Part shown: piece after piece, positions 1-64,000 of the stretch | How positions within the stretch are numbered: the first letter of the stretch is position 1 | Layout: every line of letters starts with the position of its first letter | IMG/VR virus record: IMGVR_UViG_3300047323_000304 | Span: 1-64,000 of that record | Source: a virus | Length of the DNA stretch: 64,000 nucleotides | Direction: 5' to 3' (one strand) | The notes under the pieces: generated by a model | What the model saw: the letters and a program-made list of their open reading frames with translations, nothing else | The model's database searches: none | Told to the model about the DNA's origin: nothing | Program-made: the position numbers and the translations under genes

Positions 1-2
1 CA

Positions 3-806
3 TATTGTAAACAATGTTGTATAAATATGAGTTTAAACGATAATGGAACATTAAATATAGATAAGTTCAAAAATATGTTATCAAAAGTAGATAGACCGTT
101 TTTATATCAAACATTAACTGATAACTTGAATAAATATCCTCAGAAAATAGAGTCTGCTATAGGTTTTTATTTTAAAGACTTAGGAATGACTCAAAATAGG
201 GGATTGAGATATAAAGATAGTATATTTGAAAATGAAGAGTCAAATAAATTAAGTAGTATAAGTTCAGTAAGTTATAATGTTTCTGATGATGTTATAAGAA
301 AATGGGGACAAAATTATAATTCTGAACAAATTATAAAACTAGAGAATTTTTATAATGATATGCAAAATAGCTATGACGTTAAAACAGCGTCCCACAAAGA
401 CTATTTAAAAAAAATTTCTAAAGTTTCGTTGAAAATGGATGAGGCATTAGATAATGATAATGTAAATGAATTTCAGAAACTATCAGGAGTTTATGATAAC
501 TTAATGAAATCTGCAAAATTTACAGCAGTACAAAGATCAGCAGTTGATGATACTGGTGGCTTTGCAACATTTTGTGAGTTTATAGAAAGTCTTGAAAAAG
601 AAGGCTTTATAGAACCTGCAAAAATTACTGAAGATTATGATATTGTTGAAGCCACAATTGCAGATATGAAGAATTATACAAAAAAATTAGTATTGGGTGA
701 TAGTTCTATATCTACTATTACAACAGAACAATTAAATAAAATAAAAGAAAAACAAGAAGAAACCGATGAAGAATTAGAAGGTGAAAATGATGTCATCGAT
801 AAATAA
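3..806 (+). CDS. Putative terminase small subunit (5'-partial)
   Basis: Frame is open upstream of the ATG at 27 (YCKQCCIN, a CxxC motif), so the gene starts before the window; helical acidic protein overlapping the start of the large terminase. Confidence 0.55.
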   Translation, partial: YCKQCCINMSLNDNGTLNIDKFKNMLSKVDRPFLYQTLTDNLNKYPQKIESAIGFYFKDLGMTQNRGLRYKDSIFENEESNKLSSISSVSYNVSDDVIRKWGQNYNSEQIIKLENFYNDMQNSYDVKTASHKDYLKKISKVSLKMDEALDNDNVNEFQKLSGVYDNLMKSAKFTAVQRSAVDDTGGFATFCEFIESLEKEGFIEPAKITEDYDIVEATIADMKNYTKKLVLGDSSISTITTEQLNKIKEKQEETDEELEGENDVIDK

Positions 807-2556
807 TTTTAAAGCTGAAAAAGACAATAAAAAACAAGGAATTTTAGATATACATAATCCTTCGGGGAATAGTTTTGAAAAAGATGTAAATCCTATGGAG
901 TCAACATTTGAGAGTGTAAAAAATGAATTCGCTAAATATGTAAGTTTATGGAGAGTATGTCCCGATTTATTTATTGATTTTATTACCCCAAAGGATAGTA
1001 AATTTAAGTTATTTTTCTATCAAAGGGTGTTCCTAAGAACTGCAATAAGACATAAATATTTTTATGCAACTTTTACAAGAGCATTTTCAAAGTCGTTTTT
1101 AAGTATATTAATACTATACATAAAACTTATTCTGTACCCTAACATATCTTTATTTATTTGCTCAGGTGGAAAAGGACAAGCTACAAATATTGCTAAAGAA
1201 AAAATAGAAGAGATATGGGAAAAGTTTCCTATACTTAAACGAGAAGTTAAAGATTATCAAGTTTCTAAAGATTATTTAAAAGTCACACTTCAAAATAATA
1301 GTAGGCTTGATATAGTTGCAGTCCGTGAAAGCACACGTGGTGGTCGTAGAAATGCTGGGTTGATTGAGGAGGCAATTTTAGTTGATGGAAAACTTTTAAA
1401 TGAAGTAATAATCCCTTTAATGAATGTTAATAGACGTGCGAAAAATGGAGATGTTGACCCAAATGAACCACATAAACAACAAATTTATGTGACAACAGCA
1501 GGATATAGAAATACATTTGCGTATGATAAGTTAAAACAAATACTAGTTTGGATGTGTACAAAAAACAATGAAGCATTTGTTATGGGTGGCAGTTGGAAAA
1601 TACCAGTATTACATAAATTATTAGACCCAGATTTTGTTGATGAGTTAAAAGAAGACGGTACTTATAATCCTTTATCATTTGACCGTGAATATAATTCTAT
1701 ATGGACAGGGTCTGGTGAAGATAGTTTCTTTAATGAAGATATGATTACGAAAAACAGAACACTTAAAAAATCTGAAGATAAACCTGATTTTAAAGTTACA
1801 GATGATACAAAGTATGAAATTAAATATATTGTATCAACAGATGTAGCTAGAAGTGAAGGAAATCAAAATGCTAATACTGTAGTTACAGTAGGAAAAGTAA
1901 AACAGAATCTTGCAAATGGACATTGTGTAACTAATATAGTCAATATGTTTGTTTTACATGGTGAACATTTTGAAGAGCAAGCTATAAAGATTAAAAAGAT
2001 AGTATTTAAATACAAAGCAGAAATGTGCCCATGCGATTTAAATGGACTTGGTGCAGGATTGGCAGATTATCTAGTAAAAGAAAACATAGATGAAAATGGA
2101 GAAATTTATCCACCTTTTTCAATTGTCAATGATGATAGATTTGATAAATATAAAACAGATGATAGTCTACCTTTATTATATGCAATTAGATCGCAAGGAA
2201 TAGCTGGACAAATTCATGTAAATTGTTTATCTCAAATTTCATCAAATAAAGTTAAGTTTCTAATAGACGAAATGGAAGCGAAATCACAACTTTCAAAAAC
2301 TCAGGTTAAAGATATGAGTGGTAGAGAAATGGGAGAATATTTAGCACCATTTTTAAATACCACATGTTTAAAAGATGAAATGTTAAATCTACGTGCAAAA
2401 CAAACAGGTAAGGATATTATATTGGATAGAATTAATAAAGGAGTTCAAAAGGATAGATTTAGTTCTTTGGAATATCTTTTATGGTATGTAAGACAAATAG
2501 AAGATAATTTTGAAGATGATTCTGATGATGATGAACGTCAATACGTATTCTATTAA
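787..2556 (+). CDS. terL: Terminase large subunit (SPbeta YonF-like)
   Basis: ATPase motifs TRAFSKS, GGRRNAGLIEEA and VTTAG; C-terminal nuclease STDVARS and KDRFSSLEY; position before the portal. Confidence 0.9.
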   Translation: MMSSINNFKAEKDNKKQGILDIHNPSGNSFEKDVNPMESTFESVKNEFAKYVSLWRVCPDLFIDFITPKDSKFKLFFYQRVFLRTAIRHKYFYATFTRAFSKSFLSILILYIKLILYPNISLFICSGGKGQATNIAKEKIEEIWEKFPILKREVKDYQVSKDYLKVTLQNNSRLDIVAVRESTRGGRRNAGLIEEAILVDGKLLNEVIIPLMNVNRRAKNGDVDPNEPHKQQIYVTTAGYRNTFAYDKLKQILVWMCTKNNEAFVMGGSWKIPVLHKLLDPDFVDELKEDGTYNPLSFDREYNSIWTGSGEDSFFNEDMITKNRTLKKSEDKPDFKVTDDTKYEIKYIVSTDVARSEGNQNANTVVTVGKVKQNLANGHCVTNIVNMFVLHGEHFEEQAIKIKKIVFKYKAEMCPCDLNGLGAGLADYLVKENIDENGEIYPPFSIVNDDRFDKYKTDDSLPLLYAIRSQGIAGQIHVNCLSQISSNKVKFLIDEMEAKSQLSKTQVKDMSGREMGEYLAPFLNTTCLKDEMLNLRAKQTGKDIILDRINKGVQKDRFSSLEYLLWYVRQIEDNFEDDSDDDERQYVFY

Positions 2557-2576
2557 ACAAAAAAGGAGGTGTAAAT

Positions 2577-4205
2577 TTGCAACCATCAAATTTAGATAAT
2601 AAACAATCAAAAAATGCTAAAGCTGGCAGACCACAGGGTTCTAAAAACACATTTACAAAAAAACAAGTTGAATCAATGCAGTTACAAATAGATGAACTTC
2701 AAAAACAACATAATTCATACGATGATGTTGTAGATAGTTTTGTTGATGGATTTATATTAGAGTTAACACAAAATATAAAAACGATAAGTATGGACACATT
2801 ACAAAAATGGTTTAGTAATCCAGATGATTATATGAAAGAAATAAATAATCTACTTACGTATTATTATATTATAGATGGTAATATATCTCAACTTTATGAT
2901 CTAATATTCTCATTGCCAGAATTAAATTATAGAATTAAAACTTATAAAAGATTAGATAGTTATGAGAGCGATATGTTAGCTATAAAAATAGCATTAGAAA
3001 GAAATGTAAAACATAAGACATTAACTAGAGAATTACTTGTTCAATTAGCAAATAACGGTTCTGTTTTAGGTACATGGTTAGGGAATAAAAAAGAACCTTA
3101 CTTTAATGTATTTGATGATTTAGATTATATTTATCCTTATGGCAATTATCAAGGTAAAATGGTTGGAGTATTTGATTTATCTTATATAGATACATTAACA
3201 GATTCACAAAAATTAGCTTTATATAATAATTTAAAACCATTAGTAACTTCTACAATATATGATAAATGGAAAAAGGAAACTAATATAACTAAAAAGAATG
3301 AATTACAGTTAATTGTATTACCTCCTGATAGGTCATTAGTTGCTAGAACTAGAGTATTATCACATAATCAAAGATTAGGATTACCACACGGTACTCAAGC
3401 CATATTCGATTTACAACACAAGCAAAAAATGAAAGATTTAGAACGTACTATGGCTGATAAAATTATAAGAGCTATTGCTATAGTTAAGATGAAAGATAAA
3501 GATGATAATGATAATAAAGTAAAAGAAAGCGTACAAAAGAAAGTATTTGATAAAGTAAAAAAAGCTTTAGAAAAAAATACTAGCAGTAATGGTGGTTTAA
3601 CTTGTTTAGCTATGCCATCTTTTGCAGATTTCTCATATCCAGAATTCAAGGGTGCTGATGATATATTAGATTCTGGTAAATATGATAGCGTTAATAATGA
3701 TATTACTATGGGAACTGGTATATCCTCGGTATTAGGAAATGGATCAGGGGGCAATTATAGTTCGGCAAACTTAAATCTTGATATAATTTATAGTAAGATA
3801 GGTGCAATGCTAGAACAAATTGAAGAAATATATAATCAATTAATAGTAATTACATTAGGACAGAACAAAGGATCTAACTATTATTTTGAATATGACAAAC
3901 AAAAATCATTAACAAAAAAAGAAAAATTAGATATTTATAAAGGATTATCAGATAAAGGATTTAGTGTTAGACCAATGATTGAATTGGTTGGTGGAGATTT
4001 TGAAGCATTTATAAATGAAAGTATATACGAAATAGATGTTCTGAAATTAAGAGAGAAAATTATCCCACAATTAACCTCATTTACATCTACTGATACAGAT
4101 TCAAATCAAATTGGACGAACTACAGTAGATAATCCTACTAATGAATCAACAATCACAAGCCAAGAAACTGATGGAAACAAAAACCCAAAACCTAGTACAA
4201 CATAA
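2577..4205 (+). CDS. Portal protein
   Basis: 542 aa directly after terL; AAGGAGG SD with TTG start; size and synteny match SPbeta-like portals. Confidence 0.75.
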   Translation: MQPSNLDNKQSKNAKAGRPQGSKNTFTKKQVESMQLQIDELQKQHNSYDDVVDSFVDGFILELTQNIKTISMDTLQKWFSNPDDYMKEINNLLTYYYIIDGNISQLYDLIFSLPELNYRIKTYKRLDSYESDMLAIKIALERNVKHKTLTRELLVQLANNGSVLGTWLGNKKEPYFNVFDDLDYIYPYGNYQGKMVGVFDLSYIDTLTDSQKLALYNNLKPLVTSTIYDKWKKETNITKKNELQLIVLPPDRSLVARTRVLSHNQRLGLPHGTQAIFDLQHKQKMKDLERTMADKIIRAIAIVKMKDKDDNDNKVKESVQKKVFDKVKKALEKNTSSNGGLTCLAMPSFADFSYPEFKGADDILDSGKYDSVNNDITMGTGISSVLGNGSGGNYSSANLNLDIIYSKIGAMLEQIEEIYNQLIVITLGQNKGSNYYFEYDKQKSLTKKEKLDIYKGLSDKGFSVRPMIELVGGDFEAFINESIYEIDVLKLREKIIPQLTSFTSTDTDSNQIGRTTVDNPTNESTITSQETDGNKNPKPSTT

Positions 4206-4219
4206 AGTAGGTGATAAAT

Positions 4220-4396
4220 TTGAAAATACTAGTTACAAAAAAAGAAGGATTAATTACTATTGCATATGGTAGTAATAGATTACTTATTGATGAAAATAGT
4301 AAAGTATATAAAAAATTAAAGGAATTATCAAAAGAAGATATTAAGATTTGGTATGAAACTAATAGATTTAATAATTTATTAGACTTAAATAATTAA
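4220..4396 (+). CDS. Small hypothetical protein
   Basis: AGGTGA SD then TTG at 4220; 58 aa between portal and protease. Confidence 0.55.
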   Translation: MKILVTKKEGLITIAYGSNRLLIDENSKVYKKLKELSKEDIKIWYETNRFNNLLDLNN

Positions 4397-4471
4397 ATAT
4401 TGAATTAATATAATTATTTATTATATGTATTTTAATATTTAATAGATTATACATTGGAAGGTGGTGATAAA

Positions 4472-6085
4472 TTGGAAGAAAAGAATAAAAAGTTAGGACA
4501 ATTTAAAATGTCTTTGAATTCATTAGAAACAGTCCCAAGTGACCCAACAATTTTAAAAAGTGACATAGTAATATTTGACTTTGAAAAAAGTGGAAATAAT
4601 CAAGTGATTACTAAAGAAGTAGCACTAGATAATATGAAATTTTTAATAGGTAAGAGACTATGTTGTAAATATATTAATAAAGAAGATAATGGTGGAGAAT
4701 TAGATGCTCTGGGAACACATGAACAGTATGAAACTGCTAATAGATCTGGAGATGATGTAATTTATACAGATACTGAAGGTATTGGATTTATAGAAGATGT
4801 TTATATTGGTACATATATAAATGATAATGGGATAGAAAAAGAAGCTGTCATAGGAAAATGTATATTTTGGTGTGATGACCATTATTCAGATATAGTAAAT
4901 TTACTTAAACTATGGATTTCCAATAATATTAAAATTCATTTTTCTGTAGAATATTATTATTTTAATTATTTAATTAACGATGGAGTTGAATACATTCAGA
5001 GTCCAATTTTATTTAATGCTTTAACAGCTTTAAATAGTGAGGATAGGGGTGATGCAATTGAAGTATTGCCAGCATATAATTGTGCAACATTGACAAGCTT
5101 TAATGAATTAAAAGACCAATGGAATAAAGCAGTAAATAGTTTACAATCTAGCGAAAATCTAGGTTCTAATAAATTAAAACAAAATAACAACCAAAAGGAG
5201 GAAATAAAAAAAATGGAAAATATATTTTTAAACGCAATGAAGGCAAATAATCAACTTTCATTTGGAGATATTAGAGATAAAATATATGAATCATTAGCAT
5301 CGGTTATGATAGCTGAAGAATACAACAGTCTTTGGATTGGAATGTATGACGTATATGAAGATTTCTTTATCTATGATACAAGAGAAGGTGATAAGTACGT
5401 AAATTATAAGGTGGTTTATTCTAAAGCTGATGATGATACAATAACAGTGTCTTTGGATAGTAAAGAAAAGGTTGAATTTCAACGTGCTTATGTTTCAGTA
5501 AATGCATTACTAGAACTTGAAACTTCAAAGAATGCGTTAGTTGAATTGCAAGAATCTAAAAATGCTTTAGAAACTGCCACTTCTAAAATTGAAGAATTAA
5601 CACAAGAAAACAAATCTTTAAATGAAAAGGTGGTTGAAAAATCAAGTAACTCTAAAGTAGATACTGAAAAATTTAATGAATTGACTAATAAACTAGTATC
5701 TTTAAATTCATTAGTATCAGAAATGCAACCAATTGTTGAAAAATACAATGCAGAAGTATTTGAAAAATCTTTTAATGATGCAAAAGAGTCTTATAAAAAG
5801 AAATTTACTAGTGTAAATGCTTTGGAAGTATTTGATGAAGAATCAACACAAGAATTAATTAAAGAATCTATTAATTCTGTAAAAGAAAAAGCAGACAAAG
5901 CTAAATATAGTTTAAATGCTTTAATCGTTGAAAGTATTAAACCAATAGAAAAAGATATTGATACAGATGATATTATGTCAAATGTACCTAAAATCAGTAT
6001 TAACCAAGTTATTAAATCAGAAGATACTGAAAAATTGGTTAATATCGAAGAAAATGTCTTATCAAAATATGGACTAAACTATTAA
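4472..6085 (+). CDS. Prohead protease/scaffold fusion (YonD-like)
   Basis: N-terminal protease-like half (LGTHEQ, GFIEDVY, IHFSVEY, FNALTAL) and C-terminal coiled coil; internal SD and in-frame ATG at 5213. Confidence 0.7.
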   Translation: MEEKNKKLGQFKMSLNSLETVPSDPTILKSDIVIFDFEKSGNNQVITKEVALDNMKFLIGKRLCCKYINKEDNGGELDALGTHEQYETANRSGDDVIYTDTEGIGFIEDVYIGTYINDNGIEKEAVIGKCIFWCDDHYSDIVNLLKLWISNNIKIHFSVEYYYFNYLINDGVEYIQSPILFNALTALNSEDRGDAIEVLPAYNCATLTSFNELKDQWNKAVNSLQSSENLGSNKLKQNNNQKEEIKKMENIFLNAMKANNQLSFGDIRDKIYESLASVMIAEEYNSLWIGMYDVYEDFFIYDTREGDKYVNYKVVYSKADDDTITVSLDSKEKVEFQRAYVSVNALLELETSKNALVELQESKNALETATSKIEELTQENKSLNEKVVEKSSNSKVDTEKFNELTNKLVSLNSLVSEMQPIVEKYNAEVFEKSFNDAKESYKKKFTSVNALEVFDEESTQELIKESINSVKEKADKAKYSLNALIVESIKPIEKDIDTDDIMSNVPKISINQVIKSEDTEKLVNIEENVLSKYGLNY

Positions 6086-6104
6086 TAATATAAAATAAAT
6101 ATAA

Positions 6105-6290
6105 GTGAGGTATAAGTTAATGGATAAATTTTATTGTTATTCACCTAAATTAAAAAATGAATTAAAAGAATTAGGTTATAAATGGATTGATACTGGAAAA
6201 CATCATGTAACTAATAGAGTATATTGGGTATATGAAATTGTACCAGAGTTAAAACAATATCTAGTTGAAAGAAGAGATAGAAAGAAATAA
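6105..6290 (+). CDS. Small DUF5659-like protein
   Basis: FYCYSPKLKNELKELG..IDTGKHHVTNRVYWVY pattern; resembles the protein at 46582. Confidence 0.5.
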   Translation: MRYKLMDKFYCYSPKLKNELKELGYKWIDTGKHHVTNRVYWVYEIVPELKQYLVERRDRKK

Positions 6291-6352
6291 TCTATCTCTT
6301 TTATTATGCAATAAATTATAAGTTGAATTTTATAAGTTAAAGGAGATAATAA

Positions 6353-7165
6353 GTGATGAAAATAGGAAATTTAGAAGTATATGGAGTCATATACAAAATA
6401 ACAAACATTATTAATGGTAAAGTTTATATTGGACAAACTATAAATGGATTTGATAGGAGATATGATAATGGTGGCATAGGAATTGAAAGAGTTTATAATT
6501 TTCATAAATGCGCTAAGAAAAATAAAGGACATTTTAATCAACACTTGTTAGGCTCTATTGAAAAATATGGCTTTAATGCATTTGAAGTAACTGAATTACT
6601 AGACATAGCATTTTCAAAAGAAGAATTAAATATTAAAGAAATTTGTTGGATAAAAACTTATAAATCCAACAAATCTAGTTATGGATATAATCAAACTGAT
6701 GGTGGAGACAATTCTTTTCAAGTAACAAGAAAGATTATTTGTTTAAATAATAGAGAAATATTTAATTCTATAACTAATGCAATTAAAGAATATAATACCA
6801 AATCTATGTTATCTCATTTATCAAATCCTAAAAAATATAAATCAGCAGGAAAAGATAAAATAAGTAATGAAAAATTAGTATGGTCTTATTATGAAGATTA
6901 TTTGAATATGTCGGAAAAAGATATAGAAGAAAGAATACTCTTTACTAATACATCAAGAAAATTTTATAAAAAGGGTTCAAGAAAATCACATAAGATAAGA
7001 AAAATAATATGTGTTACAACTAATGAAGAATTTGAGTCGGTATATCTTGCTCAAGTAAAATATAAAATAGGTTCATATATTTTTGAAGCCTTAAAAGATA
7101 TTAATAAATCTTGTGGAAAACATCCAATCACAAACGAACCATTAAAATGGGAATATGTAATTTAA
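6353..7165 (+). CDS. Free-standing GIY-YIG homing endonuclease with NUMOD1-like repeats
   Basis: GVIYKITN..NGKVYIGQT, ELNIKEICWI, GYNQTDGG; two C-terminal IICLNN/IICVTTNEEF repeats. Confidence 0.85.
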   Translation: MMKIGNLEVYGVIYKITNIINGKVYIGQTINGFDRRYDNGGIGIERVYNFHKCAKKNKGHFNQHLLGSIEKYGFNAFEVTELLDIAFSKEELNIKEICWIKTYKSNKSSYGYNQTDGGDNSFQVTRKIICLNNREIFNSITNAIKEYNTKSMLSHLSNPKKYKSAGKDKISNEKLVWSYYEDYLNMSEKDIEERILFTNTSRKFYKKGSRKSHKIRKIICVTTNEEFESVYLAQVKYKIGSYIFEALKDINKSCGKHPITNEPLKWEYVI

Positions 7166-7261
7166 ATATTTGTTAATTGAAATGATATACATTAATAAAT
7201 ATTAAATAAATAAATTAAAGAAAATAATAATTAATTTTTATAATAAAAGGAGACGATTTTT

Positions 7262-7783
7262 ATGGCTACACAATTACGTAAAGCATTATTTACACCAGGA
7301 ACACATGCAGTATCAGAAATCAATACAATTTGGGCTAAACCAGTAGCAAATGGTGCTATTCTAACAGGTTCAAATATGGACAATGGAGGATTAGTAGAAT
7401 TTGCAGGAAGAGATGCTAATGGAAATAGACAATGCAAACCATTTGATGGAACAGGAGAATATTTTATATTACAAACTCATGTTGAAGATCAATTACTAGT
7501 TGATATGGGAGAGACAGATTACAAAAACTTTTTCAATGAAATCGGAGAACCTGTAAGACTAGTTAGAGTAGAAAAAGGAGTAAATCAAGAATTATCAGGA
7601 TACACAGTTAAAGGTGGAGTTACTCTAGCTTTAGACTTACCTGTAATTTGGGATGCTACTAATAAAGTATTCCAAGTAATAGATACTATAACAACTGAAA
7701 CTCAAATAGCGACTGTAGTAGGATTAGACACTGACTTTGGTTACAATGCTGGTGCAACTACTATCAGAATCGAATACAAATAA
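7262..7783 (+). CDS. Head decoration / capsid-associated protein
   Basis: 173 aa with strong SD, immediately before the capsid gene; synteny only. Confidence 0.55.
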   Translation: MATQLRKALFTPGTHAVSEINTIWAKPVANGAILTGSNMDNGGLVEFAGRDANGNRQCKPFDGTGEYFILQTHVEDQLLVDMGETDYKNFFNEIGEPVRLVRVEKGVNQELSGYTVKGGVTLALDLPVIWDATNKVFQVIDTITTETQIATVVGLDTDFGYNAGATTIRIEYK

Positions 7784-7817
7784 TAAATAAATTATAAAAA
7801 GAAAGGATGATAATAAA

Positions 7818-8879
7818 ATGGAATTAAATAAAGAATTCTTACAATTAGGTAAAAGAGTATATAACAACAAAACATCAGTAAACGCAGAAGGAATAAATGA
7901 GGACGAAAATGTAATAATTGAATTAGTTAATAAAGCTTATAATTCAAATGCTACTATAAATAACATTCAAGCCTATAGAGATCTAAATCAATTAATCGTG
8001 ACTACTGCTGAACAATTACAAGTAGTAGATAGACAAAGATATATCGACTTAGTTTCTGACTATAAGAAAGTTGGTTCTAACGATATAATGCAATATAACG
8101 TAGCGGATAAAGTAGCTAAAGTTACTACTGCTGTAACTGCTACTGGTACAGGAGTAAACTTTACTAAAGTACCATCTTTCACAAGCAAAGTTTATGCTAC
8201 ACCATTTAAACATCAATTTGGTATTAAGTATTCTGTTTCAGATATGCTTTCAAATCCAATTAACCAATTTCGAAATGCTGTAAATTTAGTTAATGAAGAA
8301 AAGACTAGATATATATTATCACAAATATTCGTTGCAGTAAGAGAAGCTTCTGCAAATTCTAAGATACCTACAAAACAAAAATATAGTGGTGCAGGTATTA
8401 CTTTTTCAGGATTTAAAGGAATTGAAAGTTCTTTATTAAGATACGGTAGAAATATTAAACCTGTTATGATAGCTGACACTGCTTTTATAGGTTCTTTAGC
8501 AGACAAACAAGCTAGTGTTACAGTAACAGGAATGACTAATGTTCCTTTATATTTAACAGATGCTATGAAAGAATCATTATTAAGAGATGCAACTATAGAA
8601 CAAATTTCTAAAACACTTGCTATTTCTATAGATAATCCTTATACAGATAACATGAATTCAAAAGTAGATTTACCAGTTGATGAAGCAATTTTAATTGCTG
8701 GTGGTTCTGCTAGTCCATTAAAAGTTACAGAATTTGGAGATATGGCTTTACTTTCAGATACTATGCAAGAACATATCGAAAACGAAGAAGTATTTATGAA
8801 AATATCTTATAAAGTAGATATAACTTTATTATTAAATAGAGCTATTGGTTACATAAAAGATACTTCTGTAGTTCTTTAA
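7818..8879 (+). CDS. Major capsid protein
   Basis: 353 aa after scaffold and decoration genes, followed by a strong terminator; synteny with SPbeta-like head operons. Confidence 0.75.
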   Translation: MELNKEFLQLGKRVYNNKTSVNAEGINEDENVIIELVNKAYNSNATINNIQAYRDLNQLIVTTAEQLQVVDRQRYIDLVSDYKKVGSNDIMQYNVADKVAKVTTAVTATGTGVNFTKVPSFTSKVYATPFKHQFGIKYSVSDMLSNPINQFRNAVNLVNEEKTRYILSQIFVAVREASANSKIPTKQKYSGAGITFSGFKGIESSLLRYGRNIKPVMIADTAFIGSLADKQASVTVTGMTNVPLYLTDAMKESLLRDATIEQISKTLAISIDNPYTDNMNSKVDLPVDEAILIAGGSASPLKVTEFGDMALLSDTMQEHIENEEVFMKISYKVDITLLLNRAIGYIKDTSVVL

Positions 8880-8890
8880 TCAATATAATT

Positions 8891-8920
8891 AGGACTTCTT
8901 TAATTAGAAGTCCTTTATTT
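8891..8920 (+). terminator. Intrinsic terminator after the capsid gene
   Basis: AGGACTTCT/AGAAGTCCT 9-bp stem plus T tract. Confidence 0.8.
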
Positions 8921-8951
8921 TAATAATTTATAAATTAAGGAGAGAAAAATA

Positions 8952-9494
8952 ATGAGAAAAAATACAGTAACATTAGTAAGAAAACAAGCTGATACATTTG
9001 AGGTAAATTATCCTTTTGCATTACCAGAAGGGAAATTAACACATTTTGACTGGACGGGAACTAAAGGGAGTATTATAAGCAAAAGAGATGTTCCAGTAGA
9101 AGTGTTTCAATGGTTAAAAGATAGTACAACTACCTTTACATCAGGACAATTAATGGTTGAAGAACAAGGTAATGAAGATTTAGAAGAAGATGTTAAATAT
9201 TTAGTAGAAGATGTTGAAGAAAAACAATTAGAAATAAAAGATGCTATAAAAACTAAAGATGAAATACAAGCAATGTTAACAACAGGAAATCAACTTGTAT
9301 TAAAGAAAGCTTTAAATGATTTAGTCAAAGATATTACAGATGACGTACAAGTAAAAGAAGTAAAAGCTTATATATATAGAACTGCAATTGATATCGGTAT
9401 AGATTCCAACGCAAAAAGAAAAGTAGTTTGTGAATGGTATGGATTATCGGATTATGAAAATTGTGGTTATATTTTTGATGAAGAAACTAAATAA
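8952..9494 (+). CDS. Virion morphogenesis hypothetical protein
   Basis: 180 aa with SD, directly after the capsid gene. Confidence 0.5.
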   Translation: MRKNTVTLVRKQADTFEVNYPFALPEGKLTHFDWTGTKGSIISKRDVPVEVFQWLKDSTTTFTSGQLMVEEQGNEDLEEDVKYLVEDVEEKQLEIKDAIKTKDEIQAMLTTGNQLVLKKALNDLVKDITDDVQVKEVKAYIYRTAIDIGIDSNAKRKVVCEWYGLSDYENCGYIFDEETK

Positions 9495-9517
9495 AATATA
9501 GAAAGGTGTGAGATATT

Positions 9518-9934
9518 ATGGCAGTTACAAGTTATGATACTATATGGGAAACCTTTCGAGATATCTCAGGATTAGATGATGATTTACTACCTTCTGATGA
9601 ACAAGGAATATATATAGAAATTCATAATGCAGTAAGAAAATATAATATCAAGACCGATGATAGTGAAGAAAAGTTAACTTATTCAGATACAACAGAAGAT
9701 TTGAGTAAGTCTTTAGATGATAATAGATTACAATTACTCGCATTATTTATTAAACAAAATATATTAGAAAGTAAATTAGAATATTTTGAACAAATATATC
9801 AATATGATTTAAAAGAAGTTAAGAGTAAATTCTTTAAAGATCAAGTTTCTACTAGACAATCCACTATAGAAAAAGTAGAAAAAGAGATATTGGAAATATT
9901 GAGTTACATGGATGACCATGATTTAAATGACTAA
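9518..9934 (+). CDS. Putative head-tail adaptor
   Basis: 138 aa acidic helical protein in the neck position. Confidence 0.5.
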   Translation: MAVTSYDTIWETFRDISGLDDDLLPSDEQGIYIEIHNAVRKYNIKTDDSEEKLTYSDTTEDLSKSLDDNRLQLLALFIKQNILESKLEYFEQIYQYDLKEVKSKFFKDQVSTRQSTIEKVEKEILEILSYMDDHDLND

Positions 9935-11178
9935 TGAAAGATTTTAGTAATTATAAAAAACATGTTCAGATTGATATGAAGGATTATAGTGGTAAATTTC
10001 ATTTTAACGAACAGTTAAAACAAGAAGGTACAGATATTGAAATAAATGAAAAAAGTAGCCAAACAATAGATAATGTAGATACTGTTATTAGAGCAATAGT
10101 TAGAAATCATGGTAACGAATATAATGAATCAAAAGAAGAACGTTCTGTAATGATTGATAAGAAATATGACTATAAAACAGGAGATTATGTTGAATATTTA
10201 GGGGATATATATTTAACGAATACTTTTGTTGATAAAGATAATCCGTTTTTTAATACTGCTAAAACGACTAGATGTAATTACATTTTGAAATGGATGATAG
10301 ATGGTGTTCTTTATGAAATGCCAGCAATTGTAACTAATAATACCAAATATACGTTAGGAATAAAAAATTTGACCAGTGGATTTACTGAAGCCGATGGTAT
10401 GTTTGGGGCTATAGTTGGTTATAATGATATAGCTAAAAATATACCTTTGGGCAAAAGATTTATAGTAAATGGACAGGCTTGGGAAGCTACTCAATTAGAT
10501 CATTCTAGTGTACCAAATGTATTGGCTATATTGCTAGGAGAAACTAGTAAAGTAAGTGAAAATGACAATTTAGAACTTGAAATTGCTGATTTCTACCAAC
10601 ATAAATACACAATCACATTAAATTCAACATCGAAATCAGTTGTTGAAGGTGGTACTTATCAGATTTCTACAGTGGTTAAAGATGATGGAAAAGAAGTTAG
10701 TAGTTCTAATGTTACTTATAAATCATCAAACGAAATTATTGCAACAGTTGATAATAAAGGTTTAATTACAGCTTTTAAAACTGGTACAACAATTATCACG
10801 TGCAGTATAGGTGAAGTAAAATGTGATTTATCATTAAGTGTAATTACTAAGACTACAATACCTGTGATAAATTATACTACAAGCTGGACAAATAATAATG
10901 GTAGTGTATTGAAGTTAATGAGTTCAACTACAGTCAATTGTGTTAAAACAGTTGATGGTATAGGTGATAACTCTTTGGTTGTAAATTATACATTAGATAG
11001 TGTTGCAAGTAATTTAGTGGCACAAAAGAAATTAACTATTACAAAGGTTAATGATACAAGTTATACAATTAAAAATACTAATACATCTGTTGTTACTGAT
11101 ATTAGTATCACATTTACTGATAGTGTTACCGGAACAGTTATTGAAACAAAAGTAATACAATTGAAGGGGGTATCTTAG
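9934..11178 (+). CDS. Putative head-closure protein with Ig-like (Big_2) domain
   Basis: Translationally coupled to the previous gene; VTYKSSNEIIATVDNKGLITAFKTGTTIITCS is a Big_2 signature. Confidence 0.65.
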   Translation: MKDFSNYKKHVQIDMKDYSGKFHFNEQLKQEGTDIEINEKSSQTIDNVDTVIRAIVRNHGNEYNESKEERSVMIDKKYDYKTGDYVEYLGDIYLTNTFVDKDNPFFNTAKTTRCNYILKWMIDGVLYEMPAIVTNNTKYTLGIKNLTSGFTEADGMFGAIVGYNDIAKNIPLGKRFIVNGQAWEATQLDHSSVPNVLAILLGETSKVSENDNLELEIADFYQHKYTITLNSTSKSVVEGGTYQISTVVKDDGKEVSSSNVTYKSSNEIIATVDNKGLITAFKTGTTIITCSIGEVKCDLSLSVITKTTIPVINYTTSWTNNNGSVLKLMSSTTVNCVKTVDGIGDNSLVVNYTLDSVASNLVAQKKLTITKVNDTSYTIKNTNTSVVTDISITFTDSVTGTVIETKVIQLKGVS

Positions 11179-11293
11179 AATATGAATATTTTAAACCCTT
11201 CTAATAAAATAAAAGCAAGTAAAATTATTAATTTATCATGTCTTAATTAGGCTATGACTAGGTTTACAAATTAAATGAAAGGAGTGGTAGGAT

Positions 11294-11905
11294 GTGAATT
11301 TAGATGATTTAAAAGAATTAGACGATTTTCAAGAATTTAAGGAATATATAAAGACTTTTATAATAGAAAACGAGAATTTATTTAGAATGATTTACTTTCC
11401 AACAAAAAATCCACTAGATACTATATCTTATCCATATCCTCAAGACCCTTATCAAATATTTGATAGTGATTCGGCAATTGGAGAAGATGGGAAGTCAGAA
11501 ATACATGGTGTAGTACTATTTAAACAAAAAAATGATAAAATTCTCAATTCTAGTTTGCCAATATTATTAATAGACTTCCATACAACTAAACTAGGAACAA
11601 ATAATATATACGATAATTTATATATTGCAGTAAGATTTTTATGTAAAGGTGAGTATGTACAAGAACTCGAAAACGGTATGAATCGTTCGTTTGTTATAGC
11701 TAATATGTTTGATAATCTTTTTAACTTTGCTAAATTTAATGATGTTGGAAAAGTACATAGGCAATCTTTTGATCCTATTCCTATCAATGAACAAAATATC
11801 GGATATTCAAGTATATATAAATGCAGAGTATTGGCAAATCATCTTTTAGATAATAAAAATTATTTACAAGATAAGTATGGAGTTGATAGTCGTGAGTATT
11901 TATAA
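11294..11905 (+). CDS. Putative tail completion/terminator protein
   Basis: 203 aa, neck-to-tail position. Confidence 0.45.
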   Translation: MNLDDLKELDDFQEFKEYIKTFIIENENLFRMIYFPTKNPLDTISYPYPQDPYQIFDSDSAIGEDGKSEIHGVVLFKQKNDKILNSSLPILLIDFHTTKLGTNNIYDNLYIAVRFLCKGEYVQELENGMNRSFVIANMFDNLFNFAKFNDVGKVHRQSFDPIPINEQNIGYSSIYKCRVLANHLLDNKNYLQDKYGVDSREYL

Positions 11906-12722
11906 AGAATATGATATTGATGATATATTATTGGATATTCCTTGTGAATTTGAAGATAATTTAAAATTATATCCAATTAAGATTAAAGATAGAAAAGAAT
12001 TTCAAAAGTATGCGATGTTTATAATATTTTCAGCAGAACATTATAAAATAGATGAAGACGAACAATCAATATTACGTATAGCATTAACAAATTATATAGG
12101 CTTAATAAACAATGGAAAGTATCCTGACAATGAAGAAATAAAAAATACATATTTTTATATTGCAGTTAATGCCTTTGTAGAATTGTTCAAGATAATAACT
12201 AGAGGACAAGTATTGAGATTGTCTTTTAATCAAGAAGAACAAAGATATATATTCATAGATGAAAATGAAGTACCAGTTATAACTGATTGGAATTTTAATA
12301 AAATACGTCATATAGTTTTAAAACAAAATCTAATGTTTGAACCATTTGTATATGATGACGCTGATGATGCTCATTGGGCTAAAAAGGCAAAAAGGGCGAG
12401 AGAAAAACAAAATAAAGATTTTGGAGAATGGGAAAAGATTAATATTGTTAGTTGTAATAAACAAGTTAGTTATGATTTTATAAGAGACAACTATAATATT
12501 CTTCAATTAGAAGCTGATTTTGGAAGACTTATCAAGGACAAAGCAGTAGATGATATTCTTGCATGGAGAAAAGTATGCGATGAAAAAGGTGCAAAAACTT
12601 TACCTAATATTAGTCATACAGATGCAATATTTAAAGACTTATATAAAAACCCAGAAGAAAGTATATGGAAAGACGCAGATAATTCAGATTTATTAAAAAA
12701 TATGGGTGCGTTAAAGAAATAA
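11892..12722 (+). CDS. Virion morphogenesis hypothetical protein
   Basis: GGAG SD and GTG at 11892; precedes the major tail gene. Confidence 0.5.
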   Translation: MSIYKEYDIDDILLDIPCEFEDNLKLYPIKIKDRKEFQKYAMFIIFSAEHYKIDEDEQSILRIALTNYIGLINNGKYPDNEEIKNTYFYIAVNAFVELFKIITRGQVLRLSFNQEEQRYIFIDENEVPVITDWNFNKIRHIVLKQNLMFEPFVYDDADDAHWAKKAKRAREKQNKDFGEWEKINIVSCNKQVSYDFIRDNYNILQLEADFGRLIKDKAVDDILAWRKVCDEKGAKTLPNISHTDAIFKDLYKNPEESIWKDADNSDLLKNMGALKK

Positions 12723-12724
12723 TC

Positions 12725-12756
12725 AAAAGGCTACTTATTAATTTAAGTGGTCTTTT
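12725..12756 (+). terminator. Intrinsic terminator
   Basis: AAAAGGCTACTTA/TAAGTGGTCTTTT stem. Confidence 0.7.
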
Positions 12757-12797
12757 ATTATATAAAAAATTAAAAAAAAGAAAGGATGATATAAATT

Positions 12798-13895
12798 ATG
12801 TCAGTAAAAGTAGGAAAAAGAATACTTTGCGATGTTATGGACTTACATGTTTTTGATATTGCTACAGGAAAACATATTATGACAGAAGAAGATTTAACAA
12901 CAGCATCATTAGATTTTGATGTTACAACAAAAGAAGTTAGAGGAGGTAAAGGAAATCCAGTTATCTGCATACTTTCAAGTGGTAGAAAAGTTACAATAAA
13001 AAGTGAAAATCCAGTAATGAATTTACAAAATATTGCAACTCAACTAGGGACTTCAATAGTTACTGGAGAAAATATTGGCTACACTGAAAAAAATAAATTA
13101 AAAGTAGATATTGATGGATTAGGTGTTGCTACAGTAGTTCTACCTAAATTGCCATTAACTCCAGCAAACTTAAAATTTTCTTACAAAGGAGAAGATTTAG
13201 TTGTAACAACTGATTATACAATAGGTGCTGATAAAAGAACAGTTACTATTTTAAAAGCAGGAGTTCAATTAAAGGAAGTTATAGTTGTAGAATCTTATGA
13301 TTATAAAACTTCTGCATCAGCAAGAACAATTTCTATAGATAGTGAATCTTATCCAAAGGGAGTAAAACTTGTTTGTGATACATATTTAAAAGATACTGAA
13401 ACAAACATTAAAGAAAGTTTAAAGCTTATATTCCCTAAAGCAATCCCAACGGGCAAGTTCTCGATGGCAACAAAATCTGAGGTCGATGCATCTCAAACAT
13501 CTATTGAATACACAGTTATCAAATCAGATGATGCAGATGAGTTAGGATACATCTTATTAGAAGATTACACTACTACTCCTGACCCAATATTAGCACCAGT
13601 CAGCGATTTAGCAGTTACTAGTACAGTAGCAGGAAAGGCTGATTTAGTATTCTCTGCTTCAAGTGATGCTACTACTATTGGAGTTAAATATAAATTAACT
13701 TCTAGTTCAACTTGGTTAGATGTTGCAGTAGCAACAACTGGTACAAGTGTTAGAATGACTCCAGCAATAGCACCAACAGATACAACTGCACAAGTTATAA
13801 ATCTTGCAACAGGAACTTATGACTTCAAGTTAAATGTAGTTGGTGGATTACATGTAGGAGACTCTAATATTGCAACAGGTATTGTTGTAGCATAA
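12798..13895 (+). CDS. Major tail protein with C-terminal Fn3/Ig-like domain
   Basis: EVRGGKGNP motif typical of SPbeta-like tail tube proteins; C-terminal beta domain APVSDLAVT...GTYDFKLNVVGG. Confidence 0.75.
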   Translation: MSVKVGKRILCDVMDLHVFDIATGKHIMTEEDLTTASLDFDVTTKEVRGGKGNPVICILSSGRKVTIKSENPVMNLQNIATQLGTSIVTGENIGYTEKNKLKVDIDGLGVATVVLPKLPLTPANLKFSYKGEDLVVTTDYTIGADKRTVTILKAGVQLKEVIVVESYDYKTSASARTISIDSESYPKGVKLVCDTYLKDTETNIKESLKLIFPKAIPTGKFSMATKSEVDASQTSIEYTVIKSDDADELGYILLEDYTTTPDPILAPVSDLAVTSTVAGKADLVFSASSDATTIGVKYKLTSSSTWLDVAVATTGTSVRMTPAIAPTDTTAQVINLATGTYDFKLNVVGGLHVGDSNIATGIVVA

Positions 13896-13914
13896 TAAAT
13901 TAAATGCTGAATAT

Positions 13915-13940
13915 ATGAACATCTTTAATTAGGTGTTCAT
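13915..13940 (+). terminator. Hairpin after the major tail gene
   Basis: ATGAACATCT/AGGTGTTCAT stem. Confidence 0.6.
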
Positions 13941-14010
13941 TCTTGAGTATTTAAATAAAATATAAATAATAATAATTGTTATTTTCACAAATGTGTGTTA
14001 ATATAATAAT

Positions 14011-14106
14011 GTAGGATAAATAAGGAAGTCATGAGCCTTATTGAAAAGGAGTATTCCGAACTCCCTTCCTATATACATAAAAATCGGAAAATAAATTCAA
14101 CGGAGG
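14011..14106 (+). ncRNA. Putative structured cis-regulatory leader, copy 1 (three-way junction plus pseudoknot)
   Basis: P1 14011-16/14067-72, P2 14019-25/14036-42, GAAA junction, P3 14048-51/14061-64; loop TTCCGA pairs with TCGGAA 14084-89 or with CGGA at the SD. Confidence 0.6.
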
Positions 14107-14114
14107 AATTAATA

Positions 14115-15701
14115 ATGGAGGACATGGAATATCAACAAATTATACAACGGTTTAAAGAAGAAAACAAAGAATTAATTGAAAGTGGTAAATGTAAGAAGAT
14201 ATTTTTAGAAAATTTACCTAAAAGAGGGAAATTAATAAGTTGGAAAAATAGCATAGGATATAAAATATATTTTATATATGAGAATATAGAAGGATTTATA
14301 GAAATAATAGAACTAAATAAAGATGCTATAAATGTAATTGTGGAATATAAAGGAACACAGTATAAAATATCTACACCATCTTTATCAGATTGTAGAATTG
14401 GTGTAATTTTAGGAAAGATAACAAAAGATTTTAAAATAGAAATTGGAACAAAATTTAAAGATAATAGAAGAGATATTGTAATAACTGATAGAGAATACAG
14501 ATTGAAAGAAAAAATAAATAAACAAGGTTATCAAAGTATACTTAATGAAAAATGGTATAAATACACTTGTAATGTATGCGGTTGGACGGACGGTGCAATT
14601 GCTGAATCAGATTTAAAAGAAGGAAAAGGTTGCTCTTGTTGTTATGGAAGAACTGCCGTACTAGGCATCAATACGATATGGGATACTGATAAATGGATGT
14701 ATTATTTAGGAATATCCGAAGAAGACGCAAAAACACATACTTATAGAAGTAGTGAAAAAGTTAAAGTGACTTGTCCTGATTGTAAAACCATTGAATATAA
14801 AATAATATCAAATATATACAAAAACAAATCAATCTCATGTACCTGTTCGGATAAAATTCCATATGGAGAAAAGCTAACATTTTCATTATTTAAGCAATTA
14901 GGATTGATTTTTAAAACTCAATTGAATAAATCTACATTTAAATGGATTGGAAAATATAAATATGATTTTTATTTTGAGTTAAATGGAGAACCATTTGTGA
15001 CAGAAACGCATGGGCTTCAACATTATGAAGAATGTACTGGAAATTGGAAAAACAAATTGAAAGAACAACAAAAAATAGATAGTATTAAAAAACAATTAGC
15101 TTTAGATAATGGAATTAAAGAAGAAAATTATATAGTAATTGATTGTAGAAAATCAGAACTTAAATGGATTAGAGATAATGAAAATGGTATATTGAATAGT
15201 AGATTAAATGAATTGTTTGATTTATCTACTATTGATTGGGTAGAAGTAGAAAATTTTACTTTATCAAATCTAGTTAAAATAGCTTGTGAACATAAAAGAA
15301 ATAATTCTGAATTAACCTGTAATGATATAGGAACATTAATGGGGTATTGTGATGGTACAATTCGTAAATGGTTGAAACAGGGGAGTCTGAATAAATGGTG
15401 TTATTATAATGCAGATGAAGAACTAAGAAAAAGTACTAGTAAAAATGGGAAAAGTAAAGGAATGCCAACTGGCATATTTAAAGAAGGAATATTAATTGGT
15501 GTATTTGAATCATCTACAGATTTAACAAGGCAATCCGAAAAGTTATTTGGAGTAAAATTTATAAGAAGTAAAATTACTATGGTTTGTAATGGTAAAAATA
15601 AATCTCATAAAGGATTTACTTTTAAGTATTTAACACAAGAAGAAATTGAAGAGTTTGAGTTACGCAATATAAATACAGAACAAACAAAGACATCTTATTA
15701 A
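14115..15701 (+). CDS. Zn-ribbon / PD-(D/E)XK (DUF559/Vsr-like) putative homing endonuclease with NUMOD1-like C-terminus
   Basis: Start moved to the ATG after the CGGAGG SD; CxxC pairs, YKYDFY, ETHGLQHYEE, NYIVIDCRKSEL; C-terminal ITMVCNGKNKSHKGFTFKY. Confidence 0.7.
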   Translation: MEDMEYQQIIQRFKEENKELIESGKCKKIFLENLPKRGKLISWKNSIGYKIYFIYENIEGFIEIIELNKDAINVIVEYKGTQYKISTPSLSDCRIGVILGKITKDFKIEIGTKFKDNRRDIVITDREYRLKEKINKQGYQSILNEKWYKYTCNVCGWTDGAIAESDLKEGKGCSCCYGRTAVLGINTIWDTDKWMYYLGISEEDAKTHTYRSSEKVKVTCPDCKTIEYKIISNIYKNKSISCTCSDKIPYGEKLTFSLFKQLGLIFKTQLNKSTFKWIGKYKYDFYFELNGEPFVTETHGLQHYEECTGNWKNKLKEQQKIDSIKKQLALDNGIKEENYIVIDCRKSELKWIRDNENGILNSRLNELFDLSTIDWVEVENFTLSNLVKIACEHKRNNSELTCNDIGTLMGYCDGTIRKWLKQGSLNKWCYYNADEELRKSTSKNGKSKGMPTGIFKEGILIGVFESSTDLTRQSEKLFGVKFIRSKITMVCNGKNKSHKGFTFKYLTQEEIEEFELRNINTEQTKTSY

Positions 15702-15715
15702 TTAAGGTGTCTTTT
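15686..15715 (+). terminator. Intrinsic terminator
   Basis: AAAGACATCTTA/TAAGGTGTCTTT stem. Confidence 0.7.
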
Positions 15716-15797
15716 CTTATATCTAAAATTCATAGAGAAATAAAATATAAAGAATATAAAACAATCAATTTACGAGATTAAAGGAGATGAAAAATAA

Positions 15798-16235
15798 ATG
15801 GATTTTAATTCAATAGAAGAAATGCGTAGACAAATGATTAAAAATATTGAAATAGGTGCTAGAAAAGCATTAGAATATGGGCAAGAAAGAGCTTATGAAT
15901 ATATAATAAATGAATGGTATAGAAAACATCATAATGAAAAATATATAAGATTAAATTTAATGATTCAATCATTAAAAATTAAGATTACTACTAATAATGA
16001 TGGAGTAGAAGCTATATTATATATAAGTGATGAATTACATCCACCATCAAATTCATATAATAGAAATCCAATATCTTTTGAAGAATTATATGAATGGTTT
16101 GCAAATGGTTTTGGGGGAGAAACAGAACCAAATAAAGATATTATGGAATACACATATGAGGAATTAATAATGGCAAAATCTGCTTTTGATATTATTAAAC
16201 ATAATTTGATTGAAGAAGGATTTGATTTTCAATAA
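15798..16235 (+). CDS. Hypothetical protein, possibly HK97 gp10-like neck/tail protein
   Basis: AAGGAG SD; KYIRLNLMIQSLK resembles the Y-x-R-T-G-x-L-x-x-S pattern; weak. Confidence 0.4.
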   Translation: MDFNSIEEMRRQMIKNIEIGARKALEYGQERAYEYIINEWYRKHHNEKYIRLNLMIQSLKIKITTNNDGVEAILYISDELHPPSNSYNRNPISFEELYEWFANGFGGETEPNKDIMEYTYEELIMAKSAFDIIKHNLIEEGFDFQ

Positions 16236-16298
16236 CAATGAATAAATTATAAATAATTTAAATATGGGTAACGACCAAGCGTTAAAGGAGATATTAAA

Positions 16299-16877
16299 AT
16301 GTTAGATATGGATGAACACAGAGAAAAATTGGAAAGATTATTTGATATGATGTGGGAGATAGTGAAAAAAGAAAAAGAATACAACAAAATGACTTATAAA
16401 GTTGGAAGTTGGGAAAGTATTGATTCAGTTAGATTAGAAACTATATGCTCTATTAGAGAGTTAAGTAGAATGTATATCAAGGAATTAAATTCTGTAAAAA
16501 TGAATTGTGTTAAAGATGATGATGTTGTACTGGATATTAAAAGCATGACGAAATGGTTGGAAGAAGTCTATGGTTATATATTAAAAAACAAAAAAATAGA
16601 AGAAGTGAAAATATTAAAAATTGTAAATCAATTGCTTGAAGATTATAGTGAAGTTTATGAAAAAGCAAAAGTTATGTATAAATCACCGAATGTAACATTT
16701 TACAATTTAAATAATTTTGAATTTGGTAGAAAAGAAAAAGAATATAGTAATAATAATCAAGCTGTTAATTTAAATATATATTTTAATGGTGATGAAAATA
16801 TGAATAGAGTAAATATAGAAAAGATAACAAAAGCATTAAAAGAGTCCTTAAATAGTAGTGGCAGAATATATAAATAA
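16299..16877 (+). CDS. Hypothetical protein
   Basis: 192 aa with AAGGAG SD. Confidence 0.6.
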   Translation: MLDMDEHREKLERLFDMMWEIVKKEKEYNKMTYKVGSWESIDSVRLETICSIRELSRMYIKELNSVKMNCVKDDDVVLDIKSMTKWLEEVYGYILKNKKIEEVKILKIVNQLLEDYSEVYEKAKVMYKSPNVTFYNLNNFEFGRKEKEYSNNNQAVNLNIYFNGDENMNRVNIEKITKALKESLNSSGRIYK

Positions 16878-16897
16878 ATGAAAAGGAGGGGAAAGAA

Positions 16898-17014
16898 ATG
16901 AATAAATCAATAATTATTAGGGAAGATGATAAAATTACTACAATAGTAACAGACGGAAAACATCAAAGTAAAATGGTCTTTACAAAAGATCAAATTAAAA
17001 TATCTTGTAAGTAA
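16898..17014 (+). CDS. Small 38-aa protein (not in ORF track)
   Basis: Strong AAGGAGG SD; MNKSIIIREDDKITTIVTDGKHQSKMVFTKDQIKISCK. Confidence 0.55.
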   Translation: MNKSIIIREDDKITTIVTDGKHQSKMVFTKDQIKISCK

Positions 17015-17058
17015 AATGTTCATTTTAAAAGAATTAAATAAATTAAAAAGAATATGTA

Positions 17059-17101
17059 TTGACTTTGTTTCTTGATGGTAGTATAGTAATAATATACCAA
17101 G
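17059..17101 (+). promoter_or_regulatory. sigmaA promoter with putative operator
   Basis: TTGACT-17-TATAGT; AATATACCAAG after the -10, shared with 37144-37154. Confidence 0.7.
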
Positions 17102-17325
17102 GGATAAAATAAAAAGAATAATAAAGTTGATACATATTTCAATCGTAGATTTTAATGATGTTCTCCGACATCAAAATTTATTTAATGTATGTATGAGTAA
17201 TTATAACTAGGGAGTAGCTACCCTAGTTGGATTATTCAAATTAAATAAATAGTGGGAATATGATTAAAATGTATGTAGAAATACATGCATTAAATAAATT
17301 AAAATTTAAAGGAGGTTTCATATTT

Positions 17326-18081
17326 ATGGAACAAGAAAATCAATTACAAGTATTTACAAATGAAAAATTCGGAGAAGTAAGGACAACAAAAATTAATGGA
17401 GAGCCTTGGTTTGTTGGAAAGGATATTGCAGAAAAGCTAGGTTATAAAAATCCTAGAGACGCAGTATATAAGAGAGTTGACACCGAAGATAAAGGTGTAT
17501 GCAAAATGGCGACACCTAGTGGAGAGCAAGAGATGACTATAATTAATGAAAGTGGAATGTATTCTTTAATATTGGGAAGTAAATTACCACAAGCAAAAGA
17601 ATTTAAACGCTGGGTTACATCAGAAGTTTTACCTTCATTAAGAAGAAATGGTACATATTCAATCGAAACATCAAATGTAAATACTAATTTGGTAGATTTA
17701 GTACAAGCTACAATAACTAATATAGTACCATTAATAGCAACTGAAATGGGAAAATTAATAATGCAATCTCAAGACAAAATAGACCAAAGTATTGAAATGT
17801 TACATAATCAATCAGTAATTTATGACGCAGACAGAGAATCAATTAAGGAACTAATAGGATTTAGAAGTGTTAATACTACTAGAATAGTAAATACAACTAA
17901 AGAAATGTTAAGTGAAAAGTTAGGATATAAAGTTACTGCAACTACACCAATATTTCAAAAAGTTAAAAAGGCAATATTTAAAGAATTTAGTGTAATCAAA
18001 TGGGAAGATGTTGCAGTAGAAAAATATTCAAGAGTGTTTGCTTTTGTAGATGAATATATTAGTGAAATGGAGTGTAAATAA
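17326..18081 (+). CDS. BRO-N family antirepressor
   Basis: FGEVRT...EPWFVGKDIAEKLGY..INESGMYSLI..SKLPQAKEFKRWVTSEVLPSLRRNGTY; start after AAGGAGG. Confidence 0.9.
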   Translation: MEQENQLQVFTNEKFGEVRTTKINGEPWFVGKDIAEKLGYKNPRDAVYKRVDTEDKGVCKMATPSGEQEMTIINESGMYSLILGSKLPQAKEFKRWVTSEVLPSLRRNGTYSIETSNVNTNLVDLVQATITNIVPLIATEMGKLIMQSQDKIDQSIEMLHNQSVIYDADRESIKELIGFRSVNTTRIVNTTKEMLSEKLGYKVTATTPIFQKVKKAIFKEFSVIKWEDVAVEKYSRVFAFVDEYISEMECK

Positions 18082-18084
18082 ATT

Positions 18085-18585
18085 ATGAATAATATTATGG
18101 ATAAAGTAAATGAAAATATGAAACATAGTGAAAAACTATGCGAATTATTAAATAATAATGTTAAAGGTGATATAAAATATTCACCATCAGCTTCTAATGA
18201 TGAAATAAGAATTAAACAAATTCTAGATAAAAGAGAATTAGTGTATAATACTATTTGCCTTAAAGACACAATTATAAATGAATATAGCTTAGAGAAGATA
18301 GTAGATATTATTTATACCTTACTAGGTATGGGATATTTTACAACATCATATCCAAGTACAAAAGAAGTAGAATTGTATGATGAATTTATAATAAATGGAT
18401 GGAATGTATTTTTTGACAATGGCGTAATTTGGTTTGATGATAACGAAATTTATATCAGTGATATTTTATCTAAAGAAATAAATAAAGAATTTATTAAATT
18501 TGAATTAGATAAAGAAGAATGTGATTATTCAAGTGTTAAGATAATTAAAGAAGGTGAATTGTTTAATCTTGAATATACTGAATAA
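18085..18585 (+). CDS. Acidic hypothetical protein
   Basis: 166 aa, co-transcribed with the BRO gene. Confidence 0.6.
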   Translation: MNNIMDKVNENMKHSEKLCELLNNNVKGDIKYSPSASNDEIRIKQILDKRELVYNTICLKDTIINEYSLEKIVDIIYTLLGMGYFTTSYPSTKEVELYDEFIINGWNVFFDNGVIWFDDNEIYISDILSKEINKEFIKFELDKEECDYSSVKIIKEGELFNLEYTE

Positions 18586-18672
18586 ATTAAAAAGAATAAT
18601 TAAGGGTAGAAAATAAAAACTCTACTCTTAAAATTTACCACAGTTGATAATTAAATAATGGAGGAATATAAA

Positions 18673-18915
18673 ATGAAATTAGAAGAAATTTATGTAAATA
18701 AAATTAAAAAATTAGAACCAGAAATTAATTGTAGACAACATAGTGAAGCTGACCTAATATTATGTGAATTGTTAAATAAACTAGGATATGAAAAGGTAGT
18801 TGAAGAATATAGAAAAATACCTAAATACTATCCGAGTATGGATGAAAAAGAAATAATAACAAAAGATTGGAATGGGACTATAGTTCATAGAGTTAAAAAT
18901 GAAAATCTAAGATAA
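18673..18915 (+). CDS. Hypothetical protein
   Basis: GGAGG SD; HSEADLILCELLNKLGYEKVVEEY. Confidence 0.6.
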   Translation: MKLEEIYVNKIKKLEPEINCRQHSEADLILCELLNKLGYEKVVEEYRKIPKYYPSMDEKEIITKDWNGTIVHRVKNENLR

Positions 18916-18958
18916 ATTGCTATAGTATGTTAAAAGACGGATTTTATTTAAACTTATA

Positions 18959-19090
18959 TTGCTAAGGTATATAAATGTGTTATAATGGATATAATAAGAA
19001 AAAGGACGATTACTCGTTCTATGTATCTCAGCCAGATGTAGGCTCTAATTTAAGTATTCGGTTCCTTACTTCAGAATACTCATAATTAGG
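18959..19090 (+). ncRNA. Putative antisense antitoxin RNA (3' end uncertain) and its promoter
   Basis: TTGCTA-16-TATAAT with TG extension at 18959-18986; no + strand ORF downstream; faces the 3' end of the 19066-19245 gene. Confidence 0.45.
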
Positions 19091-19245
19091 GTCTTTATTA
19101 TGTCTTGATCTACACCATTTGTAATTGCTTTAGATATTGAATATAGTATTATTACAAATAATATTGAATTCCAAAGGCTTAAACCATTCTTCTTAACTGA
19201 AACTGGTTTAGTTTCGTAATCAAAATGAATACGTCTCTCTTTCAT
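19066..19245 (-). CDS. Small membrane peptide, putative type I toxin
   Basis: AAGGAGG SD; 59 aa with a hydrophobic segment LWNSILFVIILYSI; structured 5' leader. Confidence 0.55.
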   Translation of the reverse strand: MKERRIHFDYETKPVSVKKNGLSLWNSILFVIILYSISKAITNGVDQDIIKTLIMSILK

Positions 19246-19845
19246 GAAAATCACCTCCTTCAAAGTATTTTGCCTTAAAAATAACTTATTATTTCTACTT
19301 GTTATTTCTAAAGTAAAATACTTTGAATTTGGTTGTTAGAACTATGAAAAACTACGTGCTTTATTATATATTATAGATCTAAACATTCGATAGTATTAGG
19401 TTTAGTTTTATGGTACTCAAAATTCTTTTCATTTTTCATAAGAACCTTCTATAATTATATAATGAAATTAGTATACCATTAATTAGTAAAAATGTATATA
19501 AATTAGTTGGAATAATATAAGACATGAAAATAAAAGGCTTAGAATTTAATTATAATCTAGGTCTTTTTTGTTATAAATATAATCAAATGAATAAAACAAT
19601 CGCCTTTTGTAGAAACTTTACATACGATTATATATATTATAGGTTACAATTTATGGTAATATATAGGTATATAAAAAATATGAATATCTATTATATACAC
19701 AATAATAGAAAGTTATTCATTTATTTAACAAAAATCGTTCGACAAAGTATTGAAATTTGGTAAAAGGTGGTATAATATGTTAATAAAGAGAATACAAAAT
19801 ACATTAACTTTTAGAATTAGAGTTATAAAGAATGGAGGAATTTGT

Positions 19846-20019
19846 ATGGAAAATGTTATCTCTATGGATAAATATATTGAAAACACACAATCAGATGAAT
19901 GTGAATGGGATATCATAAGAAATATATTTCAGAAGGCTATTAAGCGAAAAGGACTAACAAAAGAACAAGTTCATGAAACTTCACAAAGATTATTAAGAGA
20001 GGTAAGGGCTGAAAAATGA
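19846..20019 (+). CDS. Putative antitoxin of the PIN toxin
   Basis: GGAGG SD; C-terminal KRKGLTKEQVHE..LLREVR pattern; GA-ATG overlap with the PIN gene. Confidence 0.6.
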   Translation: MENVISMDKYIENTQSDECEWDIIRNIFQKAIKRKGLTKEQVHETSQRLLREVRAEK

Positions 20020-20492
20020 ATGTAATTCTTGATACAAATGTGTTTATAGAAGCTTTATTTGAAGGGAATGAAGATTGCATTTTAATATTAAGAGAAGAAC
20101 ATAAGGGCGAGTTTCAATTGATAATGAGTAATGAAATGCATGAAGAACTATTACGAATAGTGAATAAATCAGCTAAAGAATATAATCTTTCTAATATGGA
20201 AATACTTAACACTCAGAAAATATTATCAAGAACAATATTACGAACTGAATACATAAAGCCAACTACAAAATTTAAAAAATGTAGTGATAGTGATGATAAT
20301 ATGTTCTTTTCATGTGCTATAGATGGAAATGCAGATTATATTATTAGCAGAGATAAACATGTACAAGATCTAAGAGAAAGAAAAGACCTATTGAAAAATA
20401 AAGATGGTAAAGAAATAAAGGTTTTATATCCAGATGAGTTTGTCATGGAAATCAAAAAGATTAAATTAGTTGCAAGTTTTAGTAATAATTAG
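20016..20492 (+). CDS. PIN-domain (VapC-like) toxin
   Basis: VILDTNVFI, EEL, DSDDNMFFSCAIDGNADYIISRDKH. Confidence 0.9.
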   Translation: MNVILDTNVFIEALFEGNEDCILILREEHKGEFQLIMSNEMHEELLRIVNKSAKEYNLSNMEILNTQKILSRTILRTEYIKPTTKFKKCSDSDDNMFFSCAIDGNADYIISRDKHVQDLRERKDLLKNKDGKEIKVLYPDEFVMEIKKIKLVASFSNN

Positions 20493-20527
20493 AGAACTTA
20501 GTACAAGCTTTACTAGGTTCTTTTTTG
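20493..20527 (+). terminator. Intrinsic terminator
   Basis: AGAACTTAGTA/TACTAGGTTCT stem plus T tract. Confidence 0.75.
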
Positions 20528-20563
20528 TTATAAAAATATGTAAGACTAGATATTTTGTTTAAT

Positions 20564-21355
20564 CTAGTCTTTTTTGTTTAATTGAAGTGTTCTCAATAAT
20601 TCATTAGATTCATTTATTAAAGATTGTAATTCTTTATCTTGTACTGTACTGAAGAATGGACTAATAGAATATATTTTTCTTATTTTTACTATAAACTCTA
20701 ATAATTGTTTATTTTTGAGTTGTTGAACAATTACAACATATAAAATTCTATAAACAAGCATAAATTTAGATGCTTCTATAGAATTAGTCATATTCTTGTA
20801 ATTATTAATATCATATATGAAATTATCGGGGAGTTCAGATTTATCAGCATTATATATTATATAGTCAGTTATTAAGAATAAATTATGTGATAGAGTAAAT
20901 TCCATTTCAAATCTAATTTGCATTTGTTCCATATCATAATCTTCTTCACTTATATAGATATCTGTAAGACTTGTAGTATTACTATTTTCTTTTTTTAGTT
21001 TATCTATTATTTGTAATGTTTTTTCATTCTTTTTAATAATATCGGTTGATATATTATTAAGATTAAAAGATTTTTTATATCTGTGCATTATATCATTGGA
21101 ATCACTAATTTTCATCCAATTTGATATCTCAGAAGGGAGAAACATTTTTTGTTGAACAGATTCTAATTCAAATAAATCATTTGGAGTACATTTAAAAAAA
21201 TCACATAATAAATCAATATGATACTTATCTATTTTTTCAAATGTATTATTTACATATTTACTAATAGTATTTTTATTAATCCCAGTATAGTCAGCGATAT
21301 CTTTTTGATTATATGGACATTGATCTATCAATTTATCTAAATTCATTTTAGACAT
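20564..21355 (-). CDS. XRE/Cro-C1 HTH transcriptional regulator (paralog A)
   Basis: QKDIADYTGINKNTISKYVNNT..IDLLCDFFKCTPNDLF; own promoter TTGCAT-17-TATAAT at 21404-21376. Confidence 0.85.
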   Translation of the reverse strand: MSKMNLDKLIDQCPYNQKDIADYTGINKNTISKYVNNTFEKIDKYHIDLLCDFFKCTPNDLFELESVQQKMFLPSEISNWMKISDSNDIMHRYKKSFNLNNISTDIIKKNEKTLQIIDKLKKENSNTTSLTDIYISEEDYDMEQMQIRFEMEFTLSHNLFLITDYIIYNADKSELPDNFIYDINNYKNMTNSIEASKFMLVYRILYVVIVQQLKNKQLLEFIVKIRKIYSISPFFSTVQDKELQSLINESNELLRTLQLNKKD

Positions 21356-21445
21356 AGCATAATCACCTCTTATATATTATATAATAATTATTGACTATAT
21401 GCAATAAAGGGATTTAAATTTTTACTATTGTCCCTAAAAAATATA

Positions 21446-21590
21446 TTGACAATATTTAAATTAAGGATTATTATGATTACATAAGGTAAGTTAATCCAAC
21501 TTATCCAAATGAAAATAAGGCAATAACAAAAAATGTTATCACCTAATCCCTCGTAAAGATTAGTATAGCACATGTTTAAGCCTAAATCAA
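21446..21590. promoter_or_regulatory. Rightward promoter, conserved leader and embedded antisense promoter (copy A)
   Basis: TTGACA-17-TATTAT (21446-21474, +); TTGATT-17-TATACT (21590-21562, -); homologous to 33148-33288. Confidence 0.7.
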
Positions 21591-21606
21591 GGGAGATGTG
21601 TTAAAT

Positions 21607-22110
21607 ATGGAAAACAGTATTAACAAAAATGAATATTACACAGGAATAATGATGGATGTCAGGGATGTATTTATAGGCTATGGAAGATATCTAGAAAAGA
21701 ATAGTATTAATGAACAAGGAGATATTTCTGATTACGAAAATTACCTACATAACAGAGAAGAAGAAAATTGTACAAACTATCAGTTAAATAATGATTTATC
21801 AGATAGGAATATAGAATATATAGAGTTTATATCTTGGATATTAGAACAATCTCATTTAGATGAACAATTAAATGTTATTAGACAAGAAGAATGGGATAGA
21901 TTTTGGGAATCAGAAGATAAAGACGATGAAATAGACATGGAAATTGTACAAGCTGGTGATTTCTACAAAGAATTTGAAAAGCTTGTTGGTATAGATGATT
22001 TCGATGAATGTTTTGTTCATATGAAATACATAAATGAATTGCAGAATAGCGTTAATTTAATAGTGAATATTAATGGTATTAATCAAAGATTTATTATTGA
22101 TGTACTTTAA
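21607..22110 (+). CDS. Acidic hypothetical protein
   Basis: GGGAG SD; divergent from the HTH gene. Confidence 0.6.
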   Translation: MENSINKNEYYTGIMMDVRDVFIGYGRYLEKNSINEQGDISDYENYLHNREEENCTNYQLNNDLSDRNIEYIEFISWILEQSHLDEQLNVIRQEEWDRFWESEDKDDEIDMEIVQAGDFYKEFEKLVGIDDFDECFVHMKYINELQNSVNLIVNINGINQRFIIDVL

Positions 22111-22147
22111 CAAGAGTTGTATAATGTTATTAAAGGAGTTGATATTG

Positions 22148-22366
22148 ATGGACGATAAGATTTTAGAGATACTAAAACAAATACAAGAGAATCAACAAGA
22201 AACTAATTCAAGATTAGATAGAATTGAAAAGAAACTTGATGGAGTAGTGGAACAAACTGCTGACTTAACTGAGTTTAGAATAGATATAAGTGAGAAATTG
22301 GATAAGTTAATAAATGTTACTAAGGATAATTGTTTTGAGATTTCAAATTTGAAAGTGATTAAATAA
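22148..22366 (+). CDS. Small coiled-coil protein
   Basis: AAGGAG SD; own TTGATG-17-TATAAT promoter; heptad pattern. Confidence 0.6.
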   Translation: MDDKILEILKQIQENQQETNSRLDRIEKKLDGVVEQTADLTEFRIDISEKLDKLINVTKDNCFEISNLKVIK

Positions 22367-22402
22367 TTTGATTATAACGCTGAAAGGCTTATAATATAGA
22401 TT

Positions 22403-22518
22403 GTAGGAATGATAGACATTAACAAGGTTCGAAACTTGATTTATGTTGAAAGTGAATTCGACCTCATTTCATTCCTATTTTATATAATGGTCGAAAATAA
22501 ATTATGAGAAAGGTCGAG
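22403..22518 (+). ncRNA. Putative structured cis-regulatory leader, copy 2
   Basis: P1 22403-12/22469-78, P2, GAAA junction, P3 22451-55/22464-68; loop TTCGACC pairs with GGTCGAA 22489-95 or with GGTCGA 22512-17 at the SD. Confidence 0.6.
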
Positions 22519-22524
22519 ATTGTA

Positions 22525-23742
22525 ATGTCAAAGAGAACAATATATAAATATAAAGCAGAAGATTTAATAGAGGGTAAGTACAGTAATATTAAAATTATTA
22601 AACCAATTAGAATTAAATATAATAGTGGAAGAAATGTTAAAGGGTATGAGTATAAATGCTTAAAATGTGATAATATAGATAAAATAACTGAAGCACAGAT
22701 TATTAATCAAAAATGTGGTTGTAATATGTGTTGCCCTAGTCCACAAAAAGTAGTTACAGGAATTAATGATATTGGAACTTCACATCCACATTTAATAAAG
22801 TATTTTAAAAACATTGAAGATTGTTATAAATATTCGTATCAGAGTAATGTATCTGTTCGTGTAATATGCCCTTATTGTGGACAAGAAAAAGATAGAAAAA
22901 TTTATAAATTAAATAAAGAAGGTCTTGCTTGCTCTTGCAACGATAAGGTGAGTTATCCAAATAAATTTATAACAGAATTAACAAAACAGTTAAATATAGA
23001 TTTTGAAACAGAAAAAATATTTGAGTGGTCAGGTTTAAAAAGATATGATGTCTATATATCCAACAAATATGTCATAGAAAATCATGGAATTCAACATTAT
23101 GAAGAATCTCCAAGAGGTCTTTCTTTAAAAAAAGAACAATTAAATGATAAGTTGAAGAAAGAATTAGCTTTAAATAATGGAATTAAAGAAGAAAATTATA
23201 TTGTGATAGATTGTAGAAAATCTGAATTAGAATGGATTAAAGATTCTATATTAAATAGTAGATTAGCATATTTATTTTATTTAGGTAATATTAATTGGTT
23301 AAAATGTCATGAGTTTGCACTATCTAATTTAGTACAAACCGCTTGTGAATATAAGAATAATAATATTAATATGACAATTAAAGACGTAAGTAAAATAATG
23401 GGGTTCAGTACTGATACAATCAGAAGATGGTTCAAACAAGGAAGTAAAATAAATTGGTGTCATTATGACTCTAAAGAGGAAGCTAGAAAAAGTGCAGATA
23501 ATAATAGAATTTTAAAAGAAATAATTTCAATTAATAATGGACTTATATTTGAATCTGCTAGAGAAATAGATAGACAATCAATTAAAATATTTAGAACTAA
23601 ATTGGATTATAGAAATATTTCAGCAGTTTGTAATGGAGTACAAAAAACACATAAAGGATTTCAATTTAAGTTTACACAAGATTTAACTGAAGCACAAATA
23701 AAAGATATTCAAGAAAATGCAAAATTAAATCAAGCAATGTAA
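22525..23742 (+). CDS. Zn-ribbon / PD-(D/E)XK putative homing endonuclease, paralog of 14115
   Basis: KRYDVY, ENHGIQHYEE, IKEENYIVIDCRKSELEWI, ISAVCNGVQKTHKGFQFKF. Confidence 0.7.
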   Translation: MSKRTIYKYKAEDLIEGKYSNIKIIKPIRIKYNSGRNVKGYEYKCLKCDNIDKITEAQIINQKCGCNMCCPSPQKVVTGINDIGTSHPHLIKYFKNIEDCYKYSYQSNVSVRVICPYCGQEKDRKIYKLNKEGLACSCNDKVSYPNKFITELTKQLNIDFETEKIFEWSGLKRYDVYISNKYVIENHGIQHYEESPRGLSLKKEQLNDKLKKELALNNGIKEENYIVIDCRKSELEWIKDSILNSRLAYLFYLGNINWLKCHEFALSNLVQTACEYKNNNINMTIKDVSKIMGFSTDTIRRWFKQGSKINWCHYDSKEEARKSADNNRILKEIISINNGLIFESAREIDRQSIKIFRTKLDYRNISAVCNGVQKTHKGFQFKFTQDLTEAQIKDIQENAKLNQAM

Positions 23743-23800
23743 AATTGTTGGAATAATCACCTATTATTTGTTATAATCATTCTATAAGGGGTGGTTATAC

Positions 23801-24124
23801 ATGAAAGAAAAATTACTTTTTAGTAAAAAGAAAATAATAATTTTAGGCGTTATATTTATTTTACTTATTGGTATAAATATAGGATATAATCAATGGGATC
23901 AATATAAATATAAAACAGGATTTGGGTTAACTAATACTGAAAAATCACAAAATATACAAGTTGCAATTTTAGGGCAACAATATAATATGGCTTTAAAATT
24001 ATCTGATAATTACTATGAAGATAATGATTATATTAGACTACAATGGAAAACTAAAATAGAAAAATGTAAAATAGAAGGAATAAATAAATTTATGACATAT
24101 GATAGTTTAGATGATGTGAAGTAA
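23801..24124 (+). CDS. Membrane-anchored moron protein
   Basis: N-terminal TM IIILGVIFILLIGINIG; own promoter and terminator. Confidence 0.65.
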   Translation: MKEKLLFSKKKIIILGVIFILLIGINIGYNQWDQYKYKTGFGLTNTEKSQNIQVAILGQQYNMALKLSDNYYEDNDYIRLQWKTKIEKCKIEGINKFMTYDSLDDVK

Positions 24125-24173
24125 CACTCTTTTATAGGGTGTTTTTATTATGTAAAAATAAAGGAGAGATATT

Positions 24174-24707
24174 ATGGGAATTTTAGATAAACATCAAAAA
24201 AGTGATATTAGGTATAAAAATAAAGATTTGACTTTTTTTGAACCAACAGAAGAACAATTACAAGAAGTAAGAGAAATAATTAAAAAAAATATTACTTTAC
24301 AAAAAGAATTGAAAATAAGTCAAGAATTAGATGTAAAAAGTATAAGATTAATTATTCGTGAGTTAACAAATATTGGTGCAGAAATAGATGAATATAGTGA
24401 TGAAGAGTTACTAGAAAAATTAAATAATGGCGATAGAATTTTAAAATTATTACTAAGAGAAGTTGAGAAATTTGTTAATGAAGTATTAGATGATATATTA
24501 GAAGAACAAATCGAACAAGCTAAATCTGTAAATACATTAATAAACATTGCTAATAGCAATCAAGACGTAAAAACACTAGAAATTAAAATAAATAAATTCT
24601 TTAAGAAAAATAAAATGGATATGAAATTTGAAGATTTTATGAATATGAAAGATAATCCACAAATAATGGAAAATTTAACGAAGAAACTAAATATAAAAAC
24701 CAAGTAA
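24174..24707 (+). CDS. Putative tail assembly chaperone
   Basis: 177 aa immediately upstream of the tape measure gene. Confidence 0.45.
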   Translation: MGILDKHQKSDIRYKNKDLTFFEPTEEQLQEVREIIKKNITLQKELKISQELDVKSIRLIIRELTNIGAEIDEYSDEELLEKLNNGDRILKLLLREVEKFVNEVLDDILEEQIEQAKSVNTLINIANSNQDVKTLEIKINKFFKKNKMDMKFEDFMNMKDNPQIMENLTKKLNIKTK

Positions 24708-24770
24708 AGAAGTGCCATTATAATAGGTACTTCTTTTATTTTTATATAAATGAAAGGAGATAAGATTATA

Positions 24771-27700
24771 ATGGCAGAAAATTATAAAAATTCAATATTA
24801 CTTGGGGTAAAGCTCAGACCAACATCAGAAGTACAAGCTGAATTGAACACATTAATTTCTCAATTAAACGGAAATTCTACTATAAAATTAGACATAGATA
24901 CAGGTCAAGCAAATCAATCATTAAAAGAATTTAGTAGTATGTTAAATAAAATTTCTGAGCAATTGAGAAGTGGTATAAATTTAAATGGAAATACGGATAA
25001 TGTTGATAAACAAGAACAAGCAGTAAGAAGATTGAGTTCTACTATTTCAAATATGCAAAATAAATTAAATACTGCAAGTAGTAACGGATTCATAAATGAG
25101 TCAGTATTAACTAACTTACAGAATAAATTAAATGGAATAAATACAAATACTGCCGAATCAGAAATCAAAGAATTACAAACTGCTATCAATAATTTATCTA
25201 GTACAGATTCTCAAATAGTTAGATTGCAAAATGCCATAACCAAGATGGAAACTGGTTTAACTAATATGAAAGGAAAATATGGTTCATTAGTTGGAGATAG
25301 TTCGTCAAGAACACAATTAGAGTCATATATTTCTCAAGTAGAAAAACTAAAAACAATATTAAATAGTTTACAAAATGGCGGAACTATTAGTGGGGCAAAA
25401 TTATCAAGTGAATTAAATTTAGGCACAAATGCAAATAGAGATTTAACTACTGCTGTTAGAAATAGTAGTAGTGCTTTAAAACTAGCTCAAGCTGACGCTA
25501 ACTCTTTTGGTCAAAGTATAAAAAATGCGTTATCTAATGCTGGATTATATGTTGGCACATATCAAGCTATTCAGATGATGGTTAACGCATTTAAAGATGG
25601 AGTATCTACAGTTATTCAAATGGATACGGCTCTTGGAAATTTAAATAAAGTTGTTTCTATGAGTTCTGCCCAATTAATACAAATGAGAGATAGTGCTGTC
25701 TCAATGGGACAAGAATTAGGGAGAAGTGCTATTGAAGTTGCTAATGCACAAGCGGAATTTGGAAGACTATACAAGACACAAGATGAAATAAATAGTATGA
25801 CAAAGGTATCTGTAATGGGTGCAAATGTTATGGATAATGTTTCATCAGCAGATGTTGCAAAGGGTTTAACTACAATTATAACTTCCATGAAATTAGAAGC
25901 AAAAGACTCAATGGGAATTTTAGACAGTATGAATGAAATTCAAAATAACTATAGGATTGGAGCTCATGATTTATTAAGTGCTTTGTCTGAAGTAGGTTCT
26001 ACTGCTTATACAAGTGGCACTAATTTAAAACAAGTTGAAGGATATATAACATCAATTGCAGTCGCTACTGGTAAAAGTGGTGATGAAATTGGGAATTCTT
26101 TACGTTCCATAATGGCAAGAGTTTATAAACTTGGAGCAGAAGGTTTAGAAGGAGAAGGTAAACCTGAAAAGATGTTGCATGATATGGGTGTTGAAGTAAG
26201 AGATTCCTCTGGTAATTTTAGGAATTTTTCAGCTATATTAACTGATTTAGATGTAAAATGGAAAACTATGTCAAATACTCAAAAAATAGCAACTGCCCAA
26301 GTTGTTGGCGGAATTAATAGATATAATGATTTCATGAGTCTTATGAACAACTATGGAATGGCAGTAGATTCTACAAATACAGCATTAAATTCACAAGGTT
26401 CTGCATTAAAAGAAAATGAAATTCATATGCAAACTGCGGAAGCAAAATTAGGAACATTGAAAGCGACTACCGAAGCATTCTATTTACATTTGATCAATTC
26501 AGATGCAATAAAATCTGCAATAGATGGATTAACTTTATTAGTTGGAACTTTTGGTAATTTACCTACAATTATTGGATTGACTACTTCTGCATTAGTAGCC
26601 TTTAGTGGAAAAGCAATAATAAGTGCAATTTCTAGTGTGGGAGGATATATAACTAGTTTAATTTCATTAGCTTCGACCGAAGGAATAGTAGCAACTGCCA
26701 CAGGAGAATTAACTTTAGCGATGTCTACAAATCCATTTGGATTAATTGCAATTGCTATAGCTAGTGTAACAGTAGGACTAGTGGCATTAAATCATGCTTA
26801 TGAAGAATCAACGGATTATATAGGAAAAATAAATGACGCAACAAAAGGACTTCAAGAATTAAAAACTAATGAAAATTTAGTAAAGCAATATAATGATTTA
26901 ACATCAACTATAGATAGCACAACTTCATCTGTTGAACAAGTAACTACTGCGAAAGAGAAGCTATTAGGAGTACAAAAACAATTGGCGACACAATATCCTA
27001 ATTTAATTGACGGATACACAAAAGAAGGTGACGCTTTAGTTCGAAATATAGGTTTGGTTGAAGACAAAATAACTAAAGATAAAAAAGCACTTGGTGCAGA
27101 AGCAGAAAGTAATTATGGGAAATTAATAAATCAAGTTAATAATAAACAAGTTAATAAAATGTATGATACTTCCAGAGATTCTATTTGGTATTTACCAAGC
27201 ACTTGGAAAAGTGATATTGAAGTTTATAATAATTTGTTAAAAGAATCTGAGAGTAATGAAAACGGCTTGTCTGAAAATAGAAAAAATAAATTAACTGAAT
27301 TGTCAACGAAGTTTGGAGATTTGAACAAAGCTATTGTAACAATGAAAGATAATGGACAAGATATTAGTGGTAAGCAAATGTTTGATTTTTCAACAGGAAA
27401 ATTAGTTGATGCTGTTGGTTACTTAAAAGATATTGAAAATCAATCGGTTAAAACATCTGATAAAACTAAATTAATATCAAAAGCTATGAAAGAACTAAGT
27501 TCATCAAATATAGGTCAAGAATCAATAGACGCACTAAATAAAGCTTATCCTAATCTTGGTATAAATGTGGATAATGCAAAAGAAAAAATTAAGACTCTAA
27601 ACGATGAAATTAATAATGGTAAGACAGATGGTATAGATGACCAAGCAAATGCTATATCTAAAGCAACTAAAGAATATGCTAAATCCACACAAGAAATTGC

Positions 27701-30377
27701 TAAAATGCAAGGATATCTTGATAAGATAAATAAAACTCATTCACTAACCCCAACACTTGTGGCTCAAATCAGTAAAGCGTATCCAGAACTAGCTAATCAA
27801 GTAGGAAATGTTACACAACTTGAAGAATCTTTAAAACAAAAGATGCAAGAACAAGCGGATTCACAGTTGGCTAATTATGAAATCATGATGGGGGCAGATC
27901 AAAGTTTCTATTCTGAAAAAATAAAAAACAATCAATCATTCGAGAATTCCTTAAATACATTCTTAAACTCATTTGTAACTAATAGTGAAGACGCTTATAA
28001 TATTGATACAAATAATTACAAAACACTTAATGAGTTAAAAGAAGGAATACAAGGAGATTTTGGTGAATCAATAAATAAATGGTTAAGTCAGTATGTTGAT
28101 ACATCTGCACAAGGATATTCAATTGATTTAAGTAATTTTAAAAGCTTAGCAGATGCGAAGCAAGGTATATTAAAAATACTTAAAGATGAAGTTGATAAAT
28201 TAAACCAAGCCATGGCAACTATGACTCAAAATATAGCAGATCAAGCTAAAATAGCTGATAATAAGACTGATACAACAAGTGGGTTGCAAGCGGAAAAACT
28301 TTATGGCAAAGATATAGATGCATTGCAAAGGTTGGCAGATAAACAGAAACAAGTACAAGGTGGAATTGATGATTTTAATGCTAGTTTTGATAAATTTGGA
28401 ATAGCTGAAAAAGGTCTTAGTGGGGGAAGTATTGGAAATGGTGGAACAGCATCCGGTTCATCTGGTAAGTCAAAATCCGAATCCGAAGCTGAAAAAGCAC
28501 AAAAACTTGCTGAAGAAATTGCTAAACTTAAATCTGAAATAGAACCTGATAGATATTTAGATTTCAATAATGCAGTAAAACAAGTTGATAATGAATTAAA
28601 TTTAAATAAAGGTATTAAGGATAATCTAAAAAAAGATAGCCCAGAATATCAAAGTGCTTTAGAAAAAGATATTAAATTATATCAAGATAAAACAGTTGCT
28701 TTAAATAATCTTAATGATGAACAAAAAAGAGAGAGAGATGAATTAAAAACCAAATTATCTAATCTTGGATTTGAATTTGATGCAACAGGTAAATTAATAA
28801 ATAGTCAAAAAACATTATTAGATATGCAAGAAAAAGTTAATGCTATGGGTGGAAATGATGAACCGGCAAAACAAGCTAAAGAGGATGCTATAAAAAATCT
28901 TAAAGACATCAATGATGAAACTAAGAAATATATAGAATTAGTTGGAGATAAAATTCCTAAAACTACTGAAGAATGGGAAGAACAAGCTAATGCGATTGCT
29001 AAAGTTAAAGATGAAATGAAAGAAACTTTAGCTAATTATAGAGATAAAATAGCTGGATATGAATTAGAAGAATTGCAATCTAAACAGAAAAAATCAGAAG
29101 AAGATTTAGAAAACGCTGAAAAGAAAAAGAAAAAAGCTTTAGAAGATGCTAAAAAGGCTAAAGCTGATGAATTAGATGCACAAATAAAAGCACTACAAGA
29201 CCAAATAAAAGCTTTGGATGATGAATCGGCAGATAATGAGAAAAAGTTAGCTAAACTGAAGGCCGAAAGAAATTTATGGTTAAAAGATGACAGTGTATTC
29301 TCAAAAAGTAAGATTGCAGACTTAGATACTAAGATTGCAGAAACTGAGAAAACAATTAAAAAAGATAATCTTAATAAGCAAATTGAAAAATTTCAAGATG
29401 AAAAGGATAAATCGGATAAAAATTATGATAAAAAATTATCTGATTTAGATAGTTATTATGAAAAAACAAAAGAAAAGCAAAAAAAATCTGATGATGATTC
29501 AAAGCTTGAAGAAAAAGCATATGAAAAAGCTGATAAATTATTAAAGAGTAATAATCAAAAAGAGATACTTGACCTTATGACTAAATATGGAAAGTCATAT
29601 AAAGATGTAGGCACATTATTAGGACAAAACTTTAAAGATGGTTGGATTGCACAAATTGAACAAGCTAAGAAAGAATATTCTAGTTTGATGGGAAATTTGA
29701 GTGGAACTAATAGTTCAAATTCTTCTAATTCAGATAGTGGTATAACTACAGGTAATAAAGTCAAAGTGTCAAATACATCAACTAAAATATATAGTGAATC
29801 TGATTCTAGTGGTTATTCTAAGGGAACTGCATCTGATAATTCAATAAGTAGTAGTGATTCATTTACTGTAGCAGAAACTAATAATGGAAAAGCTTTATTA
29901 GTAGGTTCAGGTGGTGGTACTGCTGGATGGGTTAATTTAAATGATATAGCTAGTTATGATACTGGTGGTAGAACGCCTGATAATGTACCAAATGAAGGTG
30001 TAGTAGGTATTTTACATAAGAAAGAAAAGATACTTAATGAGAATGAAACTAATACATTTGATAATATGAAATCACAATTAGATCAAACATTTGAATGGAT
30101 TAAATCTACTGGTAGTGTGATATCAGGTCAACTATCAAGTCAATATGGAAATATAGGAAATTACACAATGCCAAGTTTAGGAACTGATTTGAATAGTCTA
30201 ACAAATGGAGTTACGAATAATACTAGTACTGATAATAGTAATACACAATCTATAAGTATGCCAATTACTATTATAAATCAAAAAGGTGCTGAAGCAGTAA
30301 CTGAACAACAAATAGAGAAAATCATGACAAAAGTTACGAAGAAACAAGCAACTAGATATGGTGGAAGACCAAGATAA
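24771..30377 (+). CDS. Tail tape measure protein (TP901-type domain)
   Basis: 1868 aa; MDTALGNLNKV, EIGNSLRSIMARV, QVVGGINRYNDF motifs; TM-rich centre; long coiled coils; SYDTGG near the C-terminus. Confidence 0.92.
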   Translation: MAENYKNSILLGVKLRPTSEVQAELNTLISQLNGNSTIKLDIDTGQANQSLKEFSSMLNKISEQLRSGINLNGNTDNVDKQEQAVRRLSSTISNMQNKLNTASSNGFINESVLTNLQNKLNGINTNTAESEIKELQTAINNLSSTDSQIVRLQNAITKMETGLTNMKGKYGSLVGDSSSRTQLESYISQVEKLKTILNSLQNGGTISGAKLSSELNLGTNANRDLTTAVRNSSSALKLAQADANSFGQSIKNALSNAGLYVGTYQAIQMMVNAFKDGVSTVIQMDTALGNLNKVVSMSSAQLIQMRDSAVSMGQELGRSAIEVANAQAEFGRLYKTQDEINSMTKVSVMGANVMDNVSSADVAKGLTTIITSMKLEAKDSMGILDSMNEIQNNYRIGAHDLLSALSEVGSTAYTSGTNLKQVEGYITSIAVATGKSGDEIGNSLRSIMARVYKLGAEGLEGEGKPEKMLHDMGVEVRDSSGNFRNFSAILTDLDVKWKTMSNTQKIATAQVVGGINRYNDFMSLMNNYGMAVDSTNTALNSQGSALKENEIHMQTAEAKLGTLKATTEAFYLHLINSDAIKSAIDGLTLLVGTFGNLPTIIGLTTSALVAFSGKAIISAISSVGGYITSLISLASTEGIVATATGELTLAMSTNPFGLIAIAIASVTVGLVALNHAYEESTDYIGKINDATKGLQELKTNENLVKQYNDLTSTIDSTTSSVEQVTTAKEKLLGVQKQLATQYPNLIDGYTKEGDALVRNIGLVEDKITKDKKALGAEAESNYGKLINQVNNKQVNKMYDTSRDSIWYLPSTWKSDIEVYNNLLKESESNENGLSENRKNKLTELSTKFGDLNKAIVTMKDNGQDISGKQMFDFSTGKLVDAVGYLKDIENQSVKTSDKTKLISKAMKELSSSNIGQESIDALNKAYPNLGINVDNAKEKIKTLNDEINNGKTDGIDDQANAISKATKEYAKSTQEIAKMQGYLDKINKTHSLTPTLVAQISKAYPELANQVGNVTQLEESLKQKMQEQADSQLANYEIMMGADQSFYSEKIKNNQSFENSLNTFLNSFVTNSEDAYNIDTNNYKTLNELKEGIQGDFGESINKWLSQYVDTSAQGYSIDLSNFKSLADAKQGILKILKDEVDKLNQAMATMTQNIADQAKIADNKTDTTSGLQAEKLYGKDIDALQRLADKQKQVQGGIDDFNASFDKFGIAEKGLSGGSIGNGGTASGSSGKSKSESEAEKAQKLAEEIAKLKSEIEPDRYLDFNNAVKQVDNELNLNKGIKDNLKKDSPEYQSALEKDIKLYQDKTVALNNLNDEQKRERDELKTKLSNLGFEFDATGKLINSQKTLLDMQEKVNAMGGNDEPAKQAKEDAIKNLKDINDETKKYIELVGDKIPKTTEEWEEQANAIAKVKDEMKETLANYRDKIAGYELEELQSKQKKSEEDLENAEKKKKKALEDAKKAKADELDAQIKALQDQIKALDDESADNEKKLAKLKAERNLWLKDDSVFSKSKIADLDTKIAETEKTIKKDNLNKQIEKFQDEKDKSDKNYDKKLSDLDSYYEKTKEKQKKSDDDSKLEEKAYEKADKLLKSNNQKEILDLMTKYGKSYKDVGTLLGQNFKDGWIAQIEQAKKEYSSLMGNLSGTNSSNSSNSDSGITTGNKVKVSNTSTKIYSESDSSGYSKGTASDNSISSSDSFTVAETNNGKALLVGSGGGTAGWVNLNDIASYDTGGRTPDNVPNEGVVGILHKKEKILNENETNTFDNMKSQLDQTFEWIKSTGSVISGQLSSQYGNIGNYTMPSLGTDLNSLTNGVTNNTSTDNSNTQSISMPITIINQKGAEAVTEQQIEKIMTKVTKKQATRYGGRPR

Positions 30378-30511
30378 ATAAAATATAAAATTAAATAGTA
30401 AACAGTTAAAACACATGTTTTAATAAGTCTTAAATGATTTATAGGACATGTGTTTAATAGTGCTTATTTTTAGTAAATAAATTATAAATAAAGAAAGGGG
30501 TTGATTAATAC

Positions 30512-31330
30512 ATGGATTACCAGCATTTCGATTCATTTAATCTAACTGATATGAGAACTGGAAAAACTAAAAATATATTCGATGATTTCGGTGGAAGAAT
30601 AATTAATACAAATGAAACTACTTATGACAGAGAATGTATGCCACAATTAAACTTTATTACTGATAAGAATGATACTAGAGACGGTGAGATATTTATTGGT
30701 GGAACATTAGGAACGAGGATTATAGATATGACATGTTTCTTTTCTGAAGAAGATGGGGGTGGAGATTTATCTGAATTAAAAAGATGGTTATTTAAACAAC
30801 ATAATAACAAAAAACTCCAACAAATGTTTGAGTGGGATGGAACAGATGATAATTCTGCTATTTTTGCAATTGAATCTGGTGGTTGGCAATCTAAAGTCTA
30901 TTATCAAAAGAAGTTTTTTGGAGAAATTCCACTAAAATTTGTATGTCATTCGCCTTATTACTTCATTAAAGATGAAAAAGATATTTCTTTTATTGGGTTA
31001 AAAGTAGGAGATATAAAAAATATTAGATGTGCAGGAAATACTGAAAGTTTTCCATTGATTAAGATAGTTCCTAGTGGTACACAATCTATTGTAAAATTTA
31101 ATTGGAATGGCTTAATTGTCACTTTAAATAATGTAGACAAACCTATCTATTTAGATTGTTGGCTTAGTTCTTGTTATGAATATATAAATGGTATTATAAC
31201 TCCAACTAATAAATGTAGTACAACTCTATATAAGGATTTTCCATTAGTAGATGCGGATTTACCTAATTCTATAACTGTATTACAAGGAAATTTTGATATG
31301 ATTATTACTTTAAATAGTAGAATTATATAA
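30512..31330 (+). CDS. Distal tail (Dit) protein
   Basis: Follows the tape measure; LKFVCHSPYYF, AGNTESFPLIKI. Confidence 0.75.
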   Translation: MDYQHFDSFNLTDMRTGKTKNIFDDFGGRIINTNETTYDRECMPQLNFITDKNDTRDGEIFIGGTLGTRIIDMTCFFSEEDGGGDLSELKRWLFKQHNNKKLQQMFEWDGTDDNSAIFAIESGGWQSKVYYQKKFFGEIPLKFVCHSPYYFIKDEKDISFIGLKVGDIKNIRCAGNTESFPLIKIVPSGTQSIVKFNWNGLIVTLNNVDKPIYLDCWLSSCYEYINGIITPTNKCSTTLYKDFPLVDADLPNSITVLQGNFDMIITLNSRII

Positions 31331-31410
31331 ATAAATATAAAGATATTGTTAAGTATAACCTTAAGTAGTAAAATAGTTATATAAATACTATTTAAGGGGA
31401 TGAAATAATA

Positions 31411-31725
31411 ATGAAAAAAACTATGGGAATATTAACAATACTATTAGGTATTATATCATGCATTATGTTTTTTCAAGCAGGAAGTCATTTAAATGATAAT
31501 GGAAAAGAAATGAAGCAACTAAAATCTCAAGGTGGAACATCGCTTGCAGAAGCTTATTATCAAGATATTGGAGAAATAAGCAAGGGGTTAGGAAGTCTTT
31601 GTTATGCTTTTGGATTTGGGTCTCTTGCCATATCAATTGGAATAGGTGGAAATTTATATCAAACTGAAAATAAAATAGTTTCACGTAATAATGTTATTGA
31701 ATTAGGTGAAAATGATGGTAAGTAA
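31411..31725 (+). CDS. Small two-TM membrane protein
   Basis: Two hydrophobic segments; own promoter TTGTTA-17-TAAAAT. Confidence 0.65.
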   Translation: MKKTMGILTILLGIISCIMFFQAGSHLNDNGKEMKQLKSQGGTSLAEAYYQDIGEISKGLGSLCYAFGFGSLAISIGIGGNLYQTENKIVSRNNVIELGENDGK

Positions 31726-32341
31726 AATTAAAAATTTATATAATTTTGTAATAGTAAAGCATAAAAAATTAACTATCATTATTGGCGTAATTACAATAAT
31801 ATTAATAACAATAATCGGAACAGGATATTTTTATTATGGTATAGGAATGTCAGAACAACATAAAAACGATAGAATAAAATCAGTAGTATTAAATAAAGAA
31901 TATGATAAAGCTACAGAAATGACAAATAGATATTTTAATAAAACAGACGAACAATCCATTGCTATAAAAAAAGTTAATATGTCATTAATTGATTTATGTA
32001 AAACTACCAATACAGGGAGTTTAGAAGAAGCTACAAGCAAATATAAAGCTTTACAAGAACAGCTAAATACAGTGAAAATAATAAAAGTAGATATAACTAA
32101 AGAAAAATATAATAGCAGTTATCATAATGTTGAAGTTACTGTTCAAAATAATGGAAAAGAAAATATAAATTATGTAAAAATAGGATTAGATTTTAAAGAT
32201 AAGAATGGGAATATTATTCAAAGTGATTGGACAAATGATAGTTCTGTTATAAAGCCTAATGCTAAACAGACTATTAAAAAGATGGTAAGTAATGATATTA
32301 AATATGATACAGTACAGGCAGAAGTACAAGATTTTAGATAA
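31715..32341 (+). CDS. Membrane-anchored protein with FxLYD-like domain
   Basis: N-terminal TM; VEVTVQNNGKENINYVKIGLDFKDKNGNIIQSDWT..IKPNAKQTI. Confidence 0.7.
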   Translation: MVSKIKNLYNFVIVKHKKLTIIIGVITIILITIIGTGYFYYGIGMSEQHKNDRIKSVVLNKEYDKATEMTNRYFNKTDEQSIAIKKVNMSLIDLCKTTNTGSLEEATSKYKALQEQLNTVKIIKVDITKEKYNSSYHNVEVTVQNNGKENINYVKIGLDFKDKNGNIIQSDWTNDSSVIKPNAKQTIKKMVSNDIKYDTVQAEVQDFR

Positions 32342-32380
32342 AATTAAATATATAAAATATGTAAGACTAACCGATTTTGG

Positions 32381-33070
32381 CTAGTCTTTTTTGTATGTGT
32401 TTAATAAATTATTGGATTCATTTATAAAATTCATTAACTCATTATCACTTATTTCATATAGACCACCATTATTATAAATTTTAATAATTTTTGATATGAA
32501 ATTTATAAGTGGCTTACTATTAGATTGTTTAACAATCAATGTATATAGAGAACGATAGGAAAGTATAAATTTAAATTGAAAAGAAGTTGTATTTTGATCC
32601 CGATAAGCTTCTATTTCTTTTCTAATTCTAATTGGTAAAGAAGATAAATCTGCATTAGATATGATACTATTTATAATTAATTCTAAATTTTCTTCAAGAG
32701 TATATTCTATATCTAATCTTTCTTGAATTTGTTCTATTTCATATAATTCATCTTCTTCACATAATTCATCATTAGTATAATTATTTCCGTTTTTAATTTT
32801 ATCTATTATTTCTAAAGTTTCTGTATTTAATAAATTTTTCTTATTTGTATTATTATAATCAAAAATTGTTAATTGTGGTTCTATTTCAAATATATCATTA
32901 GGCGTAATATCTAACATATTACAAAGCTTTTCTAATATATCATATTTAATGGAAGTAGTTTCACCTTTAACAATTTTCCCTAAATTATTTTGTGTAACTC
33001 CTATTTCTTTAGATAATGAGTATACTGATATATTTTTATTATCTAAAATTTCTTGTAATTTAATTTTCAT
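32381..33070 (-). CDS. XRE/Cro-C1 HTH transcriptional regulator (paralog B)
   Basis: VYSLSKEIGVTQNNLGKIVKGET..LEKLCNMLDITPNDIF; C-terminal half similar to 20564-21355. Confidence 0.85.
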   Translation of the reverse strand: MKIKLQEILDNKNISVYSLSKEIGVTQNNLGKIVKGETTSIKYDILEKLCNMLDITPNDIFEIEPQLTIFDYNNTNKKNLLNTETLEIIDKIKNGNNYTNDELCEEDELYEIEQIQERLDIEYTLEENLELIINSIISNADLSSLPIRIRKEIEAYRDQNTTSFQFKFILSYRSLYTLIVKQSNSKPLINFISKIIKIYNNGGLYEISDNELMNFINESNNLLNTYKKD

Positions 33071-33147
33071 TATAATTACCTCCTTTGTTTAAATATATTA
33101 TACCTCAACATATATTATGTTTGCAAATATTTTTTAAAAAATAACTA

Positions 33148-33288
33148 TTGACAGATAGTATGTGAAGAGATATTATGTATACATAAGGTAAGTTAATCCA
33201 ATTTACCTAAATAAAAATAAGGCAGTAACAATATTGCTACCACCAACTCTCGCAAAGTTAGTATAGCATAAAATTACTCCTTAATCAA
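33148..33288. promoter_or_regulatory. Rightward promoter, conserved leader and embedded antisense promoter (copy B)
   Basis: TTGACA-17-TATTAT (33148-33176, +); TTGATT-17-TATACT (33288-33260, -). Confidence 0.7.
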
Positions 33289-33307
33289 TAAGGGAGATGT
33301 ATTAATT

Positions 33308-33970
33308 ATGGGAAATCAATTACAAATTTTTAACAATGAGGAATTTGGACAAGTTAGAAGTATAAGATTGAAAGGAAAAGATTATTTTGTAGCCAATGAT
33401 ATAGCAAAGGCATTAGGTTATATTTCGCCAAAGGACGCAATTACAAGACATTGTAAGGGGGCGACAAAAGTAAGCTACCTTACTGAAGGAGGAAATCAAG
33501 AAGTTAAGTTTATTCCAGAAGGGGATATATTTAGATTAGTGTCTAGGTCAAAATTACCTAACGCTGAAAAATTTGAATGTTGGATATTTGATGACTTACT
33601 TCCAACACTAAGACGAACAGGGAAATATGAACTACATAATGAGGAAGATGAAAAATCACAAACAGAATTAGAACAAATAGCAACCAATATATTTGGACAA
33701 TTAGATACTAAAATCACTAAGTTGGATGAGTATTATAGACCTAGACATAAAACCAAACTAGGATTAAATAAATTTATTAAAGATTGTTTAGGTGATAATG
33801 CCACAACAGAGAATTGCAAGAAAGCTAAGAATACATTATTAACTCTTTTAGGTAATTATTCTATATATGAAGAAGTACCTATAGATAGATTACAAGATAC
33901 TAATACTATAGCTAGGTTATACGATATTTGCAAAAATATTAACAATTCTATAGTTGGAGGTATACAATAA
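33308..33970 (+). CDS. BRO-N family antirepressor
   Basis: LQIFNNEEFGQVRSI..YFVANDIAKALGY..IPEGDIFRLVSRSKLPNAEKFECWIFDDLLPTLRRTGKY. Confidence 0.9.
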   Translation: MGNQLQIFNNEEFGQVRSIRLKGKDYFVANDIAKALGYISPKDAITRHCKGATKVSYLTEGGNQEVKFIPEGDIFRLVSRSKLPNAEKFECWIFDDLLPTLRRTGKYELHNEEDEKSQTELEQIATNIFGQLDTKITKLDEYYRPRHKTKLGLNKFIKDCLGDNATTENCKKAKNTLLTLLGNYSIYEEVPIDRLQDTNTIARLYDICKNINNSIVGGIQ

Positions 33971-34719
33971 TGAGTGATTTGACTTATTTTGAAGTATTAG
34001 AATTACAAATGTACAAAGAAAAATGTATAACTCTTGGTATATATTATAAACATAATAATATCCAATACGATAAAGAAAAACTTAATGTAACAGAACTTTT
34101 ATATATAGAATTTGGTAGGTTTTGTGAGTATTATGAATTAGATTCTAGTTTATTTATTAACTATGAGAAGTATTTAGAATGTGGTGGAATTGAATGGAAT
34201 GTTGATAATAAAGAATTTGATTCAATAGAAGAAAATCAACTATATACTTTTATAAGAAGATTAAAAATTGGTGAATATAAAGTTATTTTATTTAATGAAG
34301 AAATTCCGATGGTTAATGATGAACATTATAATTCTATGGTGGGTTATGTATTTGATGAATTAAGAGAAGATAGTGTTATAGAAGTTGGTTTTGATACTCT
34401 AAAAATAATTCAAACCAATGGAGAAGAAATATTTTTAGAAGGACTAGAAGAAATATCAGAAGGAGAAATATTTGCAAGAAGATTTTTAAATAAATGTGAA
34501 TATGACACTTTAATTGTAAAAGACTTTTTGGGACAAGTTGATTTTGAAGATCATAATTATAAAGACATAAAAAAAGATAACTATTATTGCAAATGCAAAG
34601 ATATAACTAATATAAGAACAATGCCTGAAGATAGCGAACACTATAATATGAATTATGGGAATATTATAGTGGGATATGGAGAAGAAGATTTCTTTGAAGA
34701 AATTTGGCAACAAGGTTAA
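33970..34719 (+). CDS. Acidic hypothetical protein
   Basis: Coupled (TAATG) to the BRO gene; followed by a terminator at about 34740-34767. Confidence 0.6.
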   Translation: MSDLTYFEVLELQMYKEKCITLGIYYKHNNIQYDKEKLNVTELLYIEFGRFCEYYELDSSLFINYEKYLECGGIEWNVDNKEFDSIEENQLYTFIRRLKIGEYKVILFNEEIPMVNDEHYNSMVGYVFDELREDSVIEVGFDTLKIIQTNGEEIFLEGLEEISEGEIFARRFLNKCEYDTLIVKDFLGQVDFEDHNYKDIKKDNYYCKCKDITNIRTMPEDSEHYNMNYGNIIVGYGEEDFFEEIWQQG

Positions 34720-34802
34720 TAATAAAATTTTAGATATTTAGAACTCATTTAACTATGGGTTCTTTTATTATGTTTAAAAATAAATAATAGGAGGTAAATG
34801 AA

Positions 34803-36815
34803 ATGAATAAAATAGAGTTCATTAAAGATGAATTTCTTAATCCTACACCTATATTATATTTATGTAGGGGAATTATTGAAACATCATTAAAAAGCAGAGA
34901 TTTTAATACAACAGTAAATATAGTTAAATCTGATAAACAAAATGAAGTTTCTACACTTGCTTTTGATATTCCATTTTCAAAAGATAGAAAAATAACTATT
35001 GATGATTGTGATAAACTTGTAAAATTTGAAAATGATTATTATTTAATTAAGGAAATTGAAGTAGAAGATGGAAGTACCCCAAATATAAAAATATCATGTG
35101 AAAGTGAAAATACTGAACTTAAAGGAATTTACTGTGAAACAATCAATGCAATAGGCGTTTCACCTTATGATATGTATTTGGCTATTATGAATTCAGTTAG
35201 ACATCCAATTGATTTAACAAAAAATTATAAATGGGCAGGAACAGATGTTGTCAATAAATTTAGACATTTGCAATGCGAAGAAGAACAATCTGTATTTCAA
35301 AATTTCGTATCTTTAGCAGAAGTCTTTAATGGTTGGCTTGAATTTACTACTGATGAGAGTGGACAAAATTGGATTTTCTTGAGAACCCAAGAAATAGATG
35401 ATGGGAAATTTATTAAAAAAAATCTTGATATGAAAACATTAAATATAACATCTGATAGTAAAGAGATATTTACTCAAGTTGAGTTATTCGGAAAACAAGA
35501 TGAACTAACAGGTCAAGAAATAAATATAATGACAGTTAATCCAAATGGGAAAAGTTGTTTAGAAAATTATAGTTATTATCTTTCAAAAGGAATTCCAACA
35601 AGTAATATAGATAATGAACCTAAATATCAACAATTAAAAGTTATTAGAGACGAAAAGTACACAACACCTCAAGATTTATATGATATGGGAATTGAAGAAT
35701 TAGCAAAATGTTCAATTCCTAAAATAGATGCGTCTCTTACGCTTAGCGATTTATCTATACATATAGATAGTCCAATTATACCTCCAGTAGTTGGTCATAA
35801 GCTTTTATGTATTGACAAAGATATAGATTTTATTTTTACGTGTAAGATTATTGGTGTAGAAAGACCATATAATAATCCTGCTGATGTAAAAATTGAAATC
35901 TCAAATGTAAATAGGTATGATACAGCGTATCAAAACATAAATCATACTGTAGATAATGCAAATAAAGTAATAAGTACAGACCCAACTAATACAGATGGTC
36001 AAAATACAGGAGATTCTAAACCCTACATAAAAATGAGCGATTGTAAAGATGGTGATCACTGGAATGCAACTAAAAGATTTGCTGATACATATTCATTGGC
36101 AACTCAACAAAGTGACCTCATTTCTCTAAGAGTTGATGAACAAAATCAATCATTTGCGGAGCTTCAGGTCACAGCAAATATGATTTCAACTCATGTGGAA
36201 GATATAAGTGATACAAATCATAGAGTATATTCAGAAATACAACAAACAGCTAGAAATATAAAAGCTGTTGTAGTAGAAGATCAAGATAGTGGAAGTGTAG
36301 AATTAAATAAAGATAAATTTGTAGTTGCCTTTAATGGTAGTACAAATAGAAATGCAGTAATAGATAGAAATGTAGGTTTAATACTGGGAAATCCTGACAC
36401 TGGAACGTTTAGCCAAATAGAATATGGTGGTAAATTATCTTTAATGATGCAAGGAGAGAAGCATCCATATCATTGTTTAGTAGATGGAGGAGTTAGAAGT
36501 TTTGAATGTACAGATAGTGGATATACAACATTTTATATTAATCTGCCAAATAAGTTTTCAGGAATAGATGATTCAGAAATAACAGTTATTTCAAGTGTTA
36601 GAAAAGTTTATGATACAAATATTGATTCTACAAACAATATTTGTTTTTGGTTTGGTTGCTATGCCAGTTGTGTAAATGGGAGAATCCAAGTCGATGTGAT
36701 GAGTAAGTGGAGAACTGTACAATATGAAGATGACTCAAATGGAGATAGTTGGGTAAAGGATATTAACGGTGAAAAGAATGGACTGATTGATATTTCATAT
36801 GTTATAATAGCATAA
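34803..36815 (+). CDS. Tail-associated (Tal/hub, prophage tail endopeptidase-like) protein
   Basis: NEVSTLAFDIP, SKEIFTQVELFG, LENYSYY, IGHKLLCID patterns; gp58-like EIQQTARNI repeats. Confidence 0.7.
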   Translation: MNKIEFIKDEFLNPTPILYLCRGIIETSLKSRDFNTTVNIVKSDKQNEVSTLAFDIPFSKDRKITIDDCDKLVKFENDYYLIKEIEVEDGSTPNIKISCESENTELKGIYCETINAIGVSPYDMYLAIMNSVRHPIDLTKNYKWAGTDVVNKFRHLQCEEEQSVFQNFVSLAEVFNGWLEFTTDESGQNWIFLRTQEIDDGKFIKKNLDMKTLNITSDSKEIFTQVELFGKQDELTGQEINIMTVNPNGKSCLENYSYYLSKGIPTSNIDNEPKYQQLKVIRDEKYTTPQDLYDMGIEELAKCSIPKIDASLTLSDLSIHIDSPIIPPVVGHKLLCIDKDIDFIFTCKIIGVERPYNNPADVKIEISNVNRYDTAYQNINHTVDNANKVISTDPTNTDGQNTGDSKPYIKMSDCKDGDHWNATKRFADTYSLATQQSDLISLRVDEQNQSFAELQVTANMISTHVEDISDTNHRVYSEIQQTARNIKAVVVEDQDSGSVELNKDKFVVAFNGSTNRNAVIDRNVGLILGNPDTGTFSQIEYGGKLSLMMQGEKHPYHCLVDGGVRSFECTDSGYTTFYINLPNKFSGIDDSEITVISSVRKVYDTNIDSTNNICFWFGCYASCVNGRIQVDVMSKWRTVQYEDDSNGDSWVKDINGEKNGLIDISYVIIA

Positions 36816-36834
36816 TTTAAAGGAGTGAAAACAA

Positions 36835-37092
36835 ATGGAAAATAAAAAAATGACTATATTTTATCGTTTAAGAAATTTAGAAATTAGTGATACTTGTACA
36901 GGAGTACAAAGTTTTAGATATTTTGGAGAAAATATTGAAGATTATGAAATGATATATGGACGTTTAGTTCTAGATTATGACGTTTTTATTTTAAGAAATA
37001 CACAAGATTTTTATCTAGAAAAAAATGAAAATGGAGAAGTACAATTAAAAATGAAACTTGAGTTTCAAGAATCCTTAAAAAAATATTTATAA
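36835..37092 (+). CDS. Small tail-associated protein
   Basis: AAGGAG SD; directly follows Tal. Confidence 0.55.
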   Translation: MENKKMTIFYRLRNLEISDTCTGVQSFRYFGENIEDYEMIYGRLVLDYDVFILRNTQDFYLEKNENGEVQLKMKLEFQESLKKYL

Positions 37093-37111
37093 ATAAATTA
37101 AAAATAATATA

Positions 37112-37154
37112 TTGACAACTTTCTTTATTGGTGTTATTATTTAAATATACCAAG
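37112..37154 (+). promoter_or_regulatory. sigmaA promoter with putative operator
   Basis: TTGACA-17-TATTAT; AATATACCAAG in the same register as at 17091. Confidence 0.7.
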
Positions 37155-37234
37155 TAACAACAAAAAGTGGTATAATATTCTAAAAGAATATAAAATTTAA
37201 AATAAATATTAATTATGAGAGGAAAGTGTTAAAT

Positions 37235-38020
37235 ATGAAAAAGTCAATTAAAAAATTAATAACCTTGATTATTGCAACTACTACAATTTTAGGTACATCA
37301 GTTACAGCAAACGCAGAATGGAAACAAGACACTAATGGTTGGTGGAATACAGAAGGAAATTCTTATTCGACTGGTTGGAGAAATATTGACAACAAATGGT
37401 ATTATTTCGATAATAATGGGTATATGAAAACTGGTTGGTATCAAGATGCTGATGGAAAATACTATTATCTACAAACAGATGGAAGTATGGCTACCAATAT
37501 AACTACACCAGATGGATATAAAGTTGACGATAAAGGAGTTTGGGTGAAAACAACTAGTAATGCTATTAGTACAACAAATACAACTCAAAATCAAGTTGCT
37601 ACTAATGCAACAAATAGCACAAATAATCAAACTACATCATCTACTAGTAATGCAAGTTCAAGTTCTTCATCAAGTAGTAGTTCGTCATCAAGTAATTCAA
37701 ATAATAGTTCTAATAAAAATTATGTTTCTATATTTTATTTAAAAAATGATAATAATAAAATTACTGATGCAGGAACAGGTAAACAAACATTAGGATATTT
37801 TGGGCAAGAAAACTTAATAGAAACTGAGAAACAATATGGATTATTATATATAAATGCTAATGACTACGGAAAAACCGCGAAAGATTTTGCTAGAGAAGTA
37901 TTTGATAATTACGAAATAATCAATGATAATGGAATAGCAAAATTAGTAAAGAAATCAATACCCACTACATCCAATGCAACTACTCAAACAACTACATCCT
38001 CAGCAGTAACAGCATTATAG
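37235..38020 (+). CDS. Secreted cell-wall/choline-binding repeat protein
   Basis: Signal peptide ending ANA-EWK; GW..IDNKWYYFDNNGYMKTGW repeats; Ser/Thr/Asn-rich linker. Confidence 0.85.
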   Translation: MKKSIKKLITLIIATTTILGTSVTANAEWKQDTNGWWNTEGNSYSTGWRNIDNKWYYFDNNGYMKTGWYQDADGKYYYLQTDGSMATNITTPDGYKVDDKGVWVKTTSNAISTTNTTQNQVATNATNSTNNQTTSSTSNASSSSSSSSSSSSSNSNNSSNKNYVSIFYLKNDNNKITDAGTGKQTLGYFGQENLIETEKQYGLLYINANDYGKTAKDFAREVFDNYEIINDNGIAKLVKKSIPTTSNATTQTTTSSAVTAL

Positions 38021-38050
38021 ATAATTAGTAAAAAAATAACAAAAAACATA

Positions 38051-38167
38051 TTGACATTAATAAACATTAGACATATAATAGTAATTGTAAAGAAGTTATA
38101 TAATAAAATTCTACAAAGCATTTTATTTTAGATAAGACATTGATTGGTACTCAGTGTCTTATTTTTA
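38051..38167 (+). ncRNA. Putative antitoxin sRNA (about 38086-38167) with its promoter
   Basis: Consensus TTGACA-17-TATAAT; terminator TAAGACATTGA/TCAGTGTCTTA plus T tract; no ORF; 19/21 direct repeat of the toxin start region. Confidence 0.65.
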
Positions 38168-38303
38168 TGTCCAAAATAAAGGACTTTCTAATTATATTAC
38201 TTACCATCTCACGTAATTGGTACTTACGCTTTTAAAATATATAATTATAGTCATCCTTATATTAATTATCTTATCATCTGTTCATTAAAATGTATTAATG
38301 GGC

Positions 38304-38402
38304 TTAAACAAAGTGTAATACTACAGTTAAAACAATATTAATTATAGCTATAACAATAGTTTCATCTAAATGATTTTTCAAGAAATCCACAAAGCTTTTT
38401 AT
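38304..38402 (-). CDS. 32-aa hydrophobic peptide, putative type I toxin (ATA start; not in ORF track)
   Basis: GGAGG SD 8 nt before ATA; (M)KSFVDFLKNHLDETIVIAIINIVLTVVLHFV; promoter TTGTAT-17-TATAAT at 38477-38449. Confidence 0.6.
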   Translation of the reverse strand: MKSFVDFLKNHLDETIVIAIINIVLTVVLHFV

Positions 38403-38629
38403 TTTAATCGCCTCCCTTCCCAATGGGATGTTTCAAGATGGCAATTAAATTATATCACTTATTACTAGAATATACAATTTAATACAAAAAACTATTAATA
38501 ACTTAGTGTAATATTTACTAGGTTGTTTTATTATGTCAAAAATTACTATACTATCAAGAATGTATAAACAAAATAAAAAGAATATATTAAAATAAAAACA
38601 CAATTTTAAAAGAAAGTTGGTGAGTAAAT

Positions 38630-38842
38630 TTGCCAAGTATATTAACAACAAAACATCAAGAAGCACAAGATGCTATTGCTAAAATGAACCAAAAATATAT
38701 AGATTCAAATATACAACTTAATAAAACAAAAGATGAAGGATTCAAAACATTAGAGAATAAATTAAAAGATGAAGCAGATTATCAGAAAAATACATTATTG
38801 AATGCTTATAAAGATATGAATGATTTACCCCCTGATGTATAG
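38630..38842 (+). CDS. Small hypothetical protein
   Basis: TTG start with a GGTGA-type SD; 70 aa helical. Confidence 0.4.
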   Translation: MPSILTTKHQEAQDAIAKMNQKYIDSNIQLNKTKDEGFKTLENKLKDEADYQKNTLLNAYKDMNDLPPDV

Positions 38843-38881
38843 TAAATAAAGTATAAATAATGAAAGGAGTTGATTGATTAA

Positions 38882-39892
38882 ATGGCAAATACAAGTATAT
38901 TTCAGATTGATAATATGGATGTTGATTTAAAAACATATGTAAAGCTTAGATGTAAATCATGTTTGGGGGATTCAGTAATATTCAAATTTTTAGTATACAA
39001 TGAATCAAGTCCAGTAAATTTATCTGATTATAAAATAGAATTTCGTGCAAGATTACCAAAATCAGGACAAGTATATTCTGAAACAGATAATATAACAATG
39101 AATGGAAATGAATTAACTGTAACCTGTGATAATGTTCTTACATCTGAAATAGGAGAATGTATAATTACATTGCGTTTGGTTGATATAATTACATATAAAC
39201 AAAAATCAAATTATATTATTATATTAAAGGTAATGTCTACAATAGATGCTGATGAAGAAATACAAACGAGTAGTACACTTAGTGCACTTTCTTCACTTGA
39301 TTATGCAATAGACAGATATTTTGAATTAAAGGTTGATTTATTAGACCAAATAACAATAGGAAATTTATTGCTAAATAATTTAATATCAAATATAGCCACA
39401 GGTAGCACATTAAATACAAGTTTAATAACACAAAATACAAATGCATCTTTAAATATATCTACATTAATAACCCAAAACAATCAAGCAACAAATAATATAT
39501 CAACATTAACAACTAAAAATAACCAAGCTACGAATAATGTTTCAGTATTAACAACTAAAAATAATGAAGCAATAACTAATACAAATAATTTAAATAACTC
39601 GATTAATATAGGGACTTCTTTAAATTCAAGTCTACATACTGAAAATATAATAGGAACAAAACTATTAGTAGATTTAAATAATGCTAATTCATTAATAAAT
39701 AAAAAAATAGATGACCACATTAACGATAATAATAGGCATTTAAGTATTGGAGAAAGAGAGTCATGGAATATGTATGCTACTCAAATAAATGATATAGCAA
39801 AATTAATTGATATTTTAATGGGTACTACTACAATTGTCACTGAAAATGGAGATAATATTATAACAGAAACAGGTGATATTTTAATCCTATAA
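38882..39892 (+). CDS. BppU-like baseplate upper protein with 14-aa repeats
   Basis: GDSVIFKFLVYNESSPVNLSDYKIEFRARLP; NISTLxTxNNQATN tandem repeats; TENGDNIITETG tail. Confidence 0.75.
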   Translation: MANTSIFQIDNMDVDLKTYVKLRCKSCLGDSVIFKFLVYNESSPVNLSDYKIEFRARLPKSGQVYSETDNITMNGNELTVTCDNVLTSEIGECIITLRLVDIITYKQKSNYIIILKVMSTIDADEEIQTSSTLSALSSLDYAIDRYFELKVDLLDQITIGNLLLNNLISNIATGSTLNTSLITQNTNASLNISTLITQNNQATNNISTLTTKNNQATNNVSVLTTKNNEAITNTNNLNNSINIGTSLNSSLHTENIIGTKLLVDLNNANSLINKKIDDHINDNNRHLSIGERESWNMYATQINDIAKLIDILMGTTTIVTENGDNIITETGDILIL

Positions 39893-39924
39893 TAAATTAT
39901 AAATAAAGAAAGTGAGGAATTTAA

Positions 39925-41925
39925 ATGGCAAATATAGAAATTAAAAATTTGATATCTGCTACACCTAATACTGCTGATTTTGTACCTATAAGTAATAATG
40001 GAAATACAAGAAAAGCTACAATTGCAGAAATTAGAGGTGTAGTAAATGATTTAACTACAGGTGGTACAGATAAATCTCTATCAGCAGAAATGGGAAAGGA
40101 TATTGGAACGGAAATAATAGATGCTAGAAATGGTGAATCTAATTTAAAAATCAGAATAGATAAAGAAGAAAATGATACATTATTAAGAGAATTGGAGTCA
40201 ACTGGTTATGGAGTAATTAGTGGATTGACAATATCAGCACAAGGCACACCTAACATGACAATAAATGTTGCAACAGGAATAGTACATATGATTGATGGTG
40301 TAAGATTGTCTCCAACTGGAGATAATGCTTTGGTAATAACTACAGCAGATTTAGTTAATCCAAGAAAAGATATAATATATGCAAAAATAGATAATACAAT
40401 TGGATATTTAATAGGAACTCCAGCAAGTTCTCCAATAGCACCAGCTACGCCAGTAGGTGCTATTTTATTGTCTGAAATCAATGTATTAGCAAATGCCACA
40501 AGTATTACAAATGAAAATATAACAGATAAAAGAAAAATGAAAAATACTACAGATGATTTGAAAACTTTAGTAGATTCAAATGTGAGTAAAATTGGAGATT
40601 TAAATGGACTGGCTACTACAGATAAGAATAACTTAGTTAATGCAATTAATGAAAATACTACACAATTGTCAGAAAAAGCGAATAATTGGTTGCAAGGAAA
40701 AATAATTAATTTTATGGGAGATAGTATCACATATGGAGTTAATAGTGCTGATAGTGGGAACAGAATGCCTAGACCTTTCCCAGCAGTAGTCGGAACTATG
40801 CTAAATTGTACTACTAATAATTATGGTGTTAGTGGTAGCACCATTTGTGGAGATGGAGGGATGTGCGACAGAGTACTCACAATGGACACAAACGCAAGCG
40901 TGAATGTAGTTATGGGGGGCGTTAATGATAGATACGGTATATTAGGCACAATAAATGATAACACAAAAACTACTATATTTGGAGCGTTAAATATACTATG
41001 CACTAATTTAATCAATACTTATCCAAATTCAATCAATATATTAATTACCCCATTGAAAATTGATGACGTATATTCTAATCCGAATTTAACATTGAGTAGT
41101 ATATCGGAAGCTATTATTGCAATTGGTAATAAATACAATTTTCCAGTAGTTGATTTATATAATGGTTCTCCAAATTTGGAACCTAATATAGCAACCTTAA
41201 AAACCAGATGGATAAATGATGGAATACATCCAAATCAAGATTATGTCGATAAATTTTTAGCTAGAAAGATAACAAATAGTATACTTAGTTTAGATAGTAT
41301 TGGTTTTAGTAATAATGAAATGGCGTATGAAAAAACAAGTAGAACAATAACAGTCGGAGTTGGTAAAAATTTTACTACTATTCAAAGTGCAATTAATTCT
41401 GTTAAAAAAAATATTTCCAGTGGAGTTATTATAGATATAGTTGTTGATGCAGGAACTTATAATGAAACAGTAGTAATACAAGGATTTTACGGTGGCGGAA
41501 CTTTAAGAATTAACAACGGAAGAACTACAATTAATACTATTGTTAATAATGTCATATTATCAAATTGTTCAATAGTTGTATATATAAATGGTATTAATGC
41601 AATTAGCAGTACTGCTCATGGATTTAGTATATCAAATGCTTTAAATACTATATGCGCTTATATTTCAGCAACAGTAACTACAGCAACATATTGTGGATTA
41701 TTAACATTTTCTTGCCCTTCAATACAAGTTTCAAATTCAAATTTTTCAAATCATAATGCTGGGATTCAAGCAGATGGAAATTCTAAAATTTACTCTAATA
41801 CAAATAGTGGAACTGGCAATACTTACGGCTTGGTTGCTACTTCCAATTCTAGTATTGGGAAAAACGGTACACAACCAAGTGGCACAACAGCGGAGGGCTC
41901 TAATACAGGAGGTGTTATAAGGTAA
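39925..41925 (+). CDS. Tail fibre/spike with SGNH esterase and right-handed beta-helix domains
   Basis: IGDLNGLATTDKNNLVNAINE; SGNH blocks GDSITYG, GVSG, GGVND, DGIHPN; then TITVGVGKNFTTIQSAIN. Confidence 0.8.
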   Translation: MANIEIKNLISATPNTADFVPISNNGNTRKATIAEIRGVVNDLTTGGTDKSLSAEMGKDIGTEIIDARNGESNLKIRIDKEENDTLLRELESTGYGVISGLTISAQGTPNMTINVATGIVHMIDGVRLSPTGDNALVITTADLVNPRKDIIYAKIDNTIGYLIGTPASSPIAPATPVGAILLSEINVLANATSITNENITDKRKMKNTTDDLKTLVDSNVSKIGDLNGLATTDKNNLVNAINENTTQLSEKANNWLQGKIINFMGDSITYGVNSADSGNRMPRPFPAVVGTMLNCTTNNYGVSGSTICGDGGMCDRVLTMDTNASVNVVMGGVNDRYGILGTINDNTKTTIFGALNILCTNLINTYPNSINILITPLKIDDVYSNPNLTLSSISEAIIAIGNKYNFPVVDLYNGSPNLEPNIATLKTRWINDGIHPNQDYVDKFLARKITNSILSLDSIGFSNNEMAYEKTSRTITVGVGKNFTTIQSAINSVKKNISSGVIIDIVVDAGTYNETVVIQGFYGGGTLRINNGRTTINTIVNNVILSNCSIVVYINGINAISSTAHGFSISNALNTICAYISATVTTATYCGLLTFSCPSIQVSNSNFSNHNAGIQADGNSKIYSNTNSGTGNTYGLVATSNSSIGKNGTQPSGTTAEGSNTGGVIR

Positions 41926-42164
41926 TGAAAACATTAAAATTTAATAATGAAGAATTTAAAGCAGATAAAATTATAAAAAATGCTACAGATATCATTGGAC
42001 AAGATTTAGAAGGAAATGAGCTATTTGGATTTAGAGGAATATCTGATCTTAGTCAATTTATATTAGAAGAAGGACAAACTTTTGATATTGAATTAACTAT
42101 AGAAGAAAGAATGTCATTAATGCAAAAGGCAATAGATGACTTAACTTTAGGAGGTGCTTTATAG
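41925..42164 (+). CDS. Small tail fibre-associated protein
   Basis: Coupled to the fibre gene; ends MQKAIDDLTLGG. Confidence 0.65.
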   Translation: MKTLKFNNEEFKADKIIKNATDIIGQDLEGNELFGFRGISDLSQFILEEGQTFDIELTIEERMSLMQKAIDDLTLGGAL

Positions 42165-42310
42165 TGGGAGATTACTTAGCACAAAGAATTATAGATGGAG
42201 CATTTACTTATAACTTTGTAATAAGCAAAAAAACAAATCTAAAAACTGAAATAGATGCTTATTTAACTGAAATGGAAAGAATTGATTTAATAACAACTGC
42301 TACACCATAG
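42164..42310 (+). CDS. XkdX-like 48-aa phage protein (not in ORF track)
   Basis: GGAGG SD, GTG start; MGDYLAQRIIDGAFTYNFVISKKTNLKTEIDAYL. Confidence 0.65.
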   Translation: MGDYLAQRIIDGAFTYNFVISKKTNLKTEIDAYLTEMERIDLITTATP

Positions 42311-42400
42311 GATTAGAAGATAGGGCGTAGAAAAATTAAAGATAAAATAAATAATAAACAAAAGATGGACAATATTTAAATACAGAAAGGAATTAAAAAA

Positions 42401-43096
42401 TTGAGAAACATAATAAAAACTTTAGCAATTACTTTTATAATAGTGGGTAGTATAATATTGGTTAAAAGTAGTCCAGTATTTGCGAGTGAAGGCGCATTAA
42501 TCCAAACGGAAGTAAATACAGATTTTCAAAATTCAATCATTTATACAAGTACAACAAGAAGTGCTGTTAATATTGGACAAGTATTTAATGTAGGATTAAA
42601 CATTAATAATGTACAAAATATTTCGGCAGAAGATATAACTGTAAAATATGATAGTGATATATTGAATTTTTTAGGAGTATCAAATGTTAATGATGGATTT
42701 AGTATTATATCACAAACTACTGGAAGTGCAGTAGCTATTACTACACCTAGTTCAATCAGATTTATAATAATAAGTAATGGTTCAGTAATTAATTCACAAC
42801 AAGATATTTTACAATTAAATTTTCAATCAGTTACAACTGGTTGTGGAGTAATATATACTGAGAATGGTAAGATTACTGATGGAACTACTATGGAAAGGAA
42901 ACTAACCGCAAGTGAAATGGGTGGATGTATAATTGCAAAACATTTAGGCGAAAAAGCAGATTGTAACACTGAATATACTATGGATTTGGTCTGTGATGGT
43001 ATAATAGATGAAAAAGATTTAGAAAAAGCAAAAGAATGTTTGTTATGTAATTCAAACTATAATGATTATGAATGTAACAATGCACGAATAAATTAA
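42401..43096 (+). CDS. Secreted cohesin-domain protein with a dockerin/EF-hand-like tail
   Basis: Signal peptide ending VFA-SE; IGQVFNVGLNINNVQNISAEDITVKYDSDIL; C-terminal DLVCDGIIDEKDL. Confidence 0.7.
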   Translation: MRNIIKTLAITFIIVGSIILVKSSPVFASEGALIQTEVNTDFQNSIIYTSTTRSAVNIGQVFNVGLNINNVQNISAEDITVKYDSDILNFLGVSNVNDGFSIISQTTGSAVAITTPSSIRFIIISNGSVINSQQDILQLNFQSVTTGCGVIYTENGKITDGTTMERKLTASEMGGCIIAKHLGEKADCNTEYTMDLVCDGIIDEKDLEKAKECLLCNSNYNDYECNNARIN

Positions 43097-43285
43097 AGAT
43101 AAGTTAAAATGGATTTTTTACTGGAAGTTTGAGAAGTTGACATAATGTTATTAAAGTGGGTTAAACTTAGGTATTACTTTATATGAGACTACTTACCAAA
43201 ATAATTATTATGTCACTCAATCATTGTTTGGAACGTAATTTTGAGTGTAGTAATTAACTCAATAATCAATAGAAACAGTAATTCT

Positions 43286-43316
43286 AAAGGCTTGGTTGAA
43301 ATATATCAAGCCTTTT
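43286..43316 (+). terminator. Intrinsic terminator upstream of the endolysin
   Basis: AAAGGCTTG/CAAGCCTTT stem. Confidence 0.7.
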
Positions 43317-43349
43317 CTCATGCAAATTTTAAAAATAAATTGAAAGAAG

Positions 43350-44252
43350 ATGATTTATAAAATGGGAAAATATATAATTTCTGTTGGTCATACTGCATCA
43401 GGAAACTTAGGTAGTGGTGCTAGTGACTTACTAGATGAATCAAACTGCACTAGAGAGATTTCTCCATTGGTAGTTAAGTACCTTCAAAAAGAAGGACATG
43501 AAGCATATTTATTAAGAGTTGATAAAAGTAATTCTTATAATTTTGAAGATTGTTATGTCCGTGCAAATCAAGCTAACGATATTGGTGGAGATTTGTTCGT
43601 GGAGATTCACTTAAATAGTGGAAAAGAAAGAACAGGTGACGGTGTTGAAGTATGTGTTAATAGTGCAAGTGGAAATACTTCAAACGTAGCACAAAGAGTT
43701 GTAGATAGATTATCTAATGTATTAAATATTGATAATCGTGGATTAAAAGAAGAAAAGCTTATTGTATTAAGAAAAACTAACATGCCAGCTATATTAGTAG
43801 AGTGTATGTTTGTTGATACAAATAATATTAACAACTATAATGCAGATGTTATAGCTAAAGCAATTGCCGAAGGTATTCTTGATAAAGATATCAATACAAA
43901 ACCAGTTCAAGGTTGGAATAAATCTAAAGATGGTACTAAATGGTGGTATTGTACAGATGTAGATAATGGGTATTACTATAAATCAGAATGGAAATTTATT
44001 AATAGTGAATATTATTCATTTAATGATAAAGGCTATGCGAAACAATCAGAATGGGAACTTTATAAAAGTAAATGGTATTATCTAAAAGATTCATGTAAGA
44101 TGGCTAAAACTGAATGGTTATGGATAGATGGAGAATGCTATTACTTCTTTTCTGATGGTATCATGGCTAGTAATATTTTAACACCTGATGGCTATACTGT
44201 TTGCAGTGATGGTTCATGGGACGAGTCTATTCCAAGAAAAATAATAAAATAA
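43350..44252 (+). CDS. Endolysin: N-acetylmuramoyl-L-alanine amidase (Amidase_3) with cell-wall-binding repeats
   Basis: SVGHT, EIHLNS, LRKTNMPAILVECMFVD; C-terminal W/Y-rich repeats. Confidence 0.93.
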   Translation: MIYKMGKYIISVGHTASGNLGSGASDLLDESNCTREISPLVVKYLQKEGHEAYLLRVDKSNSYNFEDCYVRANQANDIGGDLFVEIHLNSGKERTGDGVEVCVNSASGNTSNVAQRVVDRLSNVLNIDNRGLKEEKLIVLRKTNMPAILVECMFVDTNNINNYNADVIAKAIAEGILDKDINTKPVQGWNKSKDGTKWWYCTDVDNGYYYKSEWKFINSEYYSFNDKGYAKQSEWELYKSKWYYLKDSCKMAKTEWLWIDGECYYFFSDGIMASNILTPDGYTVCSDGSWDESIPRKIIK

Positions 44253-44309
44253 AAATAAAAATAAATAAGTTATGCCTAACCTTAAAGGCAATTTTAGGGA
44301 GGAATTAAC

Positions 44310-45107
44310 ATGGATATTAATCAAACATATCAACAAATTATTGGAGAAATCGGAACACTTATTACTATTTTTGCACCTTTATTAACAGCTTATAAACTTG
44401 CTTTGGCACTTGGATTAGACAACTATATTGAAAGTAAAATAAGTTTAATTAAAGATGATAATTTAAGAAAAATTGCAGAAAACATAAAAATAAGAGTTGA
44501 AAATATAACAGTAAATACTATAACTATGATTGAAGCAGTTGAAAAACCTATTATTATTGAAAGTATTAAAAATGGTTCAATGACCAAGGATGATTTGATA
44601 AGTTTAAAAGCTAAAGCTGTAGAAACTATAAAAAATCAATTAACAACTGAAGGAAAAACTGATTTACAAAATACAGTTGGAGATATTAATTCTTATTTAG
44701 ATACACTTATTGAAGCGAAATTAGCAGATTTAAAAGTTAATGATTCTTCAAGTATATCAAAAACAATTTTACCAGAAATCATTACACCTGTTGTAGATAC
44801 TACAGAATTAACTAATGCTAATGTGCAATTACAAGCAGATAAAGATAATTTAACTGCACAAGTAAATCAAATTGCTAATGATAAAGCGAGTGTTGAACAG
44901 GCTAATCAACAATTATTAGTTGAAAAACAACAACTTGAAGCAGATAAACAAGCTTTACAAAGTAAGTTGGATGTTATAAATAATGCTATAGCTACAGCAA
45001 ATATTAGTAATAATATGTCAGCTGGTGGGATTACAGTTAATAATAATGATGCAACTAATATTATGAATGGTATTACTAATACTGCTAATCAAATAACTAC
45101 AATGTAA
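44310..45107 (+). CDS. Holin-like protein (LL-H type) with a long coiled-coil extension
   Basis: Single N-terminal TM; LKAKAVETIKNQL..INSYLDTLIEAKL; follows the amidase; terminator at about 45227-45261. Confidence 0.55.
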   Translation: MDINQTYQQIIGEIGTLITIFAPLLTAYKLALALGLDNYIESKISLIKDDNLRKIAENIKIRVENITVNTITMIEAVEKPIIIESIKNGSMTKDDLISLKAKAVETIKNQLTTEGKTDLQNTVGDINSYLDTLIEAKLADLKVNDSSSISKTILPEIITPVVDTTELTNANVQLQADKDNLTAQVNQIANDKASVEQANQQLLVEKQQLEADKQALQSKLDVINNAIATANISNNMSAGGITVNNNDATNIMNGITNTANQITTM

Positions 45108-45383
45108 TAAAATAAAAAGAATAATATTGCTATAAAATTAAGATTTTAACAACTCTTTATGCTTGAAAATGGAAGTATTTAAGAGTATGAATGAGAATAC
45201 TAGAGTTGAAAAATTGAACATTTTTGAAAAGACCGAGGAATTTTATTTCTTTGGTCTTTTTGTTATGTGAAAAATTAACCACGCTCCTTCATTTAAAGGA
45301 GTGATACTAAATTTATTTTAATGGAGTTCACCTATATGGTGGATTACTAAAAATAAATTATATGATGAAAGAAGGAATTTATA

Positions 45384-46526
45384 ATGAACAAAGAACAAGA
45401 AATTATTAAAAAAGAATTTGAAGGACAAGAAGTAGCTTTTAGAGAAACTGATGGAGTAAGTGAATGTAGGATTAATGAAGTTGCTAAATTTTGTGGTTGG
45501 ACTACTATTGCGAAAAGTGGAAATGAGGTAATAAGATGGGCAAGAGTTAAGGAAAAACTAGAATTATTAGGCGTTGCCAATGTTGGCAATGGTGATTTTA
45601 TACCTGAAAGTATTATGTATCCACTTATCGGAATGGCAGATTTTAAGAAAAATGAAAAAGCTAGAGAATTTATGATTTGGGTAGGACAAGTATTAGTTGA
45701 AATTAGAAAACATGGTGCTTATATCTCTAATAATGAAGAGATTGTAGATCAAGGATATATAAAATATACATATGGACAATTAAAGAATACATTTGCTAAT
45801 TGTCCTATAGAAAGTTTGTCTGAAACATATGATGAATGTATGGATTGGCATAAGAATAATAAAACAAGAATTCCTTTTGCAAATAATTCTAAACGTAGGA
45901 AAGACGCAACACATTCTCATAGTGATAGTAAAATTATGATTATGCAAAAAGTTATATCTGTATTAGAAGACAGAAACTTATTACTTTGTGAAAATTCTAA
46001 ATTTGGATTAATAAGTGAAGTAGATAACACTATAAAACAAATTAAAGATAATATAAAGAAACAACACAATATTAGTAATAGGGGTGTAATAGCAAATAAA
46101 ACTAAGAAAATAAATAAATTACAAGATGAAGTAAATTATCACAATCCTAACTTAGATGACTTTTTAGAACTTCCTATTCACGGTTTTAGTGTAAATTATA
46201 TGTTTACAAATTATATTTATAATGGTGAATTACGCACAAGAAAATCAGATAGTTACAAGATATGGATAGAAAGATTTCCAAAAGATTTAGTGATAGATGC
46301 TTTTAGTAATATAGATTTAAATAGGCCAACAAAGTTGTGGTTGAAGTTTGATTGTATTGAGTCTATGGATGTAGATAATATGGTAAAAAGTATTCAAGAT
46401 GAAATTTCAAGAGTAATAGGTGATTCTGAAGATAATAACATACAACTTGGTTCAGTTGAAGTGAATAAAAGAGTTAAGAATTATAAAGAAGGAAGAATTT
46501 ATATATTGTTAAAAAATATTGAATAA
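45384..46526 (+). CDS. BRO-N-like domain fused to a RusA-like nuclease domain
   Basis: N-terminal DFIPESIMY..KAREFMIWVGQVLVEIRKHGAY; C-terminal FSVNYMF...DVDNMVKSIQD...EDNNI...GRIYI. Confidence 0.65.
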   Translation: MNKEQEIIKKEFEGQEVAFRETDGVSECRINEVAKFCGWTTIAKSGNEVIRWARVKEKLELLGVANVGNGDFIPESIMYPLIGMADFKKNEKAREFMIWVGQVLVEIRKHGAYISNNEEIVDQGYIKYTYGQLKNTFANCPIESLSETYDECMDWHKNNKTRIPFANNSKRRKDATHSHSDSKIMIMQKVISVLEDRNLLLCENSKFGLISEVDNTIKQIKDNIKKQHNISNRGVIANKTKKINKLQDEVNYHNPNLDDFLELPIHGFSVNYMFTNYIYNGELRTRKSDSYKIWIERFPKDLVIDAFSNIDLNRPTKLWLKFDCIESMDVDNMVKSIQDEISRVIGDSEDNNIQLGSVEVNKRVKNYKEGRIYILLKNIE

Positions 46527-46581
46527 AATAAATTATAAAAATGGAGGATTAATTCCTCCTAATTTTAAGGAGAGATTTATT

Positions 46582-46764
46582 ATGAAAAATGAAGAAAGAA
46601 AAGTAATGTTTATATACAATATCGAACAAGTCTCATTTTATATTAGTCAAGGATGCAGACCAATTGATACGGGAGTTCACCCACAAACTAAAATGGTATG
46701 GAATAAATTCTATAAGGATGAAACAGAACAAGCTTATAACTTATGGATGAATAGAAATAGGTAG
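46582..46764 (+). CDS. Small DUF5659-like protein
   Basis: AAGGAG SD; FIYNIEQVSFYISQG..IDTGVHPQTKMVWNKF. Confidence 0.6.
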   Translation: MKNEERKVMFIYNIEQVSFYISQGCRPIDTGVHPQTKMVWNKFYKDETEQAYNLWMNRNR

Positions 46765-46797
46765 ATAGAATATTATGATGAAAGAAGGAATTAATTT

Positions 46798-47694
46798 ATG
46801 ATGAAAGACAAGTTTACTAAATTGCCAAATGACATGATTAAAGGAGATTTTGATTTGAACTCAAAAGAATTAACAATAGCTACAATACTTTTAATGACTA
46901 GGAATGGAAAAGATGTATGTATGTTTACTTTAAAATGGTTGTACGACATATTAAACATAGGTGCTAAAAATACATATAGTCAGAATGAAGTCAAAAAGAC
47001 ATTAAAGATGTTTGCTGATGAAGAGTTATTCTTCTATCATGACAATATATTTTTAGATAATGAGAAAAGTATAGATATTGATTCTATAAGTAAGACAGAT
47101 TTAATATTTGCAGAATTATATCATGATATGCGTGATAGTTTTACTATGTTAATTGATAATGATATAAAACAAATTATAAAACATAGCAATGAAAATAAGA
47201 TTGATACATATTCTCTATTAACTACATACACATATGTCTGTAGTTGTATAAACAATAATGAACAATGTGAAGATTATTTATTATGTTTTCCATCACTACT
47301 TAATATAGCTGATAGTGTAAATATTGCAGAGAAAACAGTATTAAAATACATAAATATACTTAGAGATTTAAACATATTTGTATTTGATTATGCAGGTTAT
47401 AAGGTATTAGCTGATGGAAAAGTAAAGAATGGAAAGATGTTTTATACAAGAGTTGGAAATGAAGAAATATTACTACAAAGACTACAAAAAGAAAGACAAG
47501 AACATGGATATTATAATATAAGTAGAAGACTAAAAGATAAAGGTAATCTTAAAAGATCATTAAAGCAAAAGATAAATGACTTGGAAAAGAAAGCTAGTAT
47601 TAATCCTATAGAGATAGAAGAATTAAAATTAATAAAAGAAGAATATAAAGAACTAAGCTATGAAGAAAAAGAAAAATCCTCCAGTAAGCTTTAG
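46798..47694 (+). CDS. Double winged-HTH replication-initiator-like protein
   Basis: FTKLPNDMI..LNSKELTI N-terminus; CFPSLLNIADSVNIAEKTVLKYINILRDL (HTH_36-like). Confidence 0.6.
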   Translation: MMKDKFTKLPNDMIKGDFDLNSKELTIATILLMTRNGKDVCMFTLKWLYDILNIGAKNTYSQNEVKKTLKMFADEELFFYHDNIFLDNEKSIDIDSISKTDLIFAELYHDMRDSFTMLIDNDIKQIIKHSNENKIDTYSLLTTYTYVCSCINNNEQCEDYLLCFPSLLNIADSVNIAEKTVLKYINILRDLNIFVFDYAGYKVLADGKVKNGKMFYTRVGNEEILLQRLQKERQEHGYYNISRRLKDKGNLKRSLKQKINDLEKKASINPIEIEELKLIKEEYKELSYEEKEKSSSKL

Positions 47695-47778
47695 CGAAAC
47701 TGTAAATTCATCTTCTTATTAGTCTTTCTTCTTCTTAGTATATCTTGTTAGTTAGTCTTATTGTTACACTTTACTGGG

Positions 47779-47863
47779 TTATGCATTTAGTATAACAATT
47801 GAAACGTTGATTTATGAAAATAACTTTATCTTGGAATGTCAGTTTATGCTTTTAGTATAACAA
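47779..47863 (+). repeat. Iteron-like direct repeats
   Basis: TTATGC(A/T)TTTAGTATAACAA at 47779 and 47844 (19/20 identical); partial TTATGAAA copy at 47812. Confidence 0.65.
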
Positions 47864-47936
47864 CTCAATTCTCTATTTATACTATTTTCATAAATTGAAG
47901 GTTAAAGACAAAATAAATTAAATAAGGGGCATTAAA

Positions 47937-48239
47937 ATGAGTGGAGTTTATATATTAAATAATATAAGTAAAAACAAGTCTGATAAGCTATATGTAAAAA
48001 TAGGGTGTAGCAAAGATATTTCAAAACGTGTATCTCAAATAAGAAGTTCATTTAGGTTTAATGGTAACTTAGATGAACTTTCTTTATATAAAACTATAGA
48101 ATGTAAAAACTATAAGGGCTTAGAGAAAATTTTACATCAAATAATGAAATCACGAAAAATAACTAATGAGTGGTTTCTTACCGAAGAACAATTTCTAGAA
48201 TGTAGATTAGATATGGTTGATTTATCAAGGTATAACTAA
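47937..48239 (+). CDS. GIY-YIG (T5orf172-like) protein
   Basis: GVYIL..LYVKIGCSKDISKRVSQI..LEKILH..ITNEWF. Confidence 0.8.
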   Translation: MSGVYILNNISKNKSDKLYVKIGCSKDISKRVSQIRSSFRFNGNLDELSLYKTIECKNYKGLEKILHQIMKSRKITNEWFLTEEQFLECRLDMVDLSRYN

Positions 48240-48469
48240 ATAAATTAAAAAGAATATAAAAAGATTGGAAAGTAAAAATCTAGTCTCTTTTTATCAATAA
48301 ATTAAAAATAAAGTTCACGTAAAATAGTTATTTTAAATCGTCTAGTACACAAATTAATAAAGGAAAGGAGAATTATATATAGGTTTAATAAAAAACTCAT
48401 TTTTAACCAAAAACAAATTTAAACAAAAAATAATAATAACTTAAAGCAATATAAGAGGGGGTTTAACAA

Positions 48470-49897
48470 ATGTCAATAAATAAATTAAATTTTAAAGAAG
48501 GAGATGTAGTTACTCAAGAAGTGTTTGATATTATAGATGTAAATATGACTAATGTTCAAGCAGATATTATAAACAATACAAATCAATTGACAGATATAGA
48601 AAATAGAATTACATGGATAAGTGTAAAAGAAAAAGTATATGGAGCAAAAGGTGATAGAACAACAGATGATACAATTGCTATACAAAATGCCTTAGATATG
48701 GCTTCTGTAAGTGGTGGAGGAACTATATATTTTCCACAAGGAGTTTATTTGATTTCAAGTAAATTAATTATAGACGGGAATTGTAGCTTAATTCTAGATA
48801 ATGATGCAGTGATAAGAGCTACTTCGTCTATGGATTGTATGATAGGATACAATCTGAATGGAAGTAATTCACACATATCAAGAAATAGAATAATAAGTGG
48901 GGGAAAACTTGATGGAAACAACTTAGTTAACGATTTATTACAATTAGCATTTTACATAGGTTTAGATTTACATAATGTAATCTTTTATAATTTTAAAAGA
49001 TATGGATTACACACCCAAGCAGTTACAGGTTCGTCTGCCGAATTAATAGGGAACAAACTATATTTTAGAAATCAAAATGTTGCATTAGGTGCTATCGCTA
49101 TTTATAATCTTTCCAATGATAACCATTTTAATGATATTGTTATACTTGATGTAGAAACTGCAATGGTTACAAACTTTGTAAAAGCTAGTAAAATACACAG
49201 TTGGATAAGTCTTGTAAGTTTAATTCCTAATTCTACATTTGTTAGTTTGCTTAGTAATGCTGGTGGTTCTTCATTTACAGATTGCTACTCTGATACTTTG
49301 AGATATACTTTTAAAACCGTTTCAAGTTCAGCGTCAGCCATTTCCATTAGAGGTCTTAATGTATTATGGAATAAAATTATATATACAGATGCTTTAGCAA
49401 CAACGTATTCTCCAATAATTTTTAAAGGAGATACAAATATGGCTTACAATGTATCAGGTTCAACATTTAATATTAGTTTAATAAACACATATTTTTGTGA
49501 AGTTGCACTGTCATCTACAAGAGTAGCAATATTCAGGGATTGCTTTGTTGAAATTAACTCTACTGGAACAATAATAAATTATACTCCAACCAATTATGAA
49601 TTTGAAATTGCAAAAAGTACAACTTTATTAAAGATTGGAACAGCTTTAAGTTTGTATACAGATGCACCATGTGGAGAATATTTAATTGGAGATATTTCAA
49701 TGTATACTGGTGCGCCATCAGGTGCTAGTGGAGTATACATACTTGAAGTTGCAAAGACTCCAACCTTTTATATTCACAAATTATATCCTCAACCATCAAA
49801 TGTTTCTGGAACATCAGGATTTATATATTATAGATTTTGTACTCCATCAAACGGTTGGTTTACTTCATGGAATAAAGTAGCAACTATAACAATATAG
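48470..49897 (+). CDS. Pectate-lyase-fold depolymerase / second receptor-binding protein
   Basis: YGAKGDRTTDDTIAIQNALD..GGGTIYFPQGVYLIS; no signal peptide. Confidence 0.8.
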   Translation: MSINKLNFKEGDVVTQEVFDIIDVNMTNVQADIINNTNQLTDIENRITWISVKEKVYGAKGDRTTDDTIAIQNALDMASVSGGGTIYFPQGVYLISSKLIIDGNCSLILDNDAVIRATSSMDCMIGYNLNGSNSHISRNRIISGGKLDGNNLVNDLLQLAFYIGLDLHNVIFYNFKRYGLHTQAVTGSSAELIGNKLYFRNQNVALGAIAIYNLSNDNHFNDIVILDVETAMVTNFVKASKIHSWISLVSLIPNSTFVSLLSNAGGSSFTDCYSDTLRYTFKTVSSSASAISIRGLNVLWNKIIYTDALATTYSPIIFKGDTNMAYNVSGSTFNISLINTYFCEVALSSTRVAIFRDCFVEINSTGTIINYTPTNYEFEIAKSTTLLKIGTALSLYTDAPCGEYLIGDISMYTGAPSGASGVYILEVAKTPTFYIHKLYPQPSNVSGTSGFIYYRFCTPSNGWFTSWNKVATITI

Positions 49898-49951
49898 TAT
49901 ATAATAGTATATGATGTAATATATTATAAATTAATGTATGGAGGTTATTGT

Positions 49952-50506
49952 ATGGACAAACATAACTTGGAGGTATATATAAAGATGGATTTACTTAGGT
50001 ATGGGGAAGATACATCAATCAAAAAACTTATTTCTACACTAATAAAGAAATCAGCATTTAGATTTATATATGTGTTTAGAAAGTGCCAATATCATATAAA
50101 TAGGAATAAAATAAGATTTATAATATATAAGTTTTTCTTAATTAGATATAAATCTAAATATGGATATCAAATACCCATAGATGTGAGGATAGGTAAAGGC
50201 ATGTTAATAGACCATCTGGGTAGTGTAATTATTAATAAAGATGTGATAATTGGTGATTTAATAACTATTAATAGTAGTGTGACAATAGGACAAACAAATA
50301 GAGGTTTAAAAAAAGGAAGTCCGACAATAGGTAATAAAGTTTGGATAGGTGCTAATGCAGTTATAGTGGGGAAAATTGTAATAGGCAATAATGTTTTGAT
50401 TGCTCCGAATTCCTATGTAAATACAGATGTTCCAGATAATTCTGTTGTTATAGGAAATCCAGCTAAAATAATTCATAAGGAAAATGCTACTGAAGGATAT
50501 ATTTAA
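49952..50506 (+). CDS. Hexapeptide-repeat (LbH) O-acetyltransferase, CysE/WcaB-like
   Basis: IGKGMLIDH, VTIG, PTIGNKVWIGANAVIVG, VPDNSVVIGNPAKII; lacks the long CysE N-terminal domain. Confidence 0.85.
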   Translation: MDKHNLEVYIKMDLLRYGEDTSIKKLISTLIKKSAFRFIYVFRKCQYHINRNKIRFIIYKFFLIRYKSKYGYQIPIDVRIGKGMLIDHLGSVIINKDVIIGDLITINSSVTIGQTNRGLKKGSPTIGNKVWIGANAVIVGKIVIGNNVLIAPNSYVNTDVPDNSVVIGNPAKIIHKENATEGYI

Positions 50507-50525
50507 AATAAGATAATTAATATAA

Positions 50526-50562
50526 AAAAGACTAGATTTAAAATTAAAAATCTAGTCTTTTT
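50526..50562 (+). terminator. Intrinsic terminator
   Basis: AAAAGACTAGATTT/AAATCTAGTCTTTT stem. Confidence 0.8.
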
Positions 50563-50752
50563 ATTAATTGAAAATAAAAGTCAGAATAAATGATTGATTT
50601 TATTCATGCACAACCACTTAAAATTCGTCATTTACTAAACAGTTACCTTCATAAGATTTATTAAATTATAGTAAATCTTTAAAGTGAATTATGTAAATGT
50701 GTTAGCTAGATATTCATAGATTAACAAATTAAAAAAAGAAAGGGGAGATAAT

Positions 50753-51958
50753 ATGACAACAGTAACTACAATTACAGAATGTCAATCAAATACAGGTCTA
50801 AATACTCTCAATAATGGCAATACTTCAATTCAACTTATTTGTACGTATCCAAGTAGTTTTGATGTATCATTTGATTCTACATTATTAGAAGATATGTATA
50901 TAGAAAGTCTTAATGGATTTCAAACCAATGAGGTAATAACTGTTTCTATAAATGGCACTTCAATAGGTGATTTTACAATAAGTACAGATACTAAAGCTAT
51001 TTGGCTATCAGAATTAATTGGATTGGTTACTAGAGAACAATTATCGTTAAAAGTCTCAGAAACTATTCAATTTGATTTCTCAAGTAATAAATTATTAAAA
51101 TTTATATTAGCTTCAGCAACTAGTTCTAACTTTATTTCTACTAGTATAATTCAAACTTCTGGATTAGGTAGTAATATGTATAATTTGGCTGAAAGCGATA
51201 TAGAAAGTCAGGATGAATCATCTGTTGGTGCAATATCTAATGCGATAGCCGAAACTAAAACAGAAATTATAGGAAATAATTCTACTACAATTCAAATAAA
51301 AAATACTTATCCGGTATGGGGAACAGCGCTTCCTAAATCCTTTGTTATGGATAACTTAATTGTATTTTCAAAATTGCTTCCAATGAATACGGAAATATAT
51401 ATTAAAAAAGATGGAATACCAGTAAAAACATATAAAACAACTGCAAATATAAAATGTGTTTATTTAAGTGATATATTAGGTATTTCAAAAGAATTTCTAT
51501 ATACAAAAGTAAGTGAAGAGTATGAATTAAACTTTGTATATCCTCAATTTATTAACAATCAAATTTTAACTGGTGAACTTACTGATTTTTCTATTGCGTC
51601 AGTAATGGCAGTACAATTGCAACAAAATATATTTGAATTAGAAAATTCTCATACAATGGAAGATGCTCCGGTCACAACGAATGATTGCAATTTTGTAGTG
51701 ACTTATAGTAGTTATGATAGAAGTATTGAAAGTGCAGAATTACAAATCAATGCACAACAAACTATTTCATTGTCGTTTCTAACAGATACATCGGGTGATA
51801 TACCTGTACCATTAGTAAAGTTATCAAACATAGATAATTTATATAATACAGAAATTTCTTTAGTTATGGATGGAAATGCCATAATAGATTATTTGACAAT
51901 AATTCGTGATTTTGCGAGACAAAGAAACACATTAGAATACCAATATAAAGCTAAGTAG
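50753..51958 (+). CDS. Hypothetical beta-rich protein with an internal duplication
   Basis: GNTSIQLICTYP..KAIWLSELIG..KVSE versus NSTTIQIKNTYP..KCVYLSDILG..KVSE. Confidence 0.65.
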   Translation: MTTVTTITECQSNTGLNTLNNGNTSIQLICTYPSSFDVSFDSTLLEDMYIESLNGFQTNEVITVSINGTSIGDFTISTDTKAIWLSELIGLVTREQLSLKVSETIQFDFSSNKLLKFILASATSSNFISTSIIQTSGLGSNMYNLAESDIESQDESSVGAISNAIAETKTEIIGNNSTTIQIKNTYPVWGTALPKSFVMDNLIVFSKLLPMNTEIYIKKDGIPVKTYKTTANIKCVYLSDILGISKEFLYTKVSEEYELNFVYPQFINNQILTGELTDFSIASVMAVQLQQNIFELENSHTMEDAPVTTNDCNFVVTYSSYDRSIESAELQINAQQTISLSFLTDTSGDIPVPLVKLSNIDNLYNTEISLVMDGNAIIDYLTIIRDFARQRNTLEYQYKAK

Positions 51959-51966
51959 GTGATATT

Positions 51967-52857
51967 ATGGGTTTTAAAATGATGTCATCTGGAGGGATAT
52001 TTAGAACTAATTCATTACCAAAAGAAGGAGATTATCATGGTCAAATTTTTGAATATTTAAAAGATAATATAAGCAACCCTGAACTATATTCATGGAATGA
52101 ATTACAGAAGAAATGGATTCCAATGAGTGGTGGAGGAAATGTAACTTATAAGAATTCAAATCCCATGCCAGTTGCTGTCGGTGGATTTTCAGTAGGAACA
52201 AATTTCACTGAAGAAAAAACAATCCAAGAGATGTTAGATGGTTTATTATATCCATATATACCACCTAGTATAAGTTTAGGAACTACAATTTCAACAATAC
52301 AAGAATTAGGAACAAGTTTACCTAGTATTCAATTAAATGCAACAATGGCTAAAAAATCTAATGATATTACAAAGGTAGAATATTATAAGAATGGAAGTTT
52401 AGTTTATTTAAAAGATAATCCTTCTTTAAGTGAAAGTTATATAGATTCTACAGGAATAAATAGTGATACAACATATTCTGTAAAAGTTTATGATGATAAA
52501 CCTAATTCTGTTTCTAGAAGTTTTAGTTTTAATTATATTTATCCAATGTATATAGGGAATGTTGATGATTTAAATCCTACTGAAACAAATATTAAAGGTA
52601 TAACTAAAAAATTAATTGTAAAAAGTAATCAGACTTTGGATTATACGATTTCAAATAGTAGATTTTGTTTTGCGTGTCCAAGTTCATATGGCAGTTTAAC
52701 ATCTATTAAAGACCCAAACAATTTTGAATTACTTAATACATTTAACATAATAAATATGAACTTTACAATGTTAGACAATAAATCAATTCCATATATAATT
52801 TATATTTCAAGTGTTTTGACAACACAATCAAATTTTACAATTACGTATAACTTTTAA
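51967..52857 (+). CDS. Ig-like virion structural protein
   Basis: IQEMLDGLLYPYIPPS; FCFACPSSYGSLTSIKDPNNFE pattern typical of phage fibre-associated proteins. Confidence 0.6.
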   Translation: MGFKMMSSGGIFRTNSLPKEGDYHGQIFEYLKDNISNPELYSWNELQKKWIPMSGGGNVTYKNSNPMPVAVGGFSVGTNFTEEKTIQEMLDGLLYPYIPPSISLGTTISTIQELGTSLPSIQLNATMAKKSNDITKVEYYKNGSLVYLKDNPSLSESYIDSTGINSDTTYSVKVYDDKPNSVSRSFSFNYIYPMYIGNVDDLNPTETNIKGITKKLIVKSNQTLDYTISNSRFCFACPSSYGSLTSIKDPNNFELLNTFNIINMNFTMLDNKSIPYIIYISSVLTTQSNFTITYNF

Positions 52858-52875
52858 CAAAAAGGAGGTGAAGAT

Positions 52876-55800
52876 ATGGCAGGAATACCAATAAGTAATT
52901 CATTTACAATGGGTTCAGCTTTAATGATAGATGATAGAGCGAACAAGAAGACTCTTATAGAACGTGACTCTATTGAAAGTTATAAACGTGTGAAAGGTCT
53001 TCAGGTATTCGTTGAAGAAACAAATACTTGGTATTATCTTAAAACAGGAATTACAAATTCTGATTGGGATATATTAGGAAGTAGTTCATCTAGTGGAACA
53101 AGTGCTGATTCAATTCCCAAGATAGTTAATCCAATAGTAAATGATATTATAGTTGCAAATACAGATGGTACAGTAAAAGATAGTGGATTAAAGACTACAG
53201 ATTTACTTGATAAAGCAACTTATGATCCAACTAATATTGGAATAGTTAAAGATAGTAAAAAATTAAATGGACAAGATGCTTCATATTATGCCAAAGCTAC
53301 AGATATACCAACTAAAGTTAGTCAGTTAACTAATGATAGTGGTTATCTAGCTTCTGTGCCTACAGGATATGCAAAAATTAATGATATTGCGACTACAGGT
53401 AATAAAATAGATACATATAGTGCAGATAAAATAATTAATTTAGTAAATAACTTTACATTGATAGTTGCAGATTGGACTAGTGGTGTTAATTATAAAAAAT
53501 ATCAATTAGTGGATTATTTGGGAACGTTGTATAGATTAAAAAATGATATTACAAATTCCATTTATACACCAGATATTTCACCTACAGATTATGAAGTATA
53601 TTCAAGTGGTAGTGGATCTGGGGGTTCGAGTTTAAAATTTCCAACATTTTCGACTAATCATAGTTACTCATATAGAGAAGGCATTTGGTATAATGGAATA
53701 TTATATTCTGCAAAATCATCATTTACAAGTACTTCAGTGTTTAGTGTAAGTGATTGGGATATTATTTGCGATATGACAAGAAACGTTTATGATACTAATG
53801 GTGATGGAAGAGTAGATATGGCAGAACGTGCTTTAATTTCCGATTTAGCACTTGAAACTCAATTAATGCAATCATGGAGGGCTAGCACGGTATATACAGT
53901 TGGACAAAATTTAATTTTTAACAATTGTATATACACCGTTAATAAAAATTTTACAAGTGGAACAACTTTTATTACAACTAATTTAACATTAACTGCAACT
54001 GGTACTCATAATTCTTTAACTGGATTGCAAGGAGGAAACGCTACAAGTGGTCAATATTATCATTTAGATCAAACACACTATGATATTGTAAATAAATTTA
54101 CAGACGCTTCTGGAAATATTGCTTATAATGGAACAAAACTAGGAGATATGTTTAAAGGAATTTTTGATAAGAATGGAGATAATATAGTTGATGTTGCTAG
54201 TACGCTTGATGGACTTTTATCTTCAATTACTGAACTTAATTCTTTGAAGGGTGTTACAGGAAATATTCAAGATAAATTTAATTCGTTGAGTGGAATAAAT
54301 TTAAAAGATACTCATAAAGCTACATATTCTACCTTAATATCTGCAACAGGAATGTTAAAAGGAGATGCTTATATAGTTGATGCTGATGAATCAAAAAACG
54401 GTGCTCAAACATGGTATACATGGAATGGAACTACATGGGTATTTTTAGGAACAGCTAGTGTCACATCTCGTGATTTTACTGTTAATCCATTAAATGTAAC
54501 AGCTGAGTCAACTGGGCTATATTTAGAACCAAGAATTGACCCTTTAATAGCTAGAAAAAGTGATATACCAACATTTAGCAATTTAACATTATTACAATCA
54601 TATTCAAATACGGATGGAGATATTACCAATGCAGTTAGTCAATCACATCAACATTTAAATAAAACATTATTGGATTCATATACTCAGTCTAATACCGATT
54701 TAGCTGATAGTGTTAATAAAAAACATGTTCATACAAATAAAGTATATTTAGATAAGATAAGTGAAGCTTCCGATGGAACTCCTTTATATAACGGAAGTCC
54801 AATGGGCAGTGGTTCATCTAGTGGAGGTGGAGGAATAACAGATTTATCCAAATTCACTACAGCAGATTTATCACCAAGTACAAATCGAAATTATGTTGCA
54901 GATTCGGAAAAAGCTAATATTCAAAATCTTACTAATATAGTTGCAAATCAATCATCTATGAATACTACACTAACAACAATTTCTTCTGAGATACCTTCAG
55001 ATGTTTCAGCAATAAATAAATTAATATCAACAACTACAATGAATGATAAAATTAGCGCAATGAAATTTGTTCAATTAAAAGATGTTGATCCGGCTATAAA
55101 AGCAAATGGATTTTTAGTAGTTGATTCAACTGGAACAAAGATAACTTATTTACAATCAATAAAAGATTATATTCAAATTAAACAAATTACAGATAAAGAT
55201 GGAAAAATATTTAATAATGTTCCAACATTTAAATTTGATGACCTAGCTGGAACTTTGCTAGGTGATGGAACACTAGAATTAAAATTAAAAAACATATTTA
55301 GTACAGACTTAAAAGATATGCCAACTACATTGGTTAATAATGGAGTATTAGTTGCAAATTCTTCAACGAATAAATATGAATTAAAAGATGTTGCTAATTT
55401 AACTAATTCACATGAAAATCCATCTTATAATGTAAAACAAGTTGATTGGTATTGGGATACAAATAATAATTGTTACCTGTGTGATATCACTCATAATTTA
55501 CAATCAATAAATGTAATTGTTGGAATTTATGATAGTACAAATAATATAATATCAAATGTATTTCCTAAAGTAGTAAATAGTAATTCTATACAGTTAAAAT
55601 GTCAAACCACTCCTGTTTGTAGAGTGGTTATTAATTGTTCACAAGGTACAGTAGGAAGTAGCTCAGGAGGTTCTACAATTGTAACATCTAGTGATTTTAT
55701 TGATGATACAAGAGTGAGGAGTGATAAAACTTATAGTTCGGATTTTATAAATACTACTTTAAAGGGGTATGCACAAACAAATCAAATATATACCCAAACG

Positions 55801-56265
55801 CAATCAAATTTATTATATGCAACAAAAAATAGTGAACATCTGCATAATAATTTTGATTTATTACAACAACTTACAACTGATAGTAGTAATAATTTATATT
55901 TCAGTGGACAAAAATTATTAACTAATTTTCAACCATACACTTATCAATTAAAATGGACAAACGAAAATAAGCCTATTTTAAATACAATAGTAGATGTTAA
56001 TTCGATATTTTTATCAAATAGTATAAATGCTATCATGAACAGTGAATTTACAATAGTTAATAATATAGTAAGTATAGACGATACTACTGATTCTAAGACA
56101 GAAAATTTAGTTCATTTATTAGTTTTGGACAATACAATAAAAATATTAGATGTATATATTAAACCAAGTAGAACTGAAAAATTTATATTAGGAATAAGTC
56201 CAAACATAAGTATAATGGTGCAAGGTAGTAACTTTTCTGGATTATATTATCTAACAGCATATTAA
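52876..56265 (+). CDS. Large fibre-like protein with CBM5/12-like modules and HxH repeats
   Basis: WTSGVNYKKYQLV and WRASTVYTVGQ modules; YDTNGDGRVD and FDKNGDNIVD; HQHLNK, HVHTNK, HLHNN. Confidence 0.65.
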   Translation: MAGIPISNSFTMGSALMIDDRANKKTLIERDSIESYKRVKGLQVFVEETNTWYYLKTGITNSDWDILGSSSSSGTSADSIPKIVNPIVNDIIVANTDGTVKDSGLKTTDLLDKATYDPTNIGIVKDSKKLNGQDASYYAKATDIPTKVSQLTNDSGYLASVPTGYAKINDIATTGNKIDTYSADKIINLVNNFTLIVADWTSGVNYKKYQLVDYLGTLYRLKNDITNSIYTPDISPTDYEVYSSGSGSGGSSLKFPTFSTNHSYSYREGIWYNGILYSAKSSFTSTSVFSVSDWDIICDMTRNVYDTNGDGRVDMAERALISDLALETQLMQSWRASTVYTVGQNLIFNNCIYTVNKNFTSGTTFITTNLTLTATGTHNSLTGLQGGNATSGQYYHLDQTHYDIVNKFTDASGNIAYNGTKLGDMFKGIFDKNGDNIVDVASTLDGLLSSITELNSLKGVTGNIQDKFNSLSGINLKDTHKATYSTLISATGMLKGDAYIVDADESKNGAQTWYTWNGTTWVFLGTASVTSRDFTVNPLNVTAESTGLYLEPRIDPLIARKSDIPTFSNLTLLQSYSNTDGDITNAVSQSHQHLNKTLLDSYTQSNTDLADSVNKKHVHTNKVYLDKISEASDGTPLYNGSPMGSGSSSGGGGITDLSKFTTADLSPSTNRNYVADSEKANIQNLTNIVANQSSMNTTLTTISSEIPSDVSAINKLISTTTMNDKISAMKFVQLKDVDPAIKANGFLVVDSTGTKITYLQSIKDYIQIKQITDKDGKIFNNVPTFKFDDLAGTLLGDGTLELKLKNIFSTDLKDMPTTLVNNGVLVANSSTNKYELKDVANLTNSHENPSYNVKQVDWYWDTNNNCYLCDITHNLQSINVIVGIYDSTNNIISNVFPKVVNSNSIQLKCQTTPVCRVVINCSQGTVGSSSGGSTIVTSSDFIDDTRVRSDKTYSSDFINTTLKGYAQTNQIYTQTQSNLLYATKNSEHLHNNFDLLQQLTTDSSNNLYFSGQKLLTNFQPYTYQLKWTNENKPILNTIVDVNSIFLSNSINAIMNSEFTIVNNIVSIDDTTDSKTENLVHLLVLDNTIKILDVYIKPSRTEKFILGISPNISIMVQGSNFSGLYYLTAY

Positions 56266-56294
56266 AAAATAAATTATAAAGAAGGTGACAGGAC

Positions 56295-57830
56295 ATGGCG
56301 AAAGTATTAAATTCAACATCATTCAATGGAAATATTTCTAAAATGGTGGAATTGCGTGATGAAATGATAGTTAATGGGATATGTTGTGATAAAGTTACCT
56401 TATCACCTAATCCATTAGATTATTGTCCAGTTTATGTAAGTAACAATAATGAAGTAATAATGAATCAAGTAGCGTATATGAATTCAACATGGTTTAGAAA
56501 TTTTTCTACAAATGGGTTTTTGGTTGATTCAAATGATCCGTATACATATTATGTGGCTACAGAATCAATAAGTGGAAATGGAATAAATCAAATGATTCAG
56601 ATAAAAAGGACATCTAATGGATTAATTACTTCTACACAATGGGGTAATTGGGACATAGGTACATATAGAGGTAATATAGATTTAATAGCCCAAGATAGTA
56701 ATAATATTTATTATACTTTTAATAGAGAATATGGTGGTTATTATAGTTATATTGGATATTACAATAAATTAACAGGTGGAGGAGCAAGTCTAAACATAAA
56801 TAGTGGAACGGTGCAATTGCTAAAAGATGTTGGTATATATTTGTATGTTTATACACCTAGTGTAAGTGCAAATACAATAAATGTAGGTAAATATAATAAA
56901 ACAACTAATACAATGACATGGATATACACTGAATCTGGTGCTAATGGATATTATGGAGATAACTTAATAAGTGATATAGATAATAATGGTGTTTTTTTCT
57001 TAGCTAGAGATGGCTTTAACTTTGGGAAAATAGACCATTATTTTGTTTATAGGAAATATATATTAAATACTAATAACGATTTAGTTACAGCAAGTACAGT
57101 AACAGTAGATATGTCATTATTACCTAATAATAGTATATTTATTAATTCAGGTAATGCTATGGCAACATGTAGTCAATTACTTAAATTTACAGACTCAAAT
57201 ACAGGGAAAAGATATATAACACATTTGTATTATAATAAAGGATTGAGATACACGAATTTAAGTGCATTGGACTCGGCAATGTATACATATGAAATGATAA
57301 GTGACGATAATTGGAAATTAGTATCATATTATTTATTCAATCCGATTATTTATAGAACATGTTTATCTATTAATAATGGTCAGTTTTTGATGTTAGCTTA
57401 TGAAAATGCATGTCATATATATATGTGGGATACAAGTTCAACATCTTATAAAAAGACTTCAGGTTTTGAAAGTCCGATAAATTCTATATCATGTGATATG
57501 AATAACAACATGTATGTTCAATACTCCGATTCTAGTATTGAATTAGTTTCTAAAACAATGCCAACAACTGTTTATGCGGATTTTGACCAAGATATTTATG
57601 CGTTTAGTGGTAGCGAAGTTTCAGCAAATGTGTCTTTATATATTCAAAATTACCAAGGTAAATATATATCAACAAGTGTTCAATTAACTTTATATGGCAA
57701 TGTAAGATTTACAAGCAATAATACTAAAACTTTAACTATTACAAGTTCAAACTCGGGGAAAATAAATATCCCAGTAACTATTTTCGACGAAGGAAATTAT
57801 CAAGTAAAAGCTTCAATAGTTACTAATTAA
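56295..57830 (+). CDS. Putative beta-propeller plus Ig-like protein (paralog 1)
   Basis: Tyr/Asn-rich beta protein; full-length similarity to 57862-59403. Confidence 0.6.
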   Translation: MAKVLNSTSFNGNISKMVELRDEMIVNGICCDKVTLSPNPLDYCPVYVSNNNEVIMNQVAYMNSTWFRNFSTNGFLVDSNDPYTYYVATESISGNGINQMIQIKRTSNGLITSTQWGNWDIGTYRGNIDLIAQDSNNIYYTFNREYGGYYSYIGYYNKLTGGGASLNINSGTVQLLKDVGIYLYVYTPSVSANTINVGKYNKTTNTMTWIYTESGANGYYGDNLISDIDNNGVFFLARDGFNFGKIDHYFVYRKYILNTNNDLVTASTVTVDMSLLPNNSIFINSGNAMATCSQLLKFTDSNTGKRYITHLYYNKGLRYTNLSALDSAMYTYEMISDDNWKLVSYYLFNPIIYRTCLSINNGQFLMLAYENACHIYMWDTSSTSYKKTSGFESPINSISCDMNNNMYVQYSDSSIELVSKTMPTTVYADFDQDIYAFSGSEVSANVSLYIQNYQGKYISTSVQLTLYGNVRFTSNNTKTLTITSSNSGKINIPVTIFDEGNYQVKASIVTN

Positions 57831-57861
57831 TAAATTATAATATAAAGGAGGATATATAACT

Positions 57862-59403
57862 ATGGCGAAAATATTAGACCAAAGTTGTTTCCAAGGTAAT
57901 ATACAAAAATGTGTTGAAACACAATTAGGTTTTATTATGCAAGGAAGTTATTATGATAAAGCACAATGGATTCCTAAAAAACTTCAAATATTTCCTGTAG
58001 CTGGAGATTTAACAGAATTAAGTATGAGTCAAAAATTAATGACAAATCATGCTCAGAATAATCATGGAAAATCATTTGGAGATACAGTTGTTAATGATAG
58101 ATATGATAGTACGATATCCTATTCTTGGGTGATTGGAACTAGGTCATCAAATAAATTAATGCTTTTTAAAATTAGAGAAAATAATGGTACAATTACAACT
58201 TTAAATTCAAATACATTTTCTGCTTTGCCAGCAACTTCACCATTTGTTAGAGCATATCTAGGACAAGATGCAACTTACTTATATTATTTAATAGATTGTA
58301 ATGCTACATGGCGTGAGTATTTTGTTAAAATAGATAAAAACACCTTAACAATGACAACAGTAGAAGATTTTAGTACATATTCTTGGGGAAATCTGATTAA
58401 AGAAACTGATACATATATTTACTATGGCTCAAAAAGAGGATATGGAACAAATTCTATTAAAAGATATAATAAAATGACAACTGTAACTGATACATTTGCA
58501 CCAACTGCGAAGACAAGTACTATTTATTTTAGTACTTGCTATAGTAATTTATTATCTAATTCAAGTACAGATTTTTATAATTATACAGTATTTCATAATA
58601 GTACAACTAATAAATTTGGTATCACAAGATATCATTATGACACAACTCAAACAGTTTTGACGAGTATATTGACTGAAGCAGATTGTAATATAACGTGGGG
58701 AGCAGTAACTCAATTACCTGTATTTGCTTCAAATGGAACAGTTCATTATGAACCATTTATTTCATATGTATCAAGTACAGGAAAGTATTATTTGAATATT
58801 GCAATCTATGAAATAAATGGTTCTACATCAGCAAATTTAGCATCGTACGGTATCTACACATTTTTAATAGACCCAACTACAAAAGATTTAACATTTAAAA
58901 ATTTTACAACAGTAACCTCTGATTATTTCAGGGGTTTTATTGGCGTTCAAAATAATACATTTTTAGCTTGTGTAAGTCCAACATCTACAATATTTGCAAA
59001 TTTTGACCCAACAAATGAAAAATTTATTATAACAAATACAATAGCAAATGCACCTACACATATTGGTGCTGACCAAAGTGATGGTATTTGGGTTGTTAAT
59101 GTACTAACTGAAATAGAATATTATAATACATATGTTCCAATTAATATTTATATTAATTCAGAAATGGATACCTATACTTATAGTGGAACTAATTTAAGTT
59201 CTTATATTACAATTCAAGCAACTAATTGGAATAATACTAATATTGCCTGTAATTTACAATTAACAATTAAAGGCGGTGCTGTATTTACTTCTAATGGCTC
59301 TAAAGTATTAACTGATACAACATTAACAAGTGGATCTAAACAAATTCCAATAACTATAACTAGCGACCAAGGATTTGCTATATTACCTCAATATATTATA
59401 TAA
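57862..59403 (+). CDS. Putative beta-propeller plus Ig-like protein (paralog 2)
   Basis: MAKILDQSCFQGNI versus MAKVLNSTSFNGNI; shared C-terminal QLT.xG...FTSN..K.LT. Confidence 0.6.
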   Translation: MAKILDQSCFQGNIQKCVETQLGFIMQGSYYDKAQWIPKKLQIFPVAGDLTELSMSQKLMTNHAQNNHGKSFGDTVVNDRYDSTISYSWVIGTRSSNKLMLFKIRENNGTITTLNSNTFSALPATSPFVRAYLGQDATYLYYLIDCNATWREYFVKIDKNTLTMTTVEDFSTYSWGNLIKETDTYIYYGSKRGYGTNSIKRYNKMTTVTDTFAPTAKTSTIYFSTCYSNLLSNSSTDFYNYTVFHNSTTNKFGITRYHYDTTQTVLTSILTEADCNITWGAVTQLPVFASNGTVHYEPFISYVSSTGKYYLNIAIYEINGSTSANLASYGIYTFLIDPTTKDLTFKNFTTVTSDYFRGFIGVQNNTFLACVSPTSTIFANFDPTNEKFIITNTIANAPTHIGADQSDGIWVVNVLTEIEYYNTYVPINIYINSEMDTYTYSGTNLSSYITIQATNWNNTNIACNLQLTIKGGAVFTSNGSKVLTDTTLTSGSKQIPITITSDQGFAILPQYII

Positions 59404-59424
59404 AATAAAGCGAGGTGAATAATT

Positions 59425-60360
59425 ATGTTTAATGACGGATTAGCAAGGTCTAGTGGAATAGTAGTAGTTGGATTTGATACTCTTATAACTGGAGAAAGCA
59501 GTGCAATATCATCAGAAAATATAACTACATTAATTACGCCAACTCCAATGGACAGTTCAGTATGTAATTTTGATAAAAAAATAATGGTTACAGGTGATGG
59601 AATACAAATTATAAACTTTATTCCTAAGTCTGTAACGGTTCAAAATGGAGTTAAAAAATATACTGGTATAAATTTAAATAGTGATTCTATGAGCAATCTA
59701 GAAAAAACATTTAAAGTTATACATGGACAACCAGTATTTATAAATAAGGCTGATTGCAAAGTTAATAGCGATAGTAATAAAGGCAATTATATAGTACAAT
59801 TTTTAACTTTAGATCAAAATAAGGCGAAACCATTACAGGTAAAAGTTGTATCATTTCAACAAAAAATAAACATAAATGATATAAAAATTCATAGTAGTTA
59901 TAAGCCTGTAAAAACTCCAATTATCACACAAATAAAAGGAATGATTGTTAAAGTTACCAAAATGTCATATAAGGTTTTAAATTTAGTACCTTACAATGTA
60001 AAAGTTCAGAATGGTGTAAAGAAATATACAGTTGCACCTGTAACGAATACTTCAACATTATATGTAAGAGTACAAAGTTATAAAAATGTATTAAATGCAG
60101 GTACTACAACTGGTGGTGGTAGTTTAAACTCATTTGTTTTAACTTTTCAAAAGTTCTCATATTATGAACAATCATTATCGTTTGGCAATAATGTTAAGGT
60201 TATAGGGGCAAGTGGCTTACCTCAAGGGATGATATTTGAATTGGACTGTATCAAAGGAAGTCCATTGTTATCAGGGCAGAGTACAGTAACATTGAAACTT
60301 TCGGACAATAGTACAGTTGTAGGTTTGATTATTGTGCCAGAGTTGCCTCGTATTATGTAA
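59425..60360 (+). CDS. Hypothetical protein with an internal repeat and putative Ig (He_PIG-like) C-terminus
   Basis: VxVQNGVKKYT occurs twice; ASGLPQGMIFE..IKGSP. Confidence 0.6.
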   Translation: MFNDGLARSSGIVVVGFDTLITGESSAISSENITTLITPTPMDSSVCNFDKKIMVTGDGIQIINFIPKSVTVQNGVKKYTGINLNSDSMSNLEKTFKVIHGQPVFINKADCKVNSDSNKGNYIVQFLTLDQNKAKPLQVKVVSFQQKININDIKIHSSYKPVKTPIITQIKGMIVKVTKMSYKVLNLVPYNVKVQNGVKKYTVAPVTNTSTLYVRVQSYKNVLNAGTTTGGGSLNSFVLTFQKFSYYEQSLSFGNNVKVIGASGLPQGMIFELDCIKGSPLLSGQSTVTLKLSDNSTVVGLIIVPELPRIM

Positions 60361-60379
60361 TTTTAAAGGAGGGGAAAAC

Positions 60380-60604
60380 TTGATTAAATATTATTTTAAA
60401 AATGATTCAAATACAGAAATATATCTAACTAATGATATAGATATAAATATATTACAAAGTAAAGACCCATCTACTCAACAATTATTTACTAATAAAGATG
60501 AAGCTATTGTATGGGCAACAGAATTTGTTAAAGTATATTACAATGAAGAACTTGTTGATGGTGAAAGTGTAGTTACTGATACAAATTCAGCAATACCATC
60601 ATAA
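60380..60604 (+). CDS. Small acidic protein
   Basis: AAGGAGG SD with TTG start; last gene of the operon, hairpin follows at about 60622-60661. Confidence 0.6.
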   Translation: MIKYYFKNDSNTEIYLTNDIDINILQSKDPSTQQLFTNKDEAIVWATEFVKVYYNEELVDGESVVTDTNSAIPS

Positions 60605-60968
60605 CATAAATATAATAAATAAAAGTAGGTTGGTAACACGTGGGTATTACTCTCCTACTTTCATATTATGTACTTATGCAATTTAGTACTAATTATTTAT
60701 TATAACATATATTATTTGTAATTACCATAGCACAGAATATTTAATTTTTACTCAAAATTATATTAAACGTTAATTTACTAGACTAATTTGATTTTAAAAT
60801 TTAAAAAATTGTCAGAATTGAAGTCCCAAGTAGCTTTAAAAAATGAACAAGTAAAATTGCTTCGTTGCATATGGAGTTGCACTTCGTCGGTTTAAATATG
60901 GGTGACTGGAACGAACGATGGCGAACGCAAGATGTAAAAATTACTACTTTACTTTGAGTTAAGGAAAT

Positions 60969-60977
60969 TGTGGATAA
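60969..60977 (-). promoter_or_regulatory. Perfect DnaA box
   Basis: TGTGGATAA equals TTATCCACA on the - strand. Confidence 0.45.
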
Positions 60978-60980
60978 ATA

Positions 60981-61008
60981 ATCTGACATAAGTAATATTA
61001 TGTGATAT
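60981..61008. other. dif/Xer-like recombination site
   Basis: ATCTGACATAA-GTAATA-TTATGTGATAT: 11-6-11 geometry, arms 9/11 inverted, TTATGT core. Confidence 0.55.
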
Positions 61009-61040
61009 TTATAAATTATATGATATAATATCTATATGAG

Positions 61041-61877
61041 GTGATTTTATTGAATACCATAAAACAATTTCAGGAGTTTTTATTAGAAAAAGATAAGAGT
61101 TCCAAAACAATTGAAGCCTATGTCAGAGATATTTATCAATTTTACAAATATTTAAGAACTAATAATATTAAAGAAATTCATAATGATACTTTGAAAAGCT
61201 ACAAGAACTATTTATTACATGAACGATTTCTTACTGCTACTACTGTTAATAGAAAATTAGTTGCATTACATCAATATTTATCTTTTAATGAAATTTCAGC
61301 CACAACTAATATTGTAAAAATTCAATCTCAAAACTTTTTAGAAAATGTATTAGATAAATCCGAAGTAGATAGAATGGTAGACATAGCTAAAAGTAAAAAA
61401 GATTTAAGAGCAGTTGCTTTATTTAAAACATTATCTAATACAGGAATGAGAATATCTGAAGCACTATCCTTAACTATTAATGATATACATAAAGATTCTG
61501 TAGAAATAATTGGTAAGGGAAATAAAAGAAGAATGGTATTTGTACCAAAATCATTAAATAAGATTTGGTTACAATATTGTAGAACTGGAAGGTATAAAAC
61601 TACATTAGACTATTTATTTGTAACTCAAAAAGGTAAAATGACAAGAGAAACGGCAGATAAAATAGTAAAAAAGTATGGTGATTTGTGTAATATACCTATA
61701 GAAAAATGCCATTGTCACAGTTTTAGACATATGTATTGTAAGCGTCTAGGTGATAATCCCAATATAACAATTGATATTATAGCTGATTTAGCTGGACATC
61801 AAGATATTTCTGTTACACGTAGATATTTAAGAAAGAGTAAAAGTGAATTACTTAGTATTATAGAAGATTTAGATTAA
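61041..61877 (+). CDS. XerC/D-like tyrosine recombinase
   Basis: TGMRISE, GKGNK, HSFRH, AGHQ, TRRY; 278 aa with no arm-binding domain. Confidence 0.92.
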   Translation: MILLNTIKQFQEFLLEKDKSSKTIEAYVRDIYQFYKYLRTNNIKEIHNDTLKSYKNYLLHERFLTATTVNRKLVALHQYLSFNEISATTNIVKIQSQNFLENVLDKSEVDRMVDIAKSKKDLRAVALFKTLSNTGMRISEALSLTINDIHKDSVEIIGKGNKRRMVFVPKSLNKIWLQYCRTGRYKTTLDYLFVTQKGKMTRETADKIVKKYGDLCNIPIEKCHCHSFRHMYCKRLGDNPNITIDIIADLAGHQDISVTRRYLRKSKSELLSIIEDLD

Positions 61878-61965
61878 TTAAAATTGAATATATTAATTAC
61901 TGAAGGTTTGTAATTGTACAAGCCTTTTTTGTTGCGTGAAAATATAATTTGAAAGGAATGAAAAA

Positions 61966-62079
61966 ATGGAAGATTTAAGACAAAAGAATGAAATCATAGT
62001 TGAGTTTACTGAAGATAACTTAGATAGATTTTTAAATGAATATTATAAAACTCATAGAAAAGGAGGGATTTATGAATGA
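61966..62079 (+). CDS. 37-aa ORF, possibly a truncated gene (not in ORF track)
   Basis: GAAAGGA SD; stop overlaps the ATG of the HNH gene (ATGA). Confidence 0.45.
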   Translation: MEDLRQKNEIIVEFTEDNLDRFLNEYYKTHRKGGIYE

Positions 62080-63113
62080 CATTGAGAAGTAAATTAGAAG
62101 AAGTAAGAAAAGGATTTAAAAATATGGGATTAACTTTAATTGCTGATGAATATATAAATAATACTCAAAAGCTCTTATGTATTGATAAAGATGGTTATAA
62201 GTTAATATGTACAACAGTGAATTTAAATAGAAATACATATCCTTCACCATTTACTAGTAGCAATCCATATGTAATAAATAATATAAATAATTATTTAAAA
62301 TTATCTGGCAGAAACAAAGTTGTAAAATTACTCAGTGCGAATTATGCAAATGTAAATTCTAAATTGAAATTTATTTGTTTAATAGATGGCTATGAATTTG
62401 AAGCTACATGGAGAAGTTTTTATTATCAAAATAATGGATGCCCTAAATGTGGAACTACCCTAAAATTTACATTAGAATCAATAAAAAATGATATCAAAAA
62501 TATTAATTCACATATAAAAATTATATCAAATGAATATATAAATTCTGAAACAGATTTAGAGTGTTATTGTACTAAGCATGAGTCAATATTTTATAGTAAA
62601 TGGAGAGAACTAAAAAGAGGACATATTGGATGTAAAAAGTGTCAGCATGAAAAATTTAGTGAGAATACATATTTTAGAGGACTTCATCTATGTGGAGAAA
62701 AAAGCCCTTCGTGGAAAGGTGGTATATCGCCATTATCTAGTCACTTAAGAGATAAAATAAAACAATGGAAACAAGCCAGTTTAAAAAAATATGATTATAA
62801 GTGTGATATAACAGGTAGTAATAAAAACTTGATAATTCATCATTTACATAATTTCAGTGATATATTACGAGAAACAATGGAAATTTTAGAATTGCCAATC
62901 TATCAAGAAGTTAATAAATATACTGATGAAGAATTAAAACTAATAGAAGATACATGTTTAGAACTACATTATAAGTATGGATTAGGTGTTTGTTTATGTG
63001 AAGAAATACATAATGAATTTCATAAAATATATGGAAAATATAATAATACAAAAGAACAATATGAGGAATTCAAAAAAGATGAATTAGAAGAAATGGAGGT
63101 AATAATTAAATGA
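62076..63113 (+). CDS. HNH homing endonuclease with Zn-finger repeats
   Basis: Repeated EYIN...C..H/GCPKC units; KCDITG..LIIHHL...LCEEIHNEFH. Confidence 0.85.
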   Translation: MTLRSKLEEVRKGFKNMGLTLIADEYINNTQKLLCIDKDGYKLICTTVNLNRNTYPSPFTSSNPYVINNINNYLKLSGRNKVVKLLSANYANVNSKLKFICLIDGYEFEATWRSFYYQNNGCPKCGTTLKFTLESIKNDIKNINSHIKIISNEYINSETDLECYCTKHESIFYSKWRELKRGHIGCKKCQHEKFSENTYFRGLHLCGEKSPSWKGGISPLSSHLRDKIKQWKQASLKKYDYKCDITGSNKNLIIHHLHNFSDILRETMEILELPIYQEVNKYTDEELKLIEDTCLELHYKYGLGVCLCEEIHNEFHKIYGKYNNTKEQYEEFKKDELEEMEVIIK

Positions 63114-63694
63114 ATAATAATAAACAATTAAAATTAGTATGTGACGACTTTATATCTGTTAATCACTATATGAGTTATAGAGTGACTGGTAGAATTGTAA
63201 TGGCATATAAACCAAAAGAAACAAAAGACTTTGAAAAGAAGTTTGGTAAATATGTTAAAGAAGAAATGGACAAGCAAGGATGGTCTAAACCACCTTTAGG
63301 TAAATTCGTAAACCTTGATACTATATTTTACTTCCCTAGGATTGATATGGATGCACAGAATTATTTTAAATCTATATGTGACATAATGACTAATGTTGCC
63401 ACATATGAAGATGACAATATAGTTATGGAACGTGTAAATAGAATATATTATGATTCTAAGAAACCTAGAATTGAGTTAGTTTTAACCTTATCAGAATATG
63501 TTGGTATATTTGATAACGATAATGACTACGAAGAATTTAAATCTAAGTGTGATAATTGCTCTAGATTTAAAGAAGGAAAATGTAGTATACATAAAAAAGC
63601 TTTAGAATCAAGAATACAAGATGAAATTGTATTTATTGATAATAAATGGAACTGTGAGAAATTCACTGAAAAGAAGGTGAAGAAATCTAAATAA
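63110..63694 (+). CDS. rusA: RusA family Holliday junction resolvase
   Basis: ISVNHY, DMDAQNYFKSICD, YEDDN, PRIEL. Confidence 0.8.
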   Translation: MNNNKQLKLVCDDFISVNHYMSYRVTGRIVMAYKPKETKDFEKKFGKYVKEEMDKQGWSKPPLGKFVNLDTIFYFPRIDMDAQNYFKSICDIMTNVATYEDDNIVMERVNRIYYDSKKPRIELVLTLSEYVGIFDNDNDYEEFKSKCDNCSRFKEGKCSIHKKALESRIQDEIVFIDNKWNCEKFTEKKVKKSK

Positions 63695-63751
63695 TAGATG
63701 AGATCAATAAAAATAAAATAAATTAAAACAACTTAGAAAGGATGCGATTTA

Positions 63752-64000
63752 ATGTCAAGAAAAACATTTAGAAAAGTGATTACTTCAGACGAATATATAG
63801 AGCAAATAAATCCTAAAAATAAAAAACTTATGGAGAGATTTTTAAAAAATAAGAATGCAAAATGTAGTGATTTAACAATTAAAAATTACAAAAGTGATTT
63901 AAATATATTCTTTTGTTATAACCTAGTAAATAATGATAACAAACATTTTATAGACTTAAAGAAAATAGAATTATCAGAGTTTTTCGATTATGGATTACTA
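63752..64000 (+). CDS. Tyrosine recombinase N-terminus (3'-partial)
   Basis: SD GAAAGGA; LMERFL..SDLTIKNYKSDLNIFF SAM-like integrase N-terminal domain. Confidence 0.7.
   Translation, partial: MSRKTFRKVITSDEYIEQINPKNKKLMERFLKNKNAKCSDLTIKNYKSDLNIFFCYNLVNNDNKHFIDLKKIELSEFFDYGLL

Follow-up and report, generated by a model that had tools for sequence, protein, structure and literature searches.

The window analysed here, a stretch of 64,000 nucleotides of phage DNA, contains two members (14006-14117 and 22402-22527) of a conserved family of 5' leaders, about 110-130 nt long, of which 27 distinct examples were gathered from related large phages (alignment A12). By computation, these leaders have a three-way-junction fold, an apical loop that covaries with two downstream sites, a second site placed on the ribosome binding site (RBS), a promoter and a palindrome in another apical loop. 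It is likely that the leader acts in cis as a translational brake or switch of the nuclease gene behind it, by pairing of the loop with the RBS in one of two alternative pseudoknots. At the first copy, promoter, leader, ORF and terminator together form a self-contained homing-endonuclease cassette. An earlier note, made from the letters of this DNA, had delimited the element as 14011-14106; the element is real, but it extends to the start codon, ending at 14117.

The window is AT-rich (27% G+C); its genes for terminase, portal, virion and tail proteins belong to the structural module of a large phage. The full phage record comprises 193,897 bases (about 194 kb), and the only cultured phage that it matches at the DNA level is a Clostridium perfringens phage; the source is a large phage of the Clostridia type. 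The promoters, leaders and nuclease genes of both window copies lie on the + strand. Paralogue 1, a probable I-Bth0305I-like homing endonuclease of 528 aa, occupies 14115-15701, with its ATG at 14115, and is followed by a terminator-like hairpin in the terminator scan (15686-15714). Paralogue 2, of 405 aa and 41% identical to paralogue 1, occupies 22525-23742. Both match PHROG homing endonuclease families, and Pfam gave no catalytic-domain match for either of the two. The AlphaFold model of paralogue 2 has a mean pLDDT of 87, and its best relevant Foldseek match is the I-Bth0305I catalytic domain (3r3p_A; TM by target 0.65, probability 1.00, E = 0.018), with the DNA-binding part of I-HmuI also among the structural matches. 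A sequence search of the PDB with the nuclease profile returned a weak match to the same part of I-HmuI and nothing else. I-Bth0305I-like homing endonucleases are of the EDxHD, PD-(D/E)xK type; in the present nucleases six residues (D175, E185, G188, H191, D208 and K211) are invariant or nearly so, and NUMOD/HTH-like domains are present in the leader-headed nucleases.

In the ORF list, paralogue 1 starts at ATG 14031 (ORF 14031-15701), which is 28 codons too long, since this ATG belongs to a palindrome, UCAUGA, in an apical loop of the leader and is not a start codon. N-terminal extensions from ATG 14031 or from ATG 22504 were considered and discarded, as they are not conserved and are out of frame or stopped in the homologues. 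Automatic annotation would probably mis-start paralogue 1.

Four nuclease paralogues, each with a leader, were found in the whole phage, and not the two that the earlier note had counted; two of them are inside the window. The leaders of the other two (loci L146 and L147) are at 186658-186776 on the - strand and 190714-190832 on the + strand of the same genome (G000). These two genes are divergently oriented, at a distance of about 4 kb. The two leaders share one sequence, which contains the palindrome UAAUUA, the loop AUCAAUC and two copies of the site GGAUUGAU; their first stem is degenerate, and the intermediate covariance model (R2) missed them.

Searches with both proteins and their alignment yielded 108 loci from IMG/VR and GTDB genomes, and the same layout was visible by eye in several upstream regions of the fetched loci. 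Because MAFFT alignments of the leaders were structurally inconsistent, the family was bootstrapped from a covariance model of one single foreign leader (L006), which was rebuilt twice (R2, then R3); whole phage records were also scanned, which completed the set of 27. Both window copies were among the leaders that the starting model recovered (E = 5.5e-4 and 7.6e-3), along with about a dozen more, and every leader found with it runs up to the start codon of a nuclease gene. Searching for the motif by a loose regular expression was abandoned, since the matches in AT-rich DNA were nearly all noise. The leader is present at 23 of 97 homologous nuclease loci, or about a quarter; the nuclease homologue of the nearest cultured relative, the Clostridium phage BG3P, has none. 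One MAG carries a leader, and no further match was seen in 150 sampled genomes of the same class, for which few candidates per genome were scored. At one locus (L002), a leader was matched at 5179-5286 (E = 5.6e-4), downstream of the nuclease by which the locus had been found; it presumably heads a neighbouring cassette, in which case cassettes cluster. In another phage record (L132, 1266-1337) a tRNA gene (Rfam, 41 bits) is found about 160 nt upstream of the leader-headed gene. The earlier note had recognised no named family for the leader, and this holds: neither scanning the window at the gathering score nor three permissive scans, over 25 loci, hit a relevant family in Rfam 15, and full-text literature searches found no paper describing such a leader.

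The fold consists of three stems, P1, P2 and P3, around a junction. In copy 1 (14009-14074) P1 is formed by 14009-14016 and 14067-14074, P2 by 14019-14025 and 14036-14042, and P3 by 14048-14052 and 14060-14064; in copy 2 (22404-22477) P1 is formed by 22404-22412 and 22469-22477, while P2 spans 22416-22446 and P3 22452-22467. The three-way junction that had been proposed for copy 1 is the minimum-free-energy fold of 14009-14076 (-17.0 kcal/mol, z = -2.8), and that of copy 2 is the centroid fold of its 5' domain (z = -1.6); both copies are matched by the covariance model. Folding of single sequences is only mildly better than for shuffled ones, and the real support comes from comparison. In the structural alignment, whose fold numbers are inflated by the fitting to the model and by the relatedness of many rows, 93% of the cells are paired, and all 25 pairs are changed on both sides, in 201 cells (29 distinct rows); the covariation score is 0.69, as against 0.09-0.14 when the 3' partners are slid by one to three columns, which also lowers the pairing to 46-52%. 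Compensatory changes are numerous between any two members. Because P3 joins the 3' strand of P1 with only 0-2 nt between them, the P1 and P3 helices would stack end to end. A hammerhead-like core was also considered, and by inspection the lengths of the junction strands and their order do not fit it.

In contrast to the stems and the P3 loop, which vary, the strands of the junction (AUAGA and UUGAUAAG or UUGAAAAG) are conserved. This pattern would suit a riboswitch in which the junction binds a small molecule or ion that chooses between the pseudoknots. However, the leader occurs only with homing-type nucleases of several folds and a few small genes of no assigned function, without any metabolic or transport gene, and no riboswitch in Rfam matches it, so that we regard such a role as highly improbable.

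The P3 loop, 7-8 nt long, has two separate complements in the 5' UTR of its own gene in 26 of the 27 leaders. The upstream one, site 1, stops 22-35 nt short of the AUG, with AAUAAAUU immediately after it; the other, site 2, stops 2-12 nt short of the AUG, where it overlaps the Shine-Dalgarno sequence (SD) or the spacer; the distance between the two is fairly constant (14-27 nt). In copy 1 the loop AUUCCGA (14053-14059), which by its complementarity is predicted to be a programmable anti-RBS loop, faces site 1, UCGGAA (14084-14089; duplex of -7.9 kcal/mol), and site 2, CGGAG(G) (14101-14106; -5.8 kcal/mol), which overlaps the SD GGAGG (14102-14106). The coordinates in the earlier note proved correct throughout (loop UUCCGA, 14054-14059; UCGGAA, 14084-14089; CGGA, 14101-14104; SD, 14102-14106). 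The complementarity of this loop to the SD is present as described, but amounts to only 5 bp including one G-U pair. In copy 2 the loop is AUUCGACC (22456-22463), site 1 is GGUCGAA (22489-22495; -9.8 kcal/mol) and site 2 is GGUCGAG (22512-22518; -9.3 kcal/mol), over a weak SD, AAAGG, and the spacer; with UUCGACC in this loop, the compensatory changes that had been reported between the copies are confirmed.

Across the family the loop, site 1 and site 2 covary through about 17 different sequences. Besides the sets UUCCGA / UCGGAA / CGGAGG and UUCGACC / GGUCGAA / GGUCGAG of the window, there are loops with the same complement at both sites (CUCCAAU with AUUGGAG, ACUAACC with GGUUAGU, AUCAACC with GGUUGAU, and CUCAAUC with GAUUGAG), as well as the set UAUCUACC / GGUGGAUA / GGUAGAUA. 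On average the second-best site scores 6.26, compared with 3.98 for foreign (non-cognate) tails and 3.65 ± 0.28 (maximum, 4.39) for shuffled loops, although the relatedness of many rows means that such shuffle statistics overstate independence. The view that the RNA is under selection, and that its loop can pair with a spacer repeat or with the RBS, therefore holds for the 27 leaders at large. According to RNAduplex, site 1 pairs more strongly than site 2 in 21 of the 27 (means of -9.9 and -8.2 kcal/mol; sign test, p = 0.006); the role of site 2 as an SD may by itself explain why it is the poorer complement. A hairpin that would present the SD in its loop (AAUAAAUU with AAUUUAUU) was rejected as a general feature; it is perfect in two leaders (L050 and L036) and weak or absent across the 27 (mean z = -0.37).

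A promoter directly precedes the fold. In copy 1 it is, exactly as the earlier note had placed it, TTGTTA (13976-13981), a 17-nt spacer and TAATAT (13999-14004), here seen to be preceded by TG, and in copy 2 it is TTGATT, 16 nt and TATAAT (22368-22395). In the family, a sigma-A-type match whose -10 element ends 2-8 nt before P1 scores at least 9/12 in 21 of the 27 leaders and at least 10/12 in 15, and random 62-mers from the same loci reach these scores in 7.6% and 1.4% of cases. From this spacing the RNA is predicted to start at P1. Between the upstream virion gene and the promoter of the first cassette, an 8-bp hairpin (UGAACAUC ... GGUGUUCA) followed by a U-rich run is found at 13905-13950, and this is probably the terminator of the virion gene.

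The octamer AAUAAAUU after site 1 (14090-14097 in copy 1, 22496-22503 in copy 2) is a copy of a phage-wide motif and may be an internal promoter or a signal for processing. This motif, AATAAATT, lies between sites 1 and 2 of the leader but is not specific to it, being found genome-wide 15-35 nt upstream of at least 50 start codons, on the coding strand in each arm of the 194-kb phage. Among A5T3 8-mers none is commoner before SD-led starts than AATAAATT, which has 29% of its copies in that position versus 12.7% for such 8-mers overall, and it is often lengthened to AATAAATTATAAA (examples are at 5168, 7786, 30476, 39891, 56268 and 57829). It looks like a phage-specific promoter or RNA-processing signal, and AATAAATT/AATAAATTATAAA recalls the T4 late promoter, TATAAATA.

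The genes behind most of the leaders encode I-Bth0305I-like nucleases, among which the N-terminal domain is of at least two kinds, and other leaders precede GIY-YIG/NUMOD nucleases (L122 and L128), other homing-type genes (L139, L141, L142 and L132), a protein of 132 aa (L117) and a protein of no assigned function (L118). The same site, AUUGGAG, is common to I-Bth0305I-like genes (L050, L072 and L036) and a GIY-YIG gene (L128), and UCGGA is found ahead of five different types of protein. Conversely, closely related nucleases carry different loop and site sequences, as is seen in two genes with near-identical N-terminal domains (L072 and L120). Because the loop and site sequences are shared by unrelated proteins and differ among close relatives, the RNA does not track the protein behind it. 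This argues against both of the roles that had been suggested for the leader, namely autoregulation by the encoded nuclease and service as the RNA partner or guide of that nuclease.

The same evidence bears on the idea of a protein operator, by which both sites and the loop sequence would be bound by the nuclease, or by some other protein that binds DNA or RNA, with the protein repressing its own promoter or mRNA. There is a precedent in I-TevI, which represses its late promoter via an operator resembling its homing site (PMC2988022). The promoter-like AATAAATT is flanked by sites 1 and 2, and the nucleases have NUMOD/HTH-like domains. However, one site sequence serves unrelated proteins (AUUGGAG, UCGGA), near-identical N-terminal domains are associated with different sites (L072, L120), and the inverted copy always lies in the apical loop of a covarying hairpin, as is expected for RNA pairing and not for a DNA operator; this explanation is therefore very unlikely. 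A guide or structural RNA of the kind that omega RNAs represent for IscB and TnpB would account for the adjoining nuclease gene and for the variable loop. Yet that loop is only 7-8 nt long and matches the RBS of its own gene, not a foreign target, the leader serves unrelated nuclease folds, and the proteins have DNA-binding domains of their own, which makes a guide extremely improbable.

The P2 loop has a different character. In copy 1 it is AAGUCAUGAG (14026-14035), with the palindrome UCAUGA at 14029-14034, and in copy 2 it is GUUCGAAA, with UUCGAA at 22428-22433. A palindrome of at least 6 nt is present in the P2 apical loop of 22 of the 27 leaders, whereas shuffled loops give 2.0 on average and 7 at most. 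There are eight different ones (GUCGAC, UCAUGA, UUCGAA, UCGCGA, UUGCAA, UAAUUA/AUUAAU, UGAUCA and GUUGCAAC); in one phage all five leaders differ in their palindrome, as do all four of another phage. Since a hexamer cannot fully pair with itself within one loop, the conserved self-complementarity points to the pairing of two RNA molecules, that is, to dimerisation of the leader through P2. Several of the palindromes, however, consist of A and U only (UAAUUA) and would kiss only weakly.

These features can be combined into a mechanism for the proposed translational brake. The transcript would begin at P1 and fold into the three-way junction, whose P3 loop would serve as a programmable anti-RBS element. 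Site 2 is where the 30S subunit binds, so that pairing of the loop there should keep the subunit off and block initiation; the arrangement follows from the anatomy as a putative anti-SD and SD-mimic pair, and the loop pairing would be expected to lower translation. Pairing of the loop with site 1, a decoy about 20 nt upstream of site 2, would leave the RBS free. As the two pseudoknots are mutually exclusive, the leader would set or switch the amount of nuclease, and both the toggling of the RNA and its direction are our inference. Because site 1 is the stronger, nearer and first transcribed of the two sites, a simple equilibrium in cis would favour the open state, with most of the mRNAs translatable. 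Yet the complementarity of site 2 is conserved, and some condition must therefore remove or occupy site 1.

Three triggers are candidates for this. One is dimerisation through the P2 palindrome, which would sense the RNA concentration and might allow loops to be swapped between the partners. The linker from P1 to site 1 measures 6-16 nt and, by rough geometry, must span some 15-17 stacked base pairs, so that reaching the loop in cis would be tight. A second candidate, alternative or additional to dimerisation, is a new 5' end at AATAAATT, made by a promoter or by cleavage, which would part the junction and the decoy from the RBS and the ORF. The third would be release of the junction as a trans-acting RNA, like c4 of phage P1 or CI of phage P4.

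Carried further, the third candidate becomes a different explanation of the whole leader, as an antisense RNA acting in trans. The junction would be freed by termination at a U-rich tract after P1 or by processing near AAUAAAUU, and this small RNA would then pair with site 2 of transcripts, whether full-length or short, perhaps in the form of a kissing dimer holding sites 1 and 2 together, with site 1 as a sponge or second anchor. The strong promoter directly ahead of the fold, the single loop with two repeated targets and the fairly constant spacing of the sites (14-27 nt) would all fit this, and the palindromic loop would give a two-headed dimer. Repeated antisense targets resembling sites 1 and 2 exist in P4 (seqA/seqC) and P1 (a1b1/a2b2). 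On the other hand, no intrinsic terminator was called after P1 by the scan, and a U tract is not universal and is absent in copy 1; both targets are downstream of the RNA instead of flanking it; neither C4 nor int-alpA of Rfam matches the leaders scanned; and in cis the sites of the loop are always close by, at a high local concentration. We therefore consider the trans-acting form unlikely.

Within the cis brake, one specific version deserves mention as a tentative possibility, in which the leader is a re-programmable riboregulator that works without any protein and responds to its own RNA concentration. The monomer would mask its own RBS because the decoy is too close to P1 to be reached in cis, and at high dose two leaders would kiss via P2 and swap their loops onto the stronger decoy of the partner, freeing both RBSs. 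If this were true, the cassettes of one phage would act independently of each other by virtue of their different palindromes and loop/site sequences, and the leader would be a portable, dose-gated switch travelling with selfish nuclease genes.

Homing endonucleases must be kept at a low level and made at the right time, or else they harm the genome that carries them, and we know of means of achieving this only in T4-type phages. The leader appears to solve this with RNA alone, in a portable form that moves from one nuclease family to another, unrelated one. In the T-even phages, RNA structures that sequester the RBS control homing endonuclease genes, including those of I-TevI, I-TevII, I-TevIII, segB and Aeh1 mobE, and for I-TevI, segB and mobE a late promoter separates the inhibitory part from the RBS and so yields transcripts without it (PMC2988022). 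The present leaders resemble these in that the genes are selfish nuclease genes whose SD region is complementary to an upstream RNA element (here in 26 of the 27 leaders), and in that a phage promoter-like motif, here the putative promoter AATAAATT, lies between the inhibitory element and the RBS. In T4, however, the structure is a local hairpin, which is weak and not general here (mean z = -0.37), whereas the three-way-junction loop would reach the RBS as a long-range pseudoknot. The leader also adds a decoy target, a palindromic loop and its own sigma-A-type promoter, and its loop and site sequences are re-programmed from copy to copy.

The c4 antisense RNA of phages P1 and P7 and the CI RNA of P4 (Rfam C4, RF01695) are small branched RNAs made from the same transcript as their target, with loops complementary to two repeated sites, one of which is at the RBS. 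The leaders share with them a loop complementary to two repeated sites, one at the RBS, in the same transcript. However, the C4 model does not match the leaders of the window or of the homologous loci, and the sites flank the RNA in c4 and CI but are both downstream here. In addition, one loop of the leader is antisense and the other is self-complementary, and the context is that of homing endonucleases rather than phage immunity. For int-alpA (RF02996; Weinberg et al. 2017) there was no gathering-score match in the window, and at looser limits the window copies (E up to 10) and 23 homologous loci (E up to 1) gave no match either; the int-alpA and C4 scans together covered about 24 distinct leaders.

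With regard to the P2 loop, the nearest likeness is to another kind of virus. The dimerisation site (DIS) of HIV-1 is a kissing loop, in which a self-complementary 6-mer flanked by purines lies in an apical loop of 8-10 nt. The leaders likewise have a purine-flanked, self-complementary 6-mer in an apical loop of 8-10 nt, the sequence of which varies while the self-complementarity is kept. Here, however, the RNA is a phage mRNA leader whose dimerisation is predicted from sequence, and some of the palindromes are all A-U.

In short, masking of the RBS in homing-endonuclease mRNAs is a known principle, and the architecture of the leader that would apply it here is uncatalogued. The leader would add a well-supported family to the RNA catalogues and provide a natural example of orthogonal riboregulation, its programmable pairing, decoy and self-complementary loop resembling the parts of engineered toehold or anti-RBS riboregulators.

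Follow-up and report, generated by a model that had tools for sequence, protein, structure and literature searches.

A candidate type I toxin-antitoxin-like module with par-style RNA architecture and an unrelated peptide among the tail genes of an uncultured phage

What is encoded in a 430-base gap (38051-38477) within the tail module of an uncultured, AT-rich phage? The gap lies in the 64,000-nucleotide stretch of DNA analysed here (the window), which covers the opening 64 kb of an IMG/VR virus record 193.9 kb long (26% G+C). Upstream of it is a 264-aa gene (37226-38020) with cell-wall/choline-binding-type repeats, and a run of fibre-like genes begins at 38630. An upstream tail-associated protein has only ~24% identity to proteins of cultured Bacillota phages. 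A sequence-only reading had proposed that the gap holds a type I toxin-antitoxin (TA) module built like par/Fst, with a toxin that may belong to a new family, and the coordinates of all of its features hold on re-reading the window sequence. At the level of sequence, the gap encodes a small (<60 aa) hydrophobic peptide and a base-pairing RNA, the general criterion for a type I TA system. In par-like loci, convergent promoters and a bidirectional terminator are combined with direct repeats over the translation-initiation region and with sequestration of the Shine-Dalgarno (SD) sequence and the mRNA 5' end (PMC7472228). We consider it probable that the gap holds a type I TA-like module that shares the par RNA architecture and carries an unrelated toxin peptide, and that this candidate module is a self-contained insert among the tail genes of an uncultured Bacillota phage.

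On the + strand, a TTGACA-17-TATAAT promoter (38051-38079) matches the consensus at 12/12 positions and is the best site in the region. Weaker sites are common in AT-rich DNA, and the region has 19 promoter-like sites against 12.9 +/- 3.5 in shuffled sequence. The promoter is followed by ~83 nt without an SD-led ORF, which we predict to be an sRNA (38086-38168, both ends placed from promoter and terminator) in which a target-recognition segment lies between an A/U-rich 5' part and a terminator. The terminator hairpin (38130-38164, 14-bp stem) would be common to both convergent transcripts. The single-sequence fold of the sRNA, with this hairpin followed by a U tract, has z = -2.4, and an alignment and consensus fold of ten sRNAs show compensatory changes in the stem. 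The ORF-less + strand RNA ending in a terminator, as proposed in the sequence-only reading, is upheld as a prediction, with a terminator that covaries in the family. On the toxin strand, the sequence beyond the shared hairpin is A-rich and has no U tract. Because the U tract is confined to the sRNA strand, transcription of the toxin gene may continue through the sRNA gene; an mRNA that did so over the whole gene would resemble the 3'-overlapping systems of Bacillus. No Rfam covariance model matched positions 37000-39500 on either strand at E-values up to 10.

Homologous loci were sought by several routes. A tBLASTn search with a peptide, the kind of check that had been suggested, gave no match in cultured phages or plasmids, and blastn of the module against cultured phages and plasmids was likewise negative; the homologues came from profile and pattern searches. 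A phage contig, G001, was reached via its Tal gene (78% identity at Tal). It has the module twice, once in synteny (81% identity) and once as a diverged second copy (68%) that starts with ATG. A profile of three peptides run against 1.84 billion proteins retrieved ATG-started homologues, as three unnamed metagenomic peptides whose E-values lay between 1e-6 and 5e-6. Scanning metagenome contigs with a motif pattern yielded ten loci; duplicates were removed, as were L013 (a GC-rich coding repeat) and L030 (in a GC-rich Treponema MAG), both set aside as chance matches. No locus was found by a related-locus search with the downstream 336-aa gene, by an over-specific DNA pattern in viral contigs or by the first pattern scan of genome contigs. 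A word-index protein search with the stop-to-stop ORF gave no homologue, and nhmmer and regular-expression searches of the 194-kb record returned only the known copy.

These searches brought together 11 related loci, which with the window make 12 loci in seven sequence classes, all on uncultured phage or metagenome contigs. Each has the sRNA promoter, an ~83-nt ORF-less sRNA with a covarying terminator, a convergent TGnTATAAT, an mRNA starting with GCCAUC, the GGAGGCGAU motif and a peptide, and the arrangement recurs down to ~65% identity. A TTGACA-type -35 and a TATAAT-like -10 occupy the same place in the homologous loci, where the sRNA promoter is near-consensus. One locus, L016, is syntenic with the window: it has a choline-binding-repeat gene and genes for 84, 70 and 345 aa, ordered as in the window. 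Six modules lie beside choline-binding-repeat genes, others beside antirepressor-type genes (Bro-N, ANT/ORF6N), and one beside a PIN-domain gene. With its own promoters and such variable neighbours, the module fits a mobile accessory element. Paralogous pairs occur in G001 and in one 3.4-kb metagenome contig, and the sRNAs of these pairs do not cross-match.

The module contains a direct repeat. The target-recognition segment of the sRNA (38107-38130, + strand) repeats the translation-initiation region of the candidate toxin gene (38383-38406, - strand), which runs from 4 nt before an ATA codon through codon 7, and the segment is complementary as RNA to the toxin start. The 19/21 identity noticed earlier between 38110-38130 and 38386-38406 was reproduced and extends to 21/24 over the longer interval. 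The complementarity for the pairing in trans that had been proposed over the start was also found, with 20/21 RNA pairs (one G-U) and one A-A mismatch, and it spans the ATA. The duplex energy is matched by 1/300 dinucleotide shuffles for the window, and by 2/300 and 4/300 for two homologues; conservation and covariation over the 12 loci argue against a chance origin. In all 12, the 11-24 nt abutting the sRNA terminator directly repeat the start-codon region of the same locus, ~31-36 nt past the point where the terminator block starts. Without gaps, the matches range from 11/11 to 21/24, and the repeat of L016 is, by inspection, 20/23 with a one-base bulge.

The toxin-strand repeat differs by class (UAAAAUAAAA.GCUUUGU, CAUGAACUGUA, GCAUGAAACAUU, GCAUGAAAUUCUU and CAACAUGAAAC[U/A]). 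In an anchored 13-position match, cognate pairs agree at 11-12 positions (9/13 ungapped for L016), and pairs from different classes at 6-11. Mean duplex energy is -18.0 kcal/mol for cognate pairs versus -10.6 kcal/mol (sd 4.0) between classes. Some non-cognate duplexes are as low as cognate ones (e.g. -21.4 kcal/mol), exceptions that arise because classes have CAUGAA in common. Conservation and covariation of the repeat pair in homologous loci, the second check that had been suggested, therefore favour the proposal, with the repeat kept in 12/12 loci and changing in step with its own mRNA. The G-to-A difference between the ATG of L016 and the ATA of the window is also present in the sRNA-side copy. 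A change in both copies suggests that sRNA pairing across the start has been maintained in the ATA lineage, which is an indirect argument for a continuing need to repress the ATA mRNA. The comparison of loci indicates that sRNA targeting of the toxin start codon is under selection. A possible second short contact (AAGAAG/UUUCUU) occurs in the window and G001 only, and a second direct repeat analogous to DRb is unsupported outside that class.

On the - strand, the predicted toxin promoter (38449-38477) has a -35-like TTGTAT, a 17-nt spacer and an extended -10, TGaTATAAT (38457-38449). Two facing consensus sigmaA promoters had been claimed. Their convergence and the consensus character of the + strand promoter stand; for the toxin promoter, whose -35 matches TTGACA at 3/6 positions, 'consensus' is too strong, and the same mismatch explains why a consensus scan left it unlisted. 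Throughout the family one finds TGnTATAAT again, with a AAATTGTA motif upstream of it; for TGnTATAAT the recurrence is partly by construction, since it formed part of the search pattern for most members. The mRNA is predicted to begin with GCCAUCUU (38435-38442), likely at G38442; GCCAU is invariant in the 12 loci, and family mRNAs begin GCCAUC. The SD sequence, GGGAGG (38411-38416), lies inside GGAGGCGAU, which is likewise invariant in the 12 loci, and the GGAGG of the sequence-only reading is thus both present and conserved.

The 3' UTR of this mRNA contains a predicted structured domain (38179-38258, - strand) with an outer helix (AAGGA/UCCUU), a middle helix and an inner hairpin (38212-38228). 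RNAalifold of the 12 mRNAs found compensatory changes at 18/36 pairs of the whole mRNA model, most of them in this domain. The inner hairpin is present in all loci, with A-U to G-C/U-A changes, and stands directly upstream of an element, UGAGAUGGU (38203-38211; UAGGGUGGU in the copy2/L017 class), which sits in an internal loop of the three-tier domain and is predicted to pair with the mRNA 5' end. Pairing of GCCAUCUU (38442-38435) with GAGAUGGU (38210-38203) had been suggested before; it appears in the minimum-free-energy fold of the whole mRNA and shows compensatory changes in the family. The 5' nonamer GCCAUCYYR forms 9/9 pairs with the 3'-UTR element in 10/12 loci, 10/10 in L020 and 8/9 in L019. 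Two double changes separate classes in this helix, U-A to C-G and C-G to U-A (copy2/L017), and there are several further G-U/G-C or A-U/G-U exchanges. A further conserved block of the 3' UTR includes TATAAT and might have been a third promoter, but it is better explained as one strand of a covarying helix; L016, L023, L025 and L028 do not conserve it.

The same 5' end has another possible partner. In 12/12 loci, GCCAUCYY can alternatively pair with GGGAGGC (7 bp with a bulged A), and this SD-5' end pairing is both the predicted consensus fold and the predicted nascent 5' fold in every locus. As isolated duplexes, the 3'-UTR pairing is ~3 kcal/mol stronger than the SD pairing. The modelled structures suggest that the 5' end may act as a switch, in which the 3'-UTR decoy could later release an SD that had been masked co-transcriptionally.

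The candidate toxin ORF (38304-38402, - strand) has 32 codons, ATA plus 31, and ends with TAA (38306-38304). Its ATA (38402-38400) is 8 nt after GGAGG. An open frame of 32-42 codons follows the invariant GGAGGCGAU in 12/12 loci, the frame thus being open in all 11 homologues. Ten of the loci have ATG, 7-13 nt after GGAGG; ATA occurs only in the window and its closest relative, G001. In L016 (P0001), the closest ATG-bearing relative, the ATG aligns with the window ATA at the same 8-nt spacing, and by this alignment the window ATA marks the ancestral start position. Of the ATA-initiated 32-aa peptide described previously, the ORF and the start position therefore stand, and the use of AUA stays putative. 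Other starts were considered and rejected: TTG at 38423 (39-aa ORF) is upstream of the SD and is ATT in G001, GTG at 38390-38388 comes 20 nt downstream of the SD and reads GTA in G001, and ATT at 38408-38406 is only 2 nt after GGAGG. In E. coli, AUA initiates at 1-2% of AUG (10.1101/063800). At such a rate the window copy may make little or no peptide; its AUA probably gives low-level initiation. The start of Fst in par is GUG, a non-AUG codon as in the window copy (PMC7472228), and together with the weak AUA initiation of E. coli this makes a weak start on a toxin gene plausible.

In the family peptides (32-42 aa), position 2 is a shared Lys, an Asp within a D-[KNE]-x motif is invariant, and the C-terminal half is hydrophobic. 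Hydropathy and an alignment of 11 peptides both divide them into a polar N-terminal and a hydrophobic C-terminal half, and the best 15-aa window has a mean Kyte-Doolittle value of 1.4-2.9. The C-terminal hydrophobic segment seen earlier in the window peptide agrees with this profile, and the architecture is kept in the 11 homologues. Estimates of dN/dS are 0.2-0.7 in most pairs and 1.1 in one, values that are weak over ~32 codons. Several database entries of 45-60 aa are gene-caller over-extensions into the 5' UTR. The statement that gene callers miss this toxin is consistent with these entries, as no homologue of the window peptide has been called and the N-termini called for several relatives are wrong and over-long. 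Pfam, NCBIfam (E up to 10) and PADLOC gave no family match for the peptide and PHROGs only a marginal one; among named proteins, neither profile nor word searches turned up a sequence relative. The suggestion of a new toxin family is thus strengthened by the lack of a family match and by the par-like architecture of 11 related loci; that the peptide is a toxin is what we infer.

If transcription, transcript ends, RNA stabilities, AUA use, membrane toxicity and role are read from the sequence, the module would work as follows. The moderate extended -10 promoter would drive an mRNA of ~300 nt for the 32-aa peptide, with its polar N-terminal half and C-terminal membrane helix. As this mRNA emerged, its 5' end (GCCAUCUU) would fold back on the ribosome-binding site and block translation, and the structured 3'-UTR domain would then offer a competing partner (UGAGAUGGU) for the same 5' end. 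The near-consensus convergent promoter would meanwhile supply abundant ~83-nt sRNA. With the ~20 nt before its terminator, this sRNA would block initiation by binding an mRNA stretch that begins 4 nt upstream of the start and includes codon 7, and the two RNAs would also be complementary across the shared terminator hairpin. Should sRNA synthesis stop, for example upon loss of the phage genome, translation of the longer-lived mRNA would follow, with damage to the membrane by the peptide. A more specific version, which we offer tentatively as possible rather than probable, is that the module represents a new phage TA family in which the 5' octamer toggles between SD masking and an SD-like 3'-UTR decoy, the sRNA guards the start, and in one lineage a working AUA, derived from AUG, lowers the toxin dose, the antitoxin having changed in step so that it still pairs there.

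The ATA codon also admits an account in which the window copy is a start-codon-dead toxin gene, its sRNA being kept as a terminator for the tail genes or against the toxin mRNAs of co-infecting phages. The distribution of start codons suits this account, with ATG in 10/12 loci and ATA confined to the window and an 81%-identical relative that also has a second copy with ATG, as do the low AUA initiation in E. coli (1-2% of AUG; 10.1101/063800) and the fact that the sRNA terminator is the only terminator-like + strand hairpin after the choline-binding-repeat gene. However, the ORF has remained open since the window and G001 split, with mostly hydrophobic-for-hydrophobic changes, and the promoter, SD, 8-nt spacing and 5'/3' pairing are intact. 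The 5' UTR (88% identity between window and G001) and the sRNA gene (89%) are more conserved than the coding sequence (79%), and the matching base opposite ATA in the sRNA-side repeat points to pairing across the start that was kept or restored. We regard a dead toxin gene as unlikely, though deserving of serious weight.

Were the peptide instead a small phage membrane protein concerned with lysis timing, superinfection exclusion or abortive infection, the antisense RNA would serve to time or limit its synthesis. A strong sRNA promoter opposite a weaker mRNA promoter, with the SD masked by the 5' end and the start by the sRNA, would be unusually tight control in several layers, of a kind typical of harmful products (PMC7472228), and each unit is self-contained, with its own promoters; moreover, two paralogous copies with non-cross-matching sRNAs are found in one phage and in one 3.4-kb contig, as in type I TA families. 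These features make such a role rather improbable, although the module lies among tail and lysis-proximal genes in the window and beside antirepressor or choline-binding-repeat genes elsewhere, and the peptide is without the charged C-terminal tail that is common in known Gram-positive type I toxins (PMC6563280, PMC7472228). It is barely credible that the features are chance products of AT-rich intergenic DNA with neither RNA functional. Promoter-like hexamers are frequent (19 versus 12.9 expected) and short A/T-rich repeats are common, but the whole arrangement is present in 12 loci, down to ~65% identity; terminator, repeat, 3'-UTR domain and 5'/3' helix all carry compensatory changes, and the ORF is preserved and begins with ATG in ten loci.

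The type I TA-like module that we favour is closest in its RNA parts to par of Enterococcus faecalis pAD1 (RNA I/Fst - RNA II) and to the par-like loci of Bacillota. In both, convergent promoters serve a short sRNA and a longer toxin mRNA, predicted for the candidate, which have a terminator hairpin in common; oppositely transcribed direct repeats render the sRNA complementary to the toxin initiation region, and folding of the mRNA on itself, likewise predicted for the candidate, hides the SD and the extreme 5' end (PMC7472228). In both, the repeats differ between paralogues, making the antitoxins specific, and the loci are carried on mobile elements (PMC7472228). The candidate module differs in having one repeat where par has DRa plus DRb, and a U tract on the sRNA strand only, so that its hairpin may terminate transcription in one direction only. 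In the predicted folds, one 5' element of the candidate mRNA would do the job of the 5'-SL and 5'-UH of par; it also has a second partner in a structured 3' UTR of ~130 nt that is absent from par. The toxins differ as well. In Fst the TM helix is N-terminal and has PxxxG, a Trp is conserved and the tail is charged (PMC7472228), whereas the TM segment of the candidate peptide is C-terminal, after a polar N-terminal half with a conserved Asp. As the sequence-only reading had noted for the window peptide, the Fst motif and tail are missing: the 11 aligned peptides have no PxxxG, no conserved Trp and no charged C-terminal tail.

The C. difficile systems of phiCD630-1/-2 (PMC7699646, PMC6563280) and txpA/RatA and bsrG/SR4 of B. 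subtilis (PMC3834814) resemble the candidate in placing a small membrane peptide and an RNA antitoxin on prophages of low-G+C Bacillota, and a role in keeping the element in the cell has been proposed or demonstrated for them. Each of their antitoxins is encoded in cis, overlapping one end (5' or 3') of the toxin gene, and uses no direct repeat. The toxins of these systems have a hydrophobic N-terminus and a Lys-rich or otherwise charged C-terminus (PMC6563280); in C. difficile the hydrophobic N-terminal and Lys-rich C-terminal regions are conserved, an arrangement opposite to that of the candidate peptide, and profile, word and family searches found no sequence similarity to the prophage toxins of either species. 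With the Fst signature absent and the arrangement opposite to that of the C. difficile toxins, the candidate appears to be par-like in its working and not a member of the Fst family.

In hok/Sok of enterobacterial plasmids and aapA1/IsoA1 of Helicobacter pylori, long-distance pairing of the 5' end with a 3' element and co-transcriptional SD masking time translation. The candidate mRNA resembles them in combining predicted 5'/3' pairing with predicted SD masking. Their hosts are Gram-negative, experiments have shown that 3' processing activates their mRNAs, and their antitoxins are transcribed from the strand opposite the 5' region of the toxin gene instead of acting through a distant direct repeat. 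Their toxin families are unrelated to the candidate peptide.

By analogy with the prophage systems of C. difficile, where type I TA systems are reported to stabilise mobile elements (PMC7699646), the most likely role of the module would be a penalty for loss of the phage genome; roles in abortive infection or exclusion are possible. Type I toxins are routinely missed by gene callers, and the candidate family would add a peptide architecture, with a polar N-terminus and a C-terminal helix, to the RNA-controlled toxins of Bacillota. Judged from these loci, par-style direct-repeat targeting is apparently not tied to the Fst toxin. The seven natural sRNA/target variants suit the study of antitoxin specificity, and the competition between SD and 3'-UTR decoy and the AUA lineage each bear on how the dose of a harmful peptide may be set. 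For large uncultured phages, the module would be another self-contained accessory unit inside structural operons.

A gene encoding a choline-binding/cell-wall-binding repeat protein of 235-307 aa directly adjoins the module in six loci. These genes lie at 37226-38020 (+) in the window and, in the related contig loci, at L016:3373-4080, L021:1991-2743, L025:2423-3175, L028:1970-2890 and L005:566-1486. In some loci the gene lies on the side of the sRNA and has its orientation; in others it is divergent from the toxin promoter. One of these contigs carries two modules (L025:460-909 and L025:3237-3426) that are separated by 2.8 kb and fall into a single sequence class by both peptide and start-region repeat.

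Antirepressor-type genes adjoin modules of two types, that of the diverged second copy in the related phage contig G001 and that of locus L023. The second G001 copy (L006:587-888) has a 326-aa gene beside it (L006:1277-2257), and the antirepressor-type neighbors of modules include a Bro-N gene (L018:83-841) and an ANT/KilAC plus ORF6N/pRha gene (L024:545-1477). On a 248-kb metagenome contig, the module is directly adjoined by a PIN_3-domain gene (L020:5963-6436, +; E = 4e-18), which may be a second toxin gene, of the protein type, at the same spot.

Four database peptides, P0002 (L017:131-268), P0005, P0007 and P0008, are annotated at 45-60 aa from upstream ATGs within the 5' UTR, such that the SD is read as protein. 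The over-long N-termini are artefacts of gene calling and obscure the true peptides, which are 35-37 aa long; among the four, over-extension into the 5' UTR was examined at the sequence level for P0002 only. Two search-pattern matches were rejected as chance occurrences unrelated to the module, one in a repetitive coding region of GC-rich DNA (L013:1707-1750) and the other on a GC-rich Treponema MAG contig (L030:941-994).

Within window positions 38020-38168 (+), no terminator-like hairpin was found between the end of the choline-binding-repeat gene and the sRNA promoter. Since no such hairpin precedes this promoter, a transcript that runs on from the tail operon would be predicted to stop at the sRNA terminator and to carry the complete antitoxin sequence at its 3' end. 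Antitoxin supply could be coupled to late transcription through such read-through.
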